From NCBI GenBank assembly GCA_963717145.1, contig OY970325.1, positions 4,288,001 through 4,352,000 on the forward strand: 64,000 bases of DNA. The letters run 5' to 3'. The stretch is from an uncultured Armatimonadetes bacterium. GTDB lineage: Bacteria; Armatimonadota; UBA5829; DTJY01. Made by a program: the position numbers and the translations under genes. This document shows, piece by piece, positions 1 to 64,000 of this stretch (the stretch's first letter is position 1; every line of letters begins with the position of its first letter). The notes below the pieces were generated by a model. That model saw only the letters and a list, made by a program, of their open reading frames with translations. It was not told where the DNA came from and did not search any database.

Positions 1-1
1 C

Positions 2-793
2 TTCAAGGTGAAGTGCGATTTCCGAATGCCGCCCACAGGCACTCCGGCCGAGCAGAAGCAGATCATCGAGGACCTGATCGTCACCGGCACGACGGGCATT
101 GCGATCTCCCCGGTAGATCCGGCCAACCAGACCGACATGCTCGACAATGCCGCCGGATCGGTCAATCTGATCTGCATGGACTCCGATGCGCCCAAGTCGA
201 AGAGGGTCTGTTACGTCGGTACCGACAACTACAAGGCCGGACTCGCCGCCGGCGAGGAGATCAAGAAGGCGCTCCCGAAAGGCGGCAACGTAGTCCTCTT
301 CGTCGGCACTCTTGACGCCCAGAATGCGACTGACCGCAAGAAGGGGATCGAGGATGCGATCAAGGGATCAAAGGTCCGCGTCGCGGGGACGCTGACCGAT
401 AAGACCGATCATACGAAGGCCAAGTCGAACGTCGAGGATGCTATGGTGACCTACCCGGACGTCGCGGGGTTCGTAGGGCTGTGGAGCTATAACGGCCCGG
501 CGATCGTGGAGGCAGTCAAGTCATCAGGGAAGATCGGCAAGATCAAGATCGTCTGCTTCGATGAAGATGTGGCGACTCTCCAAGGCGTCAAGGACGGCAT
601 CGTATTCTCGACGGTCGTTCAGAAACCGTACCAGTTCGGCTACGAGTCGATGCGGATCCTCGCGGCGCTCGCCCGCAAGGAGGACGCCAAGATTCCGGAG
701 AGCAAGGTTGTCGACACCGGTGTTCTGGTCGTCAACACCGCGAACGTCGAGTCGTTCTGGGCCGATCTGAAAAAAATGACCGGGCAGAAGTAG
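2..793 (+). CDS. Sugar ABC transporter substrate-binding protein (RbsB-like), 5'-truncated by window edge
   Basis: Periplasmic binding protein motifs (GIAISPVD, YVGTDNYKAG, FDED...TVVQKPYQFGY); first of three ABC genes. Confidence 0.9.
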   Translation, partial: FKVKCDFRMPPTGTPAEQKQIIEDLIVTGTTGIAISPVDPANQTDMLDNAAGSVNLICMDSDAPKSKRVCYVGTDNYKAGLAAGEEIKKALPKGGNVVLFVGTLDAQNATDRKKGIEDAIKGSKVRVAGTLTDKTDHTKAKSNVEDAMVTYPDVAGFVGLWSYNGPAIVEAVKSSGKIGKIKIVCFDEDVATLQGVKDGIVFSTVVQKPYQFGYESMRILAALARKEDAKIPESKVVDTGVLVVNTANVESFWADLKKMTGQK

Positions 794-815
794 CTTCGCG
801 CTCCAGGCCAACGTC

Positions 816-2339
816 ATGGAAGAAGCCTACACCACAACCTCACATCCGCCGCTGCTCCGGATGGAGGGGATTACCAAGCGCTTCCCCGGGGTCCGGGCGC
901 TCGACCGCGTCGACCTCGAGCTATATCCGGGCGAGATACTCGGGCTGATCGGAGAGAACGGTGCGGGTAAATCGACGCTCATGCGCATCCTTGCCGGCAT
1001 CTATCCCGCGGATGAGGGCTCGATCCTCTTTGATGGCTGCCCGGTGCGCATCTCGGGCATCCATGACTCCCTCGCGCTCGGAGTCTCGGTCATCCACCAG
1101 GAGCTGAATCTGGCGGACAACCTCGACATCGCGACCAATATCTTCCTCGGACGCGAGATGACCCGCTCGCCGTTCCGAGTCGTGCGCAATCGGACGCTGA
1201 TGGATGAGGCGAAGAGGCTCACCGCGAGCGTCGGCCTCGATGTGCCGGTCACTACGCCGGTCGAGAAGCTCTCACCTGGCGAGCAGCAGCTCGTCGAGAT
1301 CGCAAAGGCACTCTCGATGTCCGCGCGGATCCTGGTGCTCGACGAGCCGACCAGTTCTCTGTCTCCGAACGAGGCGGAGTGCCTCTTCGCAGTCATGGGC
1401 CGGCTCAAGGCGCAGGGCGTCTCGATGATCTACATCTCACACCGGCTCCCTGAGGTCGAGGCGGTATGCGACCGAGTGGTCGTGCTGAGGGACGGCGCCC
1501 GTGTCGGCGAGCTGACTAGCGAGGAGGTATCGAGGGATGCGATGGTCCGCCTGATGGTGGGACGCGACATCTCCCGCTTCTTCCCGGGCGCGGGGAAGTC
1601 GCACGGGGGGCCTGCGCTCACCGTTCGAGGCTTTCGTCCGGCCGATTCGGAAGGCGCTTTCGACTTCGAGGTCCGCCAGGGCGAGATCCTGGGCGTATTC
1701 GGATTGGTGGGATCGGGGCGGACGGAGCTTGCCCGGAGTCTCTTCGGGGTCGAGCCGTCGCTGGGCGGTGAGGTCCTGGTCTTCGGTGAGCCGACGAGCA
1801 TCCGTACGCCGCTCGATGCGATCCATCACGGGATCGGCATGGTGCCCGAGGACCGGAAGTACCTGGGAGTGATCCTGGAGATGTCCGTGAAGGAGAACAT
1901 TTCGCTGCCCGATTTCTGCTCCGGCAGCACGCGGATGGCCCTGCTCGACGAACGCCGGGAGACGCGCATAGCTGAGGAGCAGGCCAAGGCGCTCGACATC
2001 CGCACCCCCGGGCTCGGGCAGATGGTCGAGTTCCTCTCCGGCGGAAACCAGCAGAAGGTGGCGCTGGCGAAATGGCTCGCTATCGAGCCGAAGGTCCTGA
2101 TTCTGGACGAGCCGACGAGAGGGATCGACGTCGGTTCCAAGAGCGAGGTTTACAGCCTGATCCGCAGGCTCGCGGACGAGGGCCTGGCGGTGATCATGAT
2201 CTCCTCCGAGATGGAGGAGATCCTCGGCCTGGGCGACAGGGTGCTCGTCGTCCACGAGGGCAGGCAGAAGGGTATCCTGGAGCACGATGAAGCCGCTGAG
2301 GAGAGCATCATGCGCCTCGCCACGGGGGGAACGATATGA
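816..2339 (+). CDS. Sugar ABC transporter ATP-binding protein (two ABC domains, RbsA/MglA-like)
   Basis: Walker A GENGAGKST, LDEPT twice, LSGGNQQK signature. Confidence 0.95.
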   Translation: MEEAYTTTSHPPLLRMEGITKRFPGVRALDRVDLELYPGEILGLIGENGAGKSTLMRILAGIYPADEGSILFDGCPVRISGIHDSLALGVSVIHQELNLADNLDIATNIFLGREMTRSPFRVVRNRTLMDEAKRLTASVGLDVPVTTPVEKLSPGEQQLVEIAKALSMSARILVLDEPTSSLSPNEAECLFAVMGRLKAQGVSMIYISHRLPEVEAVCDRVVVLRDGARVGELTSEEVSRDAMVRLMVGRDISRFFPGAGKSHGGPALTVRGFRPADSEGAFDFEVRQGEILGVFGLVGSGRTELARSLFGVEPSLGGEVLVFGEPTSIRTPLDAIHHGIGMVPEDRKYLGVILEMSVKENISLPDFCSGSTRMALLDERRETRIAEEQAKALDIRTPGLGQMVEFLSGGNQQKVALAKWLAIEPKVLILDEPTRGIDVGSKSEVYSLIRRLADEGLAVIMISSEMEEILGLGDRVLVVHEGRQKGILEHDEAAEESIMRLATGGTI

Positions 2340-3295
2340 AGAAGATTCTGGGCATGACCCTGCTGCTGGTCGCCCTGTGCATTGCCATCGACCTGGTGAA
2401 CAACCGATTCAGCAGCACGGTGAACTTGCAGAATCTGAGTCGCCAGATCGCGCTCCTCGCGATATTCGCGATCGGTGAGGGCATCGTGATCCTCTCGGGC
2501 GGGATCGATCTGTCGGTCGGCTCCGTGATCGCATTCACGGGTCTATTCGTGGCCTATGCTGTGCAGAGTTACGGCATGTCGCCCTGGGCCGCCAGCGGGA
2601 TCGTTCTCGCCCTCTGCGTGGTGATCGGCCTGGCCCACGGCCTGCTGATCACCAAGGTGAATCTCCAACCGTTCATCGCCACGCTCTGTTCGATGCTGAT
2701 CCTGAGGGGACTGGCGCGCGGTCTGACCAGTGACGGGACGATGGGCTTCGGAAACGAGTCGGTCGCGTTCCGGTCGCTCGGCGATGGGAACTGGCTCGGC
2801 ATACCGGCGCCGGTAGTGATACTCGTAGTAGTGGCGGCAATCGCTCACTTCTTCATGCGGTACACGGTCTACGGCAGATACCTCTATGCGATAGGGCGGA
2901 ACCCGGACGCGGCGCGGTATTCCGGCGTGAGAGTCGATAGGATGCAGACCGGCTCGTATCTGGCCTGCGCGGTCCTCGCGGGGATCGCCGGAATCCTATA
3001 TGCCGGCTACACGAACTCGGTGCAGCCGGCGACCACCGGGCAGGCGTATGAGCTGTATGCGATCGCGGCGGCCGTTCTCGGCGGATGTTCGATGCGAGGC
3101 GGTGAGGGCACCGTGCTCGGCATCATTGTCGGGGCGAGCATCATGCGGGTCATGTACAACGGCATCATTCTGGTCAAGATCTCGACCTATTACGAGTTCG
3201 CCGTCATCGGCCTCGTGATCCTCATAGGCGTCGTCGCCAACGCCTCCGTCAAGCGCCGCGCGGCCCGAGTTGCCAAGCAGCCTGCCAAGACTTGA
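2336..3295 (+). CDS. Sugar ABC transporter permease (RbsC-like)
   Basis: Hydrophobic; GGIDLSVGS, YAIGRN..AARYSG, YELYAIAAAVLGG motifs; ATGA overlap with upstream gene. Confidence 0.95.
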   Translation: MKKILGMTLLLVALCIAIDLVNNRFSSTVNLQNLSRQIALLAIFAIGEGIVILSGGIDLSVGSVIAFTGLFVAYAVQSYGMSPWAASGIVLALCVVIGLAHGLLITKVNLQPFIATLCSMLILRGLARGLTSDGTMGFGNESVAFRSLGDGNWLGIPAPVVILVVVAAIAHFFMRYTVYGRYLYAIGRNPDAARYSGVRVDRMQTGSYLACAVLAGIAGILYAGYTNSVQPATTGQAYELYAIAAAVLGGCSMRGGEGTVLGIIVGASIMRVMYNGIILVKISTYYEFAVIGLVILIGVVANASVKRRAARVAKQPAKT

Positions 3296-3321
3296 AGCTG
3301 GATGCACTTTGCAGGTCGGCA

Positions 3322-4530
3322 CTACGGTCGGGCGGATGGAGTGGCGCGATCCTGTCCTGCGCCTGCGAAGGCAACCTCGGGGCAATCGGGCGTCAAGTCG
3401 TAGTACGCGATGACGTGATCGAATCTTTCGAGGATGTCCCTGGGAGTCAGTCCGTATTGGCTCAGGGAGTAGGTGTGCTCGCTTCTGTACGTGCGCGACT
3501 TCGCGTGCTCTTCCCTCAGGCACTCCGCGAACGCCGGACTGATCTCGAGGCCGAGGCGCGCATACAGGTCCCTGGCGGTCGCATAAGGGTCGGCTATCAG
3601 ATCGTCATAGCGGACAATCGCATATCGGTTGTCCAGCCAGTATGGAAGGCGTTGCATGGGGTACAGGTACCAGTGTCCCGCCATCTCCAGCACCCTGTCG
3701 CGGAAAGAGCATCCGCGAGGATCATTGTCAAGGAAGCCCCACGTATAGTACATGTAGCTCAACAGGGACGGTATCGCCCGGAACGGGTCACGCACGTTGC
3801 AGATCACCTTCGCGTCCGGAAAGTACTCGTCGATCGCATCGATCCGGGAGGTGAAGGCCGGGTTCTTCGATAAGAAGTGCTTGCTAGCGCCATGGACGTA
3901 GAGGTGCCGCTGAACGCATCGGCGGTAGAACGACATGATCCGGTGCTTGTCCGCCGCAGGTGTCGCGCTGTCGAAATGAACGAGGTGCCAGAGGATCTGT
4001 GGGAACGGAAACAGGTGCAATAGGAATATGCTCGAGAACAGGGGAAGAAGCAGCATCTCGTCTTCCTCGGGCTGAAAAAGGCTGACCTTGTGGATCTTGC
4101 TCCCACTGGCGAATACTCGATCATCGAGGGCGTGGACCAACCTGCGTCCGAAGCCGCCGAACCGCCGATCGACGGCCGCCAACGCCATCAGGAGCTTTCG
4201 CTCCGTGATCGAAGGCGCGAGCAGCATCTCCCACAACTGCATTGTTGTGCAGTTCTCGGTGTCCCGCGACAGCATCCGATGAAGGAAGGTTGTGCCGCTG
4301 CGCGGTACGCCGAGGATGAATATCGGAGTGCGGATTACGATTGCCCGGTATTTCCTGAAGAGTACCTCGTCCAATAGGAACCCAAGCCAATGGCACACTT
4401 GCAGGAAGAGCAAGACGGGGGCGAGGATCGAGAGAATGCCCACTCTCTTGAGTGTAGGCCGGGCAAAGGTGCCTCTGCTGTGAAACAGACTCAGCCACAG
4501 CAATCGAAGGTATTGTCTGAACCCGGACAT
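3322..4530 (-). CDS. Sulfotransferase family protein
   Basis: PAPS-binding motif IFILGVPRSGTTFLH, KNP, VRDP, RYDDL; start taken at MSGFRQY (ORF track extends to 4653). Confidence 0.85.
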   Translation of the reverse strand: MSGFRQYLRLLWLSLFHSRGTFARPTLKRVGILSILAPVLLFLQVCHWLGFLLDEVLFRKYRAIVIRTPIFILGVPRSGTTFLHRMLSRDTENCTTMQLWEMLLAPSITERKLLMALAAVDRRFGGFGRRLVHALDDRVFASGSKIHKVSLFQPEEDEMLLLPLFSSIFLLHLFPFPQILWHLVHFDSATPAADKHRIMSFYRRCVQRHLYVHGASKHFLSKNPAFTSRIDAIDEYFPDAKVICNVRDPFRAIPSLLSYMYYTWGFLDNDPRGCSFRDRVLEMAGHWYLYPMQRLPYWLDNRYAIVRYDDLIADPYATARDLYARLGLEISPAFAECLREEHAKSRTYRSEHTYSLSQYGLTPRDILERFDHVIAYYDLTPDCPEVAFAGAGQDRATPSARP

Positions 4531-4687
4531 CGCATCCTCTTCGGAGTGAACAGCCACTCCGATTCTAGACTCCCGCTCGACATCCGTCAAGCCCACGTAG
4601 GTTCCGGTCACCACCGACGATGCCGCCGAGAGCATTCGCAGATCTTGAGTCAAGCGGACATGGCGGTCCTGCCAAGTATCCTGATCA

Positions 4688-4716
4688 TTGCCATGCCCGG
4701 CCCATTCCGGTATAAT
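4688..4716 (+). promoter_or_regulatory. Sigma-70-type promoter for tRNA-Ser
   Basis: TTGCCA-N17-TATAAT 20 bp upstream of the tRNA. Confidence 0.7.
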
Positions 4717-4736
4717 GACCTCGCTGAGAAGTACAC

Positions 4737-4824
<88 letters not shown>

Positions 4825-4875
4825 TCAGAATTGCCTCATTTCATGAGGGCATTTGGCGTTCTTCGGTGAAGATGG

Positions 4876-5667
4876 CTACTTGGCCTCATAGCTCCTGATG
4901 GTCGCGAGTTCCCTGGGCAGGTGTATCTCGCAAGGCTCCCAGCCGATCCATTCGCCGCTCAGGTATCCGTCGTAGGAGGCTCCATGGAGGAGTTCGACCG
5001 CTCGACGATGGTCGATCATCCCTTCCCCGATCGGCACCAGCTTCATCTTCCCTTCTACGAGCACTCCATCGTGGAAATGGACATGGCGGATCCATGGTCG
5101 GAGCGTGCAGAAGGTATCGTCGATCGTGTGGCCGTGCCGGGCCGGATGCATGATGTCCCAGTTCACCGCGATCGCGTCGTCGTTCACGCGTCTCATGACT
5201 GCGGCCACATCCGCTGGATCACACCAGTGGTCGTGTGTTTCCAGGCAGACGGTCACGCCACGATGCCCTGCATGTTCCGCCACGGCTGCGAGAGACCTGG
5301 CGACGAGTTCGACTGCGTCCTCACGACTCACGCCATCGGGGATCGGCCCGCCGAAAACTCGCAGCCGTGACGATCCGACATCAGCCGCCAGGTCGATGCA
5401 CCTCAGGGTGACGGCGACTTCCTGCTCGGCGGCGCCGGGGTCGGCAAACTTGCGGGAAGTGGCCACACAGCAGATGGCGATACCGCTGTCCTCAGCCTTC
5501 TGCCTGATCGCCGCTCGTTTGGCGGGCGCCGCATCCAGCTCAATCCCGTGCGCGTGCCGGCTTTCGATGCGCGGCTCGATCCCATCGTAGCCATATCGCC
5601 TGGCCGTGGAAAGCATTTGGTCGAAGTCCTGTTCGGGACAGGAGAAACTCATGAAAGCGTATCTCAT
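4876..5667 (-). CDS. Sugar phosphate isomerase/epimerase (xylose-isomerase-like TIM barrel)
   Basis: GYDGIE, CLETHD, NWDIMH, HVHFHD, YDGYLSGE motifs; start at MRYAFMSF. Confidence 0.88.
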   Translation of the reverse strand: MRYAFMSFSCPEQDFDQMLSTARRYGYDGIEPRIESRHAHGIELDAAPAKRAAIRQKAEDSGIAICCVATSRKFADPGAAEQEVAVTLRCIDLAADVGSSRLRVFGGPIPDGVSREDAVELVARSLAAVAEHAGHRGVTVCLETHDHWCDPADVAAVMRRVNDDAIAVNWDIMHPARHGHTIDDTFCTLRPWIRHVHFHDGVLVEGKMKLVPIGEGMIDHRRAVELLHGASYDGYLSGEWIGWEPCEIHLPRELATIRSYEAK

Positions 5668-5830
5668 GACTACATGATAGCACGATGCGCGGCTGGGGTG
5701 AAAGCTCGGCGACTGCTGGACGTACGATGGGAAGATATCCCGGGGTTCAACTGCCGAAACACCGAGCCCAGGAAGACGACACCACGGTTTCCCAAACTTT
5801 CCTGCACGGCCGAGGCGACATATCACCCCC

Positions 5831-5990
5831 TTAGCAGTACCCGGGGTACTTCTCCTCGACCCACCGGCGAACCACCTGGCCGAACCTTGCCGCCTCCTCG
5901 ATTAGCTCCTTCACTTCTCCGCTGGACACGATTCCCGAGCGCGAGTAGGTCGAGAGGTTGCGGATCTTTCGGCACTGCTGGAAGTACCGA
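5831..5990 (-). pseudogene. C-terminal fragment resembling a HEPN-type protein
   Basis: YFQQCRKIRNLSTY.RSG.VS..EVKELIEEA..F...VRRW resembles the C-terminal half of small HEPN-like proteins; no convincing N-terminal half. Confidence 0.4.
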
Positions 5991-6364
5991 GCTGTCGAGT
6001 TGACGGCTCCGTCTGTACCCATCCTGGGTTCGATCGCACCCGATCTGGGTTCATTAGTGGCCTTGTTCAAGTATACTTTGTGAAAGCATACTTGAACAAC
6101 CCGGGGGAGGTTCTGAAACTACTGTGACCCATTCACGCGGTTCTGGTACAGATTCGTGGCAGGTCCTGCTGATCTCGGGTGATGACCTGCTGGGGTAGAG
6201 AGTTCAGTCATGGCTACCTGCCGTCATCCCACCCTCTCCGCCAAATCCAACTTCCGATTCTGCCGAAGAGCGGTTTGAGCACGCCTTGGAACCTGGTATA
6301 ACGAATTGGTCAGTCAGCGGCCTGATCCAACAGGCCGCCGAGACCTTAGTAGTGCGGGGTAGTA

Positions 6365-7858
6365 GTGCAACCAACAAATTCCAGACAACCGGAACGACCA
6401 GGGAGGCGTGGAAGCGATTCACAACGAGCCAACGGAAGCCTAAGCAGCGCAGTACCGCGCGGTCCGTGGTGGATCGGATATGTGGTCACGCTTGCCCTCG
6501 AAGCCGTGCTCACGGTTGGTTTGCTCGCATTGTCGCCTCTCTTCCCACTCGCCAGGTTCCCGATACCTTACGTCCTGCTGATCATGCTCGTCGCCTACGT
6601 TTTCGGCGAGGGACCGGCGCTCCTGGCGTTTATCCTGGGCCTCTTTGCCTTCGATTACTATTTTGTTCCTCCTGTCGGCACCTCTTTCCCACACGCAGAG
6701 ACTCCGGAAGGGTGGGCCGCACTCGTCGCTTTCATGCTTGGAACCCTGATAGTCGGGTTCGCAACTGTGCTCATGCGCAGGTCGAGGCAGCGCACGGAGC
6801 AGATGGCTCGGTCGCTGCACCAAAGTGAGTCGGATCTGAACAAGGCTCAGGCCGTCGCGCATGTGGGAAGCTGGCGGCTCGATGTGCGGCGTGACGAACT
6901 GCTTTGGTCTGACGAGGTGTACCGGCTCTTCGGCATTTCCTCGGGGACGTCTCTGACCTATGATGCATTCCTGGCTGCCGTTCACCCGGAGGACCGGGGT
7001 TTCGTCGAAGCCGCCTGGCAGGCGGCTCTCACGGGAAAGCCATACGACGTCGAGCACAGGATCGTCACTCCTGAAGGCGTCAAATGGGTCCGCGAGCGAG
7101 CCGAACTCGAGTTCGACGATCAGGGAGCGCTGCTCGGTGGGTTTGGGACCGTACAGGATATCACGGAGCGCATGGAGGTCCAGCGGCGGGAGCGCGACTT
7201 GGAGGAGCATAAACTGGAATTCTACCAGCGCACACTACAGGCGGCGACCAGCGGCAAGCTCATCGTTACGGATCGTGAGAGGATCGAGCAACTGGCCGGC
7301 CCTGCTTCGGCAAGATGGGAGGTCAGGGAGCCGCGCGACCTCAGCCGAATCAGAAACGAGGCGGCGGACCTGGCCGGAAACCTCGGCATGGATGAGTCGA
7401 GGATCGGGAAGTTCCAGGTGTGCGTCGGGGAGGCTACCACCAACGCTGTCAAGCACGCGGAAGGTGCGATCGCCTCGTTGCACGCCAATCACGACTCGCT
7501 CATCTTCTTTGTGGCCGATACAGGCCCTGGAATCGATGCCGTGATCCTGCCCGATGTTGCTCTGACACCCGGATTCTCCACTGTCGGAACGCTGGGCATG
7601 GGGTACAAGGTCATGCTCTCGTTTGCCGACAAGGTCTATCTAGCCACGGATCCGGACGGCACGGCAGTCGCCATCGAGATGATGTTCCGGGTCCCCGAGT
7701 CGAGTCCACTTCTGTCCGGACTTGCATTCCCGGCGGTCGGATCGGCGAGTGATCGCTATGGCCACCGACCGAGGCGAGTTCATATTGACAGCGGTGGAAC
7801 TCGCCGACAGACTGATCCAAGGAATGGGCTATCTGCATCGAGAAGGGGAAGGCAATGA
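6365..7858 (+). CDS. Membrane sensor: DUF4118-like TM domain + PAS + HATPase_c (RsbW-like anti-sigma kinase type)
   Basis: TM block with FDYYFVPP; PAS (AHVGSW...WSDEVYRLFG...VHPEDR, GTVQDITER); EATTNAVKHA, D.GPGI, G.GY; start codon uncertain. Confidence 0.8.
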   Translation: MQPTNSRQPERPGRRGSDSQRANGSLSSAVPRGPWWIGYVVTLALEAVLTVGLLALSPLFPLARFPIPYVLLIMLVAYVFGEGPALLAFILGLFAFDYYFVPPVGTSFPHAETPEGWAALVAFMLGTLIVGFATVLMRRSRQRTEQMARSLHQSESDLNKAQAVAHVGSWRLDVRRDELLWSDEVYRLFGISSGTSLTYDAFLAAVHPEDRGFVEAAWQAALTGKPYDVEHRIVTPEGVKWVRERAELEFDDQGALLGGFGTVQDITERMEVQRRERDLEEHKLEFYQRTLQAATSGKLIVTDRERIEQLAGPASARWEVREPRDLSRIRNEAADLAGNLGMDESRIGKFQVCVGEATTNAVKHAEGAIASLHANHDSLIFFVADTGPGIDAVILPDVALTPGFSTVGTLGMGYKVMLSFADKVYLATDPDGTAVAIEMMFRVPESSPLLSGLAFPAVGSASDRYGHRPRRVHIDSGGTRRQTDPRNGLSASRRGRQ

Positions 7859-8226
7859 CTGCTGAGGGAACATCCGGCGGAGCGCAGGTCGTGAGCGTCT
7901 CCGGCGAGATTGACTACTCGAATCTTGACGGCTTCTCGAAGCCTGTCGATGAGGCGGCGAAGGTTTCGCCCGCCGGTTTCATCATCGATCTCTCAGAGGC
8001 CACCTACCTCGACAGCGGCGGAGTGGCAGTCATCATATCGGCCTATCAGCGCATATGCCCCGAAGGAAGACTCGTGCTGGTGGTCGCAAACGACAACATC
8101 AGGGATCTCCTGGCCCTGATCCACCCGGAGATGCTTCCCAATCTCTTCATCCGCGAAGACCTCACATCGGCAGAGGCAGCCCTAAATGCCGACGACGGAT
8201 CTCCTCGCTCGCGATCCAGTCCTTGA
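7855..8226 (+). CDS. STAS-domain anti-sigma-factor antagonist
   Basis: VSGEIDY, IIDLSEATYLDSGG motif with phosphorylatable Ser; ATGA overlap with upstream kinase. Confidence 0.9.
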   Translation: MTAEGTSGGAQVVSVSGEIDYSNLDGFSKPVDEAAKVSPAGFIIDLSEATYLDSGGVAVIISAYQRICPEGRLVLVVANDNIRDLLALIHPEMLPNLFIREDLTSAEAALNADDGSPRSRSSP

Positions 8227-8250
8227 CTTTTCGCCGCTTTGTGGTATAAT
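8223..8250 (+). promoter_or_regulatory. Sigma-70-type promoter for GH3 gene
   Basis: TTGACT-N16-TATAAT. Confidence 0.6.
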
Positions 8251-8299
8251 GGGGCAAGTCAACAAGCCTCCCCCCACAAACTGTTGCAAAGGCATTAAA

Positions 8300-10564
8300 A
8301 TGAAACCCTACCACGTGCTCTCTGCCCTGTTGTCGGCTGTCGTACTGCTGTCTCTGTGCTCGACCTGCTTTGCGGGTAGCCCCGTTTCCTTTGAAGGGAT
8401 GTCCGTGACCGCGGCGTTTCCGGGAAGGATCTACATTGAGAAGTCTGACCGAAGCCAGGGGATCCGAGTCGATACGCCCGGGATCTTCGCGGAGGGAGCC
8501 GTCGTCAACGTCTCCGGCACGCTGGAGATCGATCCCGTGACGGAGGAGCGATATGTCGCACCGTCGGCCGGGTATCCCCAGGCCACCGGAGCCACGCTCG
8601 TCCTCAAGCCGCTGGGAATCGTCGGCCGCGCATTTGGCGGAGGCGACTCGGCGATCCACGGAGGAATTGCGGGCGACTCGAACCTGAATAACGTCGGCAT
8701 GCTGGTCACAATCTGGGGGCCGGTGTCGGCGTTCGATGACCCGGTGAAACCCGTCAGTTGGTTCAAGATCAGCGATTCCCTGGGGCCGGAGATCAAGGTC
8801 GTCTGTCCGAGCGGCGTCAAGATCGACGTGGAATGGGCATATGTCGTCGTCACCGGGATAGCCTGCGTCGAGAAGGTGGGCGGATCGAACGTCCGGGTGC
8901 TCAAGGTGCGCAAGCCGAGCGATGTCGTCTCACGGCAGTCCTGGTCGGGGAACCGGCTCAAGTCGATGACCCTCGATGAGAAGGTCGGGCAGCTCTTCCA
9001 AGTCCGAGTCGACGGCGACACGCTCGAGGCATCCGAAATCAGCCTGGTCACCGACAAGCATGTCGGCGGCATAGTCTATTTCCAGTATAACGGCAACCTC
9101 AACGATCCCATGCGGTCGGCGCAGATGAGCAACGACCTGCAGGAGTACGCGGTCGGGCCGAGCGGCACGGGAATCCCGCTCCTGATCTCGATGGACCAGG
9201 AAGGCGGCCGAGTCACGAGGATCACCGGCGGCGCCGAGGGGCCGGGCAATATGGGGCTCGGGGCGTCGAGGAATACCGCACTGGCATACTCGATCGGCAG
9301 CATATTCGGTGAGGAGATCAAGGCGGTCGGCGGCAACATGGACCTCGCGCCGGTCCTCGATGTCAACAACAACCCGTCGAACCCGGTCATCGGCGTGCGC
9401 TCGTTCGGGGAGGATCCTGACCTCGCGTCGGAGATGGGACAGTCCTATGTGGAGGGCCTCCACAGCGCGGGCGTGATCGCAACCGGCAAGCATTTTCCGG
9501 GCCACGGCGACACCGCCGTCGACTCGCATTCCGGCCTTCCGATCGTGACCTACGATTTCGCGACCCTCGACAATATACATGGCAAGCCATTCAGGGATGC
9601 GATCGCGAACGGGCTTCAAGCCATCATGACCGCTCACATCGTCGTCACGTGCCTTGATCCCGATCGTCCGGCCACGCTCTCGCCCGCTGTTATGGAAGGC
9701 TACCTCCGCGGCAACCTGGGGTTCAACGGAGTGTGCATGACCGACTCGATGGGCATGGCGGGGATCACCTCGGGGTACGGCATCGGGCAGTCCTCGGTCC
9801 TGGCGATCAAGGCGGGCGTGGATCTCCTGTCCCTGTCGCCCGACCTCAATACCGCGATCGACGCTATCAAGGCGGCAGTCCAGAGTGGCGAGATACCGAT
9901 GTCCCGCCTAAATCAGGCGGTCGAGCGTATTCTCGCCCTGAAGCATCGGAATGGGATCTTCGCCAACCCGTATGTCGATCCGGCCGCCGCGGATGCGATC
10001 GTCGGAAGTACGGCTCACTGGAACGCCGAGTCGGCTGCCGCGCGGTCCGCGGTCACACTCGTCCAGAACACGGGCAGCATCCTGCCGTTGACCCTGACTC
10101 CGAGCCAGAAGATTCTGCTGGTGACCGTCGAGGGAGCTGAGACGACCACCAACGCCTCATCGCGATTCGCCTCATACATCACTGCGAAGCATTCGAACGT
10201 CCAGTCGCTCCCCTTGGTCGTGAACCCGAACTCCTCGCAGAGGACGACCGTCAAGAATGCGGCGGCGTCGGCATACGTGACCATAATCGGCACATCGAGG
10301 GCTCAGCTTTCGTCGAATGTGGGCCAGGCGACGCTGGTGAACGAGCTTCGGGCGCTAGGACGACTGGTGATCGTCGTCGGCCTGAGGGAACCGTATGAAC
10401 TGGCGAGCTTCCCGACGGCAAATGCGTACATTGCGGCGTACAACTACCGGAATTGCGGGTTCCAGGCGGCGGCGGACGTGCTCTTCGGCGATGTGAATCC
10501 ATCGGGCGTGCTCCCGGTCACGGTTCCGGGACTCTATGCGTTCGGCTACGGCCTGAGCTACTGA
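8300..10564 (+). CDS. Secreted GH3 beta-N-acetylhexosaminidase with an extra N-terminal ~190-aa domain
   Basis: Signal peptide; DQEGGRV, APVLDV, RSFG, KHFPGHGDTAVDSH (NagZ-type), TDSM; GH3 C-terminal domain. Confidence 0.9.
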   Translation: MKPYHVLSALLSAVVLLSLCSTCFAGSPVSFEGMSVTAAFPGRIYIEKSDRSQGIRVDTPGIFAEGAVVNVSGTLEIDPVTEERYVAPSAGYPQATGATLVLKPLGIVGRAFGGGDSAIHGGIAGDSNLNNVGMLVTIWGPVSAFDDPVKPVSWFKISDSLGPEIKVVCPSGVKIDVEWAYVVVTGIACVEKVGGSNVRVLKVRKPSDVVSRQSWSGNRLKSMTLDEKVGQLFQVRVDGDTLEASEISLVTDKHVGGIVYFQYNGNLNDPMRSAQMSNDLQEYAVGPSGTGIPLLISMDQEGGRVTRITGGAEGPGNMGLGASRNTALAYSIGSIFGEEIKAVGGNMDLAPVLDVNNNPSNPVIGVRSFGEDPDLASEMGQSYVEGLHSAGVIATGKHFPGHGDTAVDSHSGLPIVTYDFATLDNIHGKPFRDAIANGLQAIMTAHIVVTCLDPDRPATLSPAVMEGYLRGNLGFNGVCMTDSMGMAGITSGYGIGQSSVLAIKAGVDLLSLSPDLNTAIDAIKAAVQSGEIPMSRLNQAVERILALKHRNGIFANPYVDPAAADAIVGSTAHWNAESAAARSAVTLVQNTGSILPLTLTPSQKILLVTVEGAETTTNASSRFASYITAKHSNVQSLPLVVNPNSSQRTTVKNAAASAYVTIIGTSRAQLSSNVGQATLVNELRALGRLVIVVGLREPYELASFPTANAYIAAYNYRNCGFQAAADVLFGDVNPSGVLPVTVPGLYAFGYGLSY

Positions 10565-10590
10565 GGTTTGGAATGCGGAGTGGGGATTGC

Positions 10591-10679
10591 GGAGTATGGG
10601 AGTATGGGAGTATGGGGGTATGGGGGTATGGGGGTATGGGAGTAGGAGTGGGGAGTATGAGTATGAGTATGAGTATGAG
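10591..10679 (+). repeat. G-rich octamer tandem repeat (GGRGTATG)n followed by (GAGTAT)n
   Basis: Read directly; related tracts at 15935-15968, 18510-18553 and 20962-21035. Confidence 0.9.
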
Positions 10680-11077
10680 ACGGGCTTCCGGGGGGATTGG
10701 GCTGTGACGGAGATGTGTTGATCGGCGGAGGTTAACCGTCAGGCATTTGTCACATTTGGTTTGACCGAAACTATGACAAAGATGAGCGGCCTTCGATTGC
10801 TGTAAAAAAGCTGTCGAGGGCCGTTTGAGCGTGGGTGGGGCACTACAAATTCCTGCATTTCTTGACAAAATCCCCGTTTTCGGGTCCTTGTCGGGGGTTG
10901 TTCACTGCCTAGACACCACATTTTGGCGGGTTGCAGGCTATAAAAAGCGGTTCTTGGGCCCTGTTTCCGGTTGGGTGCTGTGGACTGCGGGGAGTAGCGC
11001 CTGGTTGTTGGTTGGGAGGATCCTTGCCTGCGACGGGTTGGCTTGGTATACTTACCGTCGGGAGGCATGTAGACCTT

Positions 11078-11419
11078 ATGGGCAACGCTTCCGACAATGT
11101 GTCGTTCCAATTGGACGTCTCACGCGATGAACTGCTGTCGTCCTTGGCGCTGATCGTCAAGTTGAGGAGGCTCAGGAACGCCACCTGGGTCAATCTGTCC
11201 TACGCAGAAGGCGAACTTGTATTCCATGTGAGCAGGCTGTCAACGCGGATGTCGGCCGAGGGCGACTGGCCAGGCACAGTCAAGATAAGGGTCTCGGAAC
11301 TGAGGAGGCTAGCGCTATCGCCTCCGTCTGCAGACCCGGTCATGTTCCGGTACTCCGGCGGCTTGGTGAAGATCGGTGACATGGTACTCCCGGCGGCAGG
11401 TTCGGAGGCCAGCCGATGA
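11078..11419 (+). CDS. Small hypothetical protein, possibly a single beta-clamp-like domain
   Basis: GGAGG RBS at 11061, TTGCCT-N17-TATACT promoter at 11024-11052, ATGA overlap with the R-M gene. Confidence 0.65.
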   Translation: MGNASDNVSFQLDVSRDELLSSLALIVKLRRLRNATWVNLSYAEGELVFHVSRLSTRMSAEGDWPGTVKIRVSELRRLALSPPSADPVMFRYSGGLVKIGDMVLPAAGSEASR

Positions 11420-14400
11420 ACCCAGTCGAAACCTACCTCACCGAGCTTCGGGATATCCGCGCCTACAATGCGCACGTCGAGGAGACCACCTTCTACGGTA
11501 CCCTGGAGACTCTCCTCAACGAGATCGGGAAGTCGCTCAAGCCGAAGGTCCGCTGCATAATCAACCCGAGGAACGAGGGCGCGGGGATTCCCGACGGCGG
11601 GCTGTTCACCCCCGATCAGAAGAATACCGACATGATCGGCGGCCAAGTCCCATCCCGTGGCGTCGTCGAGGTGAAGGGTATCCGCGACGAGGTACCCGCC
11701 GTCATCGCGACCGAACAGGTGCTGAAGTACCTCCGAAGATATGCGCAGGTGCTCGTGACGAACTACCGAGACTTCGCGCTCGTCGGCAGGGACGACGCGG
11801 GCAATCCCGTGACGCTCGAATCGTTCCGCCTCGCGGAGAGCGCCGACGACTTCAAGGCGAAGCTCGCCCATCCCCGAAAGCTTTCTCAGGAGATCGAAGC
11901 CGAGTTCACCGAGTTCCTCATGCGATCGCTTCTCCGCGCCGCCGATCTCACCGAGCCCAGAGACGTCGCCTGGGTGCTCGCATCCTACGCCCGAGTCGCT
12001 CGAGGCAAAGTCGAGCAGGCCGAACTTCCGGCGCTCGATGCGGTCCGGACGGCGCTGGAGGAAGCGCTCGGCCTCAAGTTCGAGGGCGAGAAGGGCGAGC
12101 ACTTCTTCCGATCGACGCTCGTGCAGACGCTCTTCTATGGCGTGTTCTCCGCCTGGGTGCTCTGGGCGAAGGACAACCGCGATCCGGGTCCAGAGGCCAA
12201 GTTCGACTGGCGAATGGCCGCATGGTATCTCCACGTCCCGATGATCGGCGCGCTCTTCGCACAGGTCGCGACGAAGGAGAAGCTCGGCGACTTGGGGCTC
12301 ATGGAGGTCCTCGACTCCGCCGGAGCCGCTCTGAACCGGGTCAAGCGCGGCCCGTTCTTCGAGAAGTTCGAGGAGCAGCATGCCGTTCAGTATTTCTATG
12401 AGCCCTTCCTCGAAGCGTTCGATCCCGAACTGCGCAAGCAGCTCGGCGTATGGTATACCCCGCCGGAGATTGTGGAGTATATGGTCGAGCGCGTGGATGC
12501 CGTCCTGCGCGAGGAGCTTCACATCGAAGGCGGGCTGGCGAACCCACAGGTCTACGTGCTCGACCCGGCGTGCGGAACGGGCGCGTACCTGGTGGAGGTG
12601 CTTCGGCGCATCGAGCGGACAATTCGCGAGGAACAGGGCGAGGATGCGGTTGCGGGCGCGATGGTCAAGCTTGCGGCCACCGAGAGGGTTTTCGGCTTCG
12701 AGATCCTGCCCGCGCCGTTCGTGGTCGCTCATCTCCAACTCGGGCTGATGCTCAAGAACATCGGCGCGGAACTCTCCGACGAGAAGAACGAGCGCGCGGG
12801 GGTCTACCTCACCAATTCGCTCACCGGCTGGGAGCCGCCCACCGGGCCGAAGACCCGCATCATGTTCCCGGAGATGGAGCAGGAACGCGAGGCCGCCGAC
12901 CGCGTGAAGCGCGATGTCCCCATCCTCGTCATTCTCGGCAATCCGCCGTACAACGGATACGCGGGGATGGCCGTGTCGGAGGAGCGCGAGCTTTCGACCG
13001 CCTACCGCGATACGAAACGTGCCCCGAAGCCTCAGGGTCAGGGTCTGAACGATCTCTACATCAGGTTCTTCCGCATGGCCGAGCGCCGCATCGTGGAGGG
13101 AACGCAGAAGGGCGTCGTCTGCTTCATTTCGAACTACTCCTGGCTCGATGGCCTCTCGTTTACAGGGATGCGCGAGAGGTATCTGGAGGTTTTCGACGAG
13201 GCATGGATCGATAATCTGCATGGCGATCGGATTATCTCAGAGTATGCGCCGGATGGCCGAACGAGCGAAACCGTATTCGCCATGGCGGGCACGTCTCCGG
13301 GTATCAAGATAGGTACGGCGATAGCCCTGCTGGTGAAAAAGGATGGGGAGAGCGGTGAGACCTGTGAGTTGCACTACCGCGATCTCGACGAAGCCAGGGC
13401 GGATGACCGGCGGAGGGCTTTGCTCACCGGTCTGAAGGCATCGAGCTTCGACGAATCGTATGCTACCCTGGAGCCGGTTCTGCAGATCGGCCTGCCGTTC
13501 AAGCCGCGAGCGATGGGGGAGGATTACATCACCTGGCCTTTGCTCACCGACCTCTTCCCGGTTTCTTTCCCGGGAGTCAAGACGAGCCGCGACGATGTGG
13601 TTGTAGATATCGACCGCGACCGCCTGGTCAAGCGCATGGAGCAGTACTTCGATCCCGAGATCAGCCACGAAGAGATGAGACGCATTTCTCCCGGCGCAAT
13701 GGAGAGCACGGCGCGGTTCAAAGCCGAAACCGTCCGCGATCAGCTCCGGAAGAGAGGCTTCCTTGCGGGGAACGTTCTGCGTTACTGCTATCGTCCGTTC
13801 GATTCGCGCTGGCTGTACTGGGAACCAGAGACAAAGTTATTGGATGAAAAGCGCTCGGAGTATACTCCTCACGTTTCTCCCGGCAACGAATGGCTGAGCG
13901 CCGGTCAACGCAACAGAAAGATGGACTTCTATCAGCCGCAGTTCACGACTCACCTGGCGGACCATCATCTCGTTGAGTCGAATGTCGGCATGTTTCCCAT
14001 CTTTATCATGCCCACTGAGGCCGACCTATCTCTCTTTGCCGATGCGGATATCCGGGCGAACTTGACGTCGTCGGCACAGCAGTACCTCGACGACATTCAC
14101 GGAGGAGTGGGCGATCTCTTCCACCACACGCTCGCGATACTCCACTCCCCCAACTACCGCAAGGAGAATGCCGGGGCATTACGCCAGGACTGGCCTCGGA
14201 TTCCGCTGCCGAACACGAGTGGGACGATGTACACGTCCGCCGACCTTGGGGAGCAACTCGCCGCGCTCCTCGACACCGAAAGCCCCGTCGCCGGGGTGAC
14301 CGCCGGGACTCTCAGGCCCGAGATCAAGGTCACCGGCGTCATATCCCGCGAGGGTGGGGGGAATCTGAACCCCGATACCGACTTCGCCGTCACGGTGGGA

Positions 14401-14817
14401 TGGGGTCATGCCGGGCAGGGAGGCGTCACCATGCCCGCGCGCGGCAAGGCGATCGAGCGCGAGTACACATCAGACGAACGCGCGGCGATTGTGCAGGGCG
14501 CGGGGGCGCTCGGCATCACGTCCGCTGAGGCGTTCGCTCACCTCGGGGAGACTACGTTCGATATCTACCTGAATAATACCGCGTACTGGAAGAACGTCCC
14601 CGCGCGCGTATGGGATTATCACATCGGCGGATACCAGGTCATCAAGAAGTGGCTCAGCTACCGTGAGGAGAAGCTCCTTGGCAGGCCTCTTCGCCTGGAG
14701 GAGGTCGAGGAAGTGCGGAACATGGCTCGTCGGATCGCCGGCATCTGCCTGCTTGAGCCCTCCATGGACAGAAACTACACGGCAGTCAAGGCAGACACGT
14801 ACGCTTGGCCGGGCTGA
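11416..14817 (+). CDS. Single-chain type IIG / type ISP-like restriction-modification enzyme (N6-adenine MTase, no helicase)
   Basis: N-terminal PDG...EVK nuclease motif, GVWYTP, motif I DPACGTG, motif IV GNPPY, C-terminal YRPFD...WPRIP...YHIGGYQVIKKWLSYR specificity region. Confidence 0.88.
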   Translation: MNPVETYLTELRDIRAYNAHVEETTFYGTLETLLNEIGKSLKPKVRCIINPRNEGAGIPDGGLFTPDQKNTDMIGGQVPSRGVVEVKGIRDEVPAVIATEQVLKYLRRYAQVLVTNYRDFALVGRDDAGNPVTLESFRLAESADDFKAKLAHPRKLSQEIEAEFTEFLMRSLLRAADLTEPRDVAWVLASYARVARGKVEQAELPALDAVRTALEEALGLKFEGEKGEHFFRSTLVQTLFYGVFSAWVLWAKDNRDPGPEAKFDWRMAAWYLHVPMIGALFAQVATKEKLGDLGLMEVLDSAGAALNRVKRGPFFEKFEEQHAVQYFYEPFLEAFDPELRKQLGVWYTPPEIVEYMVERVDAVLREELHIEGGLANPQVYVLDPACGTGAYLVEVLRRIERTIREEQGEDAVAGAMVKLAATERVFGFEILPAPFVVAHLQLGLMLKNIGAELSDEKNERAGVYLTNSLTGWEPPTGPKTRIMFPEMEQEREAADRVKRDVPILVILGNPPYNGYAGMAVSEERELSTAYRDTKRAPKPQGQGLNDLYIRFFRMAERRIVEGTQKGVVCFISNYSWLDGLSFTGMRERYLEVFDEAWIDNLHGDRIISEYAPDGRTSETVFAMAGTSPGIKIGTAIALLVKKDGESGETCELHYRDLDEARADDRRRALLTGLKASSFDESYATLEPVLQIGLPFKPRAMGEDYITWPLLTDLFPVSFPGVKTSRDDVVVDIDRDRLVKRMEQYFDPEISHEEMRRISPGAMESTARFKAETVRDQLRKRGFLAGNVLRYCYRPFDSRWLYWEPETKLLDEKRSEYTPHVSPGNEWLSAGQRNRKMDFYQPQFTTHLADHHLVESNVGMFPIFIMPTEADLSLFADADIRANLTSSAQQYLDDIHGGVGDLFHHTLAILHSPNYRKENAGALRQDWPRIPLPNTSGTMYTSADLGEQLAALLDTESPVAGVTAGTLRPEIKVTGVISREGGGNLNPDTDFAVTVGWGHAGQGGVTMPARGKAIEREYTSDERAAIVQGAGALGITSAEAFAHLGETTFDIYLNNTAYWKNVPARVWDYHIGGYQVIKKWLSYREEKLLGRPLRLEEVEEVRNMARRIAGICLLEPSMDRNYTAVKADTYAWPG

Positions 14818-14890
14818 GGCTGCGTGAGCCGATCCGCAGGCAGGCCTAGGGCGAACGCATCTTATCTACGCATGACCGCCAACCTAACGG

Positions 14891-14998
14891 TGTAGGAGGG
14901 ATTTTCCGGGATGGTTCGTGCCCGGTAATCCCGAACGTCGGCGTCAGGTGGCATTCGGGATTACCGGGCACGAACCATCCCGGAAAATCCCTCCTACA
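14891..14998. repeat. REP-like doublet, 45-bp perfect inverted repeat with GTAG...CTAC ends
   Basis: 14891-14935 is the reverse complement of 14954-14998. Confidence 0.9.
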
Positions 14999-15071
14999 TC
15001 CCCGCAGACTAGATGCGTTCGCCCTGCAAACAGGCCAACAAGTGCTTGACACGCCGATAGGGTTGAGCTAG

Positions 15072-15338
15072 CCTGCATTATCATGTCATTCTGAGCAGCG
15101 AACCGCGGGCACGCGGTTATTTCAAAAAGAAACCACCGATCTCCAGACGACTCCGTCGTCGGCTGCCGGAGATCGACGACGGAGTCGTCTGGAGATCGGC
15201 GCTTTCTTAGGAGCATGTCGAAGAATCCGGCCGATGAAAGTGCTTCAAACGCCAGATTCTTCGACAAGCTCAGAATGACAACGTGGGTCGCTCAGAATGA
15301 CAGCGTGGACGCTCTGAGCAGGTCATGAATAATGCAGG
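15072..15338. mobile_element. MITE with IS1380-like ends and CTAG target duplication, carrying nested palindromes
   Basis: CTAG|CCTGCATTATCATG ... CATGAATAATGCAGG|CTAG. Confidence 0.65.
15136..15199. repeat. Palindromic repeat family B (CCGATCTCCAGACGACTCCGTCGTCG...)
   Basis: Inverted doublet; further copies at 15448-15474 (single arm), 29448-29510 (diverged) and 52887-52947. Confidence 0.85.
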
Positions 15339-15519
15339 CTAGAAGCCTCCTACAACCGCTTCGCACTCCGAAGTGAAACCTTTCCGCTCCTTCATGCCGT
15401 CTAATCCATGACAGGGATGCGCCCGTGGGAGAGGTACAACAGGGCCACCGACGACGGAGTCGTCTGGAGATCGGTCAAAGCCTTCCCTGCGGGTCAATGA
15501 TCGAAGGGAGGAACACCGA

Positions 15520-15930
15520 ATGTTTGCAGACAAGAAGGGCAGAGTCCTGATCGGGATCGTGGCGGTGGTTTTCGTTGCCGCGCTGGCAGTGGCTTTGGTC
15601 ACGGGGTATCCGAGGGCCGCACTGGCTCAGGTGCCGCCGGGTATGGACCAGAATGCGCCGATGCCTCCGCCCCCGGGAGACTGGCAGGGGCAGCAACCTC
15701 CGCCAGGGGGACGTCAGGGCGGTGGTTACGGACAGATGCCGGGCGGGATGATGCGCCCCGGAATGGGAATGATGGATTCCGGCGGAGTGGCGATCGCCAT
15801 CAGCACCGATTCCATCTACGTCGTCAAGGGCAATACGCTCTTCCAGTTCAACGCGCGCACGCTCAAGCAGACGAACAGCGTGCAGTTGGCCCCGCCGACG
15901 CCCCAGCCGATGCCGCCTCCCCAGCAGTAG
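15520..15930 (+). CDS. Hypothetical exported Pro/Gly/Met-rich protein
   Basis: GGGAGG RBS, N-terminal hydrophobic signal, low-complexity middle, C-terminal IYVVKGNTLFQF motif. Confidence 0.75.
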   Translation: MFADKKGRVLIGIVAVVFVAALAVALVTGYPRAALAQVPPGMDQNAPMPPPPGDWQGQQPPPGGRQGGGYGQMPGGMMRPGMGMMDSGGVAIAISTDSIYVVKGNTLFQFNARTLKQTNSVQLAPPTPQPMPPPQQ

Positions 15931-16033
15931 CCCGGTGTGGGAGTGTGGGGGTGTGGGAGTGTGGGAGTCAGACCCAGTACTCCCACACCGTCACACTCCG
16001 CAATTCTGGGTATACAGACCATGAATCACCAGC

Positions 16034-16207
16034 GGGTGCATTTGCGCACACTGGGCCAGCCTCTCGTTATGCCACCAGAGTGGCTACTCGAGGAGAACGG
16101 TTGGGTGGTCTGCCAAGGTTCCCAAGCCCCAACCGTCTAGTCTCTAGTAGGTTTGTCTGGTAACCATAACGAGAGACGGTCGCCACCCACTGAACTCGAA
16201 TGCACCC
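16034..16207. mobile_element. MITE (GGGTGCATT...AATGCACCC ends) carrying a family C hairpin doublet
   Basis: ~22-bp imperfect TIRs; flanking 9-mers ATCACCAGC / CTCACCAGC (8/9 match). Confidence 0.7.
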
Positions 16208-16289
16208 CTCACCAGCCGCTGGGTTGACTTCAGGGCGGGAAAGTCTTACTATTACCTGGCTGAGGCACGTTTTGTTACGGGGCAAAATC

Positions 16290-17735
16290 ATGAGCAGAAT
16301 GCGAGCGATCGTACGATCTTGTAGTGGCCGTGCCTCCGTGCCGGCCAGCAACGTCGCAAGGCCGGCACGGAGGCACGGCCACTACGCTGATCCGCATGGG
16401 AGGCCGGCACGGAGGCACGGCCACTACCGGGCGTTGACGGTCGCCTTGATGCTACTCCTCTGCGGGGCGTCTCTCTCCGCAAAGGTCGGCGGTCCCGTCG
16501 TGAAGACGATGCGGATCGACGGCCCGATCAGTCCCGCGGCGGCGCTATACGTCCACCGCGCGATCGAGATCGCGGAGGGGAGCGATGCCCAGGCGCTGCT
16601 CATCCACCTGGACACACCGGGCGGCCTCGACGACTCCATGCGCTCGATCATCAAAGATTTCTTCGCGTCCGACGTGCCGATCGTCGTCTATGTGTCCCCC
16701 AAAGGCGCGCGGGCCGCATCCGCCGGAGCGATCATCACCATCGCGGCCAACATTGCGGCGATGGCGCCCGGGACTGCGATGGGCGCCGCGCATCCCGTCG
16801 CCATCGGCGGCGGTGGAGGCGATTCCGAGGGGAGTCAGCCGAAACAAGACGGTGTCATGAGCACGAAGATGGAGGAAGACGCGGCCGCCTACGCCCGGTC
16901 GATCGCCGAGCGACGGGGTCGAAACATCAGGTGGGCTGAAGACGCCGTTCGGAAGAGCATCTCATCGAGCGCGTCCGAAGCGCTCAAGAAGGGTGTCATC
17001 GACCTGATCGCCGATGACGACACACAGCTTCTGAAGGCGATCGACGGCCGCAAAGTCAAGCTCGACGCGGGCACGGTGACTCTGCGAACGGGCACCGCCC
17101 GGACGGAGGACATCGGCCCGAGCCTGAGGGAGCGCTTCCTGGCGATCATCGGCAACCCGAACGTCGTGCTGATCCTGATGACGATCGCCATATACGGCAT
17201 CATCTTCGAGTTGAGCAACCCGGGATCGATCTTCCCCGGCATCATCGGGGGGATCGCGCTGATCCTCGCGCTCTTCTCGTTCGCGATTCTGCCTGTCAAC
17301 ACAGCGGGGATAGCGCTGATCGCGTTCGCGGCCATTCTGTTCATCGCCGATCTGCTCATTCCCGGGCACGGCATCCTGTCGGCCGGCGGGGTGATCTCGT
17401 TCATCATCGGCGCGCTCATGCTTTTCGAGACGCCGTCGCCGGTGTTCAGGGTTTCGCTCAGCCTGGTGATCACCCTGGCGTTCGTGACCGCCGGGTTCTT
17501 CCTGTTCGCGGTCGGATCGGCGGTTCGGGCTCAGAAGGCAAGAGTCGTCACCGGCGGCGAGGGGATGATCGGCGAGCTGACCGAGGCGCGGACGGATTTC
17601 GACCCCAAGGGCAAGGTTTTCATCGAGGGATCTCTTTGGAACGCAGTCTCGGAGGGCGAGCCGATCAAGCAGGGCGAGCTGGTCCGGGTTGTGAGTATGG
17701 ATGGGCTGACACTACATGTCAAAAAGGAGAGCTAG
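16290..17735 (+). CDS. nfeD: NfeD-family membrane-bound serine protease
   Basis: LDTPGG, AASAG, MAPGT.MGAAHPV, TM block, C-terminal OB domain; directly upstream of SPFH gene; start uncertain because of a palindrome at 16321-16427. Confidence 0.9.
   Translation: MSRMRAIVRSCSGRASVPASNVARPARRHGHYADPHGRPARRHGHYRALTVALMLLLCGASLSAKVGGPVVKTMRIDGPISPAAALYVHRAIEIAEGSDAQALLIHLDTPGGLDDSMRSIIKDFFASDVPIVVYVSPKGARAASAGAIITIAANIAAMAPGTAMGAAHPVAIGGGGGDSEGSQPKQDGVMSTKMEEDAAAYARSIAERRGRNIRWAEDAVRKSISSSASEALKKGVIDLIADDDTQLLKAIDGRKVKLDAGTVTLRTGTARTEDIGPSLRERFLAIIGNPNVVLILMTIAIYGIIFELSNPGSIFPGIIGGIALILALFSFAILPVNTAGIALIAFAAILFIADLLIPGHGILSAGGVISFIIGALMLFETPSPVFRVSLSLVITLAFVTAGFFLFAVGSAVRAQKARVVTGGEGMIGELTEARTDFDPKGKVFIEGSLWNAVSEGEPIKQGELVRVVSMDGLTLHVKKES
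16321..16427. repeat. GTAG-type REP triplet at the 5' end of nfeD
   Basis: GTAGTGGCCGTGCCTCCGTGCCGGCC at 16321-16346; reverse complements at 16360-16385 and 16402-16427. Confidence 0.9.
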
Positions 17736-17738
17736 AAA

Positions 17739-18509
17739 ATGGAAGGGCTGGTTGGAACCATTGTTGCGCTGTTCGTCGTGTTCGCGATCATACTGCCATC
17801 CGCAGTCAGGATCATCAAGGAATACGAGCGGGGCGTCATCCTCCGCTGGGGACGTTACAGCCATGTGAAGCTGCCGGGCATCCGGTTTCTGATCCCATTC
17901 GTCGATCAGATGTTCCGCATCGATCTGCGCGTGGTGACGATGGACGTTCCGAAGCAGGAGATGATGACGCGGGACAACGTGCCGGTCACGGTCGATGCGG
18001 TCGTGTACTTCCGCGTGGTGAACGCCGAGGACGCGATCCTGAAGATCGAGAACTACGTGAAGGCAACGGCGCTGATCGCCCAGACGACGCTTCGGAGCAC
18101 GGTCGGCCAGCATGCGCTGGATGAGCTGCTGTCGGAGCGGGACAGGGTGAATGAGAAGCTGCAGACCGTGATCGACGAGCAGACCGAGCCGTGGGGCGTC
18201 AAGGTCACCAACGTCGAGGTCCGCGACGTGATCCTCCCCGAGACGATGAAGCGCGCGATGGCGGGTCAGGCAGAGGCCGAACGAGAGCGCCGCGCGAAGG
18301 TCATCAATGCGGAAGGCGAGTTCCAGGCGTCGGAGAAACTGGCGATGGCGGCGGCGATCATCAGCAAGGACCCGGCGGCGATCCAGCTCCGGTTCCTGCA
18401 GACGCTTGCGCAGGTCGCAACCGAGCACAACAGCACCACGATCTTCCCGGTGCCGATCGACCTCTTCACACCGTTCATCAAGCTGATGCGTGAGAAGGCG
18501 GGGGAGTAG
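17739..18509 (+). CDS. Slipin/stomatin-like SPFH domain protein
   Basis: EYERGV, DLRV, TRDNV.V.VDAVVYFRV, AQTTLRS, WGVKV, QAEAERERRAK. Confidence 0.95.
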   Translation: MEGLVGTIVALFVVFAIILPSAVRIIKEYERGVILRWGRYSHVKLPGIRFLIPFVDQMFRIDLRVVTMDVPKQEMMTRDNVPVTVDAVVYFRVVNAEDAILKIENYVKATALIAQTTLRSTVGQHALDELLSERDRVNEKLQTVIDEQTEPWGVKVTNVEVRDVILPETMKRAMAGQAEAERERRAKVINAEGEFQASEKLAMAAAIISKDPAAIQLRFLQTLAQVATEHNSTTIFPVPIDLFTPFIKLMREKAGE

Positions 18510-18815
18510 GGAGTGTGGGGGTGTGGGAGTGTGGGGGTGTGGGAGTAATGGGAGCCCAGCGCTCGAGTGCTCCACCGCTACATTTCTCCCGTCCCCGCAA
18601 TCCTACCGGTTTTTTCGTTTGCCTCTAAGATAGCGGCGTTGTCCGGCCATAATGAGTAGTAGTTCCAGGACAACGCAGCAAGCGGACCTCTTAGAAGGTC
18701 GTTGACGAGGCGGGCCTGGTCAAGAAAAGGGGCGTTGGCATACTCTAGCAGTTTTCAGCCGGCGTCCCTTTTGCACGTCTGGCTCGTACTGCTACTCTCC
18801 CGAAGGCATCACAGG

Positions 18816-18880
18816 CTGTAGGGGCGTGCCTTGTGCCGCCCGACGCGCGATCGCAGGCGGCACAAGGCACGCCCCTACAG
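18816..18880. repeat. GTAG-type REP doublet (family E), intergenic copy
   Basis: CTGTAGGGGCGTGCCTTGTGCCGCC and its reverse complement; identical arms at 42923-42987. Confidence 0.9.
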
Positions 18881-18971
18881 CCTGGTTTCGGCATGGCCCG
18901 CCGCACTCCACAGTCCTTGACACCCACGCTCCCATTGCGCTATCCTCGCGACAGTCGGGAGGGCGAGCGGA

Positions 18972-21008
18972 ATGCGAGAGGCGATTCGGGCGGGGAATAT
19001 CGTGCGAGACCGGTGGCCGCTGAACATGCAGCGCCACCTCAACCTCTACATGGGTAGCGGTCGGGCCGGCGCGTGCTTCGATGCATACGGCCTGATGAAT
19101 AACGGGATGCGCGGGGAGTACCTCGTGAGCCTGAGCCAGACCAGGCTTATGCACGCCGACCACTGGCACCGCGGCGCATGGGGCCTCGACTACTGGCTTC
19201 CCGTCCTCAAGATCGCGTGGGAGGGCGAACCTCCGCCCGAGCCGAATACCTACCGCCAGGAACTCGATCTGTATGACGGCCGGCTTACCACCGAGATGTC
19301 CTGGCCGGATTTGCGGCTCTCACTGACCTCATACTTCCATCCCGAGCGCCGGGATCTTCTCGCCTTCGACGTGCGCTTCGAGGGCCGAATGCCCGGCCTG
19401 CTGATCGCGCCGGAACTCGACATCCACACACAGTACGACCAGCATCTGACCGGTGATGCGAAGGGCCTCGAACTCGATCAGGGCTGGTGGCTCGGGCGAA
19501 TCACGGTAGGCACGGCGGACAGCGTCGTTGGCCTGAGGGTGATCTCGACCGATGGGACCGCCGAGTTGACGCCGGTCGCCGACGGGCTCGCGATCCGATT
19601 CGAGGGCGAGACCGGGCGGCACTTGCTGGTCGTCGGGACAGCGGGCTTCGGGCGGCGGACGGAATTGTGCGAGGACCTGAAGTCGATCCCTGCGCCGGAG
19701 GAGTTCGCGGCAGAGGCGGTCCAGGCATGGCATCGGCGCTGGGGTGGGGGATTCATCCACGTGCCCGTGCCGGAATACCAGGCGCTGTGGGCACGGTCGA
19801 TGTTCTACGTCCTGTCGAGTTACGCGCCGGACGTTCGGCCTCCCGCGCCGCCGATGGGCTGGGCGGGCAACTGCTGGCCGTTCGGGTTCCCGCAGGACCT
19901 CTCGTACCTCCATCCGGCGCTCCTTCGTTTGGGACACTTGGATATAGCACGTGCCTGGGTCGAGTCGTACCGCAACGACCTCGAGACCATGCGCGATTAC
20001 ACGAAGCGCATCTACGGCGCTGAGGGCACGATGTGGGCGTGGGAATATCCCATCGGCCCTGACTCGAAGCTTCTCTCCGACGGCACGCCGAACTGGTGCC
20101 AGTTCGAGATCCACAATGCCGGATACCCCGCGAGGATGGCTCGGGAAGCGGCGCTCCACATGGATGATGGCCAGTGGACTACAGAGGTCGCCTGGCCGAT
20201 CGTGCGGGAGTTGGCGCGGTTCTTCGGATCGGTGCTCCGGCCCGAGGACGACGGCACTTGGGGCATGCACGTGATCCCGTCGTTCGGCCAGGATGAGCTA
20301 GGTGGTACGGATGCGAAGAACTACCTCTGCTCGCTCTGGAGCGCTCGGTATGCCCTCGAAACGGCGCTGACGATGGCCGAAGAACTCGGGCAGTTGGATC
20401 CGGCATTCGACCGCTGGCGGAAGATCCTCGCGGACGGCCTCGCATTCAAGCGGCTTCTCGATCCCAAGACCGGCCTGCTGGTGACATGCGAGGGCCTGCT
20501 CGGGACGGAACAGCTTGGCAAGGAGAAGCACCCGGTCCAGCTCAATCCGCTGATCTTTCTCCCGCTGGGCAATCCGGATGAGCATGTCGTCCAAGCCTAT
20601 CGGCGTCGGTACGAGTTGTGCGCCGGCGTGCGGGAGAATACCTACCATGGATGGACGCTCGCGGCGTACTGGCTGGCGGCGTCTCATATGGGCGACGCGG
20701 ACGGCCTCCTTCACGAACTCGGGCAGGCGCTCCCGGGGCGGTACGTCGACCCGGACTGGATCCAGATATTCGAAGGCTCTGACCAACTCGGAGCTTCGTT
20801 CTACGTCACGAGCCACGGACTGTATCTCCAGGCGCTGAACGACGCGATCGTCTCGGATTACTGGGGCGAGACGCAGATCGGCGCGGCGTGCCCGGACGCG
20901 TGGCAGACGGTCCGCTTCGGAGGGATGCATACGGCGGATGGGCGGGTGCACAGCGGAGTGCGGAGTATGGGAGTGTGGGAGTGTGGGAGTATGGGAGTAA
21001 GGGAGTAG
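18972..21008 (+). CDS. Hypothetical protein, probable (alpha/alpha)6 glycoside-hydrolase-like (GH95/GH65-like layout)
   Basis: YRQELDLYDG.L, W.R.W, YVLSS, N-terminal beta region followed by helical region; family assignment weak. Confidence 0.55.
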   Translation: MREAIRAGNIVRDRWPLNMQRHLNLYMGSGRAGACFDAYGLMNNGMRGEYLVSLSQTRLMHADHWHRGAWGLDYWLPVLKIAWEGEPPPEPNTYRQELDLYDGRLTTEMSWPDLRLSLTSYFHPERRDLLAFDVRFEGRMPGLLIAPELDIHTQYDQHLTGDAKGLELDQGWWLGRITVGTADSVVGLRVISTDGTAELTPVADGLAIRFEGETGRHLLVVGTAGFGRRTELCEDLKSIPAPEEFAAEAVQAWHRRWGGGFIHVPVPEYQALWARSMFYVLSSYAPDVRPPAPPMGWAGNCWPFGFPQDLSYLHPALLRLGHLDIARAWVESYRNDLETMRDYTKRIYGAEGTMWAWEYPIGPDSKLLSDGTPNWCQFEIHNAGYPARMAREAALHMDDGQWTTEVAWPIVRELARFFGSVLRPEDDGTWGMHVIPSFGQDELGGTDAKNYLCSLWSARYALETALTMAEELGQLDPAFDRWRKILADGLAFKRLLDPKTGLLVTCEGLLGTEQLGKEKHPVQLNPLIFLPLGNPDEHVVQAYRRRYELCAGVRENTYHGWTLAAYWLAASHMGDADGLLHELGQALPGRYVDPDWIQIFEGSDQLGASFYVTSHGLYLQALNDAIVSDYWGETQIGAACPDAWQTVRFGGMHTADGRVHSGVRSMGVWECGSMGVRE

Positions 21009-21012
21009 TGGA

Positions 21013-23304
21013 GTGATGGAGTGGTGGAGTAATGGAAGAATCGCGCGCACATGCCTTGTCCTTCTTGTGACGGGCCTGGCGCTGATGGGAAGAGCGGAGG
21101 GAAAGAGCTTGAACCTGACATTTTGCTGTGCGCGGGACAACGATCTGTACTCGATCCTATCGAAGTCCGGCAGTTACCCGCGATATGAGGCGCCGGCTGA
21201 GGCCGTCGAGCATGCGAAGGACGGCTCGGCGGTCCTGATCTTGGCGGACGGCTATCCGGAGACGACGACGGTTGTTCCTCCTGAGGTCCTCGACCGTGCG
21301 AGGGAGAAAAACCTGCGGCTGTATATCGAGTACCCGGATGCCGGGAGCGCCCGTGTCCTCACGGGCAACGAAGTCGGCGCGCCTCAGCACACGGTATGGG
21401 AGCGGGCGGTAGTTTCCTCCGATGCATTCGGTGAGGAGCTGCCGAAGCTTCACATCGTCGGAGTCCAGGATTGCCATTTCGTGCCGATGAAGGCGTCTGA
21501 TCCAATGCTCGTGGTGGCGAAGGTCGCCGGATTCGATACCGCCGTCTTCGGCCTCCCGGAGAATGCGTTTCCGTTGCTCTTCGAGGTTCCGGACCGCAAT
21601 CTCCTCGTCGCCACCACCAAGCTCAGCGGATTCGTGACCGGCCGATACGCGCCGACGCACGCTTGGAAGGTCATCTGGGCGCATATTCTTACGATGCTCG
21701 CCCCGGAGAACCCCTCCCCAGCCCTCCCCGCAACGGGGAGGGAGTCCCCGGCGCGTACCGAGGTACTCCCTCCCCGTTGCGGGGAGGGCTGGGGAGGGGT
21801 TCTTCGGTGGACGCCGACGGTGCATCCGGCGTATGGCCGGGACGACAAGCTGCCCAGGGACTTCGAGCGGAAGGCGTTCGATGCGGCGGCGGACTGGGTC
21901 TTCGATTCCCGCCTGCTGATCCATCCATCGCGTGAAGCTGAGATTCACCGTCTGCTGGCCCAGAACATCGAAGGTATCGAGGAGCCGGGTTCAGATGCAC
22001 CCACCGGCGACGGGTCGCTCGGCATCCTGGAGGGATATTCCGCGGCCATCAAGTATGACGGCTCGCAGGTCCAGCGCCTCCCGATCCGGTCGGACTGCCA
22101 TGCGGAAACAGCGGCGGTCCTGGCCCTCGACTCGATGCTCAACGGCGATGACAGGAGCGGGAAAACAGCATCGAACCTGCTGGATTATGTTTACTTCACC
22201 TCGGGCATGTGCGGCGGAGTGAGAGGCAACCCGAAGCATCCGGCTTATGGCCTGATCGCTTGGGGGAACGTCTCCCGCGCGTGGGAGGTCGCCAGCTACA
22301 GTGACGACGACGGCCGCGTGATGCTCGGCACGATGCTCACATCGGCATGTCTCGGCTCGAAGAAGTGGGACGAGCCGCTCCTCAGGGCGCTGCTTGCCAA
22401 CCTCCGAACGACCGGCCCGCAGGGGTTCCGAGGCGACCGGATCGACATGCCGCCGATCGAGTCCGTGGGATGGAAGCATTTTCACGATACTGAGAGGGTC
22501 AACTACTCCACGCACCATGAATCTTACCTCTGGGCCTGCAACATTTGGGCATACGGGCAGACCGGCTACAAGCCGTTCATCGAGCGCACGAAGACCGCCA
22601 TCCGGATGACGATGGAGGCCTTCCCCGATGGCTGGCGCTGGAACGACAGCATGGAGCGCGCGCGGATGCTCCTCTGCCTCTCGTGGCTCGTCCGGATCGA
22701 GGATACGCCGGAGCATCGCGAGTGGCTCGATCGGATCGCCCAGTCGATTATTTCATACCAGCAACCCTCCGGTGCGATCGACGAGCGGCGCGGCGGCGAG
22801 CTGACCGGCTTCCAGATCGCCATGTCGAACGAGGAGTACGGCACGGGCGAGACTCCGCTGATCCAGCAGAACGGCGACCCGGTGACCGATCAGCTTTACA
22901 CGACCGGGTTCGCGCTCCTCGGCCTGCACGAGGGATATGCGGCGACCGGTGATCCGAAGCTCAAGGCGTCGGAGGACAAGCTGGCGGAGTTCCTCTGTCG
23001 GATACAGGTGCGCTCGGAGAAATACCCGTACCTCGACGGCACGTGGTTCCGGGCGTTCGATCATCGGCAGTGGGACTACTGGGCGAGTTCGGGCGATGTC
23101 GGCTGGGGCGCATGGAGCGTCGAGGCGGGATGGGCTCAGGCATGGACGGCGGTGGTGCTCGCGCTCCGTCAGAAGGGGACGTCGATGTGGGAGATGACCG
23201 CCGGCAGCCGGATCATCGACCACTGGGATGCCGTCCGCGAGCAGATGAAGCAGAATGATGGCGGCCCATGGACCGGCGCTCCGTGGAAGGGGAGTCGGGA
23301 GTAG
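21013..23304 (+). CDS. Secreted hypothetical protein (six-hairpin glycosidase-like) with in-frame palindrome insertion
   Basis: Signal peptide; long high-GC3 ORF; insertion at 21707-21803. Confidence 0.65.
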   Translation: MMEWWSNGRIARTCLVLLVTGLALMGRAEGKSLNLTFCCARDNDLYSILSKSGSYPRYEAPAEAVEHAKDGSAVLILADGYPETTTVVPPEVLDRAREKNLRLYIEYPDAGSARVLTGNEVGAPQHTVWERAVVSSDAFGEELPKLHIVGVQDCHFVPMKASDPMLVVAKVAGFDTAVFGLPENAFPLLFEVPDRNLLVATTKLSGFVTGRYAPTHAWKVIWAHILTMLAPENPSPALPATGRESPARTEVLPPRCGEGWGGVLRWTPTVHPAYGRDDKLPRDFERKAFDAAADWVFDSRLLIHPSREAEIHRLLAQNIEGIEEPGSDAPTGDGSLGILEGYSAAIKYDGSQVQRLPIRSDCHAETAAVLALDSMLNGDDRSGKTASNLLDYVYFTSGMCGGVRGNPKHPAYGLIAWGNVSRAWEVASYSDDDGRVMLGTMLTSACLGSKKWDEPLLRALLANLRTTGPQGFRGDRIDMPPIESVGWKHFHDTERVNYSTHHESYLWACNIWAYGQTGYKPFIERTKTAIRMTMEAFPDGWRWNDSMERARMLLCLSWLVRIEDTPEHREWLDRIAQSIISYQQPSGAIDERRGGELTGFQIAMSNEEYGTGETPLIQQNGDPVTDQLYTTGFALLGLHEGYAATGDPKLKASEDKLAEFLCRIQVRSEKYPYLDGTWFRAFDHRQWDYWASSGDVGWGAWSVEAGWAQAWTAVVLALRQKGTSMWEMTAGSRIIDHWDAVREQMKQNDGGPWTGAPWKGSRE
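21707..21803. repeat. Palindrome family F (CCCTCCCC...GGGGAGGG), in-frame within CDS
   Basis: 39-bp perfect arms at 21707-21745 / 21765-21803. Confidence 0.9.
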
Positions 23305-23307
23305 GGA

Positions 23308-23345
23308 ATGGTTGATGGTCGATGGTTCATGGCTCATGGTTAATG
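23308..23345 (+). repeat. Heptamer tandem repeat (ATGGTTG-like)
   Basis: ATGGTTG ATGGTCG ATGGTTC ATGGCTC ATGGTTA; related tract interrupted by IS481 at 44652-44667 / 47249-47264. Confidence 0.8.
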
Positions 23346-23353
23346 ATACGGGA

Positions 23354-23465
23354 ACCGTCAGTCCTGAGTAGCCGGTGAATGACGGCGTAACGAAGGACGG
23401 CCTTGGGTGGCAAAGAGGCCGTCCTTCGTTACGCCGTCATTCACCGGCTACTCAGGACTGACGGT
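23354..23465. repeat. Palindromic doublet family D, copy 1
   Basis: CCGTCAGTCCTGAGT...CGAAGGACGG / CCGTCCTTCG...ACTCAGGACTGACGG; other copies at 24575-24688 and 53008-53122. Confidence 0.92.
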
Positions 23466-23485
23466 GGTGTAAAGAGGTAACGTAG

Positions 23486-24520
23486 ATGACCCACAGAGAA
23501 CGTACACTAGCCGCAATCAGGCATCAGCCGACCGACCGGATTCCGGTCGATGCCATCTGCATCGAGACGATCCCCGAACTGGCGGAATACCTCGACATCC
23601 CTCAGGAGGCCGTGCTCGACCGGCTGGGGATCGACGGGCGAATCGTCGCCGCCGGTTACTCGGGCGAACTGCCGGTCGCGGATGACGGCGCGGTCGTCTC
23701 GGAGTGGCGGACATCCTGGCGGCCGGACTACTCGATCGACCGAGGGTACTATCCGCTGGCAGGGGTTACGACAATCGCTGAGATCGAGCGGTTTCCCTGG
23801 CCGGATCCCGCCCAGTATAACTATGAGGCGGTCGGAGGATACGCGAAGTCGCTCGGAGACACATACGCCGTCCGCGGCCCTTACTGGAATCCGCTCTTCT
23901 GCCGTGCGCTCGACCTCTTCGGCATGGAAGAGGCGATGGTCAACATGTCACTCGAACCGGCGCTCTTCGAGGCGGTCATCGAGCGGACCTACGAGTACCT
24001 GGCGGAGTATTGCCGGCGACTGATCGAGGCGTGCGGCGACTCGATGCCGATCCTCTGCCTGGCGGACGATTTCGCGACCCAGCGCGGGCTGATGATCTCG
24101 CCCGATCAGTGGCGCAGGTTCCTCAAGCCGAGGTACGCGGGGCTCTTCGAGATCGGCAAGCGGTCCGGCAAGCTGATCTGGTTCCACTCCTGCGGCGACA
24201 TCACGGCCATTCTGCCCGACCTGATCGAGATTGGGGTGGATGTGTGGGAGACGGTTCAACTTCACGCGCTGCCGATGACTGCATCGGACCTGAAGCGCGA
24301 GTATGGCGAGGACATCTGCTTCTTCGGCGGAGTGAACACTCAGCATCTGCCGTTCGCTCGTCCGGAGGAGGTGCGGGACGAGGTCAGGCGCTGCATCGAG
24401 GTCCTTGGGGAAGGCGGCGGATACATTTGTGGGCCGGACCATCATATCAAGCCGGACGTCCCGCCGGAGAACACCGTCGCGCTTTTCGATACTGCGACTG
24501 GGGTTAAAGCCCCAGCCTAG
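23486..24520 (+). CDS. Uroporphyrinogen decarboxylase (URO-D/MtaA-like) family protein
   Basis: MTHRER..AAI.H...DRIP, DDFATQRGLMISP, HSCG, F.GGV.TQ, GGYI..PDH. Confidence 0.88.
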   Translation: MTHRERTLAAIRHQPTDRIPVDAICIETIPELAEYLDIPQEAVLDRLGIDGRIVAAGYSGELPVADDGAVVSEWRTSWRPDYSIDRGYYPLAGVTTIAEIERFPWPDPAQYNYEAVGGYAKSLGDTYAVRGPYWNPLFCRALDLFGMEEAMVNMSLEPALFEAVIERTYEYLAEYCRRLIEACGDSMPILCLADDFATQRGLMISPDQWRRFLKPRYAGLFEIGKRSGKLIWFHSCGDITAILPDLIEIGVDVWETVQLHALPMTASDLKREYGEDICFFGGVNTQHLPFARPEEVRDEVRRCIEVLGEGGGYICGPDHHIKPDVPPENTVALFDTATGVKAPA

Positions 24521-24574
24521 GAAGCAGGAAGCATGCTGAAGCAAGCTAAGCAGATTCATGTCAAGGCAAACCCG

Positions 24575-24688
24575 CCGTGAGTCCTGAGTGCGCCGGTGAA
24601 TGACGGCGTGTATCGAAGGACGGCTCGGTGCACCCAAGGCCGTCCTTCGATACACGCCGTCATTCACCGGCGCACTCAGGACTGACGG
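24575..24688. repeat. Palindromic doublet family D, copy 2
   Basis: As copy 1, with variants mirrored in both arms. Confidence 0.92.
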
Positions 24689-24697
24689 TGGTGACTT

Positions 24698-27169
24698 ATG
24701 GATAGGGAGTCAAGCATGGGAAGGTACATACTACTTGTGTTGGCGCTGATGGTGCTGACCATGACCGTGACCGCATTCGGCCAGGAAACCCAGGTCGATC
24801 GGTACACAATCGACGACTTCGAGAAGATCAGCGGATGGTCCACGATCAACGGCGGGAAGATCGGCTCGAGCGATGTCGTCGTCAAGCAGGGCGAGAAGTC
24901 GCTCAAGTGGACTGCGCAGATCATCAAGCCGCGCAACTCGCTCACCGGCATCGAGAAGCGCAAGCTTGGTCTGCCGGTTCCGAATCTGGTGAGCATCCGG
25001 ATCTATCCCGAGCGGCCGCACGTCATCATCGGCCTCTCGGACTCGCAGGGCAACCGGGTGATCCAGAGCCCGGTGCGCGACCTCTTCCCCCGGCAGTGGA
25101 ACACGGTCAAGCTCTCCCCGAAGGCGATGCAGCCGGTCGGACGGGATGCCAAGCCGCTCACCGACCTCGACTCGATCTTCATCGGCACGGAGGACGGCGC
25201 GGGCGAGAACCCGGCTACCGGCGAGTACATCTTCTACATCGACGACCTGGCGGCCATCTACCCCGCCGGGACCGCCCCGAACCACGAGCAGGTTCCGAGC
25301 GAGGCGCTCTTCAAGGAAAAGCTCGAGATCGCCCGCGTGAGGCTCGGCAAGCTCGATGAACTGATGGTGAAGGCGGAGACCTCGAGCATCGACGTCTCCT
25401 ACCCGCGAGTCTCGCGCACGGTCGTCGGCCAGTTCATCGACTTCGCCGCGGCCGAGGCGCAGGAGGGCAAGCTGTCCAGGGCGCATAAACAGGCGGACTT
25501 CATCATCGAGTGCGCCAACCGCGCGATCGATGAGTTGCAGACGATGCTCGACGATCCGACGAAGCGCATCACGATGCCGAAGGTAGCGATGCAGAACATC
25601 ACCGCGAAGGACGGCGACTTCTACAGCGGCAACCGGCCCGTCGAGATGGTCGGGCTCTGCGGCTGGTGGGACAAGTCGTACTTCCCGACCGTCAAGGGCA
25701 CGGGCTTCAACGCCATCAGCATGGAGATCGGGCCGAGCGGGAGTCTGAAGCCCGATGAGACGCTGAACGAGGCGTCGATCGCCAAGGTGACGTCCATCCT
25801 CGACACCGCGAAGGAGCACAACATGGCGGTCGATCTGCTCCTCTCGCCGCACTACTTCCCCGATTGGGCCTACGCGAAGCACCCGACCGCCGATGCTGAC
25901 AGCGCGCGTCGGAATCGTGGCGGCTTCATGCCATGGGATGTGAGCGATCAGGGCTTCCGGGAGGTCGTCGAGAAGCATCTCGGCGCGGTGATCCCCAGGG
26001 TCCGAGATCATCCGTCTCTCCTCAGCTACGACCTCGTGAACGAGGCATGGTACGAGTTGATGGGCGACTTCTATCTCGGCGACTACGACAAATGGATGTC
26101 GGAGAGTCCCGGCGGCGACGACTCCTGGGTCTCGCTCTACGATTTCAACCGCGACCGCGTGACGGATTTCTTCCGCTGGTACACGGCGGCGGTTCATAAG
26201 CATGACGTCAGGCATCCCACCTGGGCGAAGATCATCGGGCTCGGCGAGGTCATGGGAGTCGACCGCGAGGCGATCGGCGACATCCTCGATGCGAACGGCA
26301 TGGACTGCTGGCCCCGGTATCCAGATCCGACCGGCCGGTACGCGCTCGATGTCTGGACACAGGCGATCATGCACGACACGTACCGCTCGTTCCAGCCGGA
26401 CAAGCCGGTGCTCGACGGCGAGTACCATATCATCTCCTACGGGAGCGTCGTGCCGGAGGGGTACGTTCGGACATGTCTGTGGAACGCTCACCTCCACGGG
26501 CGCGATTTCTCGGCGATATGGGTCTGGGGGCGCGATCTGGAGAACGACCTGAACAGCTTCTACACCCAGCCCTCAGCGGTCGAGGAAGCGGGTCGGACGG
26601 CGCTCGACCTCCAGCGGCTGGCGGAATACGTCGTCGAGTTTCCCCGGCAGAAGTCGGAGGTCGCGTTGTTCTATGGCGGCGCGGATTTCCAGCGGGCGTA
26701 CGAGGCGATGTACTTCCTCGACGCGCAGTTCGACCTGGTCTCCGAGCGGCGGATCGAGGCGGGGAAGTTGAGCGCGTACAAGCTGCTGGTGATCCCGGCG
26801 AACGTGAAGCTGAGCAGGCCGATCGAGAAGGCGGTCGAGTCGTTCCGCAGATCAGGGGGCGTGGTGTTCACATGCCGCGACATCCCCGGCCAGGATGAGA
26901 AGTACCTAAGCCGCGAGATCGAGACTCAGTACGGGCGGGCGAAGATCAACCGCCCGGTGCGCGCGGACAAGTGGGGAGTCGAGTGCCGGTCTGCGATGAT
27001 GCCCGGCGGCCGGTGCGCGTATCTGATCAACTACACGAAGAAGCCGGTGAAGGTGAGGCTCTCGGTCTCTCCGAAAGTCACCACCGCCCGCGACCTGATC
27101 ACCGGCCGCGAAACCGGCCTCGGCTTCTCTCTCGATCCGATGACGCCGATGCTGCTGGAGTTGCGTTGA
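24698..27169 (+). CDS. Secreted GH42-like beta-galactosidase with N-terminal accessory domain
   Basis: Signal peptide; HYFPDW, HPSLLSYDLVNE, KPVLDGEYH, C-terminal trimerisation-like region. Confidence 0.65.
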   Translation: MDRESSMGRYILLVLALMVLTMTVTAFGQETQVDRYTIDDFEKISGWSTINGGKIGSSDVVVKQGEKSLKWTAQIIKPRNSLTGIEKRKLGLPVPNLVSIRIYPERPHVIIGLSDSQGNRVIQSPVRDLFPRQWNTVKLSPKAMQPVGRDAKPLTDLDSIFIGTEDGAGENPATGEYIFYIDDLAAIYPAGTAPNHEQVPSEALFKEKLEIARVRLGKLDELMVKAETSSIDVSYPRVSRTVVGQFIDFAAAEAQEGKLSRAHKQADFIIECANRAIDELQTMLDDPTKRITMPKVAMQNITAKDGDFYSGNRPVEMVGLCGWWDKSYFPTVKGTGFNAISMEIGPSGSLKPDETLNEASIAKVTSILDTAKEHNMAVDLLLSPHYFPDWAYAKHPTADADSARRNRGGFMPWDVSDQGFREVVEKHLGAVIPRVRDHPSLLSYDLVNEAWYELMGDFYLGDYDKWMSESPGGDDSWVSLYDFNRDRVTDFFRWYTAAVHKHDVRHPTWAKIIGLGEVMGVDREAIGDILDANGMDCWPRYPDPTGRYALDVWTQAIMHDTYRSFQPDKPVLDGEYHIISYGSVVPEGYVRTCLWNAHLHGRDFSAIWVWGRDLENDLNSFYTQPSAVEEAGRTALDLQRLAEYVVEFPRQKSEVALFYGGADFQRAYEAMYFLDAQFDLVSERRIEAGKLSAYKLLVIPANVKLSRPIEKAVESFRRSGGVVFTCRDIPGQDEKYLSREIETQYGRAKINRPVRADKWGVECRSAMMPGGRCAYLINYTKKPVKVRLSVSPKVTTARDLITGRETGLGFSLDPMTPMLLELR

Positions 27170-27186
27170 CACCAAGGAGGAGTATC

Positions 27187-28173
27187 ATGCCCGAACCATT
27201 GATCAGAGAACTGAAATCGAGCCCGGTGATGACGCGATACCCGGGGAATCCGGTGCTGTCCAGGAAGGAGATCCCTTACAAGGCGAACCTGATATTCAAT
27301 GCCGGAGTGACCAAGTACCAGGGGAAGTACGTGATGGTCTTCCGCAACGACTACGGCGAGTTCGGGCCTCATCGGTTCGAGGGCACGAACCTGGGGCTCG
27401 CATACAGCGATGATGGGATCAAGTGGGAGGTTACCTCGAAGCCGTGCTGGGAACTCCAGGATGAGGAGATCAGTCGGGCATACGACCCGCGCCTGACGGT
27501 GATGGATGGCCGCGTCTACATGTGCTTTGCGGTCGATACCAGGCACGGCGTCCGTGGCGGGATCGCCGTCACCGACGACTTCGACCGGTTCGAGATCATC
27601 TCGATGTCAGTGCCCGACAACCGCAACATGGTGCTCTTCCCGGAGAAGATCGGCGGGATGTACGTCCGCCTGGAGCGGCCGTTCCCGGTCTACAGCCGGG
27701 GTGGGGAGCGCTTTGACGCGTGGATCTCCGACTCATGTGACCTGAAGTACTGGGGCAACTCGAACCTGCTGCTGGCGGTCGAGGACGTTCCGTTCGCCAA
27801 CACGAAGACCGGGCCCGCCGCGCCGCCGGTCAAGACGCCCAGGGGATGGCTGACGACGTTCCACGCGGTGGATTTCGATCCCTCGCGCGGGAAGAACGGC
27901 TGGGAGCCGGTGTGGAGGAAGCGCTACACGGCGGGGATCATGCTGCTCGACCTGGAGGACCCGTCGAAGGTGATCGGCCTCTACAAGGAGCCGCTGCTCG
28001 CGCCGGAGACGCCGTATGAGGTCGAGGAGGGATTCCGGACCAACGTGATCTTCCCCGGTGGGATGGTGCTCGAGGACTCGGGCGAGGTGAAGCTCTACTA
28101 CGGAGCAGCGGACACCGTCGAGTGCCTAGCGACGGCCGATGTTGCGGATCTCCTGGCCCTCTGCGGACAGTAG
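27187..28173 (+). CDS. GH130 glycosidase/phosphorylase
   Basis: AAGGAGG RBS; NPVL, FNAG, YDPR, NRNMVLFPEKIGG, V.FPGG, YYGAADT. Confidence 0.9.
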   Translation: MPEPLIRELKSSPVMTRYPGNPVLSRKEIPYKANLIFNAGVTKYQGKYVMVFRNDYGEFGPHRFEGTNLGLAYSDDGIKWEVTSKPCWELQDEEISRAYDPRLTVMDGRVYMCFAVDTRHGVRGGIAVTDDFDRFEIISMSVPDNRNMVLFPEKIGGMYVRLERPFPVYSRGGERFDAWISDSCDLKYWGNSNLLLAVEDVPFANTKTGPAAPPVKTPRGWLTTFHAVDFDPSRGKNGWEPVWRKRYTAGIMLLDLEDPSKVIGLYKEPLLAPETPYEVEEGFRTNVIFPGGMVLEDSGEVKLYYGAADTVECLATADVADLLALCGQ

Positions 28174-28224
28174 GAGCGCCGATGTCCTCATCGGCATTCA
28201 TGTGCGAGGAGATGCGCTCCTTGC

Positions 28225-29316
28225 TCAGAAATGCTGTGCTCTGCGGCGGCGGAATACGGGAAGCGAGGCCAGACCTCCAGCCAAAACGACGAGTGAGGAC
28301 GGCTCGGGGATGGGATCTGCGGTGTAGTGCCAGAGCATCGCATCGCCATCAGCCAAGCCAGCAACCCAGATCTCGTCGCTAGACACATCAACGCTCCAGG
28401 CCTGGGACTCTGAGTATGCTCCGGCGGGCAGAAGGGCATGCAGATCCATCCAGCTTCCGGCACTCCCCATCCACAGTCCGGCGTGAAACAAACCGCCAAA
28501 CGTGGCTATCCCCACCTGCCGGCCCTCGGCAACGCCATTGGCATAAGAATACTCCGCCCCTGCGGGGTTGAGGTCCACCCAACTCTCGGCAGTCCCGTTC
28601 CACAGTCCGGCGTGACCTGTGCCTGCAACCTCGGCGTAGCCCACCTGCTGGCCGCGCGAAACGCCCCTGACCTCCGAATCGAGCGACCCTGCGGGGTTGA
28701 GGTCCACCCAACTCTCGGCAGTCCCGTTCCACAGGCCAGCGTGAGGGTTATAGGACGTGCTGCCAAAGTTTGCGTATCCCACCTGCTGACCGGCGGAGAC
28801 TCCCCAGGCACTTGAATCTGTCGCCCCTGCAGGGTTGAGATCCACCCAGCTTCCGGCATTCCCGCTCCACAGACTAGCGTGCCAAAAGGTGCCAACGTCG
28901 ACAGCTCCCACCTGCTGGCCGCCGGAAACGGCCCAAGCGTACGAAGTGGGCGCCCCGACAGGATTGAGGTCCACCCAGCTTTCGGCAGTTCCGTTCCACA
29001 GCCCAGCGTGATCACCGGTGCCTGGAACGTAGGCTTGGCCCACCTGTTGGCCGTTGGAGACACCGTGGGCAAACGACCACGCCGCTCCTTCAGGGTTGAG
29101 ATCCACCCGGCTCTCGGGAGTCCCGTTCCACAAGGCGGCGTGATCGTCACCGTTCATGTAGACCCGCCCTACCTGCTCACCACGGGAGATACCATAGGCA
29201 TCTGACATTGTCGCCCCTGCAGGGTGAAGGCTGACGACAGTCCACCCCCCAAGTGCGGGGCCGCTGACCATGCACAGCAGCACAATCGCTGCCGTCAATG
29301 CAAGAAGCTTCTTCAT
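28225..29316 (-). CDS. PEP-CTERM surface protein with ~40-aa tandem repeats (beta-propeller-like)
   Basis: Signal peptide; repeats HAGLWNGTAESWVDLNP.G...S.A.GVS.GQQVG; C-terminal IPEPSS + TM + RRRR. Confidence 0.9.
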   Translation of the reverse strand: MKKLLALTAAIVLLCMVSGPALGGWTVVSLHPAGATMSDAYGISRGEQVGRVYMNGDDHAALWNGTPESRVDLNPEGAAWSFAHGVSNGQQVGQAYVPGTGDHAGLWNGTAESWVDLNPVGAPTSYAWAVSGGQQVGAVDVGTFWHASLWSGNAGSWVDLNPAGATDSSAWGVSAGQQVGYANFGSTSYNPHAGLWNGTAESWVDLNPAGSLDSEVRGVSRGQQVGYAEVAGTGHAGLWNGTAESWVDLNPAGAEYSYANGVAEGRQVGIATFGGLFHAGLWMGSAGSWMDLHALLPAGAYSESQAWSVDVSSDEIWVAGLADGDAMLWHYTADPIPEPSSLVVLAGGLASLPVFRRRRAQHF

Positions 29317-29522
29317 ATCTTATCCTCCCAGCCTGTGATGTCTGCTGCTCTTCGACAGCCTGACAGTGCCATGTTATCACTACTATGGTGATTATGCAAG
29401 GCGTGGACAAGAAACTGGTAGTTTTACCAGGTCACGCGGCTCAGCTTCCGATCCCCTGACGACTCCCGTCGTCGGGGCCGGCCATGACGACGGGAGTCGT
29501 CATGCGATCGAGGGATCCGGGG

Positions 29523-29727
29523 GGGTGCATTTCCACAGAGTGGGTCAGCCTCTCGTTATGCCACCAGAGTGGCTACTCGAGGAGAACGGTTGGGGGGTCT
29601 GCCAGTGTCCCAAGCCCCTTTGGGTGGTCTGCCGTGGGTCCATGGCCCAGAACCGTCTAGTCTCGAGTAGGTTTCTCTGCGAACCAGAACGAGAGACGGT
29701 CGCCACCCACTCCACTCGAATGCACCC
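29523..29727. mobile_element. MITE (GGGTGCATT...AATGCACCC ends) carrying a family C doublet, second copy
   Basis: Same ends and interior as 16034-16207; flanking 9-mers GATCCGGGG / GATCCGGGT (8/9 match). Confidence 0.7.
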
Positions 29728-29802
29728 GATCCGGGTCCCGCCGTTGACACGCTCCGGGCATGGTGCTACTATTGGGCAGACCTGTGGAAAAGCGAGGAAG
29801 CG

Positions 29803-30729
29803 GTGAGGAAGACAACAACCTGGAATCTGCTCTCGGGTGATTTCGTGCCCGGAAAACTGCGGCCACTGTACGCTCCGATCTATGCTCTGGTCAATGGCCT
29901 CCACAACAGCCATCCGTACGAGCAACTCGATGACAGGCTGGAGGTTCGTGACTTCGCGTGCGATTTGGAGAAGTACGGGTCGCAGTTCACCGCGGACACG
30001 ACGCCCAGCAGGCTGCTGTGCAACCTGTTCTGGCACGAACTCCCCTGGGCGAAGATCAAGCAGGAACTCGGCGAGATCCAGGTCCTGGACTCCGGATGCG
30101 GCGCGGGCAACTACGGTCCCACGCTAATGGAGTGGAGCGGCAATGCCATATCCTCGTACACCGGGCTCGACCTGTTCCCGAGAGACAATTGGAAGGCTCT
30201 GGAAGCGGAGAATCCGACCTTCAAGTTTCAGCAGTGCGAGGATAAGGACACATACAAGCACATCCCGCCGACCGCGAACTTTCTCATGTCGCAGTCGGCA
30301 ATCGAACACTTCAGGTACGATCTGGAGTTCTTCCGGCAGATCCGAGACCACGTGCATGCCTATGGGAAGTCCGCCGTGCAGGTACACCTGTTCCCGAGCA
30401 GCGCCTGTCTGAGGCTCTATGGCCCGCACGGATTCCGGCACTACACTCCCAGAACGGTCTCGATGATCACGCGCCTGTTCGACGAGCGCTCCCATGCCGT
30501 CCTCTACGGACTCGGAGGCCGGGAATGCAATGACCTCCACTACGAGTTCATCACTCGTCCATCGAGCGTCTGGCGGCCCGGCGATCTGCGGGACCAGAAG
30601 CCTCAGGAGTACGTGAAGCGGCTCCGGTCGGCGGTCGAGGCTGACTTCAAGGATCCCGGAAGGGATCCCGCATTCTGGGCACTTGTGATTCACACGAATC
30701 CGGCCATCAAGTTGTTCGGCTCCGAGTGA
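29803..30729 (+). CDS. Class I SAM-dependent methyltransferase
   Basis: VLDSGCGAG, YTGLD, SQSAIEH. Confidence 0.75.
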   Translation: MRKTTTWNLLSGDFVPGKLRPLYAPIYALVNGLHNSHPYEQLDDRLEVRDFACDLEKYGSQFTADTTPSRLLCNLFWHELPWAKIKQELGEIQVLDSGCGAGNYGPTLMEWSGNAISSYTGLDLFPRDNWKALEAENPTFKFQQCEDKDTYKHIPPTANFLMSQSAIEHFRYDLEFFRQIRDHVHAYGKSAVQVHLFPSSACLRLYGPHGFRHYTPRTVSMITRLFDERSHAVLYGLGGRECNDLHYEFITRPSSVWRPGDLRDQKPQEYVKRLRSAVEADFKDPGRDPAFWALVIHTNPAIKLFGSE

Positions 30730-30742
30730 GATCGCTCTCCGG

Positions 30743-31213
30743 TCACTGGCGCTTAGCGTATATCTCTTTCACGGTCCGGTTCGCCTGCTCGATCCACTGC
30801 CGGATCGTCGCCTCGGGCACGTTCCACTGCTTCGAGGTCGCCGGGACGTCGATGTCCTCGTAGCCTTCAGCCGGAGTGCTTCGCGGGCTCTCGATCCACT
30901 TGCCGGACTCTGGATCGAACCGGAAGAGGTTCACGAAGTACTCGCTGTCTTTGTAGCCGATCACCGTCACCCCGAAGTGCGCGCCCTCGTGGTCATGCAG
31001 CTTGTCATAGTCCAGCGTGCAGCCGGGGTTCTTCTCGCATTCCGACCGCGCGTCTGCCACGAATGCCTTCCAACTCTCCGCGGCGATGACAATCGGCTTC
31101 TGCGCCTCCGGTCTGGGGGCAGGCTGCTGCACAGATGTTGGCGGCGGCTGGCAGCCGGAGAGGATGAGAACGACAAGCGCCGCGCCGAGGCATGTGTTCA
31201 TCGTGGATCGCAT
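30743..31213 (-). CDS. Hypothetical lipoprotein
   Basis: Lipobox ILSGC after a hydrophobic stretch. Confidence 0.75.
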   Translation of the reverse strand: MRSTMNTCLGAALVVLILSGCQPPPTSVQQPAPRPEAQKPIVIAAESWKAFVADARSECEKNPGCTLDYDKLHDHEGAHFGVTVIGYKDSEYFVNLFRFDPESGKWIESPRSTPAEGYEDIDVPATSKQWNVPEATIRQWIEQANRTVKEIYAKRQ

Positions 31214-31222
31214 GATCTCCCC

Positions 31223-32497
31223 CTACTCGATGATGATGTTGGCGGCAAGCGTTCCATCGCCCGCATGGGGCTTGCAGATGGCCGCAAGCTCCTCCCGGAT
31301 GCGGGCGATCTCCTTGGCCGGCCTCTTGTCGAGGATCGCCTTCCTGAGCTTGAACGCGCCCGCCACATAGTCCGGCTGCCACGAGAGCTTTCCGACCGCC
31401 CATTTCGCCTCAGGGGTATCCGCGAGCCCGACCGCCTCGCTCATCAGTTTGCGCGTCTCATCGATCAGCGGCTCGAGAGGCGCGAGCGCGTCGGGCGTGG
31501 GGCTTTCCGGTGTCAATGCCCCGAGGGAAATCCTGGTCGCCGCCGAGTTGTACTTCTTCATGGCATCGGCAGACGCGCCGAACCGTGCCCTGAGGTACGC
31601 GTCGTACCACTTCCCCGCATCGAGCTTCTTGTCCCACGAGGCCTTTGCGAACACGAGATGGTGAACCTCCCGCGCGAGCCAGTCGCTCGGCGCGCACCGA
31701 CTGCTCGTGCCGATCTCGCCGGCCGCCTGCCGATGGGCTATCTCCTGCGCGATCTGCTCCGGCACGATCACAGGCAGCGACCGCCAACTTCCCTTGTCGG
31801 CGTCGGGCGTGGTCTCCGGCTTTCCAACTTCCAGCCGGAGGCCAAGCTTTTCGATCAGCGCTAAGCTCCAAGCCTTCGTCAACTCGTGTGTATCGTCGCG
31901 GAGCACGAGAGTGTTCTGACGGTTCTTCACCATCCAGTCCAAAATCGCCGGGCCGTTCGACTCCGTGTACGAGCCGCCGGGGTCTTGTTGGCGATGCTTC
32001 ATCACGGGTCGGACGAGCACGTCGATGGACGTCGCGGTGAAGCTCGGTCTCAGGGGAACGAACTCGCTGTGACCCTTCATCGGGCCCGCACCCGGGGCGA
32101 ACCACCGGCAGCCCTCGCGCTCGAGGAAGTCATAGACCGCAAAGAGAGTCCCTCTGGGCATCGCGCCCTTGAGGACCATGTTTCCACGGTCTGCCGTGAC
32201 GCGGTAGGAGTCGTCGCCCTCGAAGCGCGATGAGACGACTCGGTGCTTGGCGAGGTCACAGTCGCCGACCGCGATCCACGGCGACGCGCCCGCGTCGGTG
32301 CCGATCGGGAGCTTCGCGCCGGTCATGAGCTGCAGGTACTTCTGAAGCTCCTCGGCGGCATACCGCTCGGTCGGATCAGCCGCCGGACCGATCACGATCA
32401 CGAAGGCGGACTTCCCCTCGACCGCCACTTTCGGCGGGGCCGCGAATGCCATACTGGAGAGCAAGAGTGCAATCAGAATGAGAATGGCGCGTTTCAT
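31223..32497 (-). CDS. Secreted DUF4838-like protein, apparently internally shortened
   Basis: YAAEELQKYL..MTGA.LPI, RGTLFAVYDFLE..GCRWF.PG, LDWM.KNR.N. Confidence 0.6.
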   Translation of the reverse strand: MKRAILILIALLLSSMAFAAPPKVAVEGKSAFVIVIGPAADPTERYAAEELQKYLQLMTGAKLPIGTDAGASPWIAVGDCDLAKHRVVSSRFEGDDSYRVTADRGNMVLKGAMPRGTLFAVYDFLEREGCRWFAPGAGPMKGHSEFVPLRPSFTATSIDVLVRPVMKHRQQDPGGSYTESNGPAILDWMVKNRQNTLVLRDDTHELTKAWSLALIEKLGLRLEVGKPETTPDADKGSWRSLPVIVPEQIAQEIAHRQAAGEIGTSSRCAPSDWLAREVHHLVFAKASWDKKLDAGKWYDAYLRARFGASADAMKKYNSAATRISLGALTPESPTPDALAPLEPLIDETRKLMSEAVGLADTPEAKWAVGKLSWQPDYVAGAFKLRKAILDKRPAKEIARIREELAAICKPHAGDGTLAANIIIE

Positions 32498-32501
32498 GGT
32501 G

Positions 32502-35213
32502 TTACCTCTTTGTTTCAAGTGTGTAGCTCCCAGCGGGCACATGGGCGTTCACCGCTCCGGCGGAGTTGGCGTGGGCCGCCGTGCCGTCAGTGTCGCCGGG
32601 CGCACGGAGTACGAGTGACGCGCCGGGAGGGAGGCCCTTCGCGGTGAGGGTGAACGCCCCGACGGATTGGGTATCGATGGCGAACTGCTTCCCGATCCCA
32701 CGGACGGTGATCTCCACGGACGAGCCGGTGATCCAGATGTCGTAGGGCTTCAGCATGCCGGAACCGATGACGCGGTAGTTCGCCGGGAGTGCGATCGACT
32801 TCGCCTTGAGCGCCTCTTCGTAGGCGTCGCGGTATCGGCCCTGGTCAAGGAGCTTCTGCGCACTCACGAGCAGCGCCCGGAGAACCCTCACCCCCGACCC
32901 CTCTCCCTTCAGAAGGGCGAGGGGAGACGCTGACCCCCCTCGCCCTTCTGAAGGGAGAGGGGTCGGGGGTGAGGGTTCTCCGAGTTCGTCGATCAGGTTG
33001 AGGGTGTCCCTGCGCCAGGTGATGAGGAGGCTCTCCATGCGGCGGCGATACATCTTCGGCGTCGGCTGAGCGAGCATCCGGGCGATAGGCTTCCAGCTCT
33101 CCGGAGTGCCCTGGTTCGTATGGTGAGAGAACCGGCAGCCGTTCTCATACATGCCGCAGAGGTTCGGGATGAACCTGTAGGCATTGTTGTCGCCGTGGCT
33201 CTCGTAGTCGGAGCACGCTGCCCTGCCGAGTTCACGGGCGCGAAGATACGGCTCCGGTCCGCCGCCTAGCCCGACTCCCGCCTCGGGGTAGACCGCCTGC
33301 TCCCAGATCGGATGGAAGCGGTCATCGAGCGGGTAGCCCTTTCCGCCGACCCAGTAGACGTAGTTGCTCGCCCCACGATCATCCTTGGGGAATTCGATTC
33401 TGTCACCCTCGACGACGATTGCCTCCTTGCGGAGGTTCTGCCGCATCGTGTTGGAGATCATCTGGTTGAAGCGCGTCGGGTTCAGATGCAGCCACATCTT
33501 CTCGCGCTCATCGAGGCCGTCCGCCGGGTCGAGGTTCACCCCATCGCGGGCCGCGTCCTGGATGACCGACCAGTTGAAATCCATGAGCATATCAAGCCTG
33601 GGCACGCCGCTATTGACGCGGCCATAGCCGTCCTCGAAGACATCGACGATCTTCGTCCAGTAGCAGGGCTCGTCCTCGCCGATCATGCCGAGGAGGTTGC
33701 CGCCCATGCCGGCCTGCTCCATCCTGAGCAGCCAGGGATCGAGCTTGCGAACGGCATCCGCGATGCCATTCGACCGCGCCTCGTTCAGCACCGGGTTGTT
33801 CATCGTTAGCCACGGAACGCTCGACCAGTGGTTCGGCGTCGTGAGACCGTAGTGGACATCGTACCAGCCCGGCTTGCACGAGTCCATGTATTCTTTCAGG
33901 CCCGGGTCGTCGTAGTTGTCGAACTTGCTGTATGCGATCTGCTGGTACTCGATCGCGCGGAAGGTCTTTCCCTTGCCGTCGGAGGTGCCGAGCGGCGAGA
34001 ACGACCAGGTGGTCGGGAAGCCGGGCACGAATGGGACGTTCTTCTCCAGGACGAGCTTACCGAGCCCATCGGCGAGCGTCTGCATCTGGTCAGGCCCGCG
34101 CTGGAGGTATGCGAAGTCGACCGCGATCCCGATCGAGTCGCGCGCACCGGCCTCGTCGAAAACCTTGATCCACCGGTCGATCATGGCGGTATCCTTCACG
34201 GGGTCGAGCCGGGGGAACCTTGGGCAGATCACCATCGGCAGCATGAAGCGGCTCTCTTCGCAGTACATGTCGAAGTCCGAGTAGGCCCGGAGCGACCGGA
34301 TGCGCATCCCGTAGCCGGACGTGTCCCGGAATGTGATCTTTGCGGTGGACTTGCCGGTCGGGGGGACATCGACGAAGTAGGTCATCAGGCCGGGCCCGTC
34401 ATCGACGAAATCCCTGAGATGGACCGACTTGCCGTCGACCAGGACGCGGTAGAGGGTGCGGTCTCCGTTGCGGGCCTCGTCGTTGACCTCCTGGACCTCG
34501 AGCGTCCACATGCCGGTCGCCGGGACCTTGACCTGGTAGCTGATCTCCCTCGGCTTGAACGCCGGCACGGGAGAGGGTGGGGCATAGACCGCGAACTCCT
34601 GGATCCTACGGTAGATCGCCTGGTGCTTCGGGCCGTTGATGCAGCGCATTCGGAGCTTGCTGGCGGTCAGGTTGAGGCCGGGGAGGACGATGAGTGGCCC
34701 CTTGTTCCCTCTGATCCGCGCGATCGGGTGCTCGGTGTCCCAGGCGGATCCATCCCAGCGGAGGAGGTCGAAATCGCTGAGGGCATAGCTCGCCCACGTC
34801 TTGATCATCACCTTGCCGATGCGCGTCGGAAGGCCGAAATCAAGGTCCCAGGTGGACTCCTTCTCGTCCGAGGCGTCGTTCGTCCACGTGCCGTCCGCGC
34901 CGTCGAGCGGCCCCCAGACGTCGTATCCCGCGGATGTCGTGCCGGCGGTGGGACGCGGATAGCCCTCCTTCGCGAGGTTGAGGGCGAGGTTCTTGGGCTC
35001 GGGATTGATCGCGGGCGTCGTCCGGCAGAGGTAGAACTCGCTCCGCAGGCCGATGCTCCCGCCGCACTTCTCGATCTTCGATCCGAACTCCTTGACCTTG
35101 TGCGCCTTCTCCGACGCCGGATCCGAGGTCAGGACATAGTCGGTCTGCCCCGCCCCGAAGGCATGGGTGCTGAGCATCAGCATGGCAAGGAAGAGAAGAG
35201 TCCTGGGGAACAT
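32502..35213 (-). CDS. Large secreted hypothetical protein with discoidin-like domain and in-frame palindrome insertion
   Basis: Signal peptide; NLA...W.LDFG.P..I..V discoidin-like pattern; insertion at 32878-32982. Confidence 0.65.
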   Translation of the reverse strand: MFPRTLLFLAMLMLSTHAFGAGQTDYVLTSDPASEKAHKVKEFGSKIEKCGGSIGLRSEFYLCRTTPAINPEPKNLALNLAKEGYPRPTAGTTSAGYDVWGPLDGADGTWTNDASDEKESTWDLDFGLPTRIGKVMIKTWASYALSDFDLLRWDGSAWDTEHPIARIRGNKGPLIVLPGLNLTASKLRMRCINGPKHQAIYRRIQEFAVYAPPSPVPAFKPREISYQVKVPATGMWTLEVQEVNDEARNGDRTLYRVLVDGKSVHLRDFVDDGPGLMTYFVDVPPTGKSTAKITFRDTSGYGMRIRSLRAYSDFDMYCEESRFMLPMVICPRFPRLDPVKDTAMIDRWIKVFDEAGARDSIGIAVDFAYLQRGPDQMQTLADGLGKLVLEKNVPFVPGFPTTWSFSPLGTSDGKGKTFRAIEYQQIAYSKFDNYDDPGLKEYMDSCKPGWYDVHYGLTTPNHWSSVPWLTMNNPVLNEARSNGIADAVRKLDPWLLRMEQAGMGGNLLGMIGEDEPCYWTKIVDVFEDGYGRVNSGVPRLDMLMDFNWSVIQDAARDGVNLDPADGLDEREKMWLHLNPTRFNQMISNTMRQNLRKEAIVVEGDRIEFPKDDRGASNYVYWVGGKGYPLDDRFHPIWEQAVYPEAGVGLGGGPEPYLRARELGRAACSDYESHGDNNAYRFIPNLCGMYENGCRFSHHTNQGTPESWKPIARMLAQPTPKMYRRRMESLLITWRRDTLNLIDELGEPSPPTPLPSEGRGGSASPLALLKGEGSGVRVLRALLVSAQKLLDQGRYRDAYEEALKAKSIALPANYRVIGSGMLKPYDIWITGSSVEITVRGIGKQFAIDTQSVGAFTLTAKGLPPGASLVLRAPGDTDGTAAHANSAGAVNAHVPAGSYTLETKR
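32878..32982. repeat. Palindrome family F variant, in-frame within CDS
   Basis: 47-bp perfect arms at 32878-32924 / 32936-32982; related single arm at 59327-59363. Confidence 0.9.
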
Positions 35214-35288
35214 GTCATCACCGGTTTCTTAGATTGGTCTGTCTGCGGTATGTTCGGTCAGTCCCTCGGTATGTCCTGCGGACGGCCT

Positions 35289-35475
35289 GCCTCTCGTTAT
35301 GCCACCAGAGTGGCTACTCGAGGAGATCGGTCTGTCTCTTTCCGGGCTGCCCAGCCCCAACCGATCTCCTCGAGTAGCCACTCTGGTGGCATAACGAGAG
35401 GCCAGACGGGTTTGACCCTGCGCACAGCCCCAACCGATCTCCTCGAGTAGCCACTCTGGTGGCATAACGAGAGGC
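35289..35475. repeat. Three family C units downstream of the GIY-YIG gene
   Basis: GCCTCTCGTTATGCCACCAGAGTGGCTACTCGAGGAGATCGGT at 35289-35331, inverted copies at 35360-35402 and 35433-35475. Confidence 0.95.
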
Positions 35476-35477
35476 CG

Positions 35478-35822
35478 TCACACCTGCGCATCACCACCGC
35501 CGAAGCGCTGCGCCTTGTGCTTCTCGAACTCGTCCCAGTCCTTCTTCTTCGCTGCGGCTGAGACTGCGCAGAAGTCACCACGCACGAGCGCGGCTTTCTT
35601 CGCCTGACTCCACTTCTTCACCCTCAGTTCGGCCAGCTTGGCTTCTTCGCGCGTGGGCAAGGCTTCAGACCACACCAGTTCGACGGGCCTTCTGATGGTA
35701 GTGTAAGCACACTTGCCGCCTGCCTGGTGCTCAGCAAACCGGTTTTCCAGGTCATCGGTGTGGCCCACGTAGTAGGTGCCATCGGCACAGAGCAGCATGT
35801 AGACAAAGAACGGTTTGGGCAT
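35478..35822 (-). CDS. Stand-alone GIY-YIG nuclease (UPF0213/YhbQ-like)
   Basis: FVYML.CADGTYYVGHT.DL..R..EHQ.G, YT..RRPV.LV.SE, A...E..VK.WS.AKK.AL; GGAGA RBS. Confidence 0.92.
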   Translation of the reverse strand: MPKPFFVYMLLCADGTYYVGHTDDLENRFAEHQAGGKCAYTTIRRPVELVWSEALPTREEAKLAELRVKKWSQAKKAALVRGDFCAVSAAAKKKDWDEFEKHKAQRFGGGDAQV

Positions 35823-35846
35823 GTCCTGTCTCCATAGGTTGGGTTG

Positions 35847-35963
35847 GCCTCTCGTTATGCCACCAGAGTGGCTACTCGAGGAGATCGGTTCTTTTCTTGC
35901 CGGGCTAGCCAGACCCGTCTAGCCTCGAGTAGGTTTCTCTGGAAACCATAGCGAGAGGCGGTC
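35847..35963. repeat. Family C doublet (arm A + arm B) upstream of the GIY-YIG gene
   Basis: Arm A at 35847-35889, variant inverted arm B at 35915-35963. Confidence 0.9.
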
Positions 35964-35967
35964 AGAT

Positions 35968-36808
35968 CTAGCCCATCTTCCGGCAGCGGGCGATGTAGTG
36001 GTAGACCAGCTTGCCTGTCACGGCCTCGACCTCGAGCGCGTGGGAGAGAAGCTCACGCAGCTCGTCCAGCTTGAAGCGGAAGAAGTAGATGCCGCCCTCG
36101 TGCGCTCCCTCCTTCTCGCCGAAGAGCCGCGTCAGGATCGAATGCTGGTATGCCGATATCACGAGCCGCTCGCCACCCTTGAGCACGCGCGCAAGCTCAT
36201 TGACCGCCGACCTCCGGCTCTCGTGCGTCGGTATATGCTCGAGCACCTGGCAGCTCACCACGCGGTCGAAGCTCTCCGATCTGAGTGGCAGACGGCAGAT
36301 GTCGGCCTGGATCAGATCGACGTTTCGAATTCCCGCGCGTCTGAGCTTGGCCTTGCACCTGCAGAGTGACTCCCAACTGAAATCGACCGAAACCGAGCCG
36401 GCTGCACTTCGACGCGAAACTGCGGGTCATGCGCCCGGTCCCGCATCCGGCTTCGAGGAGGCGATCTTTGCCTGATAACCTAAGCTGACGAAGGGTGACC
36501 GGTATCTCCAGCAGGCCAAACAGGTTGAGGTACCACATGCGTTCGTAGTCCTTGACCTGGGAGTCGCGGGCGCGCATCTCGGTACGTTTGCGGGAGACTG
36601 CATGGTCGCCGGAATCGTGGGAGGAGCACAACTCTGAGGGCAGCATGCGGACGATGCCCTTCTCGATCGGGTATTCGCGGTGGCACTCGGAACAGGTGAG
36701 CGCACCTGAGACGACCTCGTCCATTCCGGCGAGGCGGTTCGCGTGCAGGGTCAGCTCCGACTCGCATCCGGCCGGGCAACTCAGTGAAGGGAGGATCGAT
36801 GGATTCAT
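35968..36808 (-). pseudogene. Trm112-like + class I SAM methyltransferase, frameshifted near 36393
   Basis: L.CP.C...L.C..C.REYPI..GI then LLEAGCGTG; continues in another frame as VDFSWESL...QADICRLP...FDRVVSCQVLEHI; may be a sequencing indel. Confidence 0.75.
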
Positions 36809-36853
36809 GACGACATTACCATACCGGAAAACGGCCTCTCATGCAAGACCGGT

Positions 36854-36976
36854 GTTCGTGCGGATTTGCAATCCAGCACGCATTGGCAAAGTGGGAACTG
36901 TGATCCGGTCGCAAGCAGACTGGGCATCACAGATGCCGGTTTGCCCTCGGGTGCTGGATTACAAATCCGCACCAAC
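36854..36976. repeat. REP-like imperfect inverted doublet
   Basis: GTTCGTGCGGATTTGCAATCCAGCAC (36854-36879) / GTGCTGGATTACAAATCCGCACCAAC (36951-36976). Confidence 0.75.
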
Positions 36977-36999
36977 GTCCTCTGTCATTCGACGCGAGA

Positions 37000-37944
37000 T
37001 CACTTTGCTTTCGGTTTCAGATGCTTCTCGAGGAACTTGTCGATCTTGTCATCCACATCGGGACGAGGCGGCCAGCCGTGCTTTCCGTCCTTCACGAGGT
37101 AGAAGTCCGACTCGACGCCCGCCTTCCTGAGGACCTTGTTGAGCAGCTCGCCCTGACTCGCAGGCGTCAACGGATCCAGGCCGCCGTGGAAGATGTAGAA
37201 CGGCGCATCGTCTTTCGATGCATAGGTCGTCGGGCTGGCTTTGCGGCACAGCTCCGGGTGCTCGAAGTACTTGACGCCGAGAAGGTGCGATATCGACTCC
37301 TTGCCATCAAGAGGCAGGAAGCGGGCAGTTGACTTCCCGGCCTTTGCCAGTTCATAGATAGCCAGGAAGTCGGTCATGCCGTAGTACTCGACGACTGCCT
37401 GGACGCGGCTCGACTCCGCGGCCCATCCGCCGTCGCCCTCGAACTCCTTGATGCCGCCGGTGACGCCGAGCATAGCGACGAGATTGCCGCCCGCCGAGCC
37501 GCCCCAGACGCCGATGCGGTCGGGATCGAGGTTGTACTCCTTCGCATGGGCTCGGAGAAACCTGATCGCGCACTTGCAGTCCTGGAGTTGCGCCGGGAAG
37601 CGCGCTTCGTAGGCGAACCGGTAGTCGATCGTGATGCCGACGTAGCCTTGCTTCACAAATCGTTCCAACCGCTTGTAGCCATCGGTCCTGCTGCCCGAAA
37701 CGAAGCCGCCGCCGTGGATCCACACCAGGACCGGCATCGGGTTCTTCGGCAGTTTCTTGAGCCGGAGGATATCCAGCCTGTGCTTGACGTTTCCGTCGGG
37801 GCTGTATGCGATGTCCTTGATCAGTTCCATGTCGTCCGGCGCCTTGAACTCGGGCTTCGGCGCGGGCTCGGGCGCGGCCTCTTCAGCCGCGGAGAGAGCC
37901 GCCGCCAGTCCGAGGATCGCCAGGACCAGAATAAGCTTGATCAT
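37000..37944 (-). CDS. Secreted alpha/beta hydrolase (HSL-type esterase), paralog 3
   Basis: HGGGF, GGSAGG, D.L, H-W; signal peptide. Confidence 0.9.
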   Translation of the reverse strand: MIKLILVLAILGLAAALSAAEEAAPEPAPKPEFKAPDDMELIKDIAYSPDGNVKHRLDILRLKKLPKNPMPVLVWIHGGGFVSGSRTDGYKRLERFVKQGYVGITIDYRFAYEARFPAQLQDCKCAIRFLRAHAKEYNLDPDRIGVWGGSAGGNLVAMLGVTGGIKEFEGDGGWAAESSRVQAVVEYYGMTDFLAIYELAKAGKSTARFLPLDGKESISHLLGVKYFEHPELCRKASPTTYASKDDAPFYIFHGGLDPLTPASQGELLNKVLRKAGVESDFYLVKDGKHGWPPRPDVDDKIDKFLEKHLKPKAK

Positions 37945-38885
37945 TTCAGTTTGCTTCCCTTCCCAAGATGCTTTTCGAAGAACTCCACGACCGGCTCGCC
38001 CAGATCGGGACGCCCGGGGAAACTGTGACCGATATCCTTGATGATCTGCAAGGTAGAATCGACACCAGCCCTATTGAGCGCTTCATGGAACGCCACGCTC
38101 TGATCGAGCGGAACGGTGTCGTCCTTGTCGCCGTGCATGATCAGAAACGGCGGAGCACCCTTCTTGACGTAGGTGATCGGGCTTGCCCTCTTGCATGCCT
38201 CCGGATTCTCCCAGATTACGCCGCCGACGAGTGCCGAGAGCCGTTCGGCGATGTCGCCCGTCACCCACGTCTCCTTTGTCGCACCACGAGCTTTCTCTTC
38301 CATGGCGGTCTTGTAGATGTCCATCCGGCCGAACCAGTCGCAGACGGCCTGCACCCGGCTCGACTCCTTCGCCCAGCCGCCCTTGCCCTCGAACTCCCTC
38401 ACGCCGCCGGTCACTCCGAGGAGGGCGACGAGAGTGCCGCCCGCCGATCCGCCCCATGCTCCGATGTGACCAGGATCGGCGTTGTATTCCTTCGCATGAG
38501 CGCGCACCCATCGCACCGCGCACTTGCAGTCCTCGATCTGGGCCGGGAAGATCGCCTCGCCGCTGAGCCGGTAGTCGATCGTGACGCAGAAGAATCCGCG
38601 CTGGGCCAGCGGTATCAGACGCCGAATGCCGGCGCCCTTGTTCCCGGACCGGAAGCCGCCGCCGTGAACGAAGATGACCACAGGCATAGGGTTCTTCAGC
38701 CGGACCGTAGGGCGCACGATGTCGAGCTTGAGGGATATATCGCCGCCCTTGCCGTACTCGATGTCGTGGATGACCTCCACGTCGGACGGGATAACCAGTT
38801 CCGGCTTCGGCGCAGGTTCCGCCGCCAATGTGCCGGCAGTCATCAGAATGGCAATCAGGGCGCAGCAGACGGTCAGTGTTGTCAT
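37941..38885 (-). CDS. Secreted alpha/beta hydrolase (HSL-type esterase), paralog 2
   Basis: HGGGF, GGSAGG, HGDKD.TVP, GHSF. Confidence 0.9.
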   Translation of the reverse strand: MTTLTVCCALIAILMTAGTLAAEPAPKPELVIPSDVEVIHDIEYGKGGDISLKLDIVRPTVRLKNPMPVVIFVHGGGFRSGNKGAGIRRLIPLAQRGFFCVTIDYRLSGEAIFPAQIEDCKCAVRWVRAHAKEYNADPGHIGAWGGSAGGTLVALLGVTGGVREFEGKGGWAKESSRVQAVCDWFGRMDIYKTAMEEKARGATKETWVTGDIAERLSALVGGVIWENPEACKRASPITYVKKGAPPFLIMHGDKDDTVPLDQSVAFHEALNRAGVDSTLQIIKDIGHSFPGRPDLGEPVVEFFEKHLGKGSKLK

Positions 38886-39799
38886 TTCTGTTTGTTCACT
38901 TTGCGCAGATGCTTCTCGAAGAACTCCACGACGGGCTTATCCGCGTTGTACTTTGGGCCGAAGCCGTGCCCCGCGCCCTCCAGTATCTTCAGCGTGGCAT
39001 CGACTCCCACCTTCTTGAGGGCGTCGTAGAAGACCTGGCTCTGGCTCAACGGGACGAGCGGGTCCTGGTCGCCGTGCATGATAAGGAACGGGGGATCGTC
39101 CTTGCTGACATATGTGATGGGGCTCGCCTTCCTGCAGACATCGGGCTTCTCCCAGAACTTGCCGCCGACGAGCAGCGAGATCGGGTCGGTCGCGCCGAGT
39201 TTTGCGATCTGATCCTCGGTCATGCCGGCCTTTCTCGCGTCCTCGGCGATCTTGAGGAAGTCGGTCGGGCCGAACCAGTCGCAGACAGCCTGCACCTTGC
39301 TCGACTCCTTCGGGTAGCCACCCTTGCCTTCGAGGTCCTTCGCGCCGCCGGACGTGCCGAGTAGCGCGACGAGATGCCCGCCGGCCGAGCCGCCCCAGAC
39401 TCCGATGCGTATCGGATCGGCGTTGTATTCCTTGGCATGAGCGCGCATCCAGCGGATCGCGCACTTGCAGTCCTCGATCTGGGCGGGGAAGATCGCGACA
39501 TCGGTGAGCCGGTAGTTGATCGTGGCGCAGAAGTAGCCCTTTTGTGCGAGCGGGATCAGGTGCTGAGTGCCGCCCTGCTTGTCGCCGCCGCTCCATCCAC
39601 CGCCGTGGACGAAGATGACGACCGGCATCGGGTCCTTCGGCGTGACCTTTGGGCGCACGATGTCGAGCTTGAGGGACACCCCGCCGCCCTTCCCGTACTC
39701 GACGTCGCGGATGACTTCGACGTCTGACGGAATCTGTGCGAGCGCGGGGATGCACATCGCGAGGACGATCAGTATGGCAGTGATGATGCGCTTTCTCAT
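38882..39799 (-). CDS. Secreted alpha/beta hydrolase (HSL-type esterase), paralog 1
   Basis: HGGGW, GGSAGGH, HGDQDPLVP, GHGF. Confidence 0.9.
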   Translation of the reverse strand: MRKRIITAILIVLAMCIPALAQIPSDVEVIRDVEYGKGGGVSLKLDIVRPKVTPKDPMPVVIFVHGGGWSGGDKQGGTQHLIPLAQKGYFCATINYRLTDVAIFPAQIEDCKCAIRWMRAHAKEYNADPIRIGVWGGSAGGHLVALLGTSGGAKDLEGKGGYPKESSKVQAVCDWFGPTDFLKIAEDARKAGMTEDQIAKLGATDPISLLVGGKFWEKPDVCRKASPITYVSKDDPPFLIMHGDQDPLVPLSQSQVFYDALKKVGVDATLKILEGAGHGFGPKYNADKPVVEFFEKHLRKVNKQK

Positions 39800-39874
39800 G
39801 GTGTCACTTCCTTTGGGTGAGGTTACTTACCAAGACGGACTCGGAGATCAGTTGTTCAGTGTGTCACAGCCAAC

Positions 39875-40104
39875 GTAGGGAACGGAACGGGACGGCGGCG
39901 CGTTCCCCACATGATGATCAACCGCAAAGACGCAAAGGACGCCAAGACGGAACGGGACGGCGGCGCGTTCCCCACATGATGATCAACCGCAAAGACGCAA
40001 AGGACGCCAAGACGGAACGGGACAGCGGCGCGGTCCCTACATGATGATTGACCACGAAGACGCAAAGGACGCCAAGACGGATCGGGACGGCGACCGTTCC
40101 CTAC
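39875..40104. repeat. 65-bp tandem array (three units plus partial) bounded by GTAGGGAACG...CGTTCCCTAC
   Basis: Unit starts at 39882, 39947, 40012 and 40077. Confidence 0.9.
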
Positions 40105-41399
40105 GAAGCGCAGTTCGTAAGTTTGAAGACGTGGGCGTGCTCGCATGGCAGCTCATCCACCGAGAGCTGTGGCATGACTAGGACCATCGTGCCGTCTCTG
40201 GTGCCCCACTTGAGCGTTCCGAAGCCGAGCAGTTCGACGGTTGTGTTGGGGGAGGGCTTTGGGGCGCTGAGCACCAACTCCTGGGCGGGCCACTTGAGGG
40301 CGATGGCGTAGACCGCGCCGTCCTTAGACGTGTAGCAGACATCACCTTCGGAGGAGACCCTCCACTGCTTCGTGCCGTAGATCGACTCGCCGTTGAGATC
40401 GAGCCACTCGCCGATCTGGAGCAGCCGCTCCTCCATGATGACCGGGATCGTGCCATCAGCGGCGGGCCCGATGTCGAGGAGCAGGTTGCCCCCCTTGCTG
40501 ACTGTCTCGATGAGGAGGTGGATCAGGTCGCGCGCCGACTTGTAGTCCTCGAGGCGCTCGTTGCGGCTGAAGCCGAACGACGCGCCGATGCCCCGGCACT
40601 CCTCCCACTTGCGGTTCTCCGCGAGCGTGAGGTCTGCTCCGAGGTGGATCTGCCCGTACTCCGTCGTGAAGTAGCCGCCGTGGACGCTTCGTGTCTCCTT
40701 GCCCCACCTGTCGTTGACCGCCACCTCGTCCTTCACGGGCGACTCGTTGAAGAGCCACGCGAGGAATTCGACGCTCTTCCAGTCCTCGCTCGGCTTCTCC
40801 CACTCGCCGTCGGTCCAGACCAGCGACGGCTCATACCGCGTGACGAGGTCCTTCATCTGCGGGATCATGTGCTCATCGACGTAGCGCGGGAGGTCGTTGA
40901 GGTAGTCGGGGTTGTACCACTCGTAGAGCGAGTAGTAGAAGCCCATCTTGATGCCGCGCGCCTTGACAGCGTCCGACAGGTCGCCGCAGATGTCGCGATG
41001 CGGGCCGATATCGACGCTGTTCCAGTTCCAACTATGCCTGCTCGGCCAGAGACAGAAGCCGTCGTGATGGCGGGAGACGAAGACGATGTACTTCGCGCCG
41101 GCCCGGTCGAAGAGGTCGGCCCACTGATCGGGGTCGAACATCTCGGCCTTGAACATCGGCGCGAAATCCTGATATTGGAAGTTCGGGCCGTAGACCTCGG
41201 GATGGCGCTTGTGCGTCGGATGCTTGGGGTTATTCATGTGGTGCCAGTACCACTCCGCGTAAGCATCCGCCCCGCCGCCGGTCGGGGCCCATGCGGGCAC
41301 GGAATAGACGCCCCAGTGGATGAAGATCCCGAACTTCGCGTCGTCGAGCCATTGAGGCGTGGGCCGCTTGTCGATCGATTCCCAGGTCGGTTGGTACAT
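40101..41399 (-). CDS. Alpha-L-fucosidase (GH29)
   Basis: AKFGIFIHWG.YSVP, HHDGF.LW, YYSLYEW, WTDG.W, VNDRW, WEECRG, GGNLLL.IGP. Confidence 0.95.
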   Translation of the reverse strand: MYQPTWESIDKRPTPQWLDDAKFGIFIHWGVYSVPAWAPTGGGADAYAEWYWHHMNNPKHPTHKRHPEVYGPNFQYQDFAPMFKAEMFDPDQWADLFDRAGAKYIVFVSRHHDGFCLWPSRHSWNWNSVDIGPHRDICGDLSDAVKARGIKMGFYYSLYEWYNPDYLNDLPRYVDEHMIPQMKDLVTRYEPSLVWTDGEWEKPSEDWKSVEFLAWLFNESPVKDEVAVNDRWGKETRSVHGGYFTTEYGQIHLGADLTLAENRKWEECRGIGASFGFSRNERLEDYKSARDLIHLLIETVSKGGNLLLDIGPAADGTIPVIMEERLLQIGEWLDLNGESIYGTKQWRVSSEGDVCYTSKDGAVYAIALKWPAQELVLSAPKPSPNTTVELLGFGTLKWGTRDGTMVLVMPQLSVDELPCEHAHVFKLTNCAS

Positions 41400-41477
41400 G
41401 GTTTCTCCTTCGGAGCGCGGAATCAGGCTACTGTAAACATTGTAGGGTATGAGCCGACAAGCAGTCAACTGATCAGC

Positions 41478-41929
41478 GGTGCATTCGAGTTCAGCAGGTC
41501 AGCCTCTCGTTATGCCACGAGAGTGGCTACTCGAGGAGATCGGTTGGGTGGCCTGCGCAGGGTTGGTCAGCCTCTCGATATGCCACGAGAGTGGCTACTC
41601 GAGGAGATCGGTCGGGTGGTCTGCGCAGGGTTGGTCAGCCTCTCGTTATGCCACCAGAGTGGCTACTCGAGGAGATCGGTTGGGTGGCCTGCGCAGGGTT
41701 GGTCAGCCTCTCGATATGCCACGAGAGTGGCGACTCGAGGAGATCGGTTGGGTGGCCTGCGCAGGGTTGGTCAGCCTCTCGATATGCCACGAGAGTGGCT
41801 ACTCGAGGAGATCGGTTGGGTGGCCTGCGCAGGGTTGGTCAGCCTCTCGTTATGCCACCAGAGTGGCTACTCGAAGTAGCCACTCTGGTGGCATAACGAG
41901 AGGCTAACCCACGCTGCGCAAATGCGACC
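41478..41929. repeat. Family C tandem array: five 68-bp units plus terminal fold-back, inside degenerate MITE ends
   Basis: Units start at 41497, 41565, 41633, 41701, 41769 and 41837; 31-bp perfect hairpin at 41841-41905. Confidence 0.95.
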
Positions 41930-41984
41930 GCAGACCGGATCGCAGTTGACAAACGACCCTCCATGCCTATAGAGTTTGACTGAT

Positions 41985-44645
41985 ATGAACGAAGCAGCAG
42001 TCAGCAGCGGGATACCGGGGCTCGACGAGGTCCTTCAGGGCCTGCGTCCGGGCGACAACGTGGTCTTCCAGGTGGACAATCTGGAGGATTACCGCCATTT
42101 CGTCGAGCCGTTCGTCAGCCGGGCGATCGAGGACGGGCGGAAGTGCGTCTATCTCCGGTTCGCCCCTCACGATGCGGTGATCGAACCGCGTGAGGGCGTC
42201 GACATCGTGAAGGTCGATCCGCGACCGGGGTTCGACCTCTTCAGCGCCAAGGTCCACCAGATCATCGAGGAGAACGGGAAGGGCGTCTTCTACGTCTTCG
42301 ACAACCTCTCCGCACTCGTGGAGGAGTGGGCGACGGATGAGCTGCTGGCGAACTTCTTCCAGGTGACCTGCCCGTTTCTGTTCGAACTGGATACCGTCAC
42401 CTACTTCGCGCTCACCAGGGGTCAACACTCCCACAGCGCGGTCGCCCGCATCCGGGACACGACGCAGATCCTGCTCGATGTCTACCACGTCGGAGGCCGG
42501 ATGTACATGCACCCGCTCAAGGTGTGGGACCGCTATTCGCCGCAGATGTTTCTCCCTCATTCCGCGTCGGACGGCGAATGGGTGCCGGTCTTCCAGAGTG
42601 GAGATGCGGCCGCCCTCTCGTCGGTCGCGAGCAGGGAGCCTCTCGGGGCGACATCCGGCGCCATCGCCCCATGGGAGAGCGTCTACCGCCGGCTGCTCCA
42701 GTACAGCCAGTCGGGCGCAGAATCGCCCGAACTCGATGCCCTCAAGATCGAGTTCTCGCGTATGATCCTCGGCGCGCATCCCGAGTTCAACGAGCTGGCC
42801 GACCGCTATCTCACGCTCGACGACCTCTTCGGCATTCGCAACCGGCTGATCGGCTCGGGACGCATCGGTGGGAAGGCAGCCGGCATGCTCCTCGCCCGCC
42901 GGATCCTGCTTTCCGCCGATGACTGTAGGGGCGTGCCTTGTGCCGCCGGCGACCACCAACCGGGCGGCACAAGGCACGCCCCTACAGCCGTTGACTTCCA
43001 CGACGTTCTGGAGAGCCACGACTCGTTCTACATCGGCTCGGACGTTTTCTTCACCTTCCTCGTGAATAACGATCTCTTCCGCCTGCGTCTGCAGATGACG
43101 CGCTCGTCACAGATCTCGCGCGACGAGTTCGAGGCGGTCGAGGAGCGGTTCCTCGAAGGTAAATTCCCCCATGCGATCATGGAGCAGTTCCGAAGTCTGC
43201 TCGACTACTTCGGCCAGGCGCCGATCATCGTCCGATCGAGCAGCCTGCTCGAGGACAGCTTCGGGAACGCGTTCGCCGGCAAGTACATGAGCGTCTTCTG
43301 CGCGAATCAGGGCAGCCCCGAGGAGCGGATGGAGGCATTCCTGAACGCGGTAAGGCTCGTTTATGCGAGCGCGCTCAACCCGGATGCGCTCTCGTACCGG
43401 CGGCGTCGCGGACTCGGCGAGCGGGATGAGCAGATGGCGATCCTCGTCCAGCGCGTCTCCGGCATGCCGTTCGGCCACTACTTCTTCCCCAGCGCGGCGG
43501 GCGTTGCATTCTCGCGGAACCTCTATGCCTGGAGCGACCGGATCGACCCCGAGCAGGGCGTCATACGCCTGGTCTTCGGGCTCGGCACGCGGGCGGTCGA
43601 GCGGGTGGGGGACTATCCCCGGATGATCGCGGTCAGCGCGCCCCAGCTCAGGCCCGAGATCGGCTACGAGATCGCCAAGTATTCCCAGCGCCAGATCGAT
43701 CTGCTCGACTTGGAGGCGAACGAACTGGTGACGAAGCCGGTTGCCGAGGTACTCTCGGAGGAGAAGTACCCGAACCTGCATCTCCTGGTCTCCGTGCAGG
43801 TCGAGGACCACATCAGCGACCCGATCAGCGCTCATATCGACGGCACCCCGCACAACTGGGTGCTCACGTTCAACAACCTCATCCGCCGCACGGATTTCGT
43901 GAACCTGCTCGGCGAGATGGTTTCGAAGCTGGAGGCGGCATACGGCCACCCGGTGGACACCGAGTTCACCGCCCACGTGGACTCCAAGGGCAAGGTGTCG
44001 ATCAACCTGCTCCAGTGCCGGCCACTCTTCCTGCCCGGATCAGCCGGTCCGGTGGCGATTCCCGACGGCATCTCGCCCGAGCGCACTCTCTTCCGGTCGA
44101 GCCGCATGATCAGCGGCGGCGTGGTGAGGGATATCCGCTACATCGTCTACATCGACCCGAAGCGCTATGCGGCCCAGCCGATCGACACCAAGAAGATGCT
44201 CGGCAGGCTGGTCGGGCGCATCAACGAGCACCCTCAGGTGGTCGAGGGCAAGATGCTGATGATGGGCCCGGGCCGTTGGGGGAGCAGCAACATCGACCTG
44301 GGGGTGAACGTCGGGTACGCGGACATCGACAACACCTCGGTCCTCGTGGAGGTCGCGCGGGAGGAGGCCGGTCAGACGCCCGAGCTTTCGTACGGCACTC
44401 ACTTCTTCCAGGACCTCGTCGAGGCGCAGATCATCTATCTGCCGGTCTACCCGGATGACGATGAGGCGGAGTTCAATGGCGCGTTCCTCGACTACGGCCC
44501 GAATGCCTTGCCCGATTTGCTCCCGGACGCCGAGGGGTTCGAGCATCTCGTGCGGGTGATCGACGTTCCCGCCGCCGCCAACGGGGCGCGCGCCCACGTC
44601 ATCGCCGACCCGCAGGCCCGCAAGGCGATCTGTTTTCTGGCATGA
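41985..44645 (+). CDS. PEP/pyruvate-binding (PEP synthase N-terminal-like) domain protein with KaiC-like N-terminus; in-frame REP insertion
   Basis: SSGIPGLDEVL; IGGKAAG, PIIVRSSSLLED, MAILVQRVSG, GLGTRAV, LLQCRP, GPGRWGS. Confidence 0.85.
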   Translation: MNEAAVSSGIPGLDEVLQGLRPGDNVVFQVDNLEDYRHFVEPFVSRAIEDGRKCVYLRFAPHDAVIEPREGVDIVKVDPRPGFDLFSAKVHQIIEENGKGVFYVFDNLSALVEEWATDELLANFFQVTCPFLFELDTVTYFALTRGQHSHSAVARIRDTTQILLDVYHVGGRMYMHPLKVWDRYSPQMFLPHSASDGEWVPVFQSGDAAALSSVASREPLGATSGAIAPWESVYRRLLQYSQSGAESPELDALKIEFSRMILGAHPEFNELADRYLTLDDLFGIRNRLIGSGRIGGKAAGMLLARRILLSADDCRGVPCAAGDHQPGGTRHAPTAVDFHDVLESHDSFYIGSDVFFTFLVNNDLFRLRLQMTRSSQISRDEFEAVEERFLEGKFPHAIMEQFRSLLDYFGQAPIIVRSSSLLEDSFGNAFAGKYMSVFCANQGSPEERMEAFLNAVRLVYASALNPDALSYRRRRGLGERDEQMAILVQRVSGMPFGHYFFPSAAGVAFSRNLYAWSDRIDPEQGVIRLVFGLGTRAVERVGDYPRMIAVSAPQLRPEIGYEIAKYSQRQIDLLDLEANELVTKPVAEVLSEEKYPNLHLLVSVQVEDHISDPISAHIDGTPHNWVLTFNNLIRRTDFVNLLGEMVSKLEAAYGHPVDTEFTAHVDSKGKVSINLLQCRPLFLPGSAGPVAIPDGISPERTLFRSSRMISGGVVRDIRYIVYIDPKRYAAQPIDTKKMLGRLVGRINEHPQVVEGKMLMMGPGRWGSSNIDLGVNVGYADIDNTSVLVEVAREEAGQTPELSYGTHFFQDLVEAQIIYLPVYPDDDEAEFNGAFLDYGPNALPDLLPDAEGFEHLVRVIDVPAAANGARAHVIADPQARKAICFLA
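42923..42987. repeat. Family E REP doublet in-frame within CDS
   Basis: Arms identical to 18816-18880; different 15-bp spacer. Confidence 0.92.
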
Positions 44646-44688
44646 TGGGGAATGGTTGATGGTTAATTGTCAAGTCCCACCACGTTGT

Positions 44689-46189
44689 GAAAGAGTTCAC
44701 GATCGTTGATAGTGAAGTTTGTCAGGCTGGATCGGTCGCGGGTGTCTGAGGAACGCCCATGAGCATCCGCCGGCATGACTCCATCGCATCTTCGCCGCGC
44801 AAGTGCCATGTCCCGAACAGACTCATGAGCGCCATTCGGGTCTCCGATCCTTTGGCCGAGCGTGTGCCGCCACTCACCTTCCGGGCCGTTACCGCAGGCC
44901 GGATCGCCCGCTCGGCGGCGTTGTTTTCAGACGGCACTTCTGGATGCTCCACAAAGACAAACATCTCCGGCAGGAACTTCTCGATCCGTTCAGCGAGTAT
45001 TCGCTGGGGAACATCCCGCTTCAGATATGGCTTGGCGAGCCGATACAACTCTTCCTCGAATGCGATCCGCTGCTTCTGCCCGGCCTTCGAACCATCGCCC
45101 GAAAATGCCTTCGCGCGCCTGTAGATGGCCTTGACCTTGCCCACCCAGACTGCTACCCCTCTCTTGTCAGGGTTCGCCTCGACGAGCGTTCGCAAGTCCC
45201 GCAGGTAGTGCACCCAGCACCGCTGATGCCGCCCCAAGAGCACGTTGTAACCGCAGTAGAAGTCGCTTACGACTACACCGCCGTAGTCCTCTCCCAGCAC
45301 ATCCTTTGCGACCTCTCCGCTCCGACTCTTGTCTCGGATGAAGTAGCGCACGCGTGGCGTCGAGAAGCTCCAGATGTATCCGTTCCTCCCGTCTTCCCGC
45401 CAGCCGGTCTCATCCGCGTTCACCGCAGGGCTTCCCCGCACCGCATGAAGAAGCTTCTCTACCTCCGACTTCCCCATGGATGCTACCGTATGTAGTATCT
45501 TTGTGATCTCTCCGCGCCCGAGATGCAGACCGTAGAGTGATTCCAGAAGCTTCTGCACACGCTCGACCGGCATTCTACCGACCGTGTGGAGATAGCTCAC
45601 CAGGCTCATCAGCCGGATGCCCACCCGGTGCGTTCCGACTACCTCTCCAGAGAGATCGAGCTTCGGCATATGCCTCTTGTGGCAGACTCCGCAGTACCGT
45701 CCGATCACCCTGTGCTCGATGACCCTGACCGGTGCTATCGGTATCTCGATTACCTGCCGGCTGTGATGCACCGTGCCGCCGGAGAGCTTCCTGCCGCAGT
45801 CGGGACAGATGTCGAGCGCATGCTCCACGATCTCAGTCGGAGTCTCCCTCAGCCGCGCAAACGACTTCTGTCGCTTCTTGCGGTCTTTCTTCTTGCGCTC
45901 GGGCCGGTTTGCCTTCACAAAGGCAGGAATCGTCCTGCCGCCGCCACCGAGCTTGGACCGGAGTTCCTCGTTCTCCTTCTCAAGCGCTCGGACGCGTTCG
46001 GTCAGGGTGTCCATCCCTTCACGCAACTCCAGGACGGCCTGATGCTGCTCTCGGATCGCCTGGTGCTGCTCCAAGACGATGCCGATCAGTTCTTCTCTTG
46101 ATAGGTTGCCGAGATCGTTCACAACCTACCATTCGACAGCCGATCCTGGGGTACTCTTCCTCAGATTATCAATGATCGTGAACTCTTAC
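44689..46189 (-). mobile_element. IS66-family single-ORF element (ISBst12-like group)
   Basis: 23-bp IRs G(T/A)AAGAGTTCACGATC(A/G)TTGATA, 8-bp target duplication CACGTTGT (44681-44688 / 46190-46197). Confidence 0.9.
44722..46122 (-). CDS. IS66-family transposase
   Basis: Coiled coil, CPDCG zinc finger, ADETGW, VSDFY..Y, Q.CWVH..R, NN.AERAIRP....RKVSGG.RS. Confidence 0.95.
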   Translation of the reverse strand: MNDLGNLSREELIGIVLEQHQAIREQHQAVLELREGMDTLTERVRALEKENEELRSKLGGGGRTIPAFVKANRPERKKKDRKKRQKSFARLRETPTEIVEHALDICPDCGRKLSGGTVHHSRQVIEIPIAPVRVIEHRVIGRYCGVCHKRHMPKLDLSGEVVGTHRVGIRLMSLVSYLHTVGRMPVERVQKLLESLYGLHLGRGEITKILHTVASMGKSEVEKLLHAVRGSPAVNADETGWREDGRNGYIWSFSTPRVRYFIRDKSRSGEVAKDVLGEDYGGVVVSDFYCGYNVLLGRHQRCWVHYLRDLRTLVEANPDKRGVAVWVGKVKAIYRRAKAFSGDGSKAGQKQRIAFEEELYRLAKPYLKRDVPQRILAERIEKFLPEMFVFVEHPEVPSENNAAERAIRPAVTARKVSGGTRSAKGSETRMALMSLFGTWHLRGEDAMESCRRMLMGVPQTPATDPA

Positions 46190-47147
46190 CACGTTGTGAA
46201 CGGTAGTTCAGTAAGTCGGTAGGCTCTTTGATAAACAGATCTGGTCTTTGCGCGTACCAATCGCAGACCTTCTCATAGGGTGTCTTGCCACCGATCGCGC
46301 TGTGCTGTCTCCTTAGATTGTAGATGGTCAGCCACTGGTGGAGTCCATCTATCAACTCCGGATATCCAGGATATCTGTGCATCTTGTACGTGCCCTCCTG
46401 GATCAGTCCGTTCATGCGTTCCACCAGACCGTTGGTCTTTGGTGTATACGGCCGGGTGAGCCTGTGTTCAATACCACAGGCTGAGCATACTTCATCAAAG
46501 AAGTGAGGTCTCTTCGCCGGACTGCCCCAACGGCTCCAATTGGCCAGAGTGAACTCTCTACCGTTGTCTGTCAGGATCTTGTGGATCATGAACGGATAGA
46601 ACCACATGCACAGTCCAAGGAAGCCCACTGCGGATTCCTTGGTTAGGTTGTCGTACACCTGGAGGAAGGCTAGCCTTGTTGCTCTGTCTACCGCAACGAA
46701 GCAATACTTCCTCTTGCCCCCGATCTTGGGCAGGTAGAAACAGTCTATGTGAAGGTATCCAGGCAGATACTCTTTGAACTTGCCTGGACTTTCTCTCTTT
46801 TCTTTTTGGTACTGGGGGAGTCTGCTCACCCCTTTTCTGCTCAGTAAGCGATGTATACTGGCGCGTTCTGCATTCGGCAGAACTGTGACTACTGCACGCA
46901 CCAGTGCATCGAGTGCTAGACCTTTGTCCCGGAGCGAGAGGATGATCTCCTCCTCTTCGGGGCTGAATGCATAATGGATCTTCCTGGGCCGACTGCTGCG
47001 GTCTTGCTGGTCACCCCGGGCCTTCCATTTGCAGACTGTTGCCGGCGATACATGGCAGATATCTGCGAGCTTTCTGCAGCTCTTGGGACTCTGCCTGAAA
47101 AACCGCCGTTGCTTCATATTGCTGGTTGCGTTAGAATGGATCTGCAT
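46161..47147 (-). CDS. IS481-family transposase (C-terminus altered by IS66 insertion)
   Basis: M.IHSNAT, PGYLHID, AVDRATR, ILTDNGREF, RPYTPKTNGLVERMN, YN..RQHSAIGG.TP. Confidence 0.92.
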   Translation of the reverse strand: MQIHSNATSNMKQRRFFRQSPKSCRKLADICHVSPATVCKWKARGDQQDRSSRPRKIHYAFSPEEEEIILSLRDKGLALDALVRAVVTVLPNAERASIHRLLSRKGVSRLPQYQKEKRESPGKFKEYLPGYLHIDCFYLPKIGGKRKYCFVAVDRATRLAFLQVYDNLTKESAVGFLGLCMWFYPFMIHKILTDNGREFTLANWSRWGSPAKRPHFFDEVCSACGIEHRLTRPYTPKTNGLVERMNGLIQEGTYKMHRYPGYPELIDGLHQWLTIYNLRRQHSAIGGKTPYEKVCDWYAQRPDLFIKEPTDLLNYRSQRGKSSRSLII

Positions 47148-47364
47148 GCGAGTGGTCTCCTTTTTTGGTTTGGCGATCATCAAAGAGACTACCGCATGCA
47201 CCTCCTTCTTTTCAACCCACGGTGTTCATAATGTCATGAGACTGGACAGTTAATGGTTGATGGGGGACGGGGCAGTCCGCCATCAACCATCAGCCATAAA
47301 CCATTCCCGGCATGGTTGAAGGTTCCCGATTTGCAGGCGGTCAAACACGGTGGAGGTGGTTCTC

Positions 47365-48111
47365 ATGGAACGGAATGGCAAGGCAACGGTAGTGGCGCTG
47401 TATGGGATCGCCGTGATGCTGCTTGTGCTCACGGGCCTGTACGCTCGTAACTCCAGTCCGTCGAACTTGATGACCCGAAGCGGGCGGTCGACCGGGATCA
47501 AGGTGAGCGGGCACTCGGAGATGATGGTCAGCCCCGACATGGCCAAGGTATCGCTCGGCATTGTGACTCGCGAAAAGACCTCGAAACAGGCGGCGGAGAA
47601 GAATGCCGCCATCGCCCAGAGCATTCTGATTGGGGTCAAGAAGGCCGGCGTGGCTGCCAAAGACATCCGCACCACCGACTACTCGATCGATCCGTGGATC
47701 AAGTACACGGGCAACACTTCCCGCCAGCTCGGTTACCAGGTGCAAAACACCATGGTAGTTACCGTGCGCGACCTGGCCAAGATCAGCGATGTCATCGATG
47801 CCGGCGTCAAGGCGGGAGCAAACGACGTGCAGGGAGTGAGCTTCGGCTTTGCGGACGAAGAGGGACTCCGCCGGAAGGCTCTGTCCCTTGCGGTGAAGAA
47901 CGCACAGCAGAAGGCGGATTCCATTGCCAGGACGCTCGGCGTGGAGGCGGGCGAACCCCTCTCCGTCACTGAGGAAGGGGACAATGCACCCGCCTATACG
48001 TACTCTCGGGCACGGCCGATGGAGGCCGCGTTCTCAATCGCTAAGACGCCGATCAGTCCCGGAGAGCAGGAGTTCACCTACGATGTCGAGGTGACCTTCT
48101 CGATCCGCTGA
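47365..48111 (+). CDS. SIMPL (DUF541) domain protein
   Basis: I.VSG......PDMA.V.LG, I.T..YSI.P, GY...N...V.V.D, AV.NA..KA..IA. Confidence 0.9.
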   Translation: MERNGKATVVALYGIAVMLLVLTGLYARNSSPSNLMTRSGRSTGIKVSGHSEMMVSPDMAKVSLGIVTREKTSKQAAEKNAAIAQSILIGVKKAGVAAKDIRTTDYSIDPWIKYTGNTSRQLGYQVQNTMVVTVRDLAKISDVIDAGVKAGANDVQGVSFGFADEEGLRRKALSLAVKNAQQKADSIARTLGVEAGEPLSVTEEGDNAPAYTYSRARPMEAAFSIAKTPISPGEQEFTYDVEVTFSIR

Positions 48112-48187
48112 GCGCACGCAGGAATTCCAGGGGTCTCCGGCAGATAGGGAGTTGGGCGGCAGACCGCCCAATGGGAGGGACCTGAGG

Positions 48188-50884
48188 ATGATTCTGCGTG
48201 CGTTCGTTCCGCTAATAGTGCTGCTGGCAAGTATTCCCGCTGGTGCAGCCATCAAGGAAGGCTTCAGCAGCGGGAATCTGGAGGCTCCGTGGCAGATACA
48301 CTGCTCGGCGGGGAATGCGATCACAATCCGTGACGGTTCCGCCGAGATCAACGCCGACCTCAACACCTACGCCCATCTCTCTCGGCCGCTCGGTGTCGAT
48401 GATGTCACCGTCTCGGCGCGAATCAAGCCGTCGATGCCTGCCGGGGTGACCTGGTGTACCTCCATCTTCCTGGTCTGGGATGGCGGCAACTGGTGTCAGA
48501 TGGGCATGATCTCCGCCCCGGCCGGAGGCAGCGGTTTCTACGCGGTCGAGACCATCGGCGGCAGCACGCTCGAGACCTACCTTTCGGCGTGCGATCTCTC
48601 CAGATGGAGCTACGTCCGCATCCAGCTCGGCACGGACTGCATCCGTTACCTCGCGAGCGACGACGGCAAGGAGTGGAAGTCCCTGCGCGTGATCGAGCGC
48701 CCGGCGGAACTGTCGGGAGCGCCTGCCACCCTCGCAGTCGGCAAGGGATATGGTCGCGGGAAGGAGCCGTTCGCCGTACCGGAGTTGGACAACGACTACT
48801 CCGACCGCGGCCCGAAGGTCGTCTCCCAGGTCGATGATGTCAAGATTGAGCAGACGCCCGTCGGGATGCTGACATTGACGAAAATCGAGCGCCAGATCCT
48901 CGGCGAGGCGGGGGTCGATGCCGTGGGGACCACCGAACTCGCGCGCAAGGGCGACACGACCTACGATCGAATCTCGAAGTACTATCCCCCGATGAAGTAC
49001 CCGAAGGAGGCGGTTGGCGTACCCGAGCATCCGGTCGACATCTGCGTCGACCACCTTGGCCGGCTGCAACTCAACTACAACACGCCGCTGATCGCCCGGC
49101 TCGAGATCGGCGATCCGGCGATCCCGTTCGGCGACGAGACGACCCCGATCGCCCGCAAGCTCCTCGACGGCTGGATCCCGGCCGTGATCCTCACGACTGA
49201 GCACGCCGGCGTGAAGTACGAGCAGACGGTCTTCGGCTGGTCGGAGGGATTCAGCGCCGATACGCCGCTCTTCGCGTATATCCGACTCCGAGCGCGTGGG
49301 AAGGATCTCCCCAAGCAGGTGACGCTCAAATCGGACTCCATCGGCAAGCACTTCGCCTTCCCGCTGATTGACGGCGAGGTCTGCCTCCGAATGCCGTTCC
49401 CGGGCGCGGATGCTCCGCTCCTGATCACCTCTCAGGAGTTCGAGCAGACTCTGGAGCGGTACGCCGACTCCTGGAAAAAGGCCCTCGCGACCGGAGAGCG
49501 AATCGAGGTCCCTGAGAGGAGGGTCAACGATGCGTACAAGGCGTGGTCGGCGTATTCCCTGCTCGACGTGGACAAGGTCAACGGCTTCCCTGAGCCGCAC
49601 GACGGGACCGGCTTCTACGAGGAGATCTACGGCTACAGCGCCGCGCTCTACTGCATCATGCTCGACATGTACGGCATGCACGACCAAGCCGAGCGGTACC
49701 TCGACACGCTCCTGCACTTCCAGCAGCCGGACGGCCTCTACACCCAGAACTTCGGACTGCCGGACACCGGCGGTCTGCTCCTCGCATTGGCTGAGCACTA
49801 CAACTACACCGGCGACAAGGCCTGGCTTCAGCGTGTCTCGGACAACATGGTTCGCGCGGCGGATTGGCTCCTCCGAAGGCGAGATCAAGCGCCGAAGACC
49901 GGGGTCACCCGCGGGATGATCAAGTTCCGCGCGTACTGCGACTACGCCGAGCCGGTGTATGACTACTACGCCGACTCCTACTGCGCGGTCGGACTGGCGA
50001 AGGCCGCCGAGGCGCTCGATGCTATCGGGATGAAGGATCAGGCGCAGAAGTACCGAGCCGAAGCGATCCGATACCGGGCCGACATCATGACCTCGATGGG
50101 ATCCGCTGCGTTCGAGAAAGACGGAATGATGATGCTGCCCTTCGAGCCGGAGACTCATCGCCTGCTCAAGGACAGTCGCTACACCGGTGGCGACTACTAC
50201 GGCCTCGTCGCCTCCTCGATGCTGGAGAACGAGCTTATTCCCGCCGATGACAAGCGCGCGTGGTGGGTGACGGACCTGATGGAGCAGAAGGGCGGACTTA
50301 TCGCAGGCCTCTGCAAGTTCCAGTCCGGAGGCATCGACCACGCGTACACCTACGGCTATCTGCTGACCCAACTCAAGCGGAACGAGGCGCGGAAGGTGAT
50401 CCTCGGCTTCTACAGCATGCTGGCATACGGGATGACTCAGGAGACGTATTCAGGGGTCGAGGTCACAAACGTGGTGACGGGCAACAACTACTGGACGCTT
50501 CCGCACCTCTACTCGAACACGCAGCAGTTGAAGCTCCTTCGAATGATGCTCCTGCGCGAGGACGAGGACTCGCTGCTGATTGGGGATGCCATCCCACGAG
50601 CCTGGCTCGAAGACGGCAAGGTCATACGAGTTGACAAGGCGCCGACACGCTTCGGGGAGGTCTCGTTCACGATCGCTTCACACGTGAGGTCCGGGAGCAT
50701 CGACGTAGAGATTACTTCGCCCGACCGAGTGCCGCCGGATCGCATACGGATCCGTCTGCGCCATCCGAACGAGTCGCCGATTCGATCGGTCACGGTCAAC
50801 GGCCGGCGACACTCCCGGTTCACCGGCGATACGATCGAGTTGCAGGACGCTCGCGGGCCGATGCGCATCCAGGTGAGGTACTAG
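48188..50884 (+). CDS. Secreted six-hairpin glycosidase-like hypothetical protein
   Basis: Signal peptide, beta-sandwich N-terminus, helical region, C-terminal L.....IPR.WL.DG..I.V..APT.FG.VSF. Confidence 0.6.
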   Translation: MILRAFVPLIVLLASIPAGAAIKEGFSSGNLEAPWQIHCSAGNAITIRDGSAEINADLNTYAHLSRPLGVDDVTVSARIKPSMPAGVTWCTSIFLVWDGGNWCQMGMISAPAGGSGFYAVETIGGSTLETYLSACDLSRWSYVRIQLGTDCIRYLASDDGKEWKSLRVIERPAELSGAPATLAVGKGYGRGKEPFAVPELDNDYSDRGPKVVSQVDDVKIEQTPVGMLTLTKIERQILGEAGVDAVGTTELARKGDTTYDRISKYYPPMKYPKEAVGVPEHPVDICVDHLGRLQLNYNTPLIARLEIGDPAIPFGDETTPIARKLLDGWIPAVILTTEHAGVKYEQTVFGWSEGFSADTPLFAYIRLRARGKDLPKQVTLKSDSIGKHFAFPLIDGEVCLRMPFPGADAPLLITSQEFEQTLERYADSWKKALATGERIEVPERRVNDAYKAWSAYSLLDVDKVNGFPEPHDGTGFYEEIYGYSAALYCIMLDMYGMHDQAERYLDTLLHFQQPDGLYTQNFGLPDTGGLLLALAEHYNYTGDKAWLQRVSDNMVRAADWLLRRRDQAPKTGVTRGMIKFRAYCDYAEPVYDYYADSYCAVGLAKAAEALDAIGMKDQAQKYRAEAIRYRADIMTSMGSAAFEKDGMMMLPFEPETHRLLKDSRYTGGDYYGLVASSMLENELIPADDKRAWWVTDLMEQKGGLIAGLCKFQSGGIDHAYTYGYLLTQLKRNEARKVILGFYSMLAYGMTQETYSGVEVTNVVTGNNYWTLPHLYSNTQQLKLLRMMLLREDEDSLLIGDAIPRAWLEDGKVIRVDKAPTRFGEVSFTIASHVRSGSIDVEITSPDRVPPDRIRIRLRHPNESPIRSVTVNGRRHSRFTGDTIELQDARGPMRIQVRY

Positions 50885-52713
50885 TCCAGGAGGATGATAT
50901 CGGAGTCGTTGCGCACCAGGATCAGCGAGGCCACGCCGCTACCGGCTGGTCCAATGGAACAGATGCCGGTAATGCGCACGAACCTGTCAACCGGGGGTGC
51001 AGTGATCTCAGGCGGAAGGTCCAGTACGATGCTGTCCGAACCGTCGTAGATGACAGCGTCGACGCCGCTCACTGCTGTTGGTATGACGCGTCCCCAGACT
51101 CTGACCAGCAGGCCGACGTTGTTCGGGCCGACGCCGGTCTTGCCAATCTGTCCCGACGCCGGTGGCCCGGCGTGATACTCGAAGTCGGCGCCAACGAGCG
51201 ATCTAGGTCCCATACCGAGCGGATCGAGGCCCGCCGGGTCGCCGACCGTCACCTTGTCGGCCCGTATCTGGCGCTCGACGCCGTTCCTGGTCTCCAGGAA
51301 GCCTGAGACGGATACCGCATGATTCGTCGGTACACTGCCCTCCCACGCTACTCGGATGCCCGCGACTCGATCCTGCTGCTCGATGTAGAAGAAGCCATCG
51401 AATGCCGTGCTGATCACCACGTTCGAGATGCCGACCCGCTCCCCGTCGCACTCCCGCTTGATTTCCACGATGCTATCGAAGGATGGGGCCGGACCATACT
51501 CGTACGCCCCCACATCGAAGCCTCCGCCCTGCGGCCGCAGAACGCCGTCCAGGTCATCCGTTGGCGCGGATACGTCCGTTCCCTTGTCGATGCAGCCCGA
51601 GATAGGCAAGAGGTGATAGTTGCTGAGCGCCATCTGGACAAACAGAGGATCCTTAGTGAGATTCTCGTTCCCCGCCGACGGATCCCAGGCGATCGGATCG
51701 AACGGCTGCGCTCCGTTCTGCCAGAAGTCGGAGTAGACAAACGACGGGTTGGACGCGGCATTCTTGTACGCTCCGCCGCCGATCGGCGACGTACCGAATG
51801 CCACGATCGTATTTCGAAAAGCAGGGCTGGAGGTGACCAGGTAGATGTTCCCGCCGGTCGAAGCGGCGGAATTGGCGGCGATCGTGCAGTTCGTGAACGA
51901 TGGCGACGACATGCTGCAGTATACTCCGGCTTCCATCGGCGCGGAGTTCTCCGCGATCAAGCAGTTCTCGACCGAGGCGGTGGGCCCACTCGACAGGAAC
52001 GATATTCCGCCTCCGCGAGCACTTGCCCCGGTGGCCTCGTTGCCGGTCACAACGCAGCGCTTGATAGTGGGGGATGCGGAGTTGCAGAAGATGCCGGCGT
52101 ATTGAACTGCGGAATTGTTGGCGATAGTGCAGCCGATGATGCTCGCGTTCCCACCGATATAGCAATAGACGCCCTTGTCGGTGTTCTCAGTGATCTCACA
52201 GTCGACGATGGTGGGTGATGACTGATAGCAGTAGACGCCCGAGCCTTTGTTGCCCGTGATCCTGCAGTTCGAGATCGTGGGCGAGACGTAGGAGCAGTAG
52301 ACCCCGCTGCCGTTGGACTTGCCGTTCGTGATGGTGAAACCGTCCATGACGGCGTTGTTCGCCCCATTCACGACGCTTCCCACCTGCCCGCCGTCGATGA
52401 TCGTCTCATTCGCCGCCGGAGATCGCTCAAAGCGGTCGGCTTCAGTGCCGATGAAGCCTCCGTAGAGGTGTCTCCCTGCGCGGAGGATCACATTCTCGGC
52501 GTACGTGCCTGTGGCGACCCAGACCTCGCTGTTGGAGTCCGAGGCGGCATCCAGGCCATTCTGGACGCGCTGGAAGGCAGTCGCCCAGGTGAGGCCGTCG
52601 CCTCCCGATGGCGCATTACAATCGACGAACACCGCGGCGGTGGCGGCTGAGACGCACAGAAGCAGGGTGAATCCGGCCGTCAAGAGTATGCGCAGGTTGC
52701 CTGGCAGTATCAA
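50881..52713 (-). CDS. Right-handed parallel beta-helix (pectin-lyase-like) surface protein with conserved C-terminal ~200-aa domain
   Basis: GDG.TW.TAF..VQ, DGFTITNG, repeated G.YC...SPTI.NC.I..N, DPLF...NYHL..S.CID.G, D.GAYE; AAGGAGG RBS with TTG start. Confidence 0.85.
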   Translation of the reverse strand: MILPGNLRILLTAGFTLLLCVSAATAAVFVDCNAPSGGDGLTWATAFQRVQNGLDAASDSNSEVWVATGTYAENVILRAGRHLYGGFIGTEADRFERSPAANETIIDGGQVGSVVNGANNAVMDGFTITNGKSNGSGVYCSYVSPTISNCRITGNKGSGVYCYQSSPTIVDCEITENTDKGVYCYIGGNASIIGCTIANNSAVQYAGIFCNSASPTIKRCVVTGNEATGASARGGGISFLSSGPTASVENCLIAENSAPMEAGVYCSMSSPSFTNCTIAANSAASTGGNIYLVTSSPAFRNTIVAFGTSPIGGGAYKNAASNPSFVYSDFWQNGAQPFDPIAWDPSAGNENLTKDPLFVQMALSNYHLLPISGCIDKGTDVSAPTDDLDGVLRPQGGGFDVGAYEYGPAPSFDSIVEIKRECDGERVGISNVVISTAFDGFFYIEQQDRVAGIRVAWEGSVPTNHAVSVSGFLETRNGVERQIRADKVTVGDPAGLDPLGMGPRSLVGADFEYHAGPPASGQIGKTGVGPNNVGLLVRVWGRVIPTAVSGVDAVIYDGSDSIVLDLPPEITAPPVDRFVRITGICSIGPAGSGVASLILVRNDSDIILLD

Positions 52714-53007
52714 CGTGATTCCTCCTTTGCCCGTAAGAGTTCACTATCGTCAGGCTGGAGCACATCGAGGCAGGTCCCGGGGGTTGGGGAGACCAGGTAT
52801 TATTATAGCTGTTTGCCGCCAATAAGTCAACACGAAACTTGCTTGATAGCATCTGTCATTCGGGGCAGGTCACTGCCCCGCAAGCGCGATCTCCAGACGA
52901 CTCCGTCGTCGGTCGCCGGCCCCGACGACGGAGTCGTCTGGGGATCGTGTCTTCTTGGAGTTACAACTGTGCTTGGGAGGCTGTATTGCGCTGCTGAGAA
53001 AGCCCCC

Positions 53008-53122
53008 ACCGTCAGTCCTGAGTTCGCCGGTGAATGACGGCGTGTAACGAAGGACGGCTCGGTGCAGCAAGGCCGTCCTTCGTTACACGCCGTCATTCAC
53101 CGGCGAACTCAGGACTGACGGT
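53008..53122. repeat. Palindromic doublet family D, copy 3
   Basis: As copies 1 and 2, with mirrored variants. Confidence 0.92.
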
Positions 53123-53231
53123 AGTTTCTCGCGAAAACAACTGCGAGAGGGATGCAGTGATCCTCTCAGATTGACAGCCGGTTGGTCGCAGTATGGATTT
53201 CCTCGGAGATTTTTCGCGCGAAGTTGGCGAT

Positions 53232-53247
53232 TGGCACGGAACTTGCA
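53232..53247 (+). promoter_or_regulatory. Sigma-54 (-24/-12) promoter
   Basis: TGGCACG-GAAC-TTGCA matches the TGGCACG-N4-TTGCW consensus. Confidence 0.7.
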
Positions 53248-53257
53248 GGTATTCCTA

Positions 53258-53365
53258 CCGGTAAGCAACATCTCTTTCTCCAATCTTACCACGTTTACGT
53301 GCCCGGCATGGCTAGGTCCTGTGGCACGCAGGCCCGTTGGCTCAATAACCCAGCGGGCTTTTTTT
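53258..53365 (+). ncRNA. Candidate small RNA (three hairpins, intrinsic terminator)
   Basis: Lies between the sigma-54 site and terminator; stems GGTAAG/CTTACC, CGTGCC/GGCACG, GCCCGTTGG/CCAGCGGGC + T7. Confidence 0.55.
53332..53365 (+). terminator. Rho-independent terminator
   Basis: GCCCGTTGG-loop-CCAGCGGGC followed by TTTTTTT. Confidence 0.8.
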
Positions 53366-53380
53366 CGTCTCCGCCAAGGT

Positions 53381-53409
53381 TTGACATCAGGGCGTTTATC
53401 CGGTATCAT
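53381..53409 (+). promoter_or_regulatory. Sigma-70-type promoter for bioY
   Basis: TTGACA-N17-TATCAT, then GGAGG RBS. Confidence 0.65.
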
Positions 53410-53452
53410 CCCGGAAGAGTAGTCGAAAGTTGAGACCCCACCTGGAGGACAA

Positions 53453-54065
53453 ATGGCCGGCGATGTAAGAGGATACGCATACCCGAGAACCCGGGTTCAA
53501 AGTAACATCATCAAGTCACTGATGTTTGCGGGTGTCACCGCCGTGAGCGCCCAGATCGCAATCCCCCTGGGATTCACCCCCGTGCCGATCACACTCCAGG
53601 TTTTCGGCGTGCTGCTGTCAGGATTGGTGCTCGGCAGCCGATGGGGCGCCATCAGCCAAATGCAGTACCTGGCGCTCGGCGCGATGGGATTCCCGGTCTT
53701 CGCCGGATTGTCGGGCGGACCGACCGCCTTCTTTGGGCCGTTCGGCGGGCTATCTCGTCGGCTTTGTACCCGGGGCGTTCATCGTGGGATGGGCGTTCGA
53801 GCGGATGGGGGCCGGAAGTCGCTTCGGCGCATGGGTTGCCGGGATCGCAGGTGTCTGCGCCATCTATCTCTGCGGCGCATCATGGCTGGCGGTCTGGTTG
53901 TCGATGTTCTCCTCGAAGGGCCTCACGCTCCATGCCGTCTGGGCGCTGGGAATCGCGCCGTTCATCGGGGTCGATCTGCTGAAGGCGATCGCGGCTTCCG
54001 GGTTGGCCGTCGGGGGGCGCGCCGGCCGCGGGCTGATCCGCTCGTTTGGCGCGTTCGAGCATTGA
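53453..54065 (+). pseudogene. bioY: Biotin transporter BioY, frameshifted near 53741-53749
   Basis: PVPITLQ.FGVLL.G.VLG..WG, Y..LG..G.PVFAG; continues in another frame as GYLVGFV...PFIG.DLLK; may be a sequencing indel. Confidence 0.8.
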
Positions 54066-54493
54066 GACTCCGCGGTCATCACATTCTCTGCCTTCACGGC
54101 TGGCGGGGAATCGGCTACAGCGCGGATTTCACCGCCAACATGCACTCCATCTGCGACCGCCTGAAATCATCGCCGGATATGCTCGTACAGGTTCTCGATT
54201 CGCCCGACGATATCTGTGCCTCGTGCCCTCATGTGTCGAATGCGCGATGTGTTAGGAGTGGGGACGAGAGCGAGGACCGCATCAGCCGCAAGGACGCAGC
54301 CATCCTGCATATCCTCGACCTTGCACCCGGCGACCGGTTGACCGCCAGGGAGCTGTTCACGCTTGCTTCCGAGCGGTTTGGGGAGGACGGGCTCAGGGGT
54401 GTCTGCGGGTCATGCCGGTGGTTCGGCTTCGGATGGTGCGAGCAGGGCATCCGCGACCGAGTGATGCTTCGGGGGCCGGCGGATACCACCTGA
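54062..54493 (+). CDS. DUF1284-like Cys-rich protein
   Basis: LRGHHILC...W.G.GYS..F..NM, DDIC..CP, C..C.W...C; TTG start overlapping the bioY stop. Confidence 0.8.
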   Translation: MRLRGHHILCLHGWRGIGYSADFTANMHSICDRLKSSPDMLVQVLDSPDDICASCPHVSNARCVRSGDESEDRISRKDAAILHILDLAPGDRLTARELFTLASERFGEDGLRGVCGSCRWFGFGWCEQGIRDRVMLRGPADTT

Positions 54494-54499
54494 AGGCTG

Positions 54500-55591
54500 C
54501 TATGGCGCGTCCGGCTTCTGTTCCGGGAGGGGACTCGCATTGTCGCTCGGTAACACAGGCTCGGGCAGTGCGAGCGGCACGTCCGTCATCGTCGGAGTCG
54601 GTTCGTATGTCGGGATCGAAAGCTCGAGCGGATTCGCCACCGGTTCTCCTGACGAAGCATGCACCAGCACGACCTTGTTCCTCGGCCTCATGACATCCCT
54701 GCTGATCAACTCGTGCGCCACGACCTTGCAGTCCTGCCTGGTGATCCGCACGATTGTGACGGAGTAGCCCGGCTTGCCCTTTGTTTCGACGACGGGCTCG
54801 CCCTCTGGGACGGTCGCGTCTTCCTTCTGCGTCACATCATACGCGATCGGCTCGAAACCCTCGGCGGCAATCTCGATCTCGCGGCCCGGCTGCTTCCTGC
54901 CGTAGAATGCCACTACCAGTTTGCCATCTGATACTATCGAGCGGATGAGCACGACTCCGCCGGTATTGTTCTTGAACTGGAGATCGAGCGCTCCATAAGC
55001 GACGGCACTGTCGCGACCGGGATCCGCATAGGCCACTGGGCCTGAGTGCGGATGGCGCTCGATGATCTTCATACCCGTCTCGAGCGCCACGTTGTAGAGG
55101 ACAGTCGCTGTAATGCATATCCCGCCGCCGACCCCGCTGACCAGTTGCCCGCTCGAGTACATCAGCCCCGATTGGTAGCCGCGTTCGGTCGTGCGGATTC
55201 CGACGATCTTGTTGAATGAAAACGTCTCGTTCCGATGGAGAACCGTGAAATCCACCGCTTCAGCCGAGAGGTGGACATTGATGGCCGATTCGTCATCCCG
55301 CCCTGTCAGATCGAGCACCCGAACGCCGAGCAGCGCGGTCGCCTCAGGTGTGAATGCCTTCTCCAGGACGGCATCGCGGGCCTCGCCCGATACCGGAATG
55401 GCTTGCTGCCCGGAGATCCCGGGGAGACCCACGGCTGTTCTCGCCGAGATCGGAGTTGTCTCCATGCCTGCCAGGGGAGCAGTCGCCAACTCGTAGGCAA
55501 CGAGTCCGCCGACTGCCAGAATCGAAGCCGCATATAGCAGAAAACCTCTTCTCACCGAAGCCTCCGGATGCAGTTCTACCTGTGCCGACAT
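54500..55591 (-). CDS. VanW-family protein with G5-like domain
   Basis: FSFN..VG.RT..RGY, GGGIC..AT.LYN..L..G..I.ER.PHS, Y..PGRD.AV, DL.FKN. Confidence 0.88.
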   Translation of the reverse strand: MSAQVELHPEASVRRGFLLYAASILAVGGLVAYELATAPLAGMETTPISARTAVGLPGISGQQAIPVSGEARDAVLEKAFTPEATALLGVRVLDLTGRDDESAINVHLSAEAVDFTVLHRNETFSFNKIVGIRTTERGYQSGLMYSSGQLVSGVGGGICITATVLYNVALETGMKIIERHPHSGPVAYADPGRDSAVAYGALDLQFKNNTGGVVLIRSIVSDGKLVVAFYGRKQPGREIEIAAEGFEPIAYDVTQKEDATVPEGEPVVETKGKPGYSVTIVRITRQDCKVVAHELISRDVMRPRNKVVLVHASSGEPVANPLELSIPTYEPTPTMTDVPLALPEPVLPSDNASPLPEQKPDAP

Positions 55592-55691
55592 GCTGCCGAC
55601 GGCACACAACGAAAGTATTGTACCACATTCCCCGGTAATTTTGCCAGGCTCCGTCACGAAAAGGTCACAAAAAGGTGAATGATTTGACCGT

Positions 55692-57047
55692 GTTGCCTCA
55701 TTTAACTTTGTTACCGAAACGCCATTCGTTGCGTCATTGATAATGTTACCAAGTAGTGTGTTCAAGTATGTCAGATCGGCTCTTGATCGCCGCTCAGGGC
55801 CGCGCCTTGCTCGCTTTCGATCTGTCTTTATTCGGCATCCTGTCAAGCTTTGATGATAGCCTGTGGATGCGTCTTAGTAGCTCCACCGGGTTCGTCGCTC
55901 TACGTTCTTTATCGAGGCGATCCTTTGCTTCATCGTCAAGCCATCCTTCAACACTTATCAGCTTGCGGTACGGCGTCATCGCAGGCTCATAGCGTTTGAT
56001 CACTTTACTCCCAATCCGCTCCTTTTCTTTAAGACGCATCATGGGCTGACAGAAGTTGTGATACGCCACGATCAGCGGATATATCGCCTTTAGTACCGCA
56101 AGCTGCTCGTCCGTCTCGAATCGCCGGTAACCTATAAACTGCCGGACTACGCTCCAGTTCTTCTGCTCTACATGACATTGATCGTTCTTCTTGTAAGGCC
56201 GACTGCGCGTAAACGTGATCCTGTGCGCTCGACAGTACTTGTTCATGTGATGGTTGATGAACTCGCCGCCGTTGTCGGTATCTATGCCTCTGACTGCAAA
56301 CGGTGCGCTCTTGGACGCGGACTGCACCGCAAGCACGGTTCCGTGCTCCCCTCGGCCTTTCATTCCATCAAGCGCTACCCATCCGGTCGCTACATCAGTC
56401 ATAGTCAAAGTATACAGGAACTCTCCGCTCCCGTCACCTCCGCAATGACCCACCAAGTCCATCTCGAAGAACCCAGGCTCAGCTTCATCCCAGTCGGCAA
56501 ACGTCCTCACCGGGATCTGAGACCGAAGCAGTGTCCCCGGCTTTGTTAAGGTCCTCCCTGTTAGCGATAGGGCAGACCGCTCCTTCTTCATCAACCTGTC
56601 GATGCTCGACGCGCTGATCGAGTTAAGCAGCCTCTCTTCTTCTGGTGTAACCGTTATCTCCCCGAATGACTCCAGTATGGGTAGAAACTCAGTCAGAAAC
56701 GGCTGCAGACGCTTACCGCACGCGTAGAAACTCGCAGCCCAGAGTGTCTTCAGCTTGTGGGCTATCGGCTCGTATTTCGACTTCCTTGCGCGTCTCACTG
56801 GACTCCTCGCTGGTGGAACTCCTTTCGCGAACAGCCTCACCAGCGACTTCCTGTGGTAACCGGTCAATCCCTGGACTTCACTCAATACCAGCTTCTTCTC
56901 CGATTTGGTGGCTTTGCCATATTCTTTGCGTTTGCGCCTCACGACTTCTCTTACGGATGCAGTTGTCATCTTCTCCATGCCTCAGTTTCGGTAACATTCT
57001 TATCTGAGGCAACGTTTCCGTTTCGGTAACATCGTTCGTGAAGCAAT
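55692..57047 (-). mobile_element. Unclassified IS (rve integrase core, ISNCY-like); exact ends not determined
   Basis: Lower GC; two GGTAACA-N7/8-TGANGCAA motifs at each end in inverted orientation. Confidence 0.7.
55794..56978 (-). CDS. DDE integrase-core transposase
   Basis: PGFFEMDLV.HCG, TDVATGW, DTDNGGEFIN, FTRSRPYKKND..HVEQKN. Confidence 0.9.
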   Translation of the reverse strand: MEKMTTASVREVVRRKRKEYGKATKSEKKLVLSEVQGLTGYHRKSLVRLFAKGVPPARSPVRRARKSKYEPIAHKLKTLWAASFYACGKRLQPFLTEFLPILESFGEITVTPEEERLLNSISASSIDRLMKKERSALSLTGRTLTKPGTLLRSQIPVRTFADWDEAEPGFFEMDLVGHCGGDGSGEFLYTLTMTDVATGWVALDGMKGRGEHGTVLAVQSASKSAPFAVRGIDTDNGGEFINHHMNKYCRAHRITFTRSRPYKKNDQCHVEQKNWSVVRQFIGYRRFETDEQLAVLKAIYPLIVAYHNFCQPMMRLKEKERIGSKVIKRYEPAMTPYRKLISVEGWLDDEAKDRLDKERRATNPVELLRRIHRLSSKLDRMPNKDRSKASKARP

Positions 57048-57198
57048 TCGATGACTTGAAATCCTTACTCCATTCTGCTAGAATGCTCCCCGGAGGACAG
57101 GCGGCCGCAATGGTGCCTCTGACCGCGCCGTATTGTCTGCACCACCTGCGATACAGCGTCGGCATGGGTTCCTAGTGCATTTGCACCTAAGCCTGGTC

Positions 57199-58237
57199 AT
57201 GAAAACCGTGCCTGGACAGAACACACCACTCGGATTCCTGCCTGGCGAAGTGGACGTTGGCGCCCACTGCATGTTCATCTACCCCAAGAGAGACGCCGTC
57301 TACTGCGACCGCGTTGCCGCCTATATCAAGGCGGGTCTCGATGTCGGCGAGATGTGCGTCTGCGCCTCCCCGGTGGCTGTCGATTCGATGCTGGGTCACA
57401 TGCAGTCACTCGGTGTGGACACCGAGTATGCCGTGAGGACCGGGCAACTTGGCGTCTACGATTCCTCCAAGGTCTACGTTCACGAGGGTGTTCTTGATCT
57501 CCGCCGAACGATGGCCTTCTGGGCGCAGAGGATCGAGGCCGCCGGTAAGCAGTGGAACGGCATACGCATCTTTGGTGAGCCCAGTCATGGGTCTGGATAG
57601 CCGTACCATGCGCCTCAAGTTGCTGGAATACGAATCGAGGGTGAATTTGTCCTCATCGCGGATCAATATGGCGCTCTGTGGCTACGAGTCGAGCACCACT
57701 CCGCGCGCCCTGCTGGTACAGATGAAGAGCCTGCATCCGTTCCTCGCCAGTGTTCGGAGTCTAAAGACCAACCGCGGGTATGTCGAGCCGGGCCGCTTCT
57801 TCACGACGTTCTACCGGTTCCAGCGTGTCTCCAGGACCTACCCGGCCGGCGCACAATACGCGACGGAATGTCGCCGGCACTTCGAGGAACTCGCCGCTCG
57901 CACACCGATGACGATGCCGGAGATCGAGGACATGAAGTTGGCGCTGGGTGAGGCGTTCACCAATGCCCTGGAGCATGGATGCGCAGGATTGGCCCAGGAA
58001 CGATGTCATGTCCACGTCGGTTTCTTCCCACAGACCACCGGCTTCACGATAGAGGTTCGCGACCACGGCCGGGGATGTCCGTCACCCGCCGAGGATGGTC
58101 TCTCCGAACCGTCCGGACTCCATGGCAGGGGAATCCTTCTCATGCGCAACCTCGTGTCCGATATGGGCATCGAGCGCAGGAAAAACAGCACGGTGGTCAC
58201 GCTCCATACGGCATACTCCTCCCCCTTTGCGAACTGA
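57199..58237 (+). pseudogene. MEDS domain + HATPase_c (RsbW-like) regulator, frameshifted near 57580
   Basis: H...IY, YIKAGL..GE, GIRIFGE | YESRVN...LCGY...HP, EAFTNALEHG, DHGRG, GRGILLM; may be a sequencing indel. Confidence 0.75.
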
Positions 58238-58360
58238 CCGCTGAGCCGCCGCTGGTTCCGGCCTCAATCCCGGTAAACTCCACAGGTAAGCCTCCATCAC
58301 AGACTCCCCGATAATGGCTAATGGAAATGCCCCGAGGGCTTCTTGTGAGGAGGTCGTTCA

Positions 58361-58540
58361 ATGTCTGAGTGCAATTTCTGGTGGAGAGCGGGCGACGTAC
58401 AGTGGTGCGATATGGTCGGCGAACTATGTCAGTGCTCGGGCTGGGACGAGAAATGCGATATGAAGCGCCGGCAGAGCCAGGCCGTCAAGGCGAAGCACCT
58501 GGCGAAAGTGCGAGCCAGCCGCGAGGACGATGACGACTAG
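58361..58540 (+). CDS. Cys/Trp-rich 59-aa small protein (not in ORF track)
   Basis: GAGGAGGT RBS 6 nt before ATG; MSECNFWWRAGDVQWCDMVGELCQCSGWDEKCDMKRR...EDDDD. Confidence 0.65.
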   Translation: MSECNFWWRAGDVQWCDMVGELCQCSGWDEKCDMKRRQSQAVKAKHLAKVRASREDDDD

Positions 58541-58552
58541 ACGGCAGTCCGG

Positions 58553-59209
58553 TCACTCGAGCATCCCCAGCCGAAGCTCGTGTCCGTCGAGCGACTCATC
58601 GACGCCCTGAGCCAGCCGCAGGAAGTCCGACACGACTCCCGCAAGGGCAGGCGGCGTGCATCGGGCGCCGGCCAGTTCCAGAGGGTGGAACATCAACTGC
58701 AGTGGGACCGGCCCATGCGGCGGGATCGGTGGCTGATGGTAATCATATCCCTCGATCAGTCGCGCGCCGAGCCGCTGGTAGAACCGTATTCGCCTGAGCG
58801 GGTCTCCGTATAACGGGTGTGCCTCCGTGGTCAGCCTCTCGACCTCGAAGATCATCCCCTTGAGGCTCATACCCAGGTCGCTCGCATCCCGATTGAGTAT
58901 TTCGAGCGACTCCCGATACAGCCTGCCACCCAGGCCCGACCCACGGGTGTCCGGATCCACGCAGATGTACCACAAGTATCCGAGCGACGCCTCCGGAAAC
59001 AGGGCGAAAATGCTTATCCCCGGCACACTGTCGCCGTCCAACGCGACGATCAGCCGCGACAGGCGCTTGCCATTCGGAGACACTAGTTCCTCGCTGATCT
59101 TCTCGAACGGCCGCAGCTCCTCCGGCGGAAACGAAGCCTCGTAGAGCGAGCGTATCTGCCCCATCAGCTCTTCCGAGCCCGTGGTAATCTGACGAATCTC
59201 GATCGGCAA
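58553..59209 (-). CDS. GNAT-family N-acetyltransferase
   Basis: LYEASFPPEE, YICVDP.TRGSGLGG, RIRFYQRLG. Confidence 0.85.
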   Translation of the reverse strand: MPIEIRQITTGSEELMGQIRSLYEASFPPEELRPFEKISEELVSPNGKRLSRLIVALDGDSVPGISIFALFPEASLGYLWYICVDPDTRGSGLGGRLYRESLEILNRDASDLGMSLKGMIFEVERLTTEAHPLYGDPLRRIRFYQRLGARLIEGYDYHQPPIPPHGPVPLQLMFHPLELAGARCTPPALAGVVSDFLRLAQGVDESLDGHELRLGMLE

Positions 59210-59465
59210 TGGGAGAACCTCTAATGCATAATAAGTAATGAGTAACTGGCGGAGTTTGTAAGCAGTCCGGGTTACTTGTTACCTATTAGCCTTTGGAGAC
59301 GCCGATTCCTCCCACTTGGAGTGCGACCCTCACCCCCAACCCCTCTCCCGGAGGGCGAGGGGAGTGCGGGTCCGCACTCCGAAGTCTTGACACTCGACGG
59401 TGCAGTCGAGTATCATCTGACCAGTTATAGCCATCTGTGGATCGGCTGAGATGCCGGAGGGAACG

Positions 59466-60398
<933 letters not shown>

Positions 60399-60480
60399 TG
60401 AACGCCCGCCGTCGCGTTCAGACCTGCACGAACGGAACGGGACAGCGCCCGTTCCCTACACCCGTCAGAAAGAAGATAAC

Positions 60481-61701
60481 ATGAGTACCACCGTTTCCAT
60501 CGAGCGCGTGACCGGCCCGGTCAGCGCAGACAGCATCCTCGACGCCGTGCGCCGGGCCGTGAAGTCGGCTGCCGGCAACGAGCCGCTGATCCATCAGGGC
60601 GACACCGTCCTGCTCAAGCCGAACATCTTCTGCCCGAGTCCCGCGCCCCTGACCACCGATCCGCGCGTCGTGGCGGCGATGGTGACCGTCGCCCTCGAAC
60701 TCGGAGCCGGCGACGTGATCGTGGGCGAGGGGAGGAGCATCTCGACCGCCAAGTACCGCAAGGCGAACAACACTACACGCCTCTGCTCCGAGGCGATCGG
60801 GATGACGCAGGCGGTCGAGGCGGCCGGCGGAAGGATGCTTTTCTTCGAGGAGGCCGAGCGGGTCGAGGTCGAAGTCCCCGGCGGACTGGTGCTCAAGAAG
60901 GTGAACGTCCCGAAGATCGCGCTCGATGCCGATGTCTTCATCGACATGCCCGTGCTCAAGATCCACAGCCTCACGTTCGTTACGCTTGGGATCAAGAACC
61001 TGCACGGCGTCATCTCGGACGACGACAAGCTCTTCGGACACAGCTATCCCGCGCTCCCCGAGAAGCTGACCGACTTCCTCCGCGTGCGCAAGCCCGACCT
61101 GACCGTGATGGACGCCGTCGTCGGCTTGGAAGGCGATCATGCCGAGGAGGGCACGCCCGTCCCGATGGGCCTGATCTTTGCGGGCAGGGATGTCGTCGCG
61201 GTCGATGCGGTCGCATGCTCGGTGATCGGCTTCGACCCGATGGAGGTCGATATCAACCGTGTCGCCGCGGAGCAGGGCCTGGGAGTCGCGGACCTCTCGG
61301 CGATCGAGGTGCTAGGCGAGAGCATCGAGAGCGTGCGCAGGCCGTTCAGGCGTCCCGATGTCGTCTTGGACAAGGAGCTGTTCCCCGGCCTGTCGATCAT
61401 CGCCGGCGAGTATTGCCGCTCGTGCGAGTACTACATCCGGCGCGGACTCGATAAGCTGAAGGACGCGGGGTTCTTCGATGGGGAGCCCAAGCTGACGATC
61501 GTCCTGGGCAAGGAGCCGGACGCTCCGGAGGACATTCCGGGCAGGGTTATCATGCTGGGCGACTGCTGTCTCGGCTCGAAGTCGATCGTCCGCCTCCGGA
61601 ACCATCTGCTGCTCGACGGCCGCCTGCAAATGGTCTACTCCTGCCCGCCGATGCAGTTCCGCATCCGCGCGCTGGACATGGTGAAGGACGAGAATCCGTA
61701 G
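60481..61701 (+). CDS. DUF362 domain Fe-S protein
   Basis: VLLKPN, TTDP.VV, P.LK.H....TLGIKNL.G, D.VAVD, C..C. Confidence 0.85.
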   Translation: MSTTVSIERVTGPVSADSILDAVRRAVKSAAGNEPLIHQGDTVLLKPNIFCPSPAPLTTDPRVVAAMVTVALELGAGDVIVGEGRSISTAKYRKANNTTRLCSEAIGMTQAVEAAGGRMLFFEEAERVEVEVPGGLVLKKVNVPKIALDADVFIDMPVLKIHSLTFVTLGIKNLHGVISDDDKLFGHSYPALPEKLTDFLRVRKPDLTVMDAVVGLEGDHAEEGTPVPMGLIFAGRDVVAVDAVACSVIGFDPMEVDINRVAAEQGLGVADLSAIEVLGESIESVRRPFRRPDVVLDKELFPGLSIIAGEYCRSCEYYIRRGLDKLKDAGFFDGEPKLTIVLGKEPDAPEDIPGRVIMLGDCCLGSKSIVRLRNHLLLDGRLQMVYSCPPMQFRIRALDMVKDENP

Positions 61702-61823
61702 GGGCGAGCTTCAACGCCCGCCCGTGTGGTGGCCGTGCTGCCGGCCATGCGTCATTAGGTCCTAATGCGCCCTATAGGCGAGCCCAGAGACATCCAGGGG
61801 AGGCCGTTGAAGGCCTCCCCTAC
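61698..61823. repeat. Degenerate GTAG-type REP doublet
   Basis: GTAGGGGCGAGCTTCAACGCCCGCCC ... GGGAGGCCGTTGAAGGCCTCCCCTAC. Confidence 0.7.
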
Positions 61824-61837
61824 GGCTTTCCACTTGT

Positions 61838-64000
61838 CTATGGCGTCATAGGAAGGATGTACTGCCGGATGTCGCTCGGCATTCGCGGCCAGAGCACCCT
61901 CATATTGTGCTTATTCCCATCGGCGCCCGCGAGCATCACACACCGCATTATCCCCGATACAACGAAGTACTGAGGCAACGGGGGCAGTACCATCGACCCG
62001 CCGATGCCGGTCAGATCGACCCTGATCCCGATCTCTGCACCGTCGTTGATCCCCGAGCCATCATCGATCCAGAAGTAGTGGATGCCCCCGAGTCCCCCGT
62101 CGCGTAACAGTCCGGTTGCCGTAACGTACTGGCCGATCTGGTTCAGTCCGGCGCGCGTGACCGGCGGATCAGCGGTGATATCATTGCACACGCCCGACTG
62201 GCTCCCGAAGGTCTCCCCGCCGTCGTCACGGCCAATGCAGAAGTAAGGCTTCTGAAGGAGCATGTGGCCGGCCGGTCGCACGATGAATGCGTTCACCAGC
62301 AGTTCCTGGTCGTAGGGCGCATCGTTCAGCTTGAGGACGCCATCCACGTCGACGATGTCGCCCTCTCTGATCAGCAAACCGCCGTTCCAGTGAACTCCGA
62401 TCCCGGAACTGCCGTCACGCCACCCGAATGCGGGCGGGTCCTCAACGAAGAAGAGGTTCAGCGCGGGGAATGACGCGGTGACGATCTTGTAGCCCAGGTG
62501 AACCGGATCGAGCGGCCCGAATCGCGACTTGATCTGTCCGACGGTCAGCGTCGTCCGCACGAGCCCGAGGTCGCACCAATCGGTCTCCGCCAGGTCGGCA
62601 TTCCTTGCCTTCACCCTGAAGTGGTACTGCTTGTCCGGATCGAGTTTGAGGAGCGCCCAGGAGTTGGTGGCTGCCCAATCCGTATGCTTGCCCGTCACCA
62701 TCTCCTCGCAGTAGTACTCCGTGCCGCTCGGATTGCCGTTCGCCCCCCAGTTCGCCTGGATTGCCGTCCGCGTCACGGGACCATACGGCATGCTGACCGG
62801 GACCGCCGCGAGCGTCCGTCTGACCGTCTGCGCCCAGGTGGTCTCAGTCGCATCGCCGTTCCGAGCCTTGATCTTGAACGTGTACTGAGTGTTCGGCGTG
62901 AGCGTGACCGTATCGGTCGTTGTCTGTATCCACGCGTTGATCCCGCCTGACGCATCCGGGTCCGCATCGAAGTAGATCCCTGACTGGCCCAGTGTGAGGT
63001 TCGGGAACGTATCAGTCGCGCTCATGTCGGCAGATGTTGCAGTAATACCGGACACGTTGATGCCGGTCGGCGCGGGCATCAGCGTGTACTTGAGCACCTC
63101 CGATGAGTATCCGGTGTAGTTCGGCGGGCTGTAGCTGTCCCTCGCCCTGACCTTGTAGCCGTACTGCGTGTTGGCTGACAGGCCGCTGTCCGCGTAAGGG
63201 GCGCCGGCCTGCTCGACGCTGTTGCCGCCGGGATGCCCGGTCGTCTCGGTGAAGTTGTACCAGACGGGCGGATTCTCCGCATCTGTGGCTGTGCTCGCAG
63301 TCATCTCTATCTGGCCGGTGCCCGTCGCATGAGGCTGCACCGACCACGTCATCGGATTCGGCGTCGGCGGTGTGAAGTCAAGCAGATCATACCAGACGGT
63401 GGTCGGAACACCGGAGTAGTTGTTCTCGTGTTCTATACCGATCCGCCAGTTCGACATGTTGACGTTCGAGTAGTAGGTCACCAGCACGTCGTTGACGTAG
63501 ACGTAGAACATGCCGTTGGTCTTGTCGTATCGGATCTTGTACGTGAGATAGGTCGTCGTCTCGTTCTCGGAGGTCTGGGAGAAGAACCGCACTGCTCCGG
63601 ACGGCGGGGAGACCGGGTAATGGTCATCCCAGTAGGAAGCCCAGTAGGCGGCGCCGTCGTGGCGCTCCCCGTTCCCTGTCGCGGTACAGAGTCCGCTGAT
63701 CTCATAGTACTGAGCCGAGTATCCGATAGCATTGATGCGGACGTAGTTGCTCGTGCTGGGCTCGAACAAGCCGAAGCCTACCTGGCCCTGATTGACGCCA
63801 ACGATGCCCTGCTGCAGCTTGACCTTGATCGAGGCCTCGAAGCTACTGTTCATCGTGTAGTTCGTTGCGGAGCCGTCGGCCCCCCAGGCTGTATCCGAGG
63901 TCGCTCCGCTGCAGAGGAGCAGGCCACCGCTGTTGGAGAATGTGATCGTCGGGTCGGTGTTCCAGTAGTTCAGGCTAAGGTCCGACATGTTGATATCCAC
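61838..64000 (-). CDS. Large surface protein with fibronectin type III repeats and conserved C-terminal ~200-aa domain (5'-truncated)
   Basis: L.ANTQY.YKVRARD, LTPNTQYTFKIKARN, LDPDKQYHFRVKARN. Confidence 0.8.
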   Translation of the reverse strand: MDINMSDLSLNYWNTDPTITFSNSGGLLLCSGATSDTAWGADGSATNYTMNSSFEASIKVKLQQGIVGVNQGQVGFGLFEPSTSNYVRINAIGYSAQYYEISGLCTATGNGERHDGAAYWASYWDDHYPVSPPSGAVRFFSQTSENETTTYLTYKIRYDKTNGMFYVYVNDVLVTYYSNVNMSNWRIGIEHENNYSGVPTTVWYDLLDFTPPTPNPMTWSVQPHATGTGQIEMTASTATDAENPPVWYNFTETTGHPGGNSVEQAGAPYADSGLSANTQYGYKVRARDSYSPPNYTGYSSEVLKYTLMPAPTGINVSGITATSADMSATDTFPNLTLGQSGIYFDADPDASGGINAWIQTTTDTVTLTPNTQYTFKIKARNGDATETTWAQTVRRTLAAVPVSMPYGPVTRTAIQANWGANGNPSGTEYYCEEMVTGKHTDWAATNSWALLKLDPDKQYHFRVKARNADLAETDWCDLGLVRTTLTVGQIKSRFGPLDPVHLGYKIVTASFPALNLFFVEDPPAFGWRDGSSGIGVHWNGGLLIREGDIVDVDGVLKLNDAPYDQELLVNAFIVRPAGHMLLQKPYFCIGRDDGGETFGSQSGVCNDITADPPVTRAGLNQIGQYVTATGLLRDGGLGGIHYFWIDDGSGINDGAEIGIRVDLTGIGGSMVLPPLPQYFVVSGIMRCVMLAGADGNKHNMRVLWPRMPSDIRQYILPMTP

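Follow-up and report, generated by a model that had tools for sequence, protein, structure and literature searches.

Single-domain GIY-YIG proteins of the Ssn family (cd10448) are encoded by genes that are flanked by hairpin repeats (Chenal 2025, PMC11893778). As set out in the text of that paper, the genes are small, the flanking repeats, termed NTS or SRM, are dispersed hairpins, and SsnA cleaves only one strand of its repeat, as single-stranded DNA (ssDNA), a few nucleotides upstream. The mutations Y6A, Y17A, and E64A abolish cutting, and the Discussion likens the Ssn architecture to IS200/IS605 and to REP-associated transposases. In the accessible part of a 2026 preprint, SsnA loci serve only as a benchmark. 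CGTC repeats without a dedicated transposase are described in the accessible text of Di Nocera et al. (2013; PMC3733652). For the ISKra4 family of insertion sequences (IS), Guerillot et al. (2014; PMC3942029) report 8-9-bp duplications and, for several members, insertion upstream of promoters; the word MITE was not found in the main text of that paper.

The locus described here had been predicted, from its letters alone, to hold a GIY-YIG nuclease that recognizes, nicks, and spreads the repeat around its gene, a system for which no formal description was known. As Chenal 2025 describes GIY-YIG genes with dispersed hairpins, ssDNA cleavage, and the analogy to REP repeats and their RAYT transposases (PMC11893778), the kind of system is not undescribed and has been known since 2025. 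Our literature search, in which subscription journals were thinly covered, found no paper on hairpin-flanked UPF0213-type genes, and the group of proteins and the repeat examined below appear undescribed in the literature searched.

A small GIY-YIG gene paired with a hairpin

The window, which is the whole stretch of 64,000 nucleotides that was analyzed, lies in the 5.37-Mb single-contig genome of an uncultured Armatimonadetes bacterium (Table 1). The claim that one repeat tightly brackets a 114-aa GIY-YIG gene stands, as four exact copies of a 43-base core surround the gene, the nearest 2 bp from its stop codon and 24 bp from its start codon. Copies without the gene are present near 16059 and 29548, the seven copies in the array at 41.5 kb comprise five full and two partial ones, and the count of 13 arm A and three arm B copies in the window holds. 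Allowing up to three mismatches, we found 11 matches to the core in the window versus none in 100 shuffles. Genome-wide there are 43 matches at up to five mismatches; ten are exact, and four of these are at the gene.

Table 1. Nuclease gene, hairpin arms, and repeat-carrying elements in the window
Feature	Position	Strand	Remarks
MITE: ISKra4-like terminal inverted repeats around type I doublet	16034..16207		9-bp flanking repeat, 1 mismatch; TTGAC 16 bp from one end
Type II doublet (REPIN-like, - +)	23355..23464		second subfamily of hairpin
Type II doublet	24575..24688		second subfamily of hairpin
MITE: ISKra4-like terminal inverted repeats around type I doublet	29523..29727		9-bp flanking repeat, 1 mismatch; TTGAC 16 bp from one end
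Outer downstream doublet: two inverted arm A copies	35289..35402		35289-35331 (+), 35360-35402 (-), exact cores
Inner downstream arm A	35433..35475	(-)	exact core; 2 bp from stop; inverted relative to upstream inner arm
Stand-alone GIY-YIG nuclease gene, 114 aa	35478..35822	(-)	ORF list and Pfam
Inner upstream hairpin arm, type I arm A	35847..35889	(+)	exact core; 24 bp from start codon
Outer upstream arm, type I arm B	about 35915..35959	(-)	related arm
Decayed MITE, arm A tandemly expanded, 68-bp period	41477..41929		degenerate IS-like ends both sides; TTGAC 16 bp past right end; no target duplication seen
Type II doublet	53009..53121		second subfamily of hairpin

Type I loci are inverted doublets in 28 of 33 cases. 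Eleven pairs of neighboring arms lie 150-2500 bp apart in the genome, and the inward (- +), gene-bracketing arrangement occurs only at the nuclease gene. Read on the gene-sense strand, the inner upstream arm consists of a CCG tag, a 5-bp stem, GAG, an inner hairpin, CGA, and the other side of the stem. On just one of the two strands, the facing GAG and CGA could pair as tandem sheared G.A; ViennaRNA, which does not model such pairs, folds the window's arm in a register other than the covarying stem. Sheared G.A pairing on one strand would give the hairpin a strand polarity like that of the SsnA substrate. In Rfam, no family reached its gathering score for the hairpin; the only matches were microRNA-type hairpins far below that score. 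No sigma-70 promoter-like site was found at 35100-37100.

Two features of the neighborhood bear mention. Arm B adjoins a Trm112-like and methyltransferase-like gene (35968-36808, minus strand) that is apparently split into two overlapping frames of 203 and 97 aa and is absent from the orthologous site in two other genomes, G001 and G006. Beyond it, 37000-39799 (minus strand) holds three tandem paralogous hydrolase-like genes of 305-314 aa; G001 and G006 have paralogues of these at the orthologous site.

The sole domain of the 114-aa window protein is a Pfam GIY-YIG match over residues 5-76 (E 3e-17). An alignment of 76 homologues shows R28 and H32 to be invariant and conservation of at least 90% at Y8, Y18, and E65. 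The window protein is a small single-domain GIY-YIG protein with intact catalytic residues. A close homologue with 72% identity is labeled Armatimonadetes bacterium. Since the fold predicted from the single sequence was poor (pLDDT 62), we used a model built from 76 sequences (pLDDT 79), whose top fold matches were the UPF0213 proteins 1zg2 and 1ywl, followed by Slx1. The same two proteins were the best matches in a sequence search of the PDB (E 2e-13 and 1e-12, respectively). Nine queries against the genome, in which two of the three PF01541 matches were identified, found no further small GIY-YIG gene, whether intact or decayed.

To learn whether the pairing of gene and hairpin extends beyond this genome is to ask about relatives, and we used 80 homologue loci kept from 233 confirmed relatives; most are from Sphingomonadales, and such kin are not independent. 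Our hairpin descriptor comprised a stem, TCG, a variable insert, CTC, a stem, and a CGG tail. An earlier loose pattern, which matched in 60 of 61 relatives, was discarded as noisy and replaced by a stricter one. Because the descriptors were designed after such gene-flanking copies had been viewed, positives are partly circular, and the weight of the evidence is carried by the controls that are not: near versus far sequence, Ssn-type loci, and gene-negative genomes.

A hairpin lies within about 330 bp of the gene at 76 of the 80 loci, in keeping with the flank enrichment that the original prediction expected of homologues, and 56 of the 80 have the canonical inverted bracket. Descriptor matches numbered 186 in 50 kb near the gene versus 14 in 119 kb far from it, and the window-type descriptor matched at 2/20 Ssn-type loci. 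In 41 distinct stems, scored without a pairing requirement, 114 of the 164 positions pair; shuffled stems averaged 64 and never exceeded 83.

Copy number was likewise higher in genomes with the gene, the second outcome that had been anticipated. In the five genomes that have a close homologue, the strict pattern occurs 217, 152, 183, 173, and 182 times; it occurs at most seven times in the other genomes of the phylum (199/201). Ten genomes with more distant homologues have one to four strict-pattern matches each, and in six of eight such genomes examined the core lies beside the gene with other tags. In a hand tally of 121 Sphingomonadales, which as kin are not independent, at least ten hairpin copies occur in 19 of 21 gene-positive versus 11 of 100 gene-negative genomes. 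The two remaining gene-positive genomes have one and eight copies, and the 11 repeat-holding gene-negative ones have 10-144 each. Where there are at least 100 copies, the gene is present in 11 of 12 genomes; the maximum in this order is 393 matches per genome. The window-type gene itself is patchy, occurring in 10 of 201 genomes of the phylum and in 21 of the 121 Sphingomonadales. Genome G006 encodes two paralogues, each with its own stem type beside it. The pairing of gene and hairpin is real, robust, and family-wide.

Several loci showed further peculiarities. In many sphingomonads the GIY-YIG frame continues through the downstream hairpin into the next gene, yielding apparent fusions of 310-435 aa (L019, L022-L025, L027, L029, L073, L075, L080, and L087-L089); to judge by their motifs, the fusion partners resemble RNA-modifying enzymes. 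Elsewhere, arms are nested within arms, with a second TCG..CTC unit in the loop of the first (L022, L032, L034, L035, L062, and L073). L100 (G004:C114) is another small GIY-YIG gene of a different kind, with tRNA-like repeats on both sides.

Placement among small GIY-YIG proteins

We placed the window protein relative to Ssn and to the YhbQ/YazA proteins using, as stand-ins for SsnA, relatives' proteins whose genes have SRM or CGTC/TGTC-tagged flanks (Ssn-type proteins). In L110, the NTS-flanked stand-in, the repeat is one position off the published NTS. A first tree contained 70 rows, namely every second one of the 80 loci with four added, 28 of the 30 loci from relatives, and YhbQ; the program dropped one row, and the bootstrap had not settled. 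A second, unrooted tree was built from 53 hand-picked rows and 100 columns. Both trees group the Ssn-type stand-ins with 100/100 support, at the end of a branch 1.2-1.3 changes per site long, and leave the window protein outside this clade. In the 100-column unrooted tree, a 94/89 branch separates 40 window-type and Ssn-type proteins from 13 of the YhbQ/YazA type.

UPF0213, the group of the best solved relatives, is one that we take to be linked to cd10456. Neither name occurs in the text or in 13 of the 14 supplements of Chenal 2025, in which Fig. 5a may label the group (PMC11893778). The window protein matches the NTS-flanked L110 protein with E 2.4e-7 (database size 1.3 million), weaker than the 1e-10 criterion of that paper. 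By BLAST, E. coli YhbQ (50 bits) and Ssn-type proteins (42-54 bits) are equally close to it.

The repeats were compared in the same way. The published SRM pattern has no match at 35100-36100 and matches at one of 80 and none of six homologue loci. This pattern is narrow, as only 4 of 20 Ssn-type loci match it. The stem-GAG..CGA-stem core, with a 5-bp stem and either a loop or an inner hairpin between GAG and CGA, was sought on the gene-sense strand upstream of the gene and is present at 71 of the 80 homologue loci, 8 of the 20 Ssn-type loci, and 3 of 74 far controls. We infer from this resemblance that the repeats of the window-type and Ssn-type groups probably share a common ancestry.

The narrowness of the SRM pattern leaves room for a reading in which the window protein is a divergent Ssn member and its repeat an SRM variant that the published pattern misses. 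Equal size and architecture, alignment of Y8, Y18, and E65 with the corresponding Ssn-type residues, and a GAG..CGA core and orientation common to 8/20 Ssn-type loci are all consistent with it. However, the 100/100 clade on its long branch excludes the window protein, the NP.W.DL C-terminus of the Ssn-type rows is missing, the match to L110 is weaker than 1e-10, and the best solved relatives are UPF0213 proteins. We regard this reading as improbable.

Those same UPF0213 matches would suit a housekeeping, YhbQ/YazA-like repair nuclease whose hairpins are adjacent by chance or serve as RNA stabilizers, and the sphingomonad frames that run through the hairpin into the next gene suggest that some copies may be domesticated. 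Yet the YhbQ/YazA-type genes lie across the tree, where the hairpin core is missing from 11 of the 12 loci scanned and matches once, weakly, at the other. The six YhbQ/YazA-type genes with annotation near yazA or yhbQ are in tight operons, whereas the window-type gene is patchy, and no Rfam family matches its hairpin at the gathering score. In the 100-column unrooted tree, the window protein does not group with YhbQ/YazA, and its gene has the flanking hairpins that a housekeeping UPF0213 gene would lack. A housekeeping role seems to us highly unlikely.

Dispersed copies of the repeat

The dispersed type I doublets are contained in larger elements, 165-229 bp long and bounded by terminal inverted repeats, which the original prediction had not seen. 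At least one IS-like end, defined as at least 15 of 22 IS-end bases matching, was found at 30 of 31 non-gene type I loci (random control, 3/300). A 9-bp repeat with no more than one mismatch flanks 18 of the 22 elements for which both ends were found; among random controls the figure was 3 of 20,000. TTGAC at a distance of 14-18 bp from one end accompanies 15 of the 22 MITEs and 5 of the 10 IS copies, compared with 2.75% of random sites, for which a wider interval was used. The genome contains a resident IS of 1433 bp with ends related to those of the MITEs, in ten paired copies that differ by at most one base; seven of the ten have a target duplication. Its transposase scores 260 bits with the ISKra4 model NF033572 (cut-off 205). 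A first assignment to ISLre2, read from PF06782, was rejected because the NCBIfam ISLre2 score was 99 bits, below the cut-off of 200. Genome G006 contains a few copies of the same MITE ends.

Ends, duplications, -35 spacing, and a resident transposase all agree, and the dispersed type I copies are MITEs of an ISKra4-family IS. Upstream arms A and B at the gene form the same A/B doublet that the MITEs carry, and neither IS-like ends nor a duplication were found around the gene cassette, both gene-flanking clusters being without an IS-like end. Transposition of the MITEs by the resident ISKra4 enzyme would follow from the known behavior of the family. Two MITE copies in this genome (G000:C1), at 2240791-2240966 and 2676133-2676308, have an identical 30-base outer flank at one end, part of which also lies beside the IS copy at 1489040; this suggests insertion into a repeated site or rearrangement between copies.

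These elements bear directly on the claim that the GIY-YIG nuclease itself nicks and spreads the repeat family, as a RAYT is thought to do for REPs. For the type I repeat that had been counted, spread by the nuclease is unsupported, since the dispersed copies belong to MITEs that have ISKra4 ends and are bordered by 9-bp duplications. The prediction had allowed that a RAYT or some other transposase might be responsible instead; the ISKra4 MITEs come close to bearing out the second of these, and the first did not hold.

The window also contains a second, larger hairpin subfamily that had gone unseen. Type II, which differs from the subfamily at the nuclease gene, is the most abundant in the genome, with 197 arms at 105 loci. 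Inward doublets in the orientation of the cassette, with a short spacer in place of the gene, make up 85 of the 105. Target duplications around these doublets were not above those in shuffled flanks, and IS-like ends occur at 2 of 105 loci. The type II partner gene is present in genomes G006, G001, G038, and G052 and was not found in the window's genome, where the subfamily is either orphaned or served by the single nuclease. Tandem repeats of 6-7 bases often adjoin type II doublets, for example at genome positions 355633, 389015, 1868042, and 2879616.

A site upstream of a 903-aa gene could be compared among genomes. It is empty in G001, contains one type I doublet and no gene in G006, and in the window's genome (G000) contains the gene with five arms plus the methyltransferase gene; G007 has a different neighbor, and two further genomes lack the marker. 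These three states are compatible with two histories: the gene entered its own doublet, or it was lost.

The type II subfamily is a candidate for nuclease-linked spread. Several observations are consistent with a nuclease that spreads its own repeat: in two lineages the repeat is more abundant where the gene is present; type II doublets show the cassette orientation, no duplication above shuffled flanks, and few IS-like ends; G001 and G052 contain about 180 arms with one and no matches, respectively, to the IS end; and the orthologous site is found empty, with a doublet, and with the gene. Against it are the ISKra4-like ends at nearly all dispersed type I loci and the three-state site, which could instead reflect gene loss and from which the methyltransferase gene is likewise missing in G001 and G006. 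A GIY-YIG hydrolase is not known to have a strand-transfer step; without one, host repair would need to complete any move. We consider spread of the family by the nuclease possible but doubtful.

As for RAYT genes, the genome has seven Y1_Tnp matches, none of them inside the window, as originally stated. A RAYT as the true partner of the hairpins would accord with the four matches that lie 1.8-3.5 kb from an arm and with the REPIN-like form of type II doublets. However, none of the seven is directly flanked by the nuclease repeat, the nearest arm being 1773 bp away, and other repeats, most of them with a GTAG tag, flank the five loci that could be read in frame. Homologous arms, in turn, lie beside GIY-YIG genes at 76/80 loci. 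Because of this distance and these different repeats, the RAYT genes are not the partner of the nuclease hairpins, and we give the opposite reading hardly any credence. At least five RAYT-like genes (G000:C1, L005, and L007-L010), each with its own repeats, coexist with nuclease hairpins and ISKra4 MITEs.

Proposed explanation and comparison with known systems

We favor, and consider probable, an explanation in two layers: an Ssn-like nuclease with its own hairpin, and copying of a captured doublet by an ISKra4-family element. In the first layer, the product of the gene would be a single-domain, Ssn-like GIY-YIG nuclease whose group is sister to the published Ssn clade and which is paired with a hairpin of its own. 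By analogy with SsnA, the enzyme would bind the hairpin only as ssDNA, on the strand that reads CCG tag, stem, GAG..CGA, stem, and would cut a few nucleotides 5′ of it. Such nicks may promote recombination that maintains the cassette and the gene-less doublets. In the second layer, one type I doublet would have been captured between the ends of an ISKra4-family IS to form a MITE of about 175 bp. Acting in trans, the DDE transposase would copy this MITE into sites that lie about 16 bp upstream of -35 boxes, leaving 9-bp duplications. This MITE layer accounts for nearly all dispersed copies of the type I repeat.

A more far-reaching version, which we offer only tentatively and think less likely than not as a whole, is that the GIY-YIG enzyme runs a mobile family in which the cassette is the autonomous form and the gene-less type II doublets are non-autonomous copies that move without target duplications. 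The group would then be far wider than Ssn, with Ssn an inner branch when YhbQ/YazA is the outgroup, and the stem-GAG..CGA-stem hairpin would be the older recognition element. The three site states, seen in three genera, would reflect homing of the gene into its own doublet. A group of that breadth would supply many ssDNA cutters whose specificities are new.

Under the two-layer explanation, the concept introduced for Ssn in 2025 would also cover a second, widespread group of small GIY-YIG proteins, for which a candidate target and its strand are defined. A hint of the size of this group is given by 1371 cluster representatives at E ≤1e-10, a count that includes other groups. An abundant class of palindromic repeats, with up to 393 matches per Sphingomonadales genome, is now tied to a partner gene. 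The locus also carries a caution: the partner gene of a repeat need not be its spreader, as the hairpins in this genome were probably copied, inside MITEs, by a DDE transposase unrelated to the nuclease.

Of the known systems, ISKra4-family (p-MULT 4) elements, as described in the main text of PMC3942029, resemble the MITEs in their 9-bp duplications and in insertion about 16 bp upstream of -35 boxes. The MITEs differ in their cargo, a hairpin doublet of the nuclease's repeat family, and the IS itself has no such hairpin. With REP/REPIN-RAYT systems, as presented in the accessible text of Bertels and Rainey (2011; PMC3116915), the repeat shares inverted doublets, a variable spacer, and long ssDNA hairpin folds, and in both cases the repeat brackets a partner gene. 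Here, however, the partner is a GIY-YIG hydrolase and not an HUH transposase, and there is no GTAG or CGTC tag. The UPF0213/YhbQ/YazA proteins (1zg2, 1ywl) are the nearest solved relatives of the window protein by sequence and fold, but their genes are in operons, without flanking hairpins, and across the 94/89 branch, whereas the window-type gene is patchy.

The Ssn system differs in its 5′ tag, which is CGTC or TGTC compared to CCG plus 2-5 nt in the window group; in addition, the window protein lies outside the Ssn-type clade without the NP.W.DL tail, and its repeat fails the SRM pattern. The likenesses are a single-domain GIY-YIG protein of about 100 aa, a gene flanked on both sides by an oriented, genome-dispersed hairpin, a repeat copy number that tracks gene presence in both systems, catalytic tyrosines and a glutamate that align, and a stem-GAG..CGA-stem core common to one Ssn-type subgroup. 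By analogy, the window protein probably acts like an Ssn nuclease, yet we do not file it as one.

Follow-up and report, generated by a model that had tools for sequence, protein, structure and literature searches.

A putative sigma-54-dependent small RNA upstream of bioY in Armatimonadota, with a seed complementary to translation starts of PEP-CTERM genes

CcsR, or cuckoo, RNAs are repeated small RNAs that carry pyrimidine-rich anti-Shine-Dalgarno (SD) loops and are processed out of one transcript. The RNAs described here differ from them in motif (CCUCCUCCC) and in that every Armatimonadota copy is equipped with a promoter and a terminator. A closer parallel in transcription is offered by Qrr1-4/5 of Vibrio, which the available part of PMC2632942 describes as homologous sibling RNAs that depend on sigma-54 and a response-regulator activator, are assisted by Hfq, and target a master regulator such as HapR. 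The present locus likewise has a sigma-54 -24/-12 site in a genome with RpoN, and assistance by Hfq is predicted; however, the predicted target is a surface-protein family, no Rfam Qrr match was found, and the candidate activator lacks a helix-turn-helix (HTH) domain and scores 383.5 bits against a LuxO cut-off of 800. In copy arrangement the family resembles LhrC1-7 of Listeria monocytogenes, which are multi-copy, partly tandem, 105-121 nt long and under two-component control, and which pair with the ribosome-binding sites (RBS) of the lapB mRNA, encoding a cell-wall-anchored adhesin, and the oppA mRNA (PMC8079631, available part). LhrC is controlled by LisRK or sigma-B, not by sigma-54, and has no sequence or Rfam match to the Armatimonadota RNA, which has a single seed running from the SD through the AUG and exosortase substrates as its predicted targets. 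GcvB silences ACA translation enhancers (PMC3879156, available part); similarly, in families f3 and f4 of the present RNAs a GU-rich extension complements CA-rich (ACA) stretches just before the SD, whereas the bioY-linked copy lacks the extension, and promoter type and targets differ from those of GcvB, to which no Rfam match was obtained.

Regulation of PEP-CTERM genes, as it appears in print, is transcriptional, through sigma-54 with PrsK/PrsR (Haft et al. 2006, PMC1569441, available part), and the term 'small RNA' has 0 occurrences in that paper. The PEP-CTERM/EpsH regulon described there has in common with the present genome an exosortase and sigma-54 sites before PEP-CTERM genes, but Haft motif 1 and PrsR are proteobacterial and no shared upstream motif was found here; the two activators covered by a TIGR02915 (PrsR) scan, from which the flagellar-cluster one was left out, score 401 and 400 bits against 502.6. 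Activators with receiver and AAA+ domains and no DNA-binding domain are known as group 5 enhancer-binding proteins, such as FlgR and CtcC (PMC7175178, available part). The candidate activator here has the same architecture, but scores 339.7 bits against the FlgR cut-off of 750, is also below the AtoC cut-off, and is predicted to serve PEP-CTERM genes and sRNAs, a separate HTH-bearing activator being present in the flagellar cluster. A Desulfovibrio study reports an sRNA controlled by a response regulator and also a PEP-CTERM regulator, with no connection between the two in the available part of the source (PMC3333781). A literature search, with most subscription journals and supplements outside its scope, returned no description of the sRNA family reported here, nor any sRNA family for the phylum Armatimonadota.

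Anatomy of the bioY-linked locus

The window, i.e. the whole stretch of 64,000 nucleotides that was analysed, corresponds to C1:4288001-4352000 of the genome G000, which is one 5.37-Mb contig; the promoters, the RNA with its parts and bioY lie on the plus strand. A sigma-54 -24/-12 promoter sequence, TGGCACG-N4-TTGCA, is located at 53232..53247, and shows little or no variation among 40 aligned copies. Column counts taken from copies that were picked by the seed pattern are biased by that choice, and the filter removed the bioY-linked copy as well. G000 contains 20 such sites against 0.58 expected under an order-2 model, and alternative spacers of 2, 3, 5 and 6 nt yield 0, 1, 1 and 0 sites. 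Sigma-54 geometry would place the +1 of the transcript at 53258-53260. The predicted small RNA (53258..53365, ~107 nt) is a long, three-hairpin form, defined by its fold and by orthologs in G001, G005, G006 and G010; it scores 46.5 bits with the family model, in whose training set it was included. Positions 53258-53370 (113 nt) fold into the three hairpins at -36 kcal/mol (z -2.34), with 5 of 200 shuffles equally stable.

In hairpin 1 (53260..53290), a 6-bp clamp GGUAAG/CUUACC holds the seed in a 19-nt loop (53266-53284). The 13-nt seed (53269..53281) is the exact complement of an SD (GGAG), an AAAGAG spacer and AUG. After it, the bioY-linked copy has AA where the family conserves UU, so that pairing amounts to 13 bp and not about 16. 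The mean unpaired probability of the seed is 0.87-0.96 in two long-form orthologs, and across the four orthologs 91.7% of the cells of hairpin 1 are paired, with 1 two-sided change. Hairpin 2 (53298..53328), also supported by fold and orthologs, has 95% of cells paired and 2 two-sided changes; its loop motif UGGCUAGG is invariant in 5/5 long-form copies. The element ends in an intrinsic terminator (53330..53365), again seen in fold and orthologs, with an 11-bp stem (53330-53360) running into U7 (53359-53365); the U-tract is likely also the Hfq-binding 3' end. The stem is absent from the list of a terminator scanner, because its 9-nt loop exceeds the 8-nt limit of the tool. The four plus-strand start codons within the element give 3-44 aa, the three longer frames reading through the terminator, and no SD-like run was found in the 14 nt before any of them. 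In contigs of four public DNA runs, related strains show 0-2 substitutions over 53258-53365 and 0 in the hairpin 1 loop, and the loop letters are therefore no assembly error. The public runs listed for the stretch include no RNA run.

A separate sigma-70 promoter, TTGACA-17-TATCAT (53381..53409), lies outside the RNA and precedes bioY (53453..54065, Pfam BioY), which encodes the S component of a biotin transporter and is split over two frames. All four long-form orthologs retain this order of elements, from the sigma-54 promoter through the hairpins and the terminator to a sigma-70-like site and bioY. Contigs from three runs are one base shorter at 53741, near the frame break of bioY, and the split is probably an assembly error or strain-specific. 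Frameshifted PEP genes also occur elsewhere in G000 (e.g. C1 4054387, 4055493 and 3714901). An earlier note on this DNA had read a consensus -24/-12 site, ~108 nt with no credible ORF, an intrinsic terminator, three hairpins of which the first (GGTAAG/CTTACC) presents a loop complementary to RBS regions, and an independent bioY promoter past the terminator, all of which the present analysis recovers at the positions given above.

Upstream of the RNA, the window contains two inverted repeats, a perfect one of 51 bp and another of 26 bp (53008-53122 and 52887-52947), which recur genome-wide at about 105 and 27 places, respectively, occur at very high depth in metagenome contigs, and are likely MITE/REP-like. 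They were considered as part of the RNA and rejected as high-copy genomic repeats that are absent before the orthologs shown.

Searches of the whole window with Rfam 15 returned only a tRNA gene with a long variable arm (4737-4821, plus strand). The element itself yields no family at either gathering or E-value thresholds, its best overlap being anti-hemB (12.7 bits against a threshold of 49.5), and for ten loci of the family the best scores were suhB (26.9 vs 41) and NmsRb (27.2 vs 52).

Several features by which an Hfq-dependent trans-acting sRNA is recognized were found together at this locus: an own promoter, a terminator with a U-tract, no conserved ORF, a conserved and accessible seed complementary to mRNA starts, and an Hfq gene in the genome. 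The stretch 53258-53365 is very probably a real sRNA gene. The earlier proposal of an undescribed sigma-54 trans-acting sRNA with an exposed anti-RBS loop is supported by RpoN (two genes in G000), by Hfq, by the conservation of promoter and hairpins in relatives, and by the lack of an Rfam family at threshold. Beyond that proposal, sequence comparison indicates that the RNA belongs to a multi-copy, class-wide family, that its loop spans the start codon as well, and that the matching starts are mostly those of PEP-CTERM genes.

Family distribution and the sigma-54 machinery

G000 contains five copies, at C1 3764492+, 3764905+, 4125874- and 4126070- in addition to the bioY-linked one. The shorter sisters are ~65-70 nt long, often tandem at distances of 135-200 bp, and all have a promoter, seed and terminator of their own. 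A DNA search of 61 genomes gave matches in 6 of 10 same-family genomes, four of which carry the long form; the remaining matches were shorter sisters. In the four long-form sequences 94.4% of cells are paired and three pairs are changed on both sides, a number reached by 6 of 500 shuffles; this lends the predicted stems modest covariation support, from few related sequences.

A strict pattern occurs in 23 of 47 genomes of the Armatimonadota class and in 0 of 354 of other classes, with 0 matches for a reversed control. A pattern match in G008 is ascribed to chance, as it has neither terminator nor model match. With a promoter+seed model built from 40 copies, and at least 35 bits taken as a full match, 34 of the 47 class genomes have the family, or 35 with G037, added by inspection. 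Copies are absent from all five class genomes that lack PEP-CTERM genes, which are also without an RpoN over the cut-off, and, by the same model, from seven PEP-positive class genomes. Extra weak matches in G012, G035 and G006 (C41) were discarded as chance. Across 185,579 species genomes a scan picked up 21 stretches, of which 11 belong to entries named Armatimonadota/Armatimonadetes, 8 to entries named only 'bacterium', and one each to a Deltaproteobacteria MAG and Calothrix. The Calothrix match, which has no G+C-rich terminator, was treated as chance. In the Deltaproteobacteria stretch (L022 601-700, minus strand) the layout is the same, with a sigma-54 site, a UCUCC tract rich in U, and a terminator, which makes it a possible analog outside the phylum.

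Related arrangements were also observed. Seed and terminator stand behind non-sigma-54 promoters at L062, L063, L088, L089 (family f3), L082, L084, L086 and L087; four of these loci share a GGAAC...CGTATAG arrangement, which we take to be ECF-like, and an extra CACCUCCUU tract that resembles the 16S tail. Another family of sigma-54 sRNA-like elements, ~105 nt long (G000 C1 1523043+ and 3591340-; L360 and L361; also in G001 and G006), combines a UUUUCUUCUU tract with a GGCUAC loop that is similar to hairpin 2 of the bioY-linked RNA. Further orphan sigma-54 sites with non-coding DNA downstream lie at 2151822, 4067746, 3605552 and 441196 in G000.

One of the two rpoN genes of G000 sits, together with an HTH-bearing activator, among fliG, flgB, flgC, fliE and fliF, where the promoters end in TTGCT. 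The promoter class that ends in TTGCA precedes the sRNAs and 12 PEP-CTERM genes. A second activator (3047972-3049174) consists of receiver and AAA+ domains without an HTH and adjoins a GAF/PAS kinase; the run C1 3046621-3052405 holds the kinase, this activator and a receiver-PilZNR-PilZ protein, which suggests a link of the cluster to c-di-GMP. Orthologs of the HTH-less activator (over 500 bits) are present in 38 of 47 class genomes, absence of the HTH being a statement about G000 only. The sRNA family occurs in 34 of the 38 genomes with the activator and in 1 of the 9 without it (G019, 88% complete). The complete genome G008, with 30 PEP genes and a flagellar-scoring RpoN only, has neither activator nor sRNA family. 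This co-distribution among kin leads us to infer that the sRNAs are activated by the HTH-less activator with the non-flagellar RpoN. No shared enhancer motif was found upstream of 24 sigma-54 promoters of G000 and 56 of relatives, as is expected because the activator has no HTH. A third sigma-54 activator, NtrC-like and with an HTH, lies near the contig start (C1 ~7700-9400, L040) in DNA whose G+C content is 63-66%, where the genome as a whole averages 61%; the region may be foreign or a misjoin. Hfq was identified with an Hfq model in G000 and, in total, in 46 of 47 class genomes; the LSM model PF01423 gave no match in G000 and missed the E. coli Hfq control as well.

Complementarity of the seed to PEP-CTERM translation starts

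Target searches in G000 used 4232 genes called by a simple caller of our own, 55 of them labelled PEP-CTERM by motif; 46 Pfam PEP-CTERM domains are over the cut-off, and an exosortase is encoded. Uninterrupted Watson-Crick complementarity to the seed over 12 nt or more was found in three of the 43 PEP-CTERM genes that lack a sigma-54 site, in none of the 12 that have one, and in one of the 4177 other genes. This last is a 95-aa PEP-CTERM remnant, the first member of an FGE-like PEP gene array. The three others are intact (98801, 163311 and 1934929) and pass Pfam PEP-CTERM; their products gave no mutual BLAST match, and two of them are weakly similar at the N-terminus to the product of a fourth PEP gene. 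In an accessibility-aware scan the top eight comprised three intact PEP genes, three broken PEP genes and two other genes; PEP-CTERM genes made up 13 of the top 50, and other signal-peptide genes 10 against 9.1 expected. Among genes whose GGAG stands at -10..-7, the spacer consists of purines throughout in 8 of 11 PEP genes, compared with 8 of 265 other genes. A 40-nt duplex scan with the bioY-linked copy, in which bulged G+C-rich matches dominate, placed 0 PEP genes in the top 50, and was superseded by the seed-only and accessibility-aware scans. PEP genes with and without sigma-54 sites differ in seed pairing in G000 at p 0.002-0.017, or p 0.07 with paralogs collapsed. An 'on/off switch' between the two groups was considered and rejected, as the split was not replicated in G016 (7 sigma-54 genes), G006 (4) or G017 (1).

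Outside G000, the exact 13-mer target site occurs 70 times. Eighteen occurrences overlap known copies, and the 52 that were examined consist of 18 antisense to copies, 11 that open ORFs of less than 90 aa and 23 that open longer ones. Among these 23 ORFs (at least 90 aa), 11 are PEP-CTERM, one of them frameshifted, and 12 are not. In families f3 and f4 the seed is prolonged by GUGUUGUG, and the predicted two-part duplexes have energies of -21 to -38 kcal/mol. ORFs behind CACAACAY..GGAG are PEP-CTERM in 10 of 19 cases in f3/f4, five of which represent one FGE-like subfamily, and in 0 of 12 in f1 (G000 left out), f2 and f5. The CA motif is present in 7 of 28 PEP leaders in G016, 1 of 89 in G008, G017 and G006 together, and 1 of 24 in G041; it is also present in 6 of 55 PEP leaders of G000, where FGE-like leaders carry it, though the five G000 copies are without the GUGUUGUG extension. 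At G000 C1 1018300-1024800 and 4050200-4057000, PEP-CTERM genes with an FGE-sulfatase domain stand in tandem arrays, and their CA-rich leaders are nearly identical.

Seed and site variants were also compared. In genomes with a C-variant seed (G000, G006 and G007), the exact sites that lie at PEP or likely-PEP starts are G-type in 6 cases and A-type in 2, and in genomes without it G-type in 0 and A-type in 8. The pattern is post hoc, it rests on kin, as does the CA extension, and its p of 0.007 is too optimistic for that reason; G037, with a G-type site and neither seed variant, was excluded from the comparison.

Limits to the targeting claim come from unbiased sets of PEP starts, 24-30 for each genome, drawn from its best 30 loci. 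The median pairing energy with the consensus seed is -13.3 and -14.7 kcal/mol in the RNA-negative genomes G008 and G041, and, for genes without a sigma-54 site, -13.8, -13.3 and -13.2 kcal/mol in the RNA-positive G017, G016 and G006. Seed-type start sites are thus not depleted in G008 and G041, where they are equally purine-rich. Only sites of -21 or better differ: G006 has 7 among 29 starts and G000 has 7 among 55, compared with 1 of 30 in G017, 0 of 28 in G016, 1 of 30 in G008 and 0 of 24 in G041. The enrichment of PEP genes has z -8 with controls matched for SD strength alone and is gone (z -1.0) with controls matched for SD strength and purine content; therefore the class-wide signal is the purine-rich spacer, and this spacer may be older than the RNA.

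These controls bear on the strongest rival explanation, that the RNA is a genuine sigma-54 sRNA acting as a generic anti-RBS regulator with other or mixed targets, PEP genes ranking high through their strong purine-rich starts. The loss of enrichment in the purine-matched control and the equally good PEP starts of RNA-negative genomes speak for it, and non-PEP genes of G000, among them a cysE-like one (2649876) and 2668083, score as well as PEP genes once G-U pairs are allowed. However, all four perfect matches in G000 are PEP-type, the all-purine spacers are concentrated in PEP genes there as given above, no non-PEP gene recurs among the exact matches in relatives, and the family is missing from 5/5 PEP-less genomes (which also lack an RpoN over the cut-off). 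On balance we regard a generic anti-RBS regulator as rather unlikely, yet as a reading to be taken seriously, and consider it probable that translational repression of a PEP-CTERM subset, of the Hfq-dependent type, is the main job of the bioY-linked RNA.

Proposed role and remaining alternatives

Two further explanations deny pairing in trans, and both seem quite improbable to us. The RNAs could be protein decoys, of the Csr/Rsm or CrcZ kind or titrating Hfq or S1, whose copy number sets the dosage without base pairing; the several near-identical short copies would suit such a role, and so would the conserved loop motif of hairpin 2, which is otherwise unexplained. Against this, the bioY-linked RNA contains 0 GGA, where Csr/Rsm decoys have multiple GGA loops, each RNA has a single motif without repeats, and the conserved part is an exact anti-SD/spacer/AUG with correct spacing. 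No greater probability attaches to the second explanation, that the element is a PEP-CTERM leader relic in inverted orientation, or serves bioY in cis or as an insulator, with no functional RNA acting in trans. It draws on the f3/f4 copies, which match FGE-type PEP leaders in mirrored form over about 30 nt, on the bioY synteny kept by the long form, and on the CT-rich insulators known in sigma-54 promoters (10.1101/086108, available part). Against it, the copies all have their own promoter and terminator, lie in unrelated neighbourhoods and are often tandem, the stems show three two-sided changes in four sequences, and bioY has a separate promoter past the terminator; an insulator works at most 25 nt upstream of the SD on a read-through mRNA, whereas the seed is ~165 nt from the bioY SD, behind a terminator. 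Least credible of all is a minus-strand short peptide ORF using the strong SD and the AUG spelled by the seed, for although an SD-spacer-ATG is there and opens 62 aa at the bioY-linked copy, other copies give 5 to 70 aa with neither length nor sequence conserved past the first codons, and promoter and U-tract point to the plus strand in all copies.

Returning to repression of PEP-CTERM mRNAs, we propose that the HTH-less response regulator and the non-flagellar RpoN would switch on transcription of the sRNAs. Such an activator would require no enhancer, which fits tandem copies that are only 135-200 bp apart. The ~107-nt RNA, with Hfq, would then pair over the SD, spacer and AUG of mRNAs from a PEP-CTERM subset, and this pairing over the start site would block the translation of those surface-protein mRNAs. 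In this scheme a single signal would increase one group of surface proteins through the TTGCA promoters (12 PEP-CTERM genes) and decrease another through the RNAs.

More tentatively, a surface-proteome switch may operate across one class of Armatimonadota, in which the activator would induce an exosortase-substrate set together with sibling sRNAs, and the sRNAs would silence PEP-CTERM genes that share an RBS 'address', i.e. a signature common to the RBSs of otherwise unrelated PEP-CTERM genes. Seed and address would co-evolve, as the C/G versus U/A variants and the GcvB-like CA-enhancer extension might reflect, and the seed would have been rewired to other promoters. We hold this wider scheme to be possible and, on present evidence, doubtful.

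Occlusion of RBSs by sibling sRNAs is in itself a well-known mechanism. What the bioY locus contributes is the long, bioY-linked form, the link to an HTH-less activator, and the negative controls that bound the targeting claim. PEP-CTERM proteins form large surface-protein families in many environmental bacteria. If the proposed role is true, their control would include a post-transcriptional layer, in which dozens of sequence-unrelated paralogs would be controlled together via a start-site signature, and the RNAs would be the first sRNA family found for their phylum within the literature searched.
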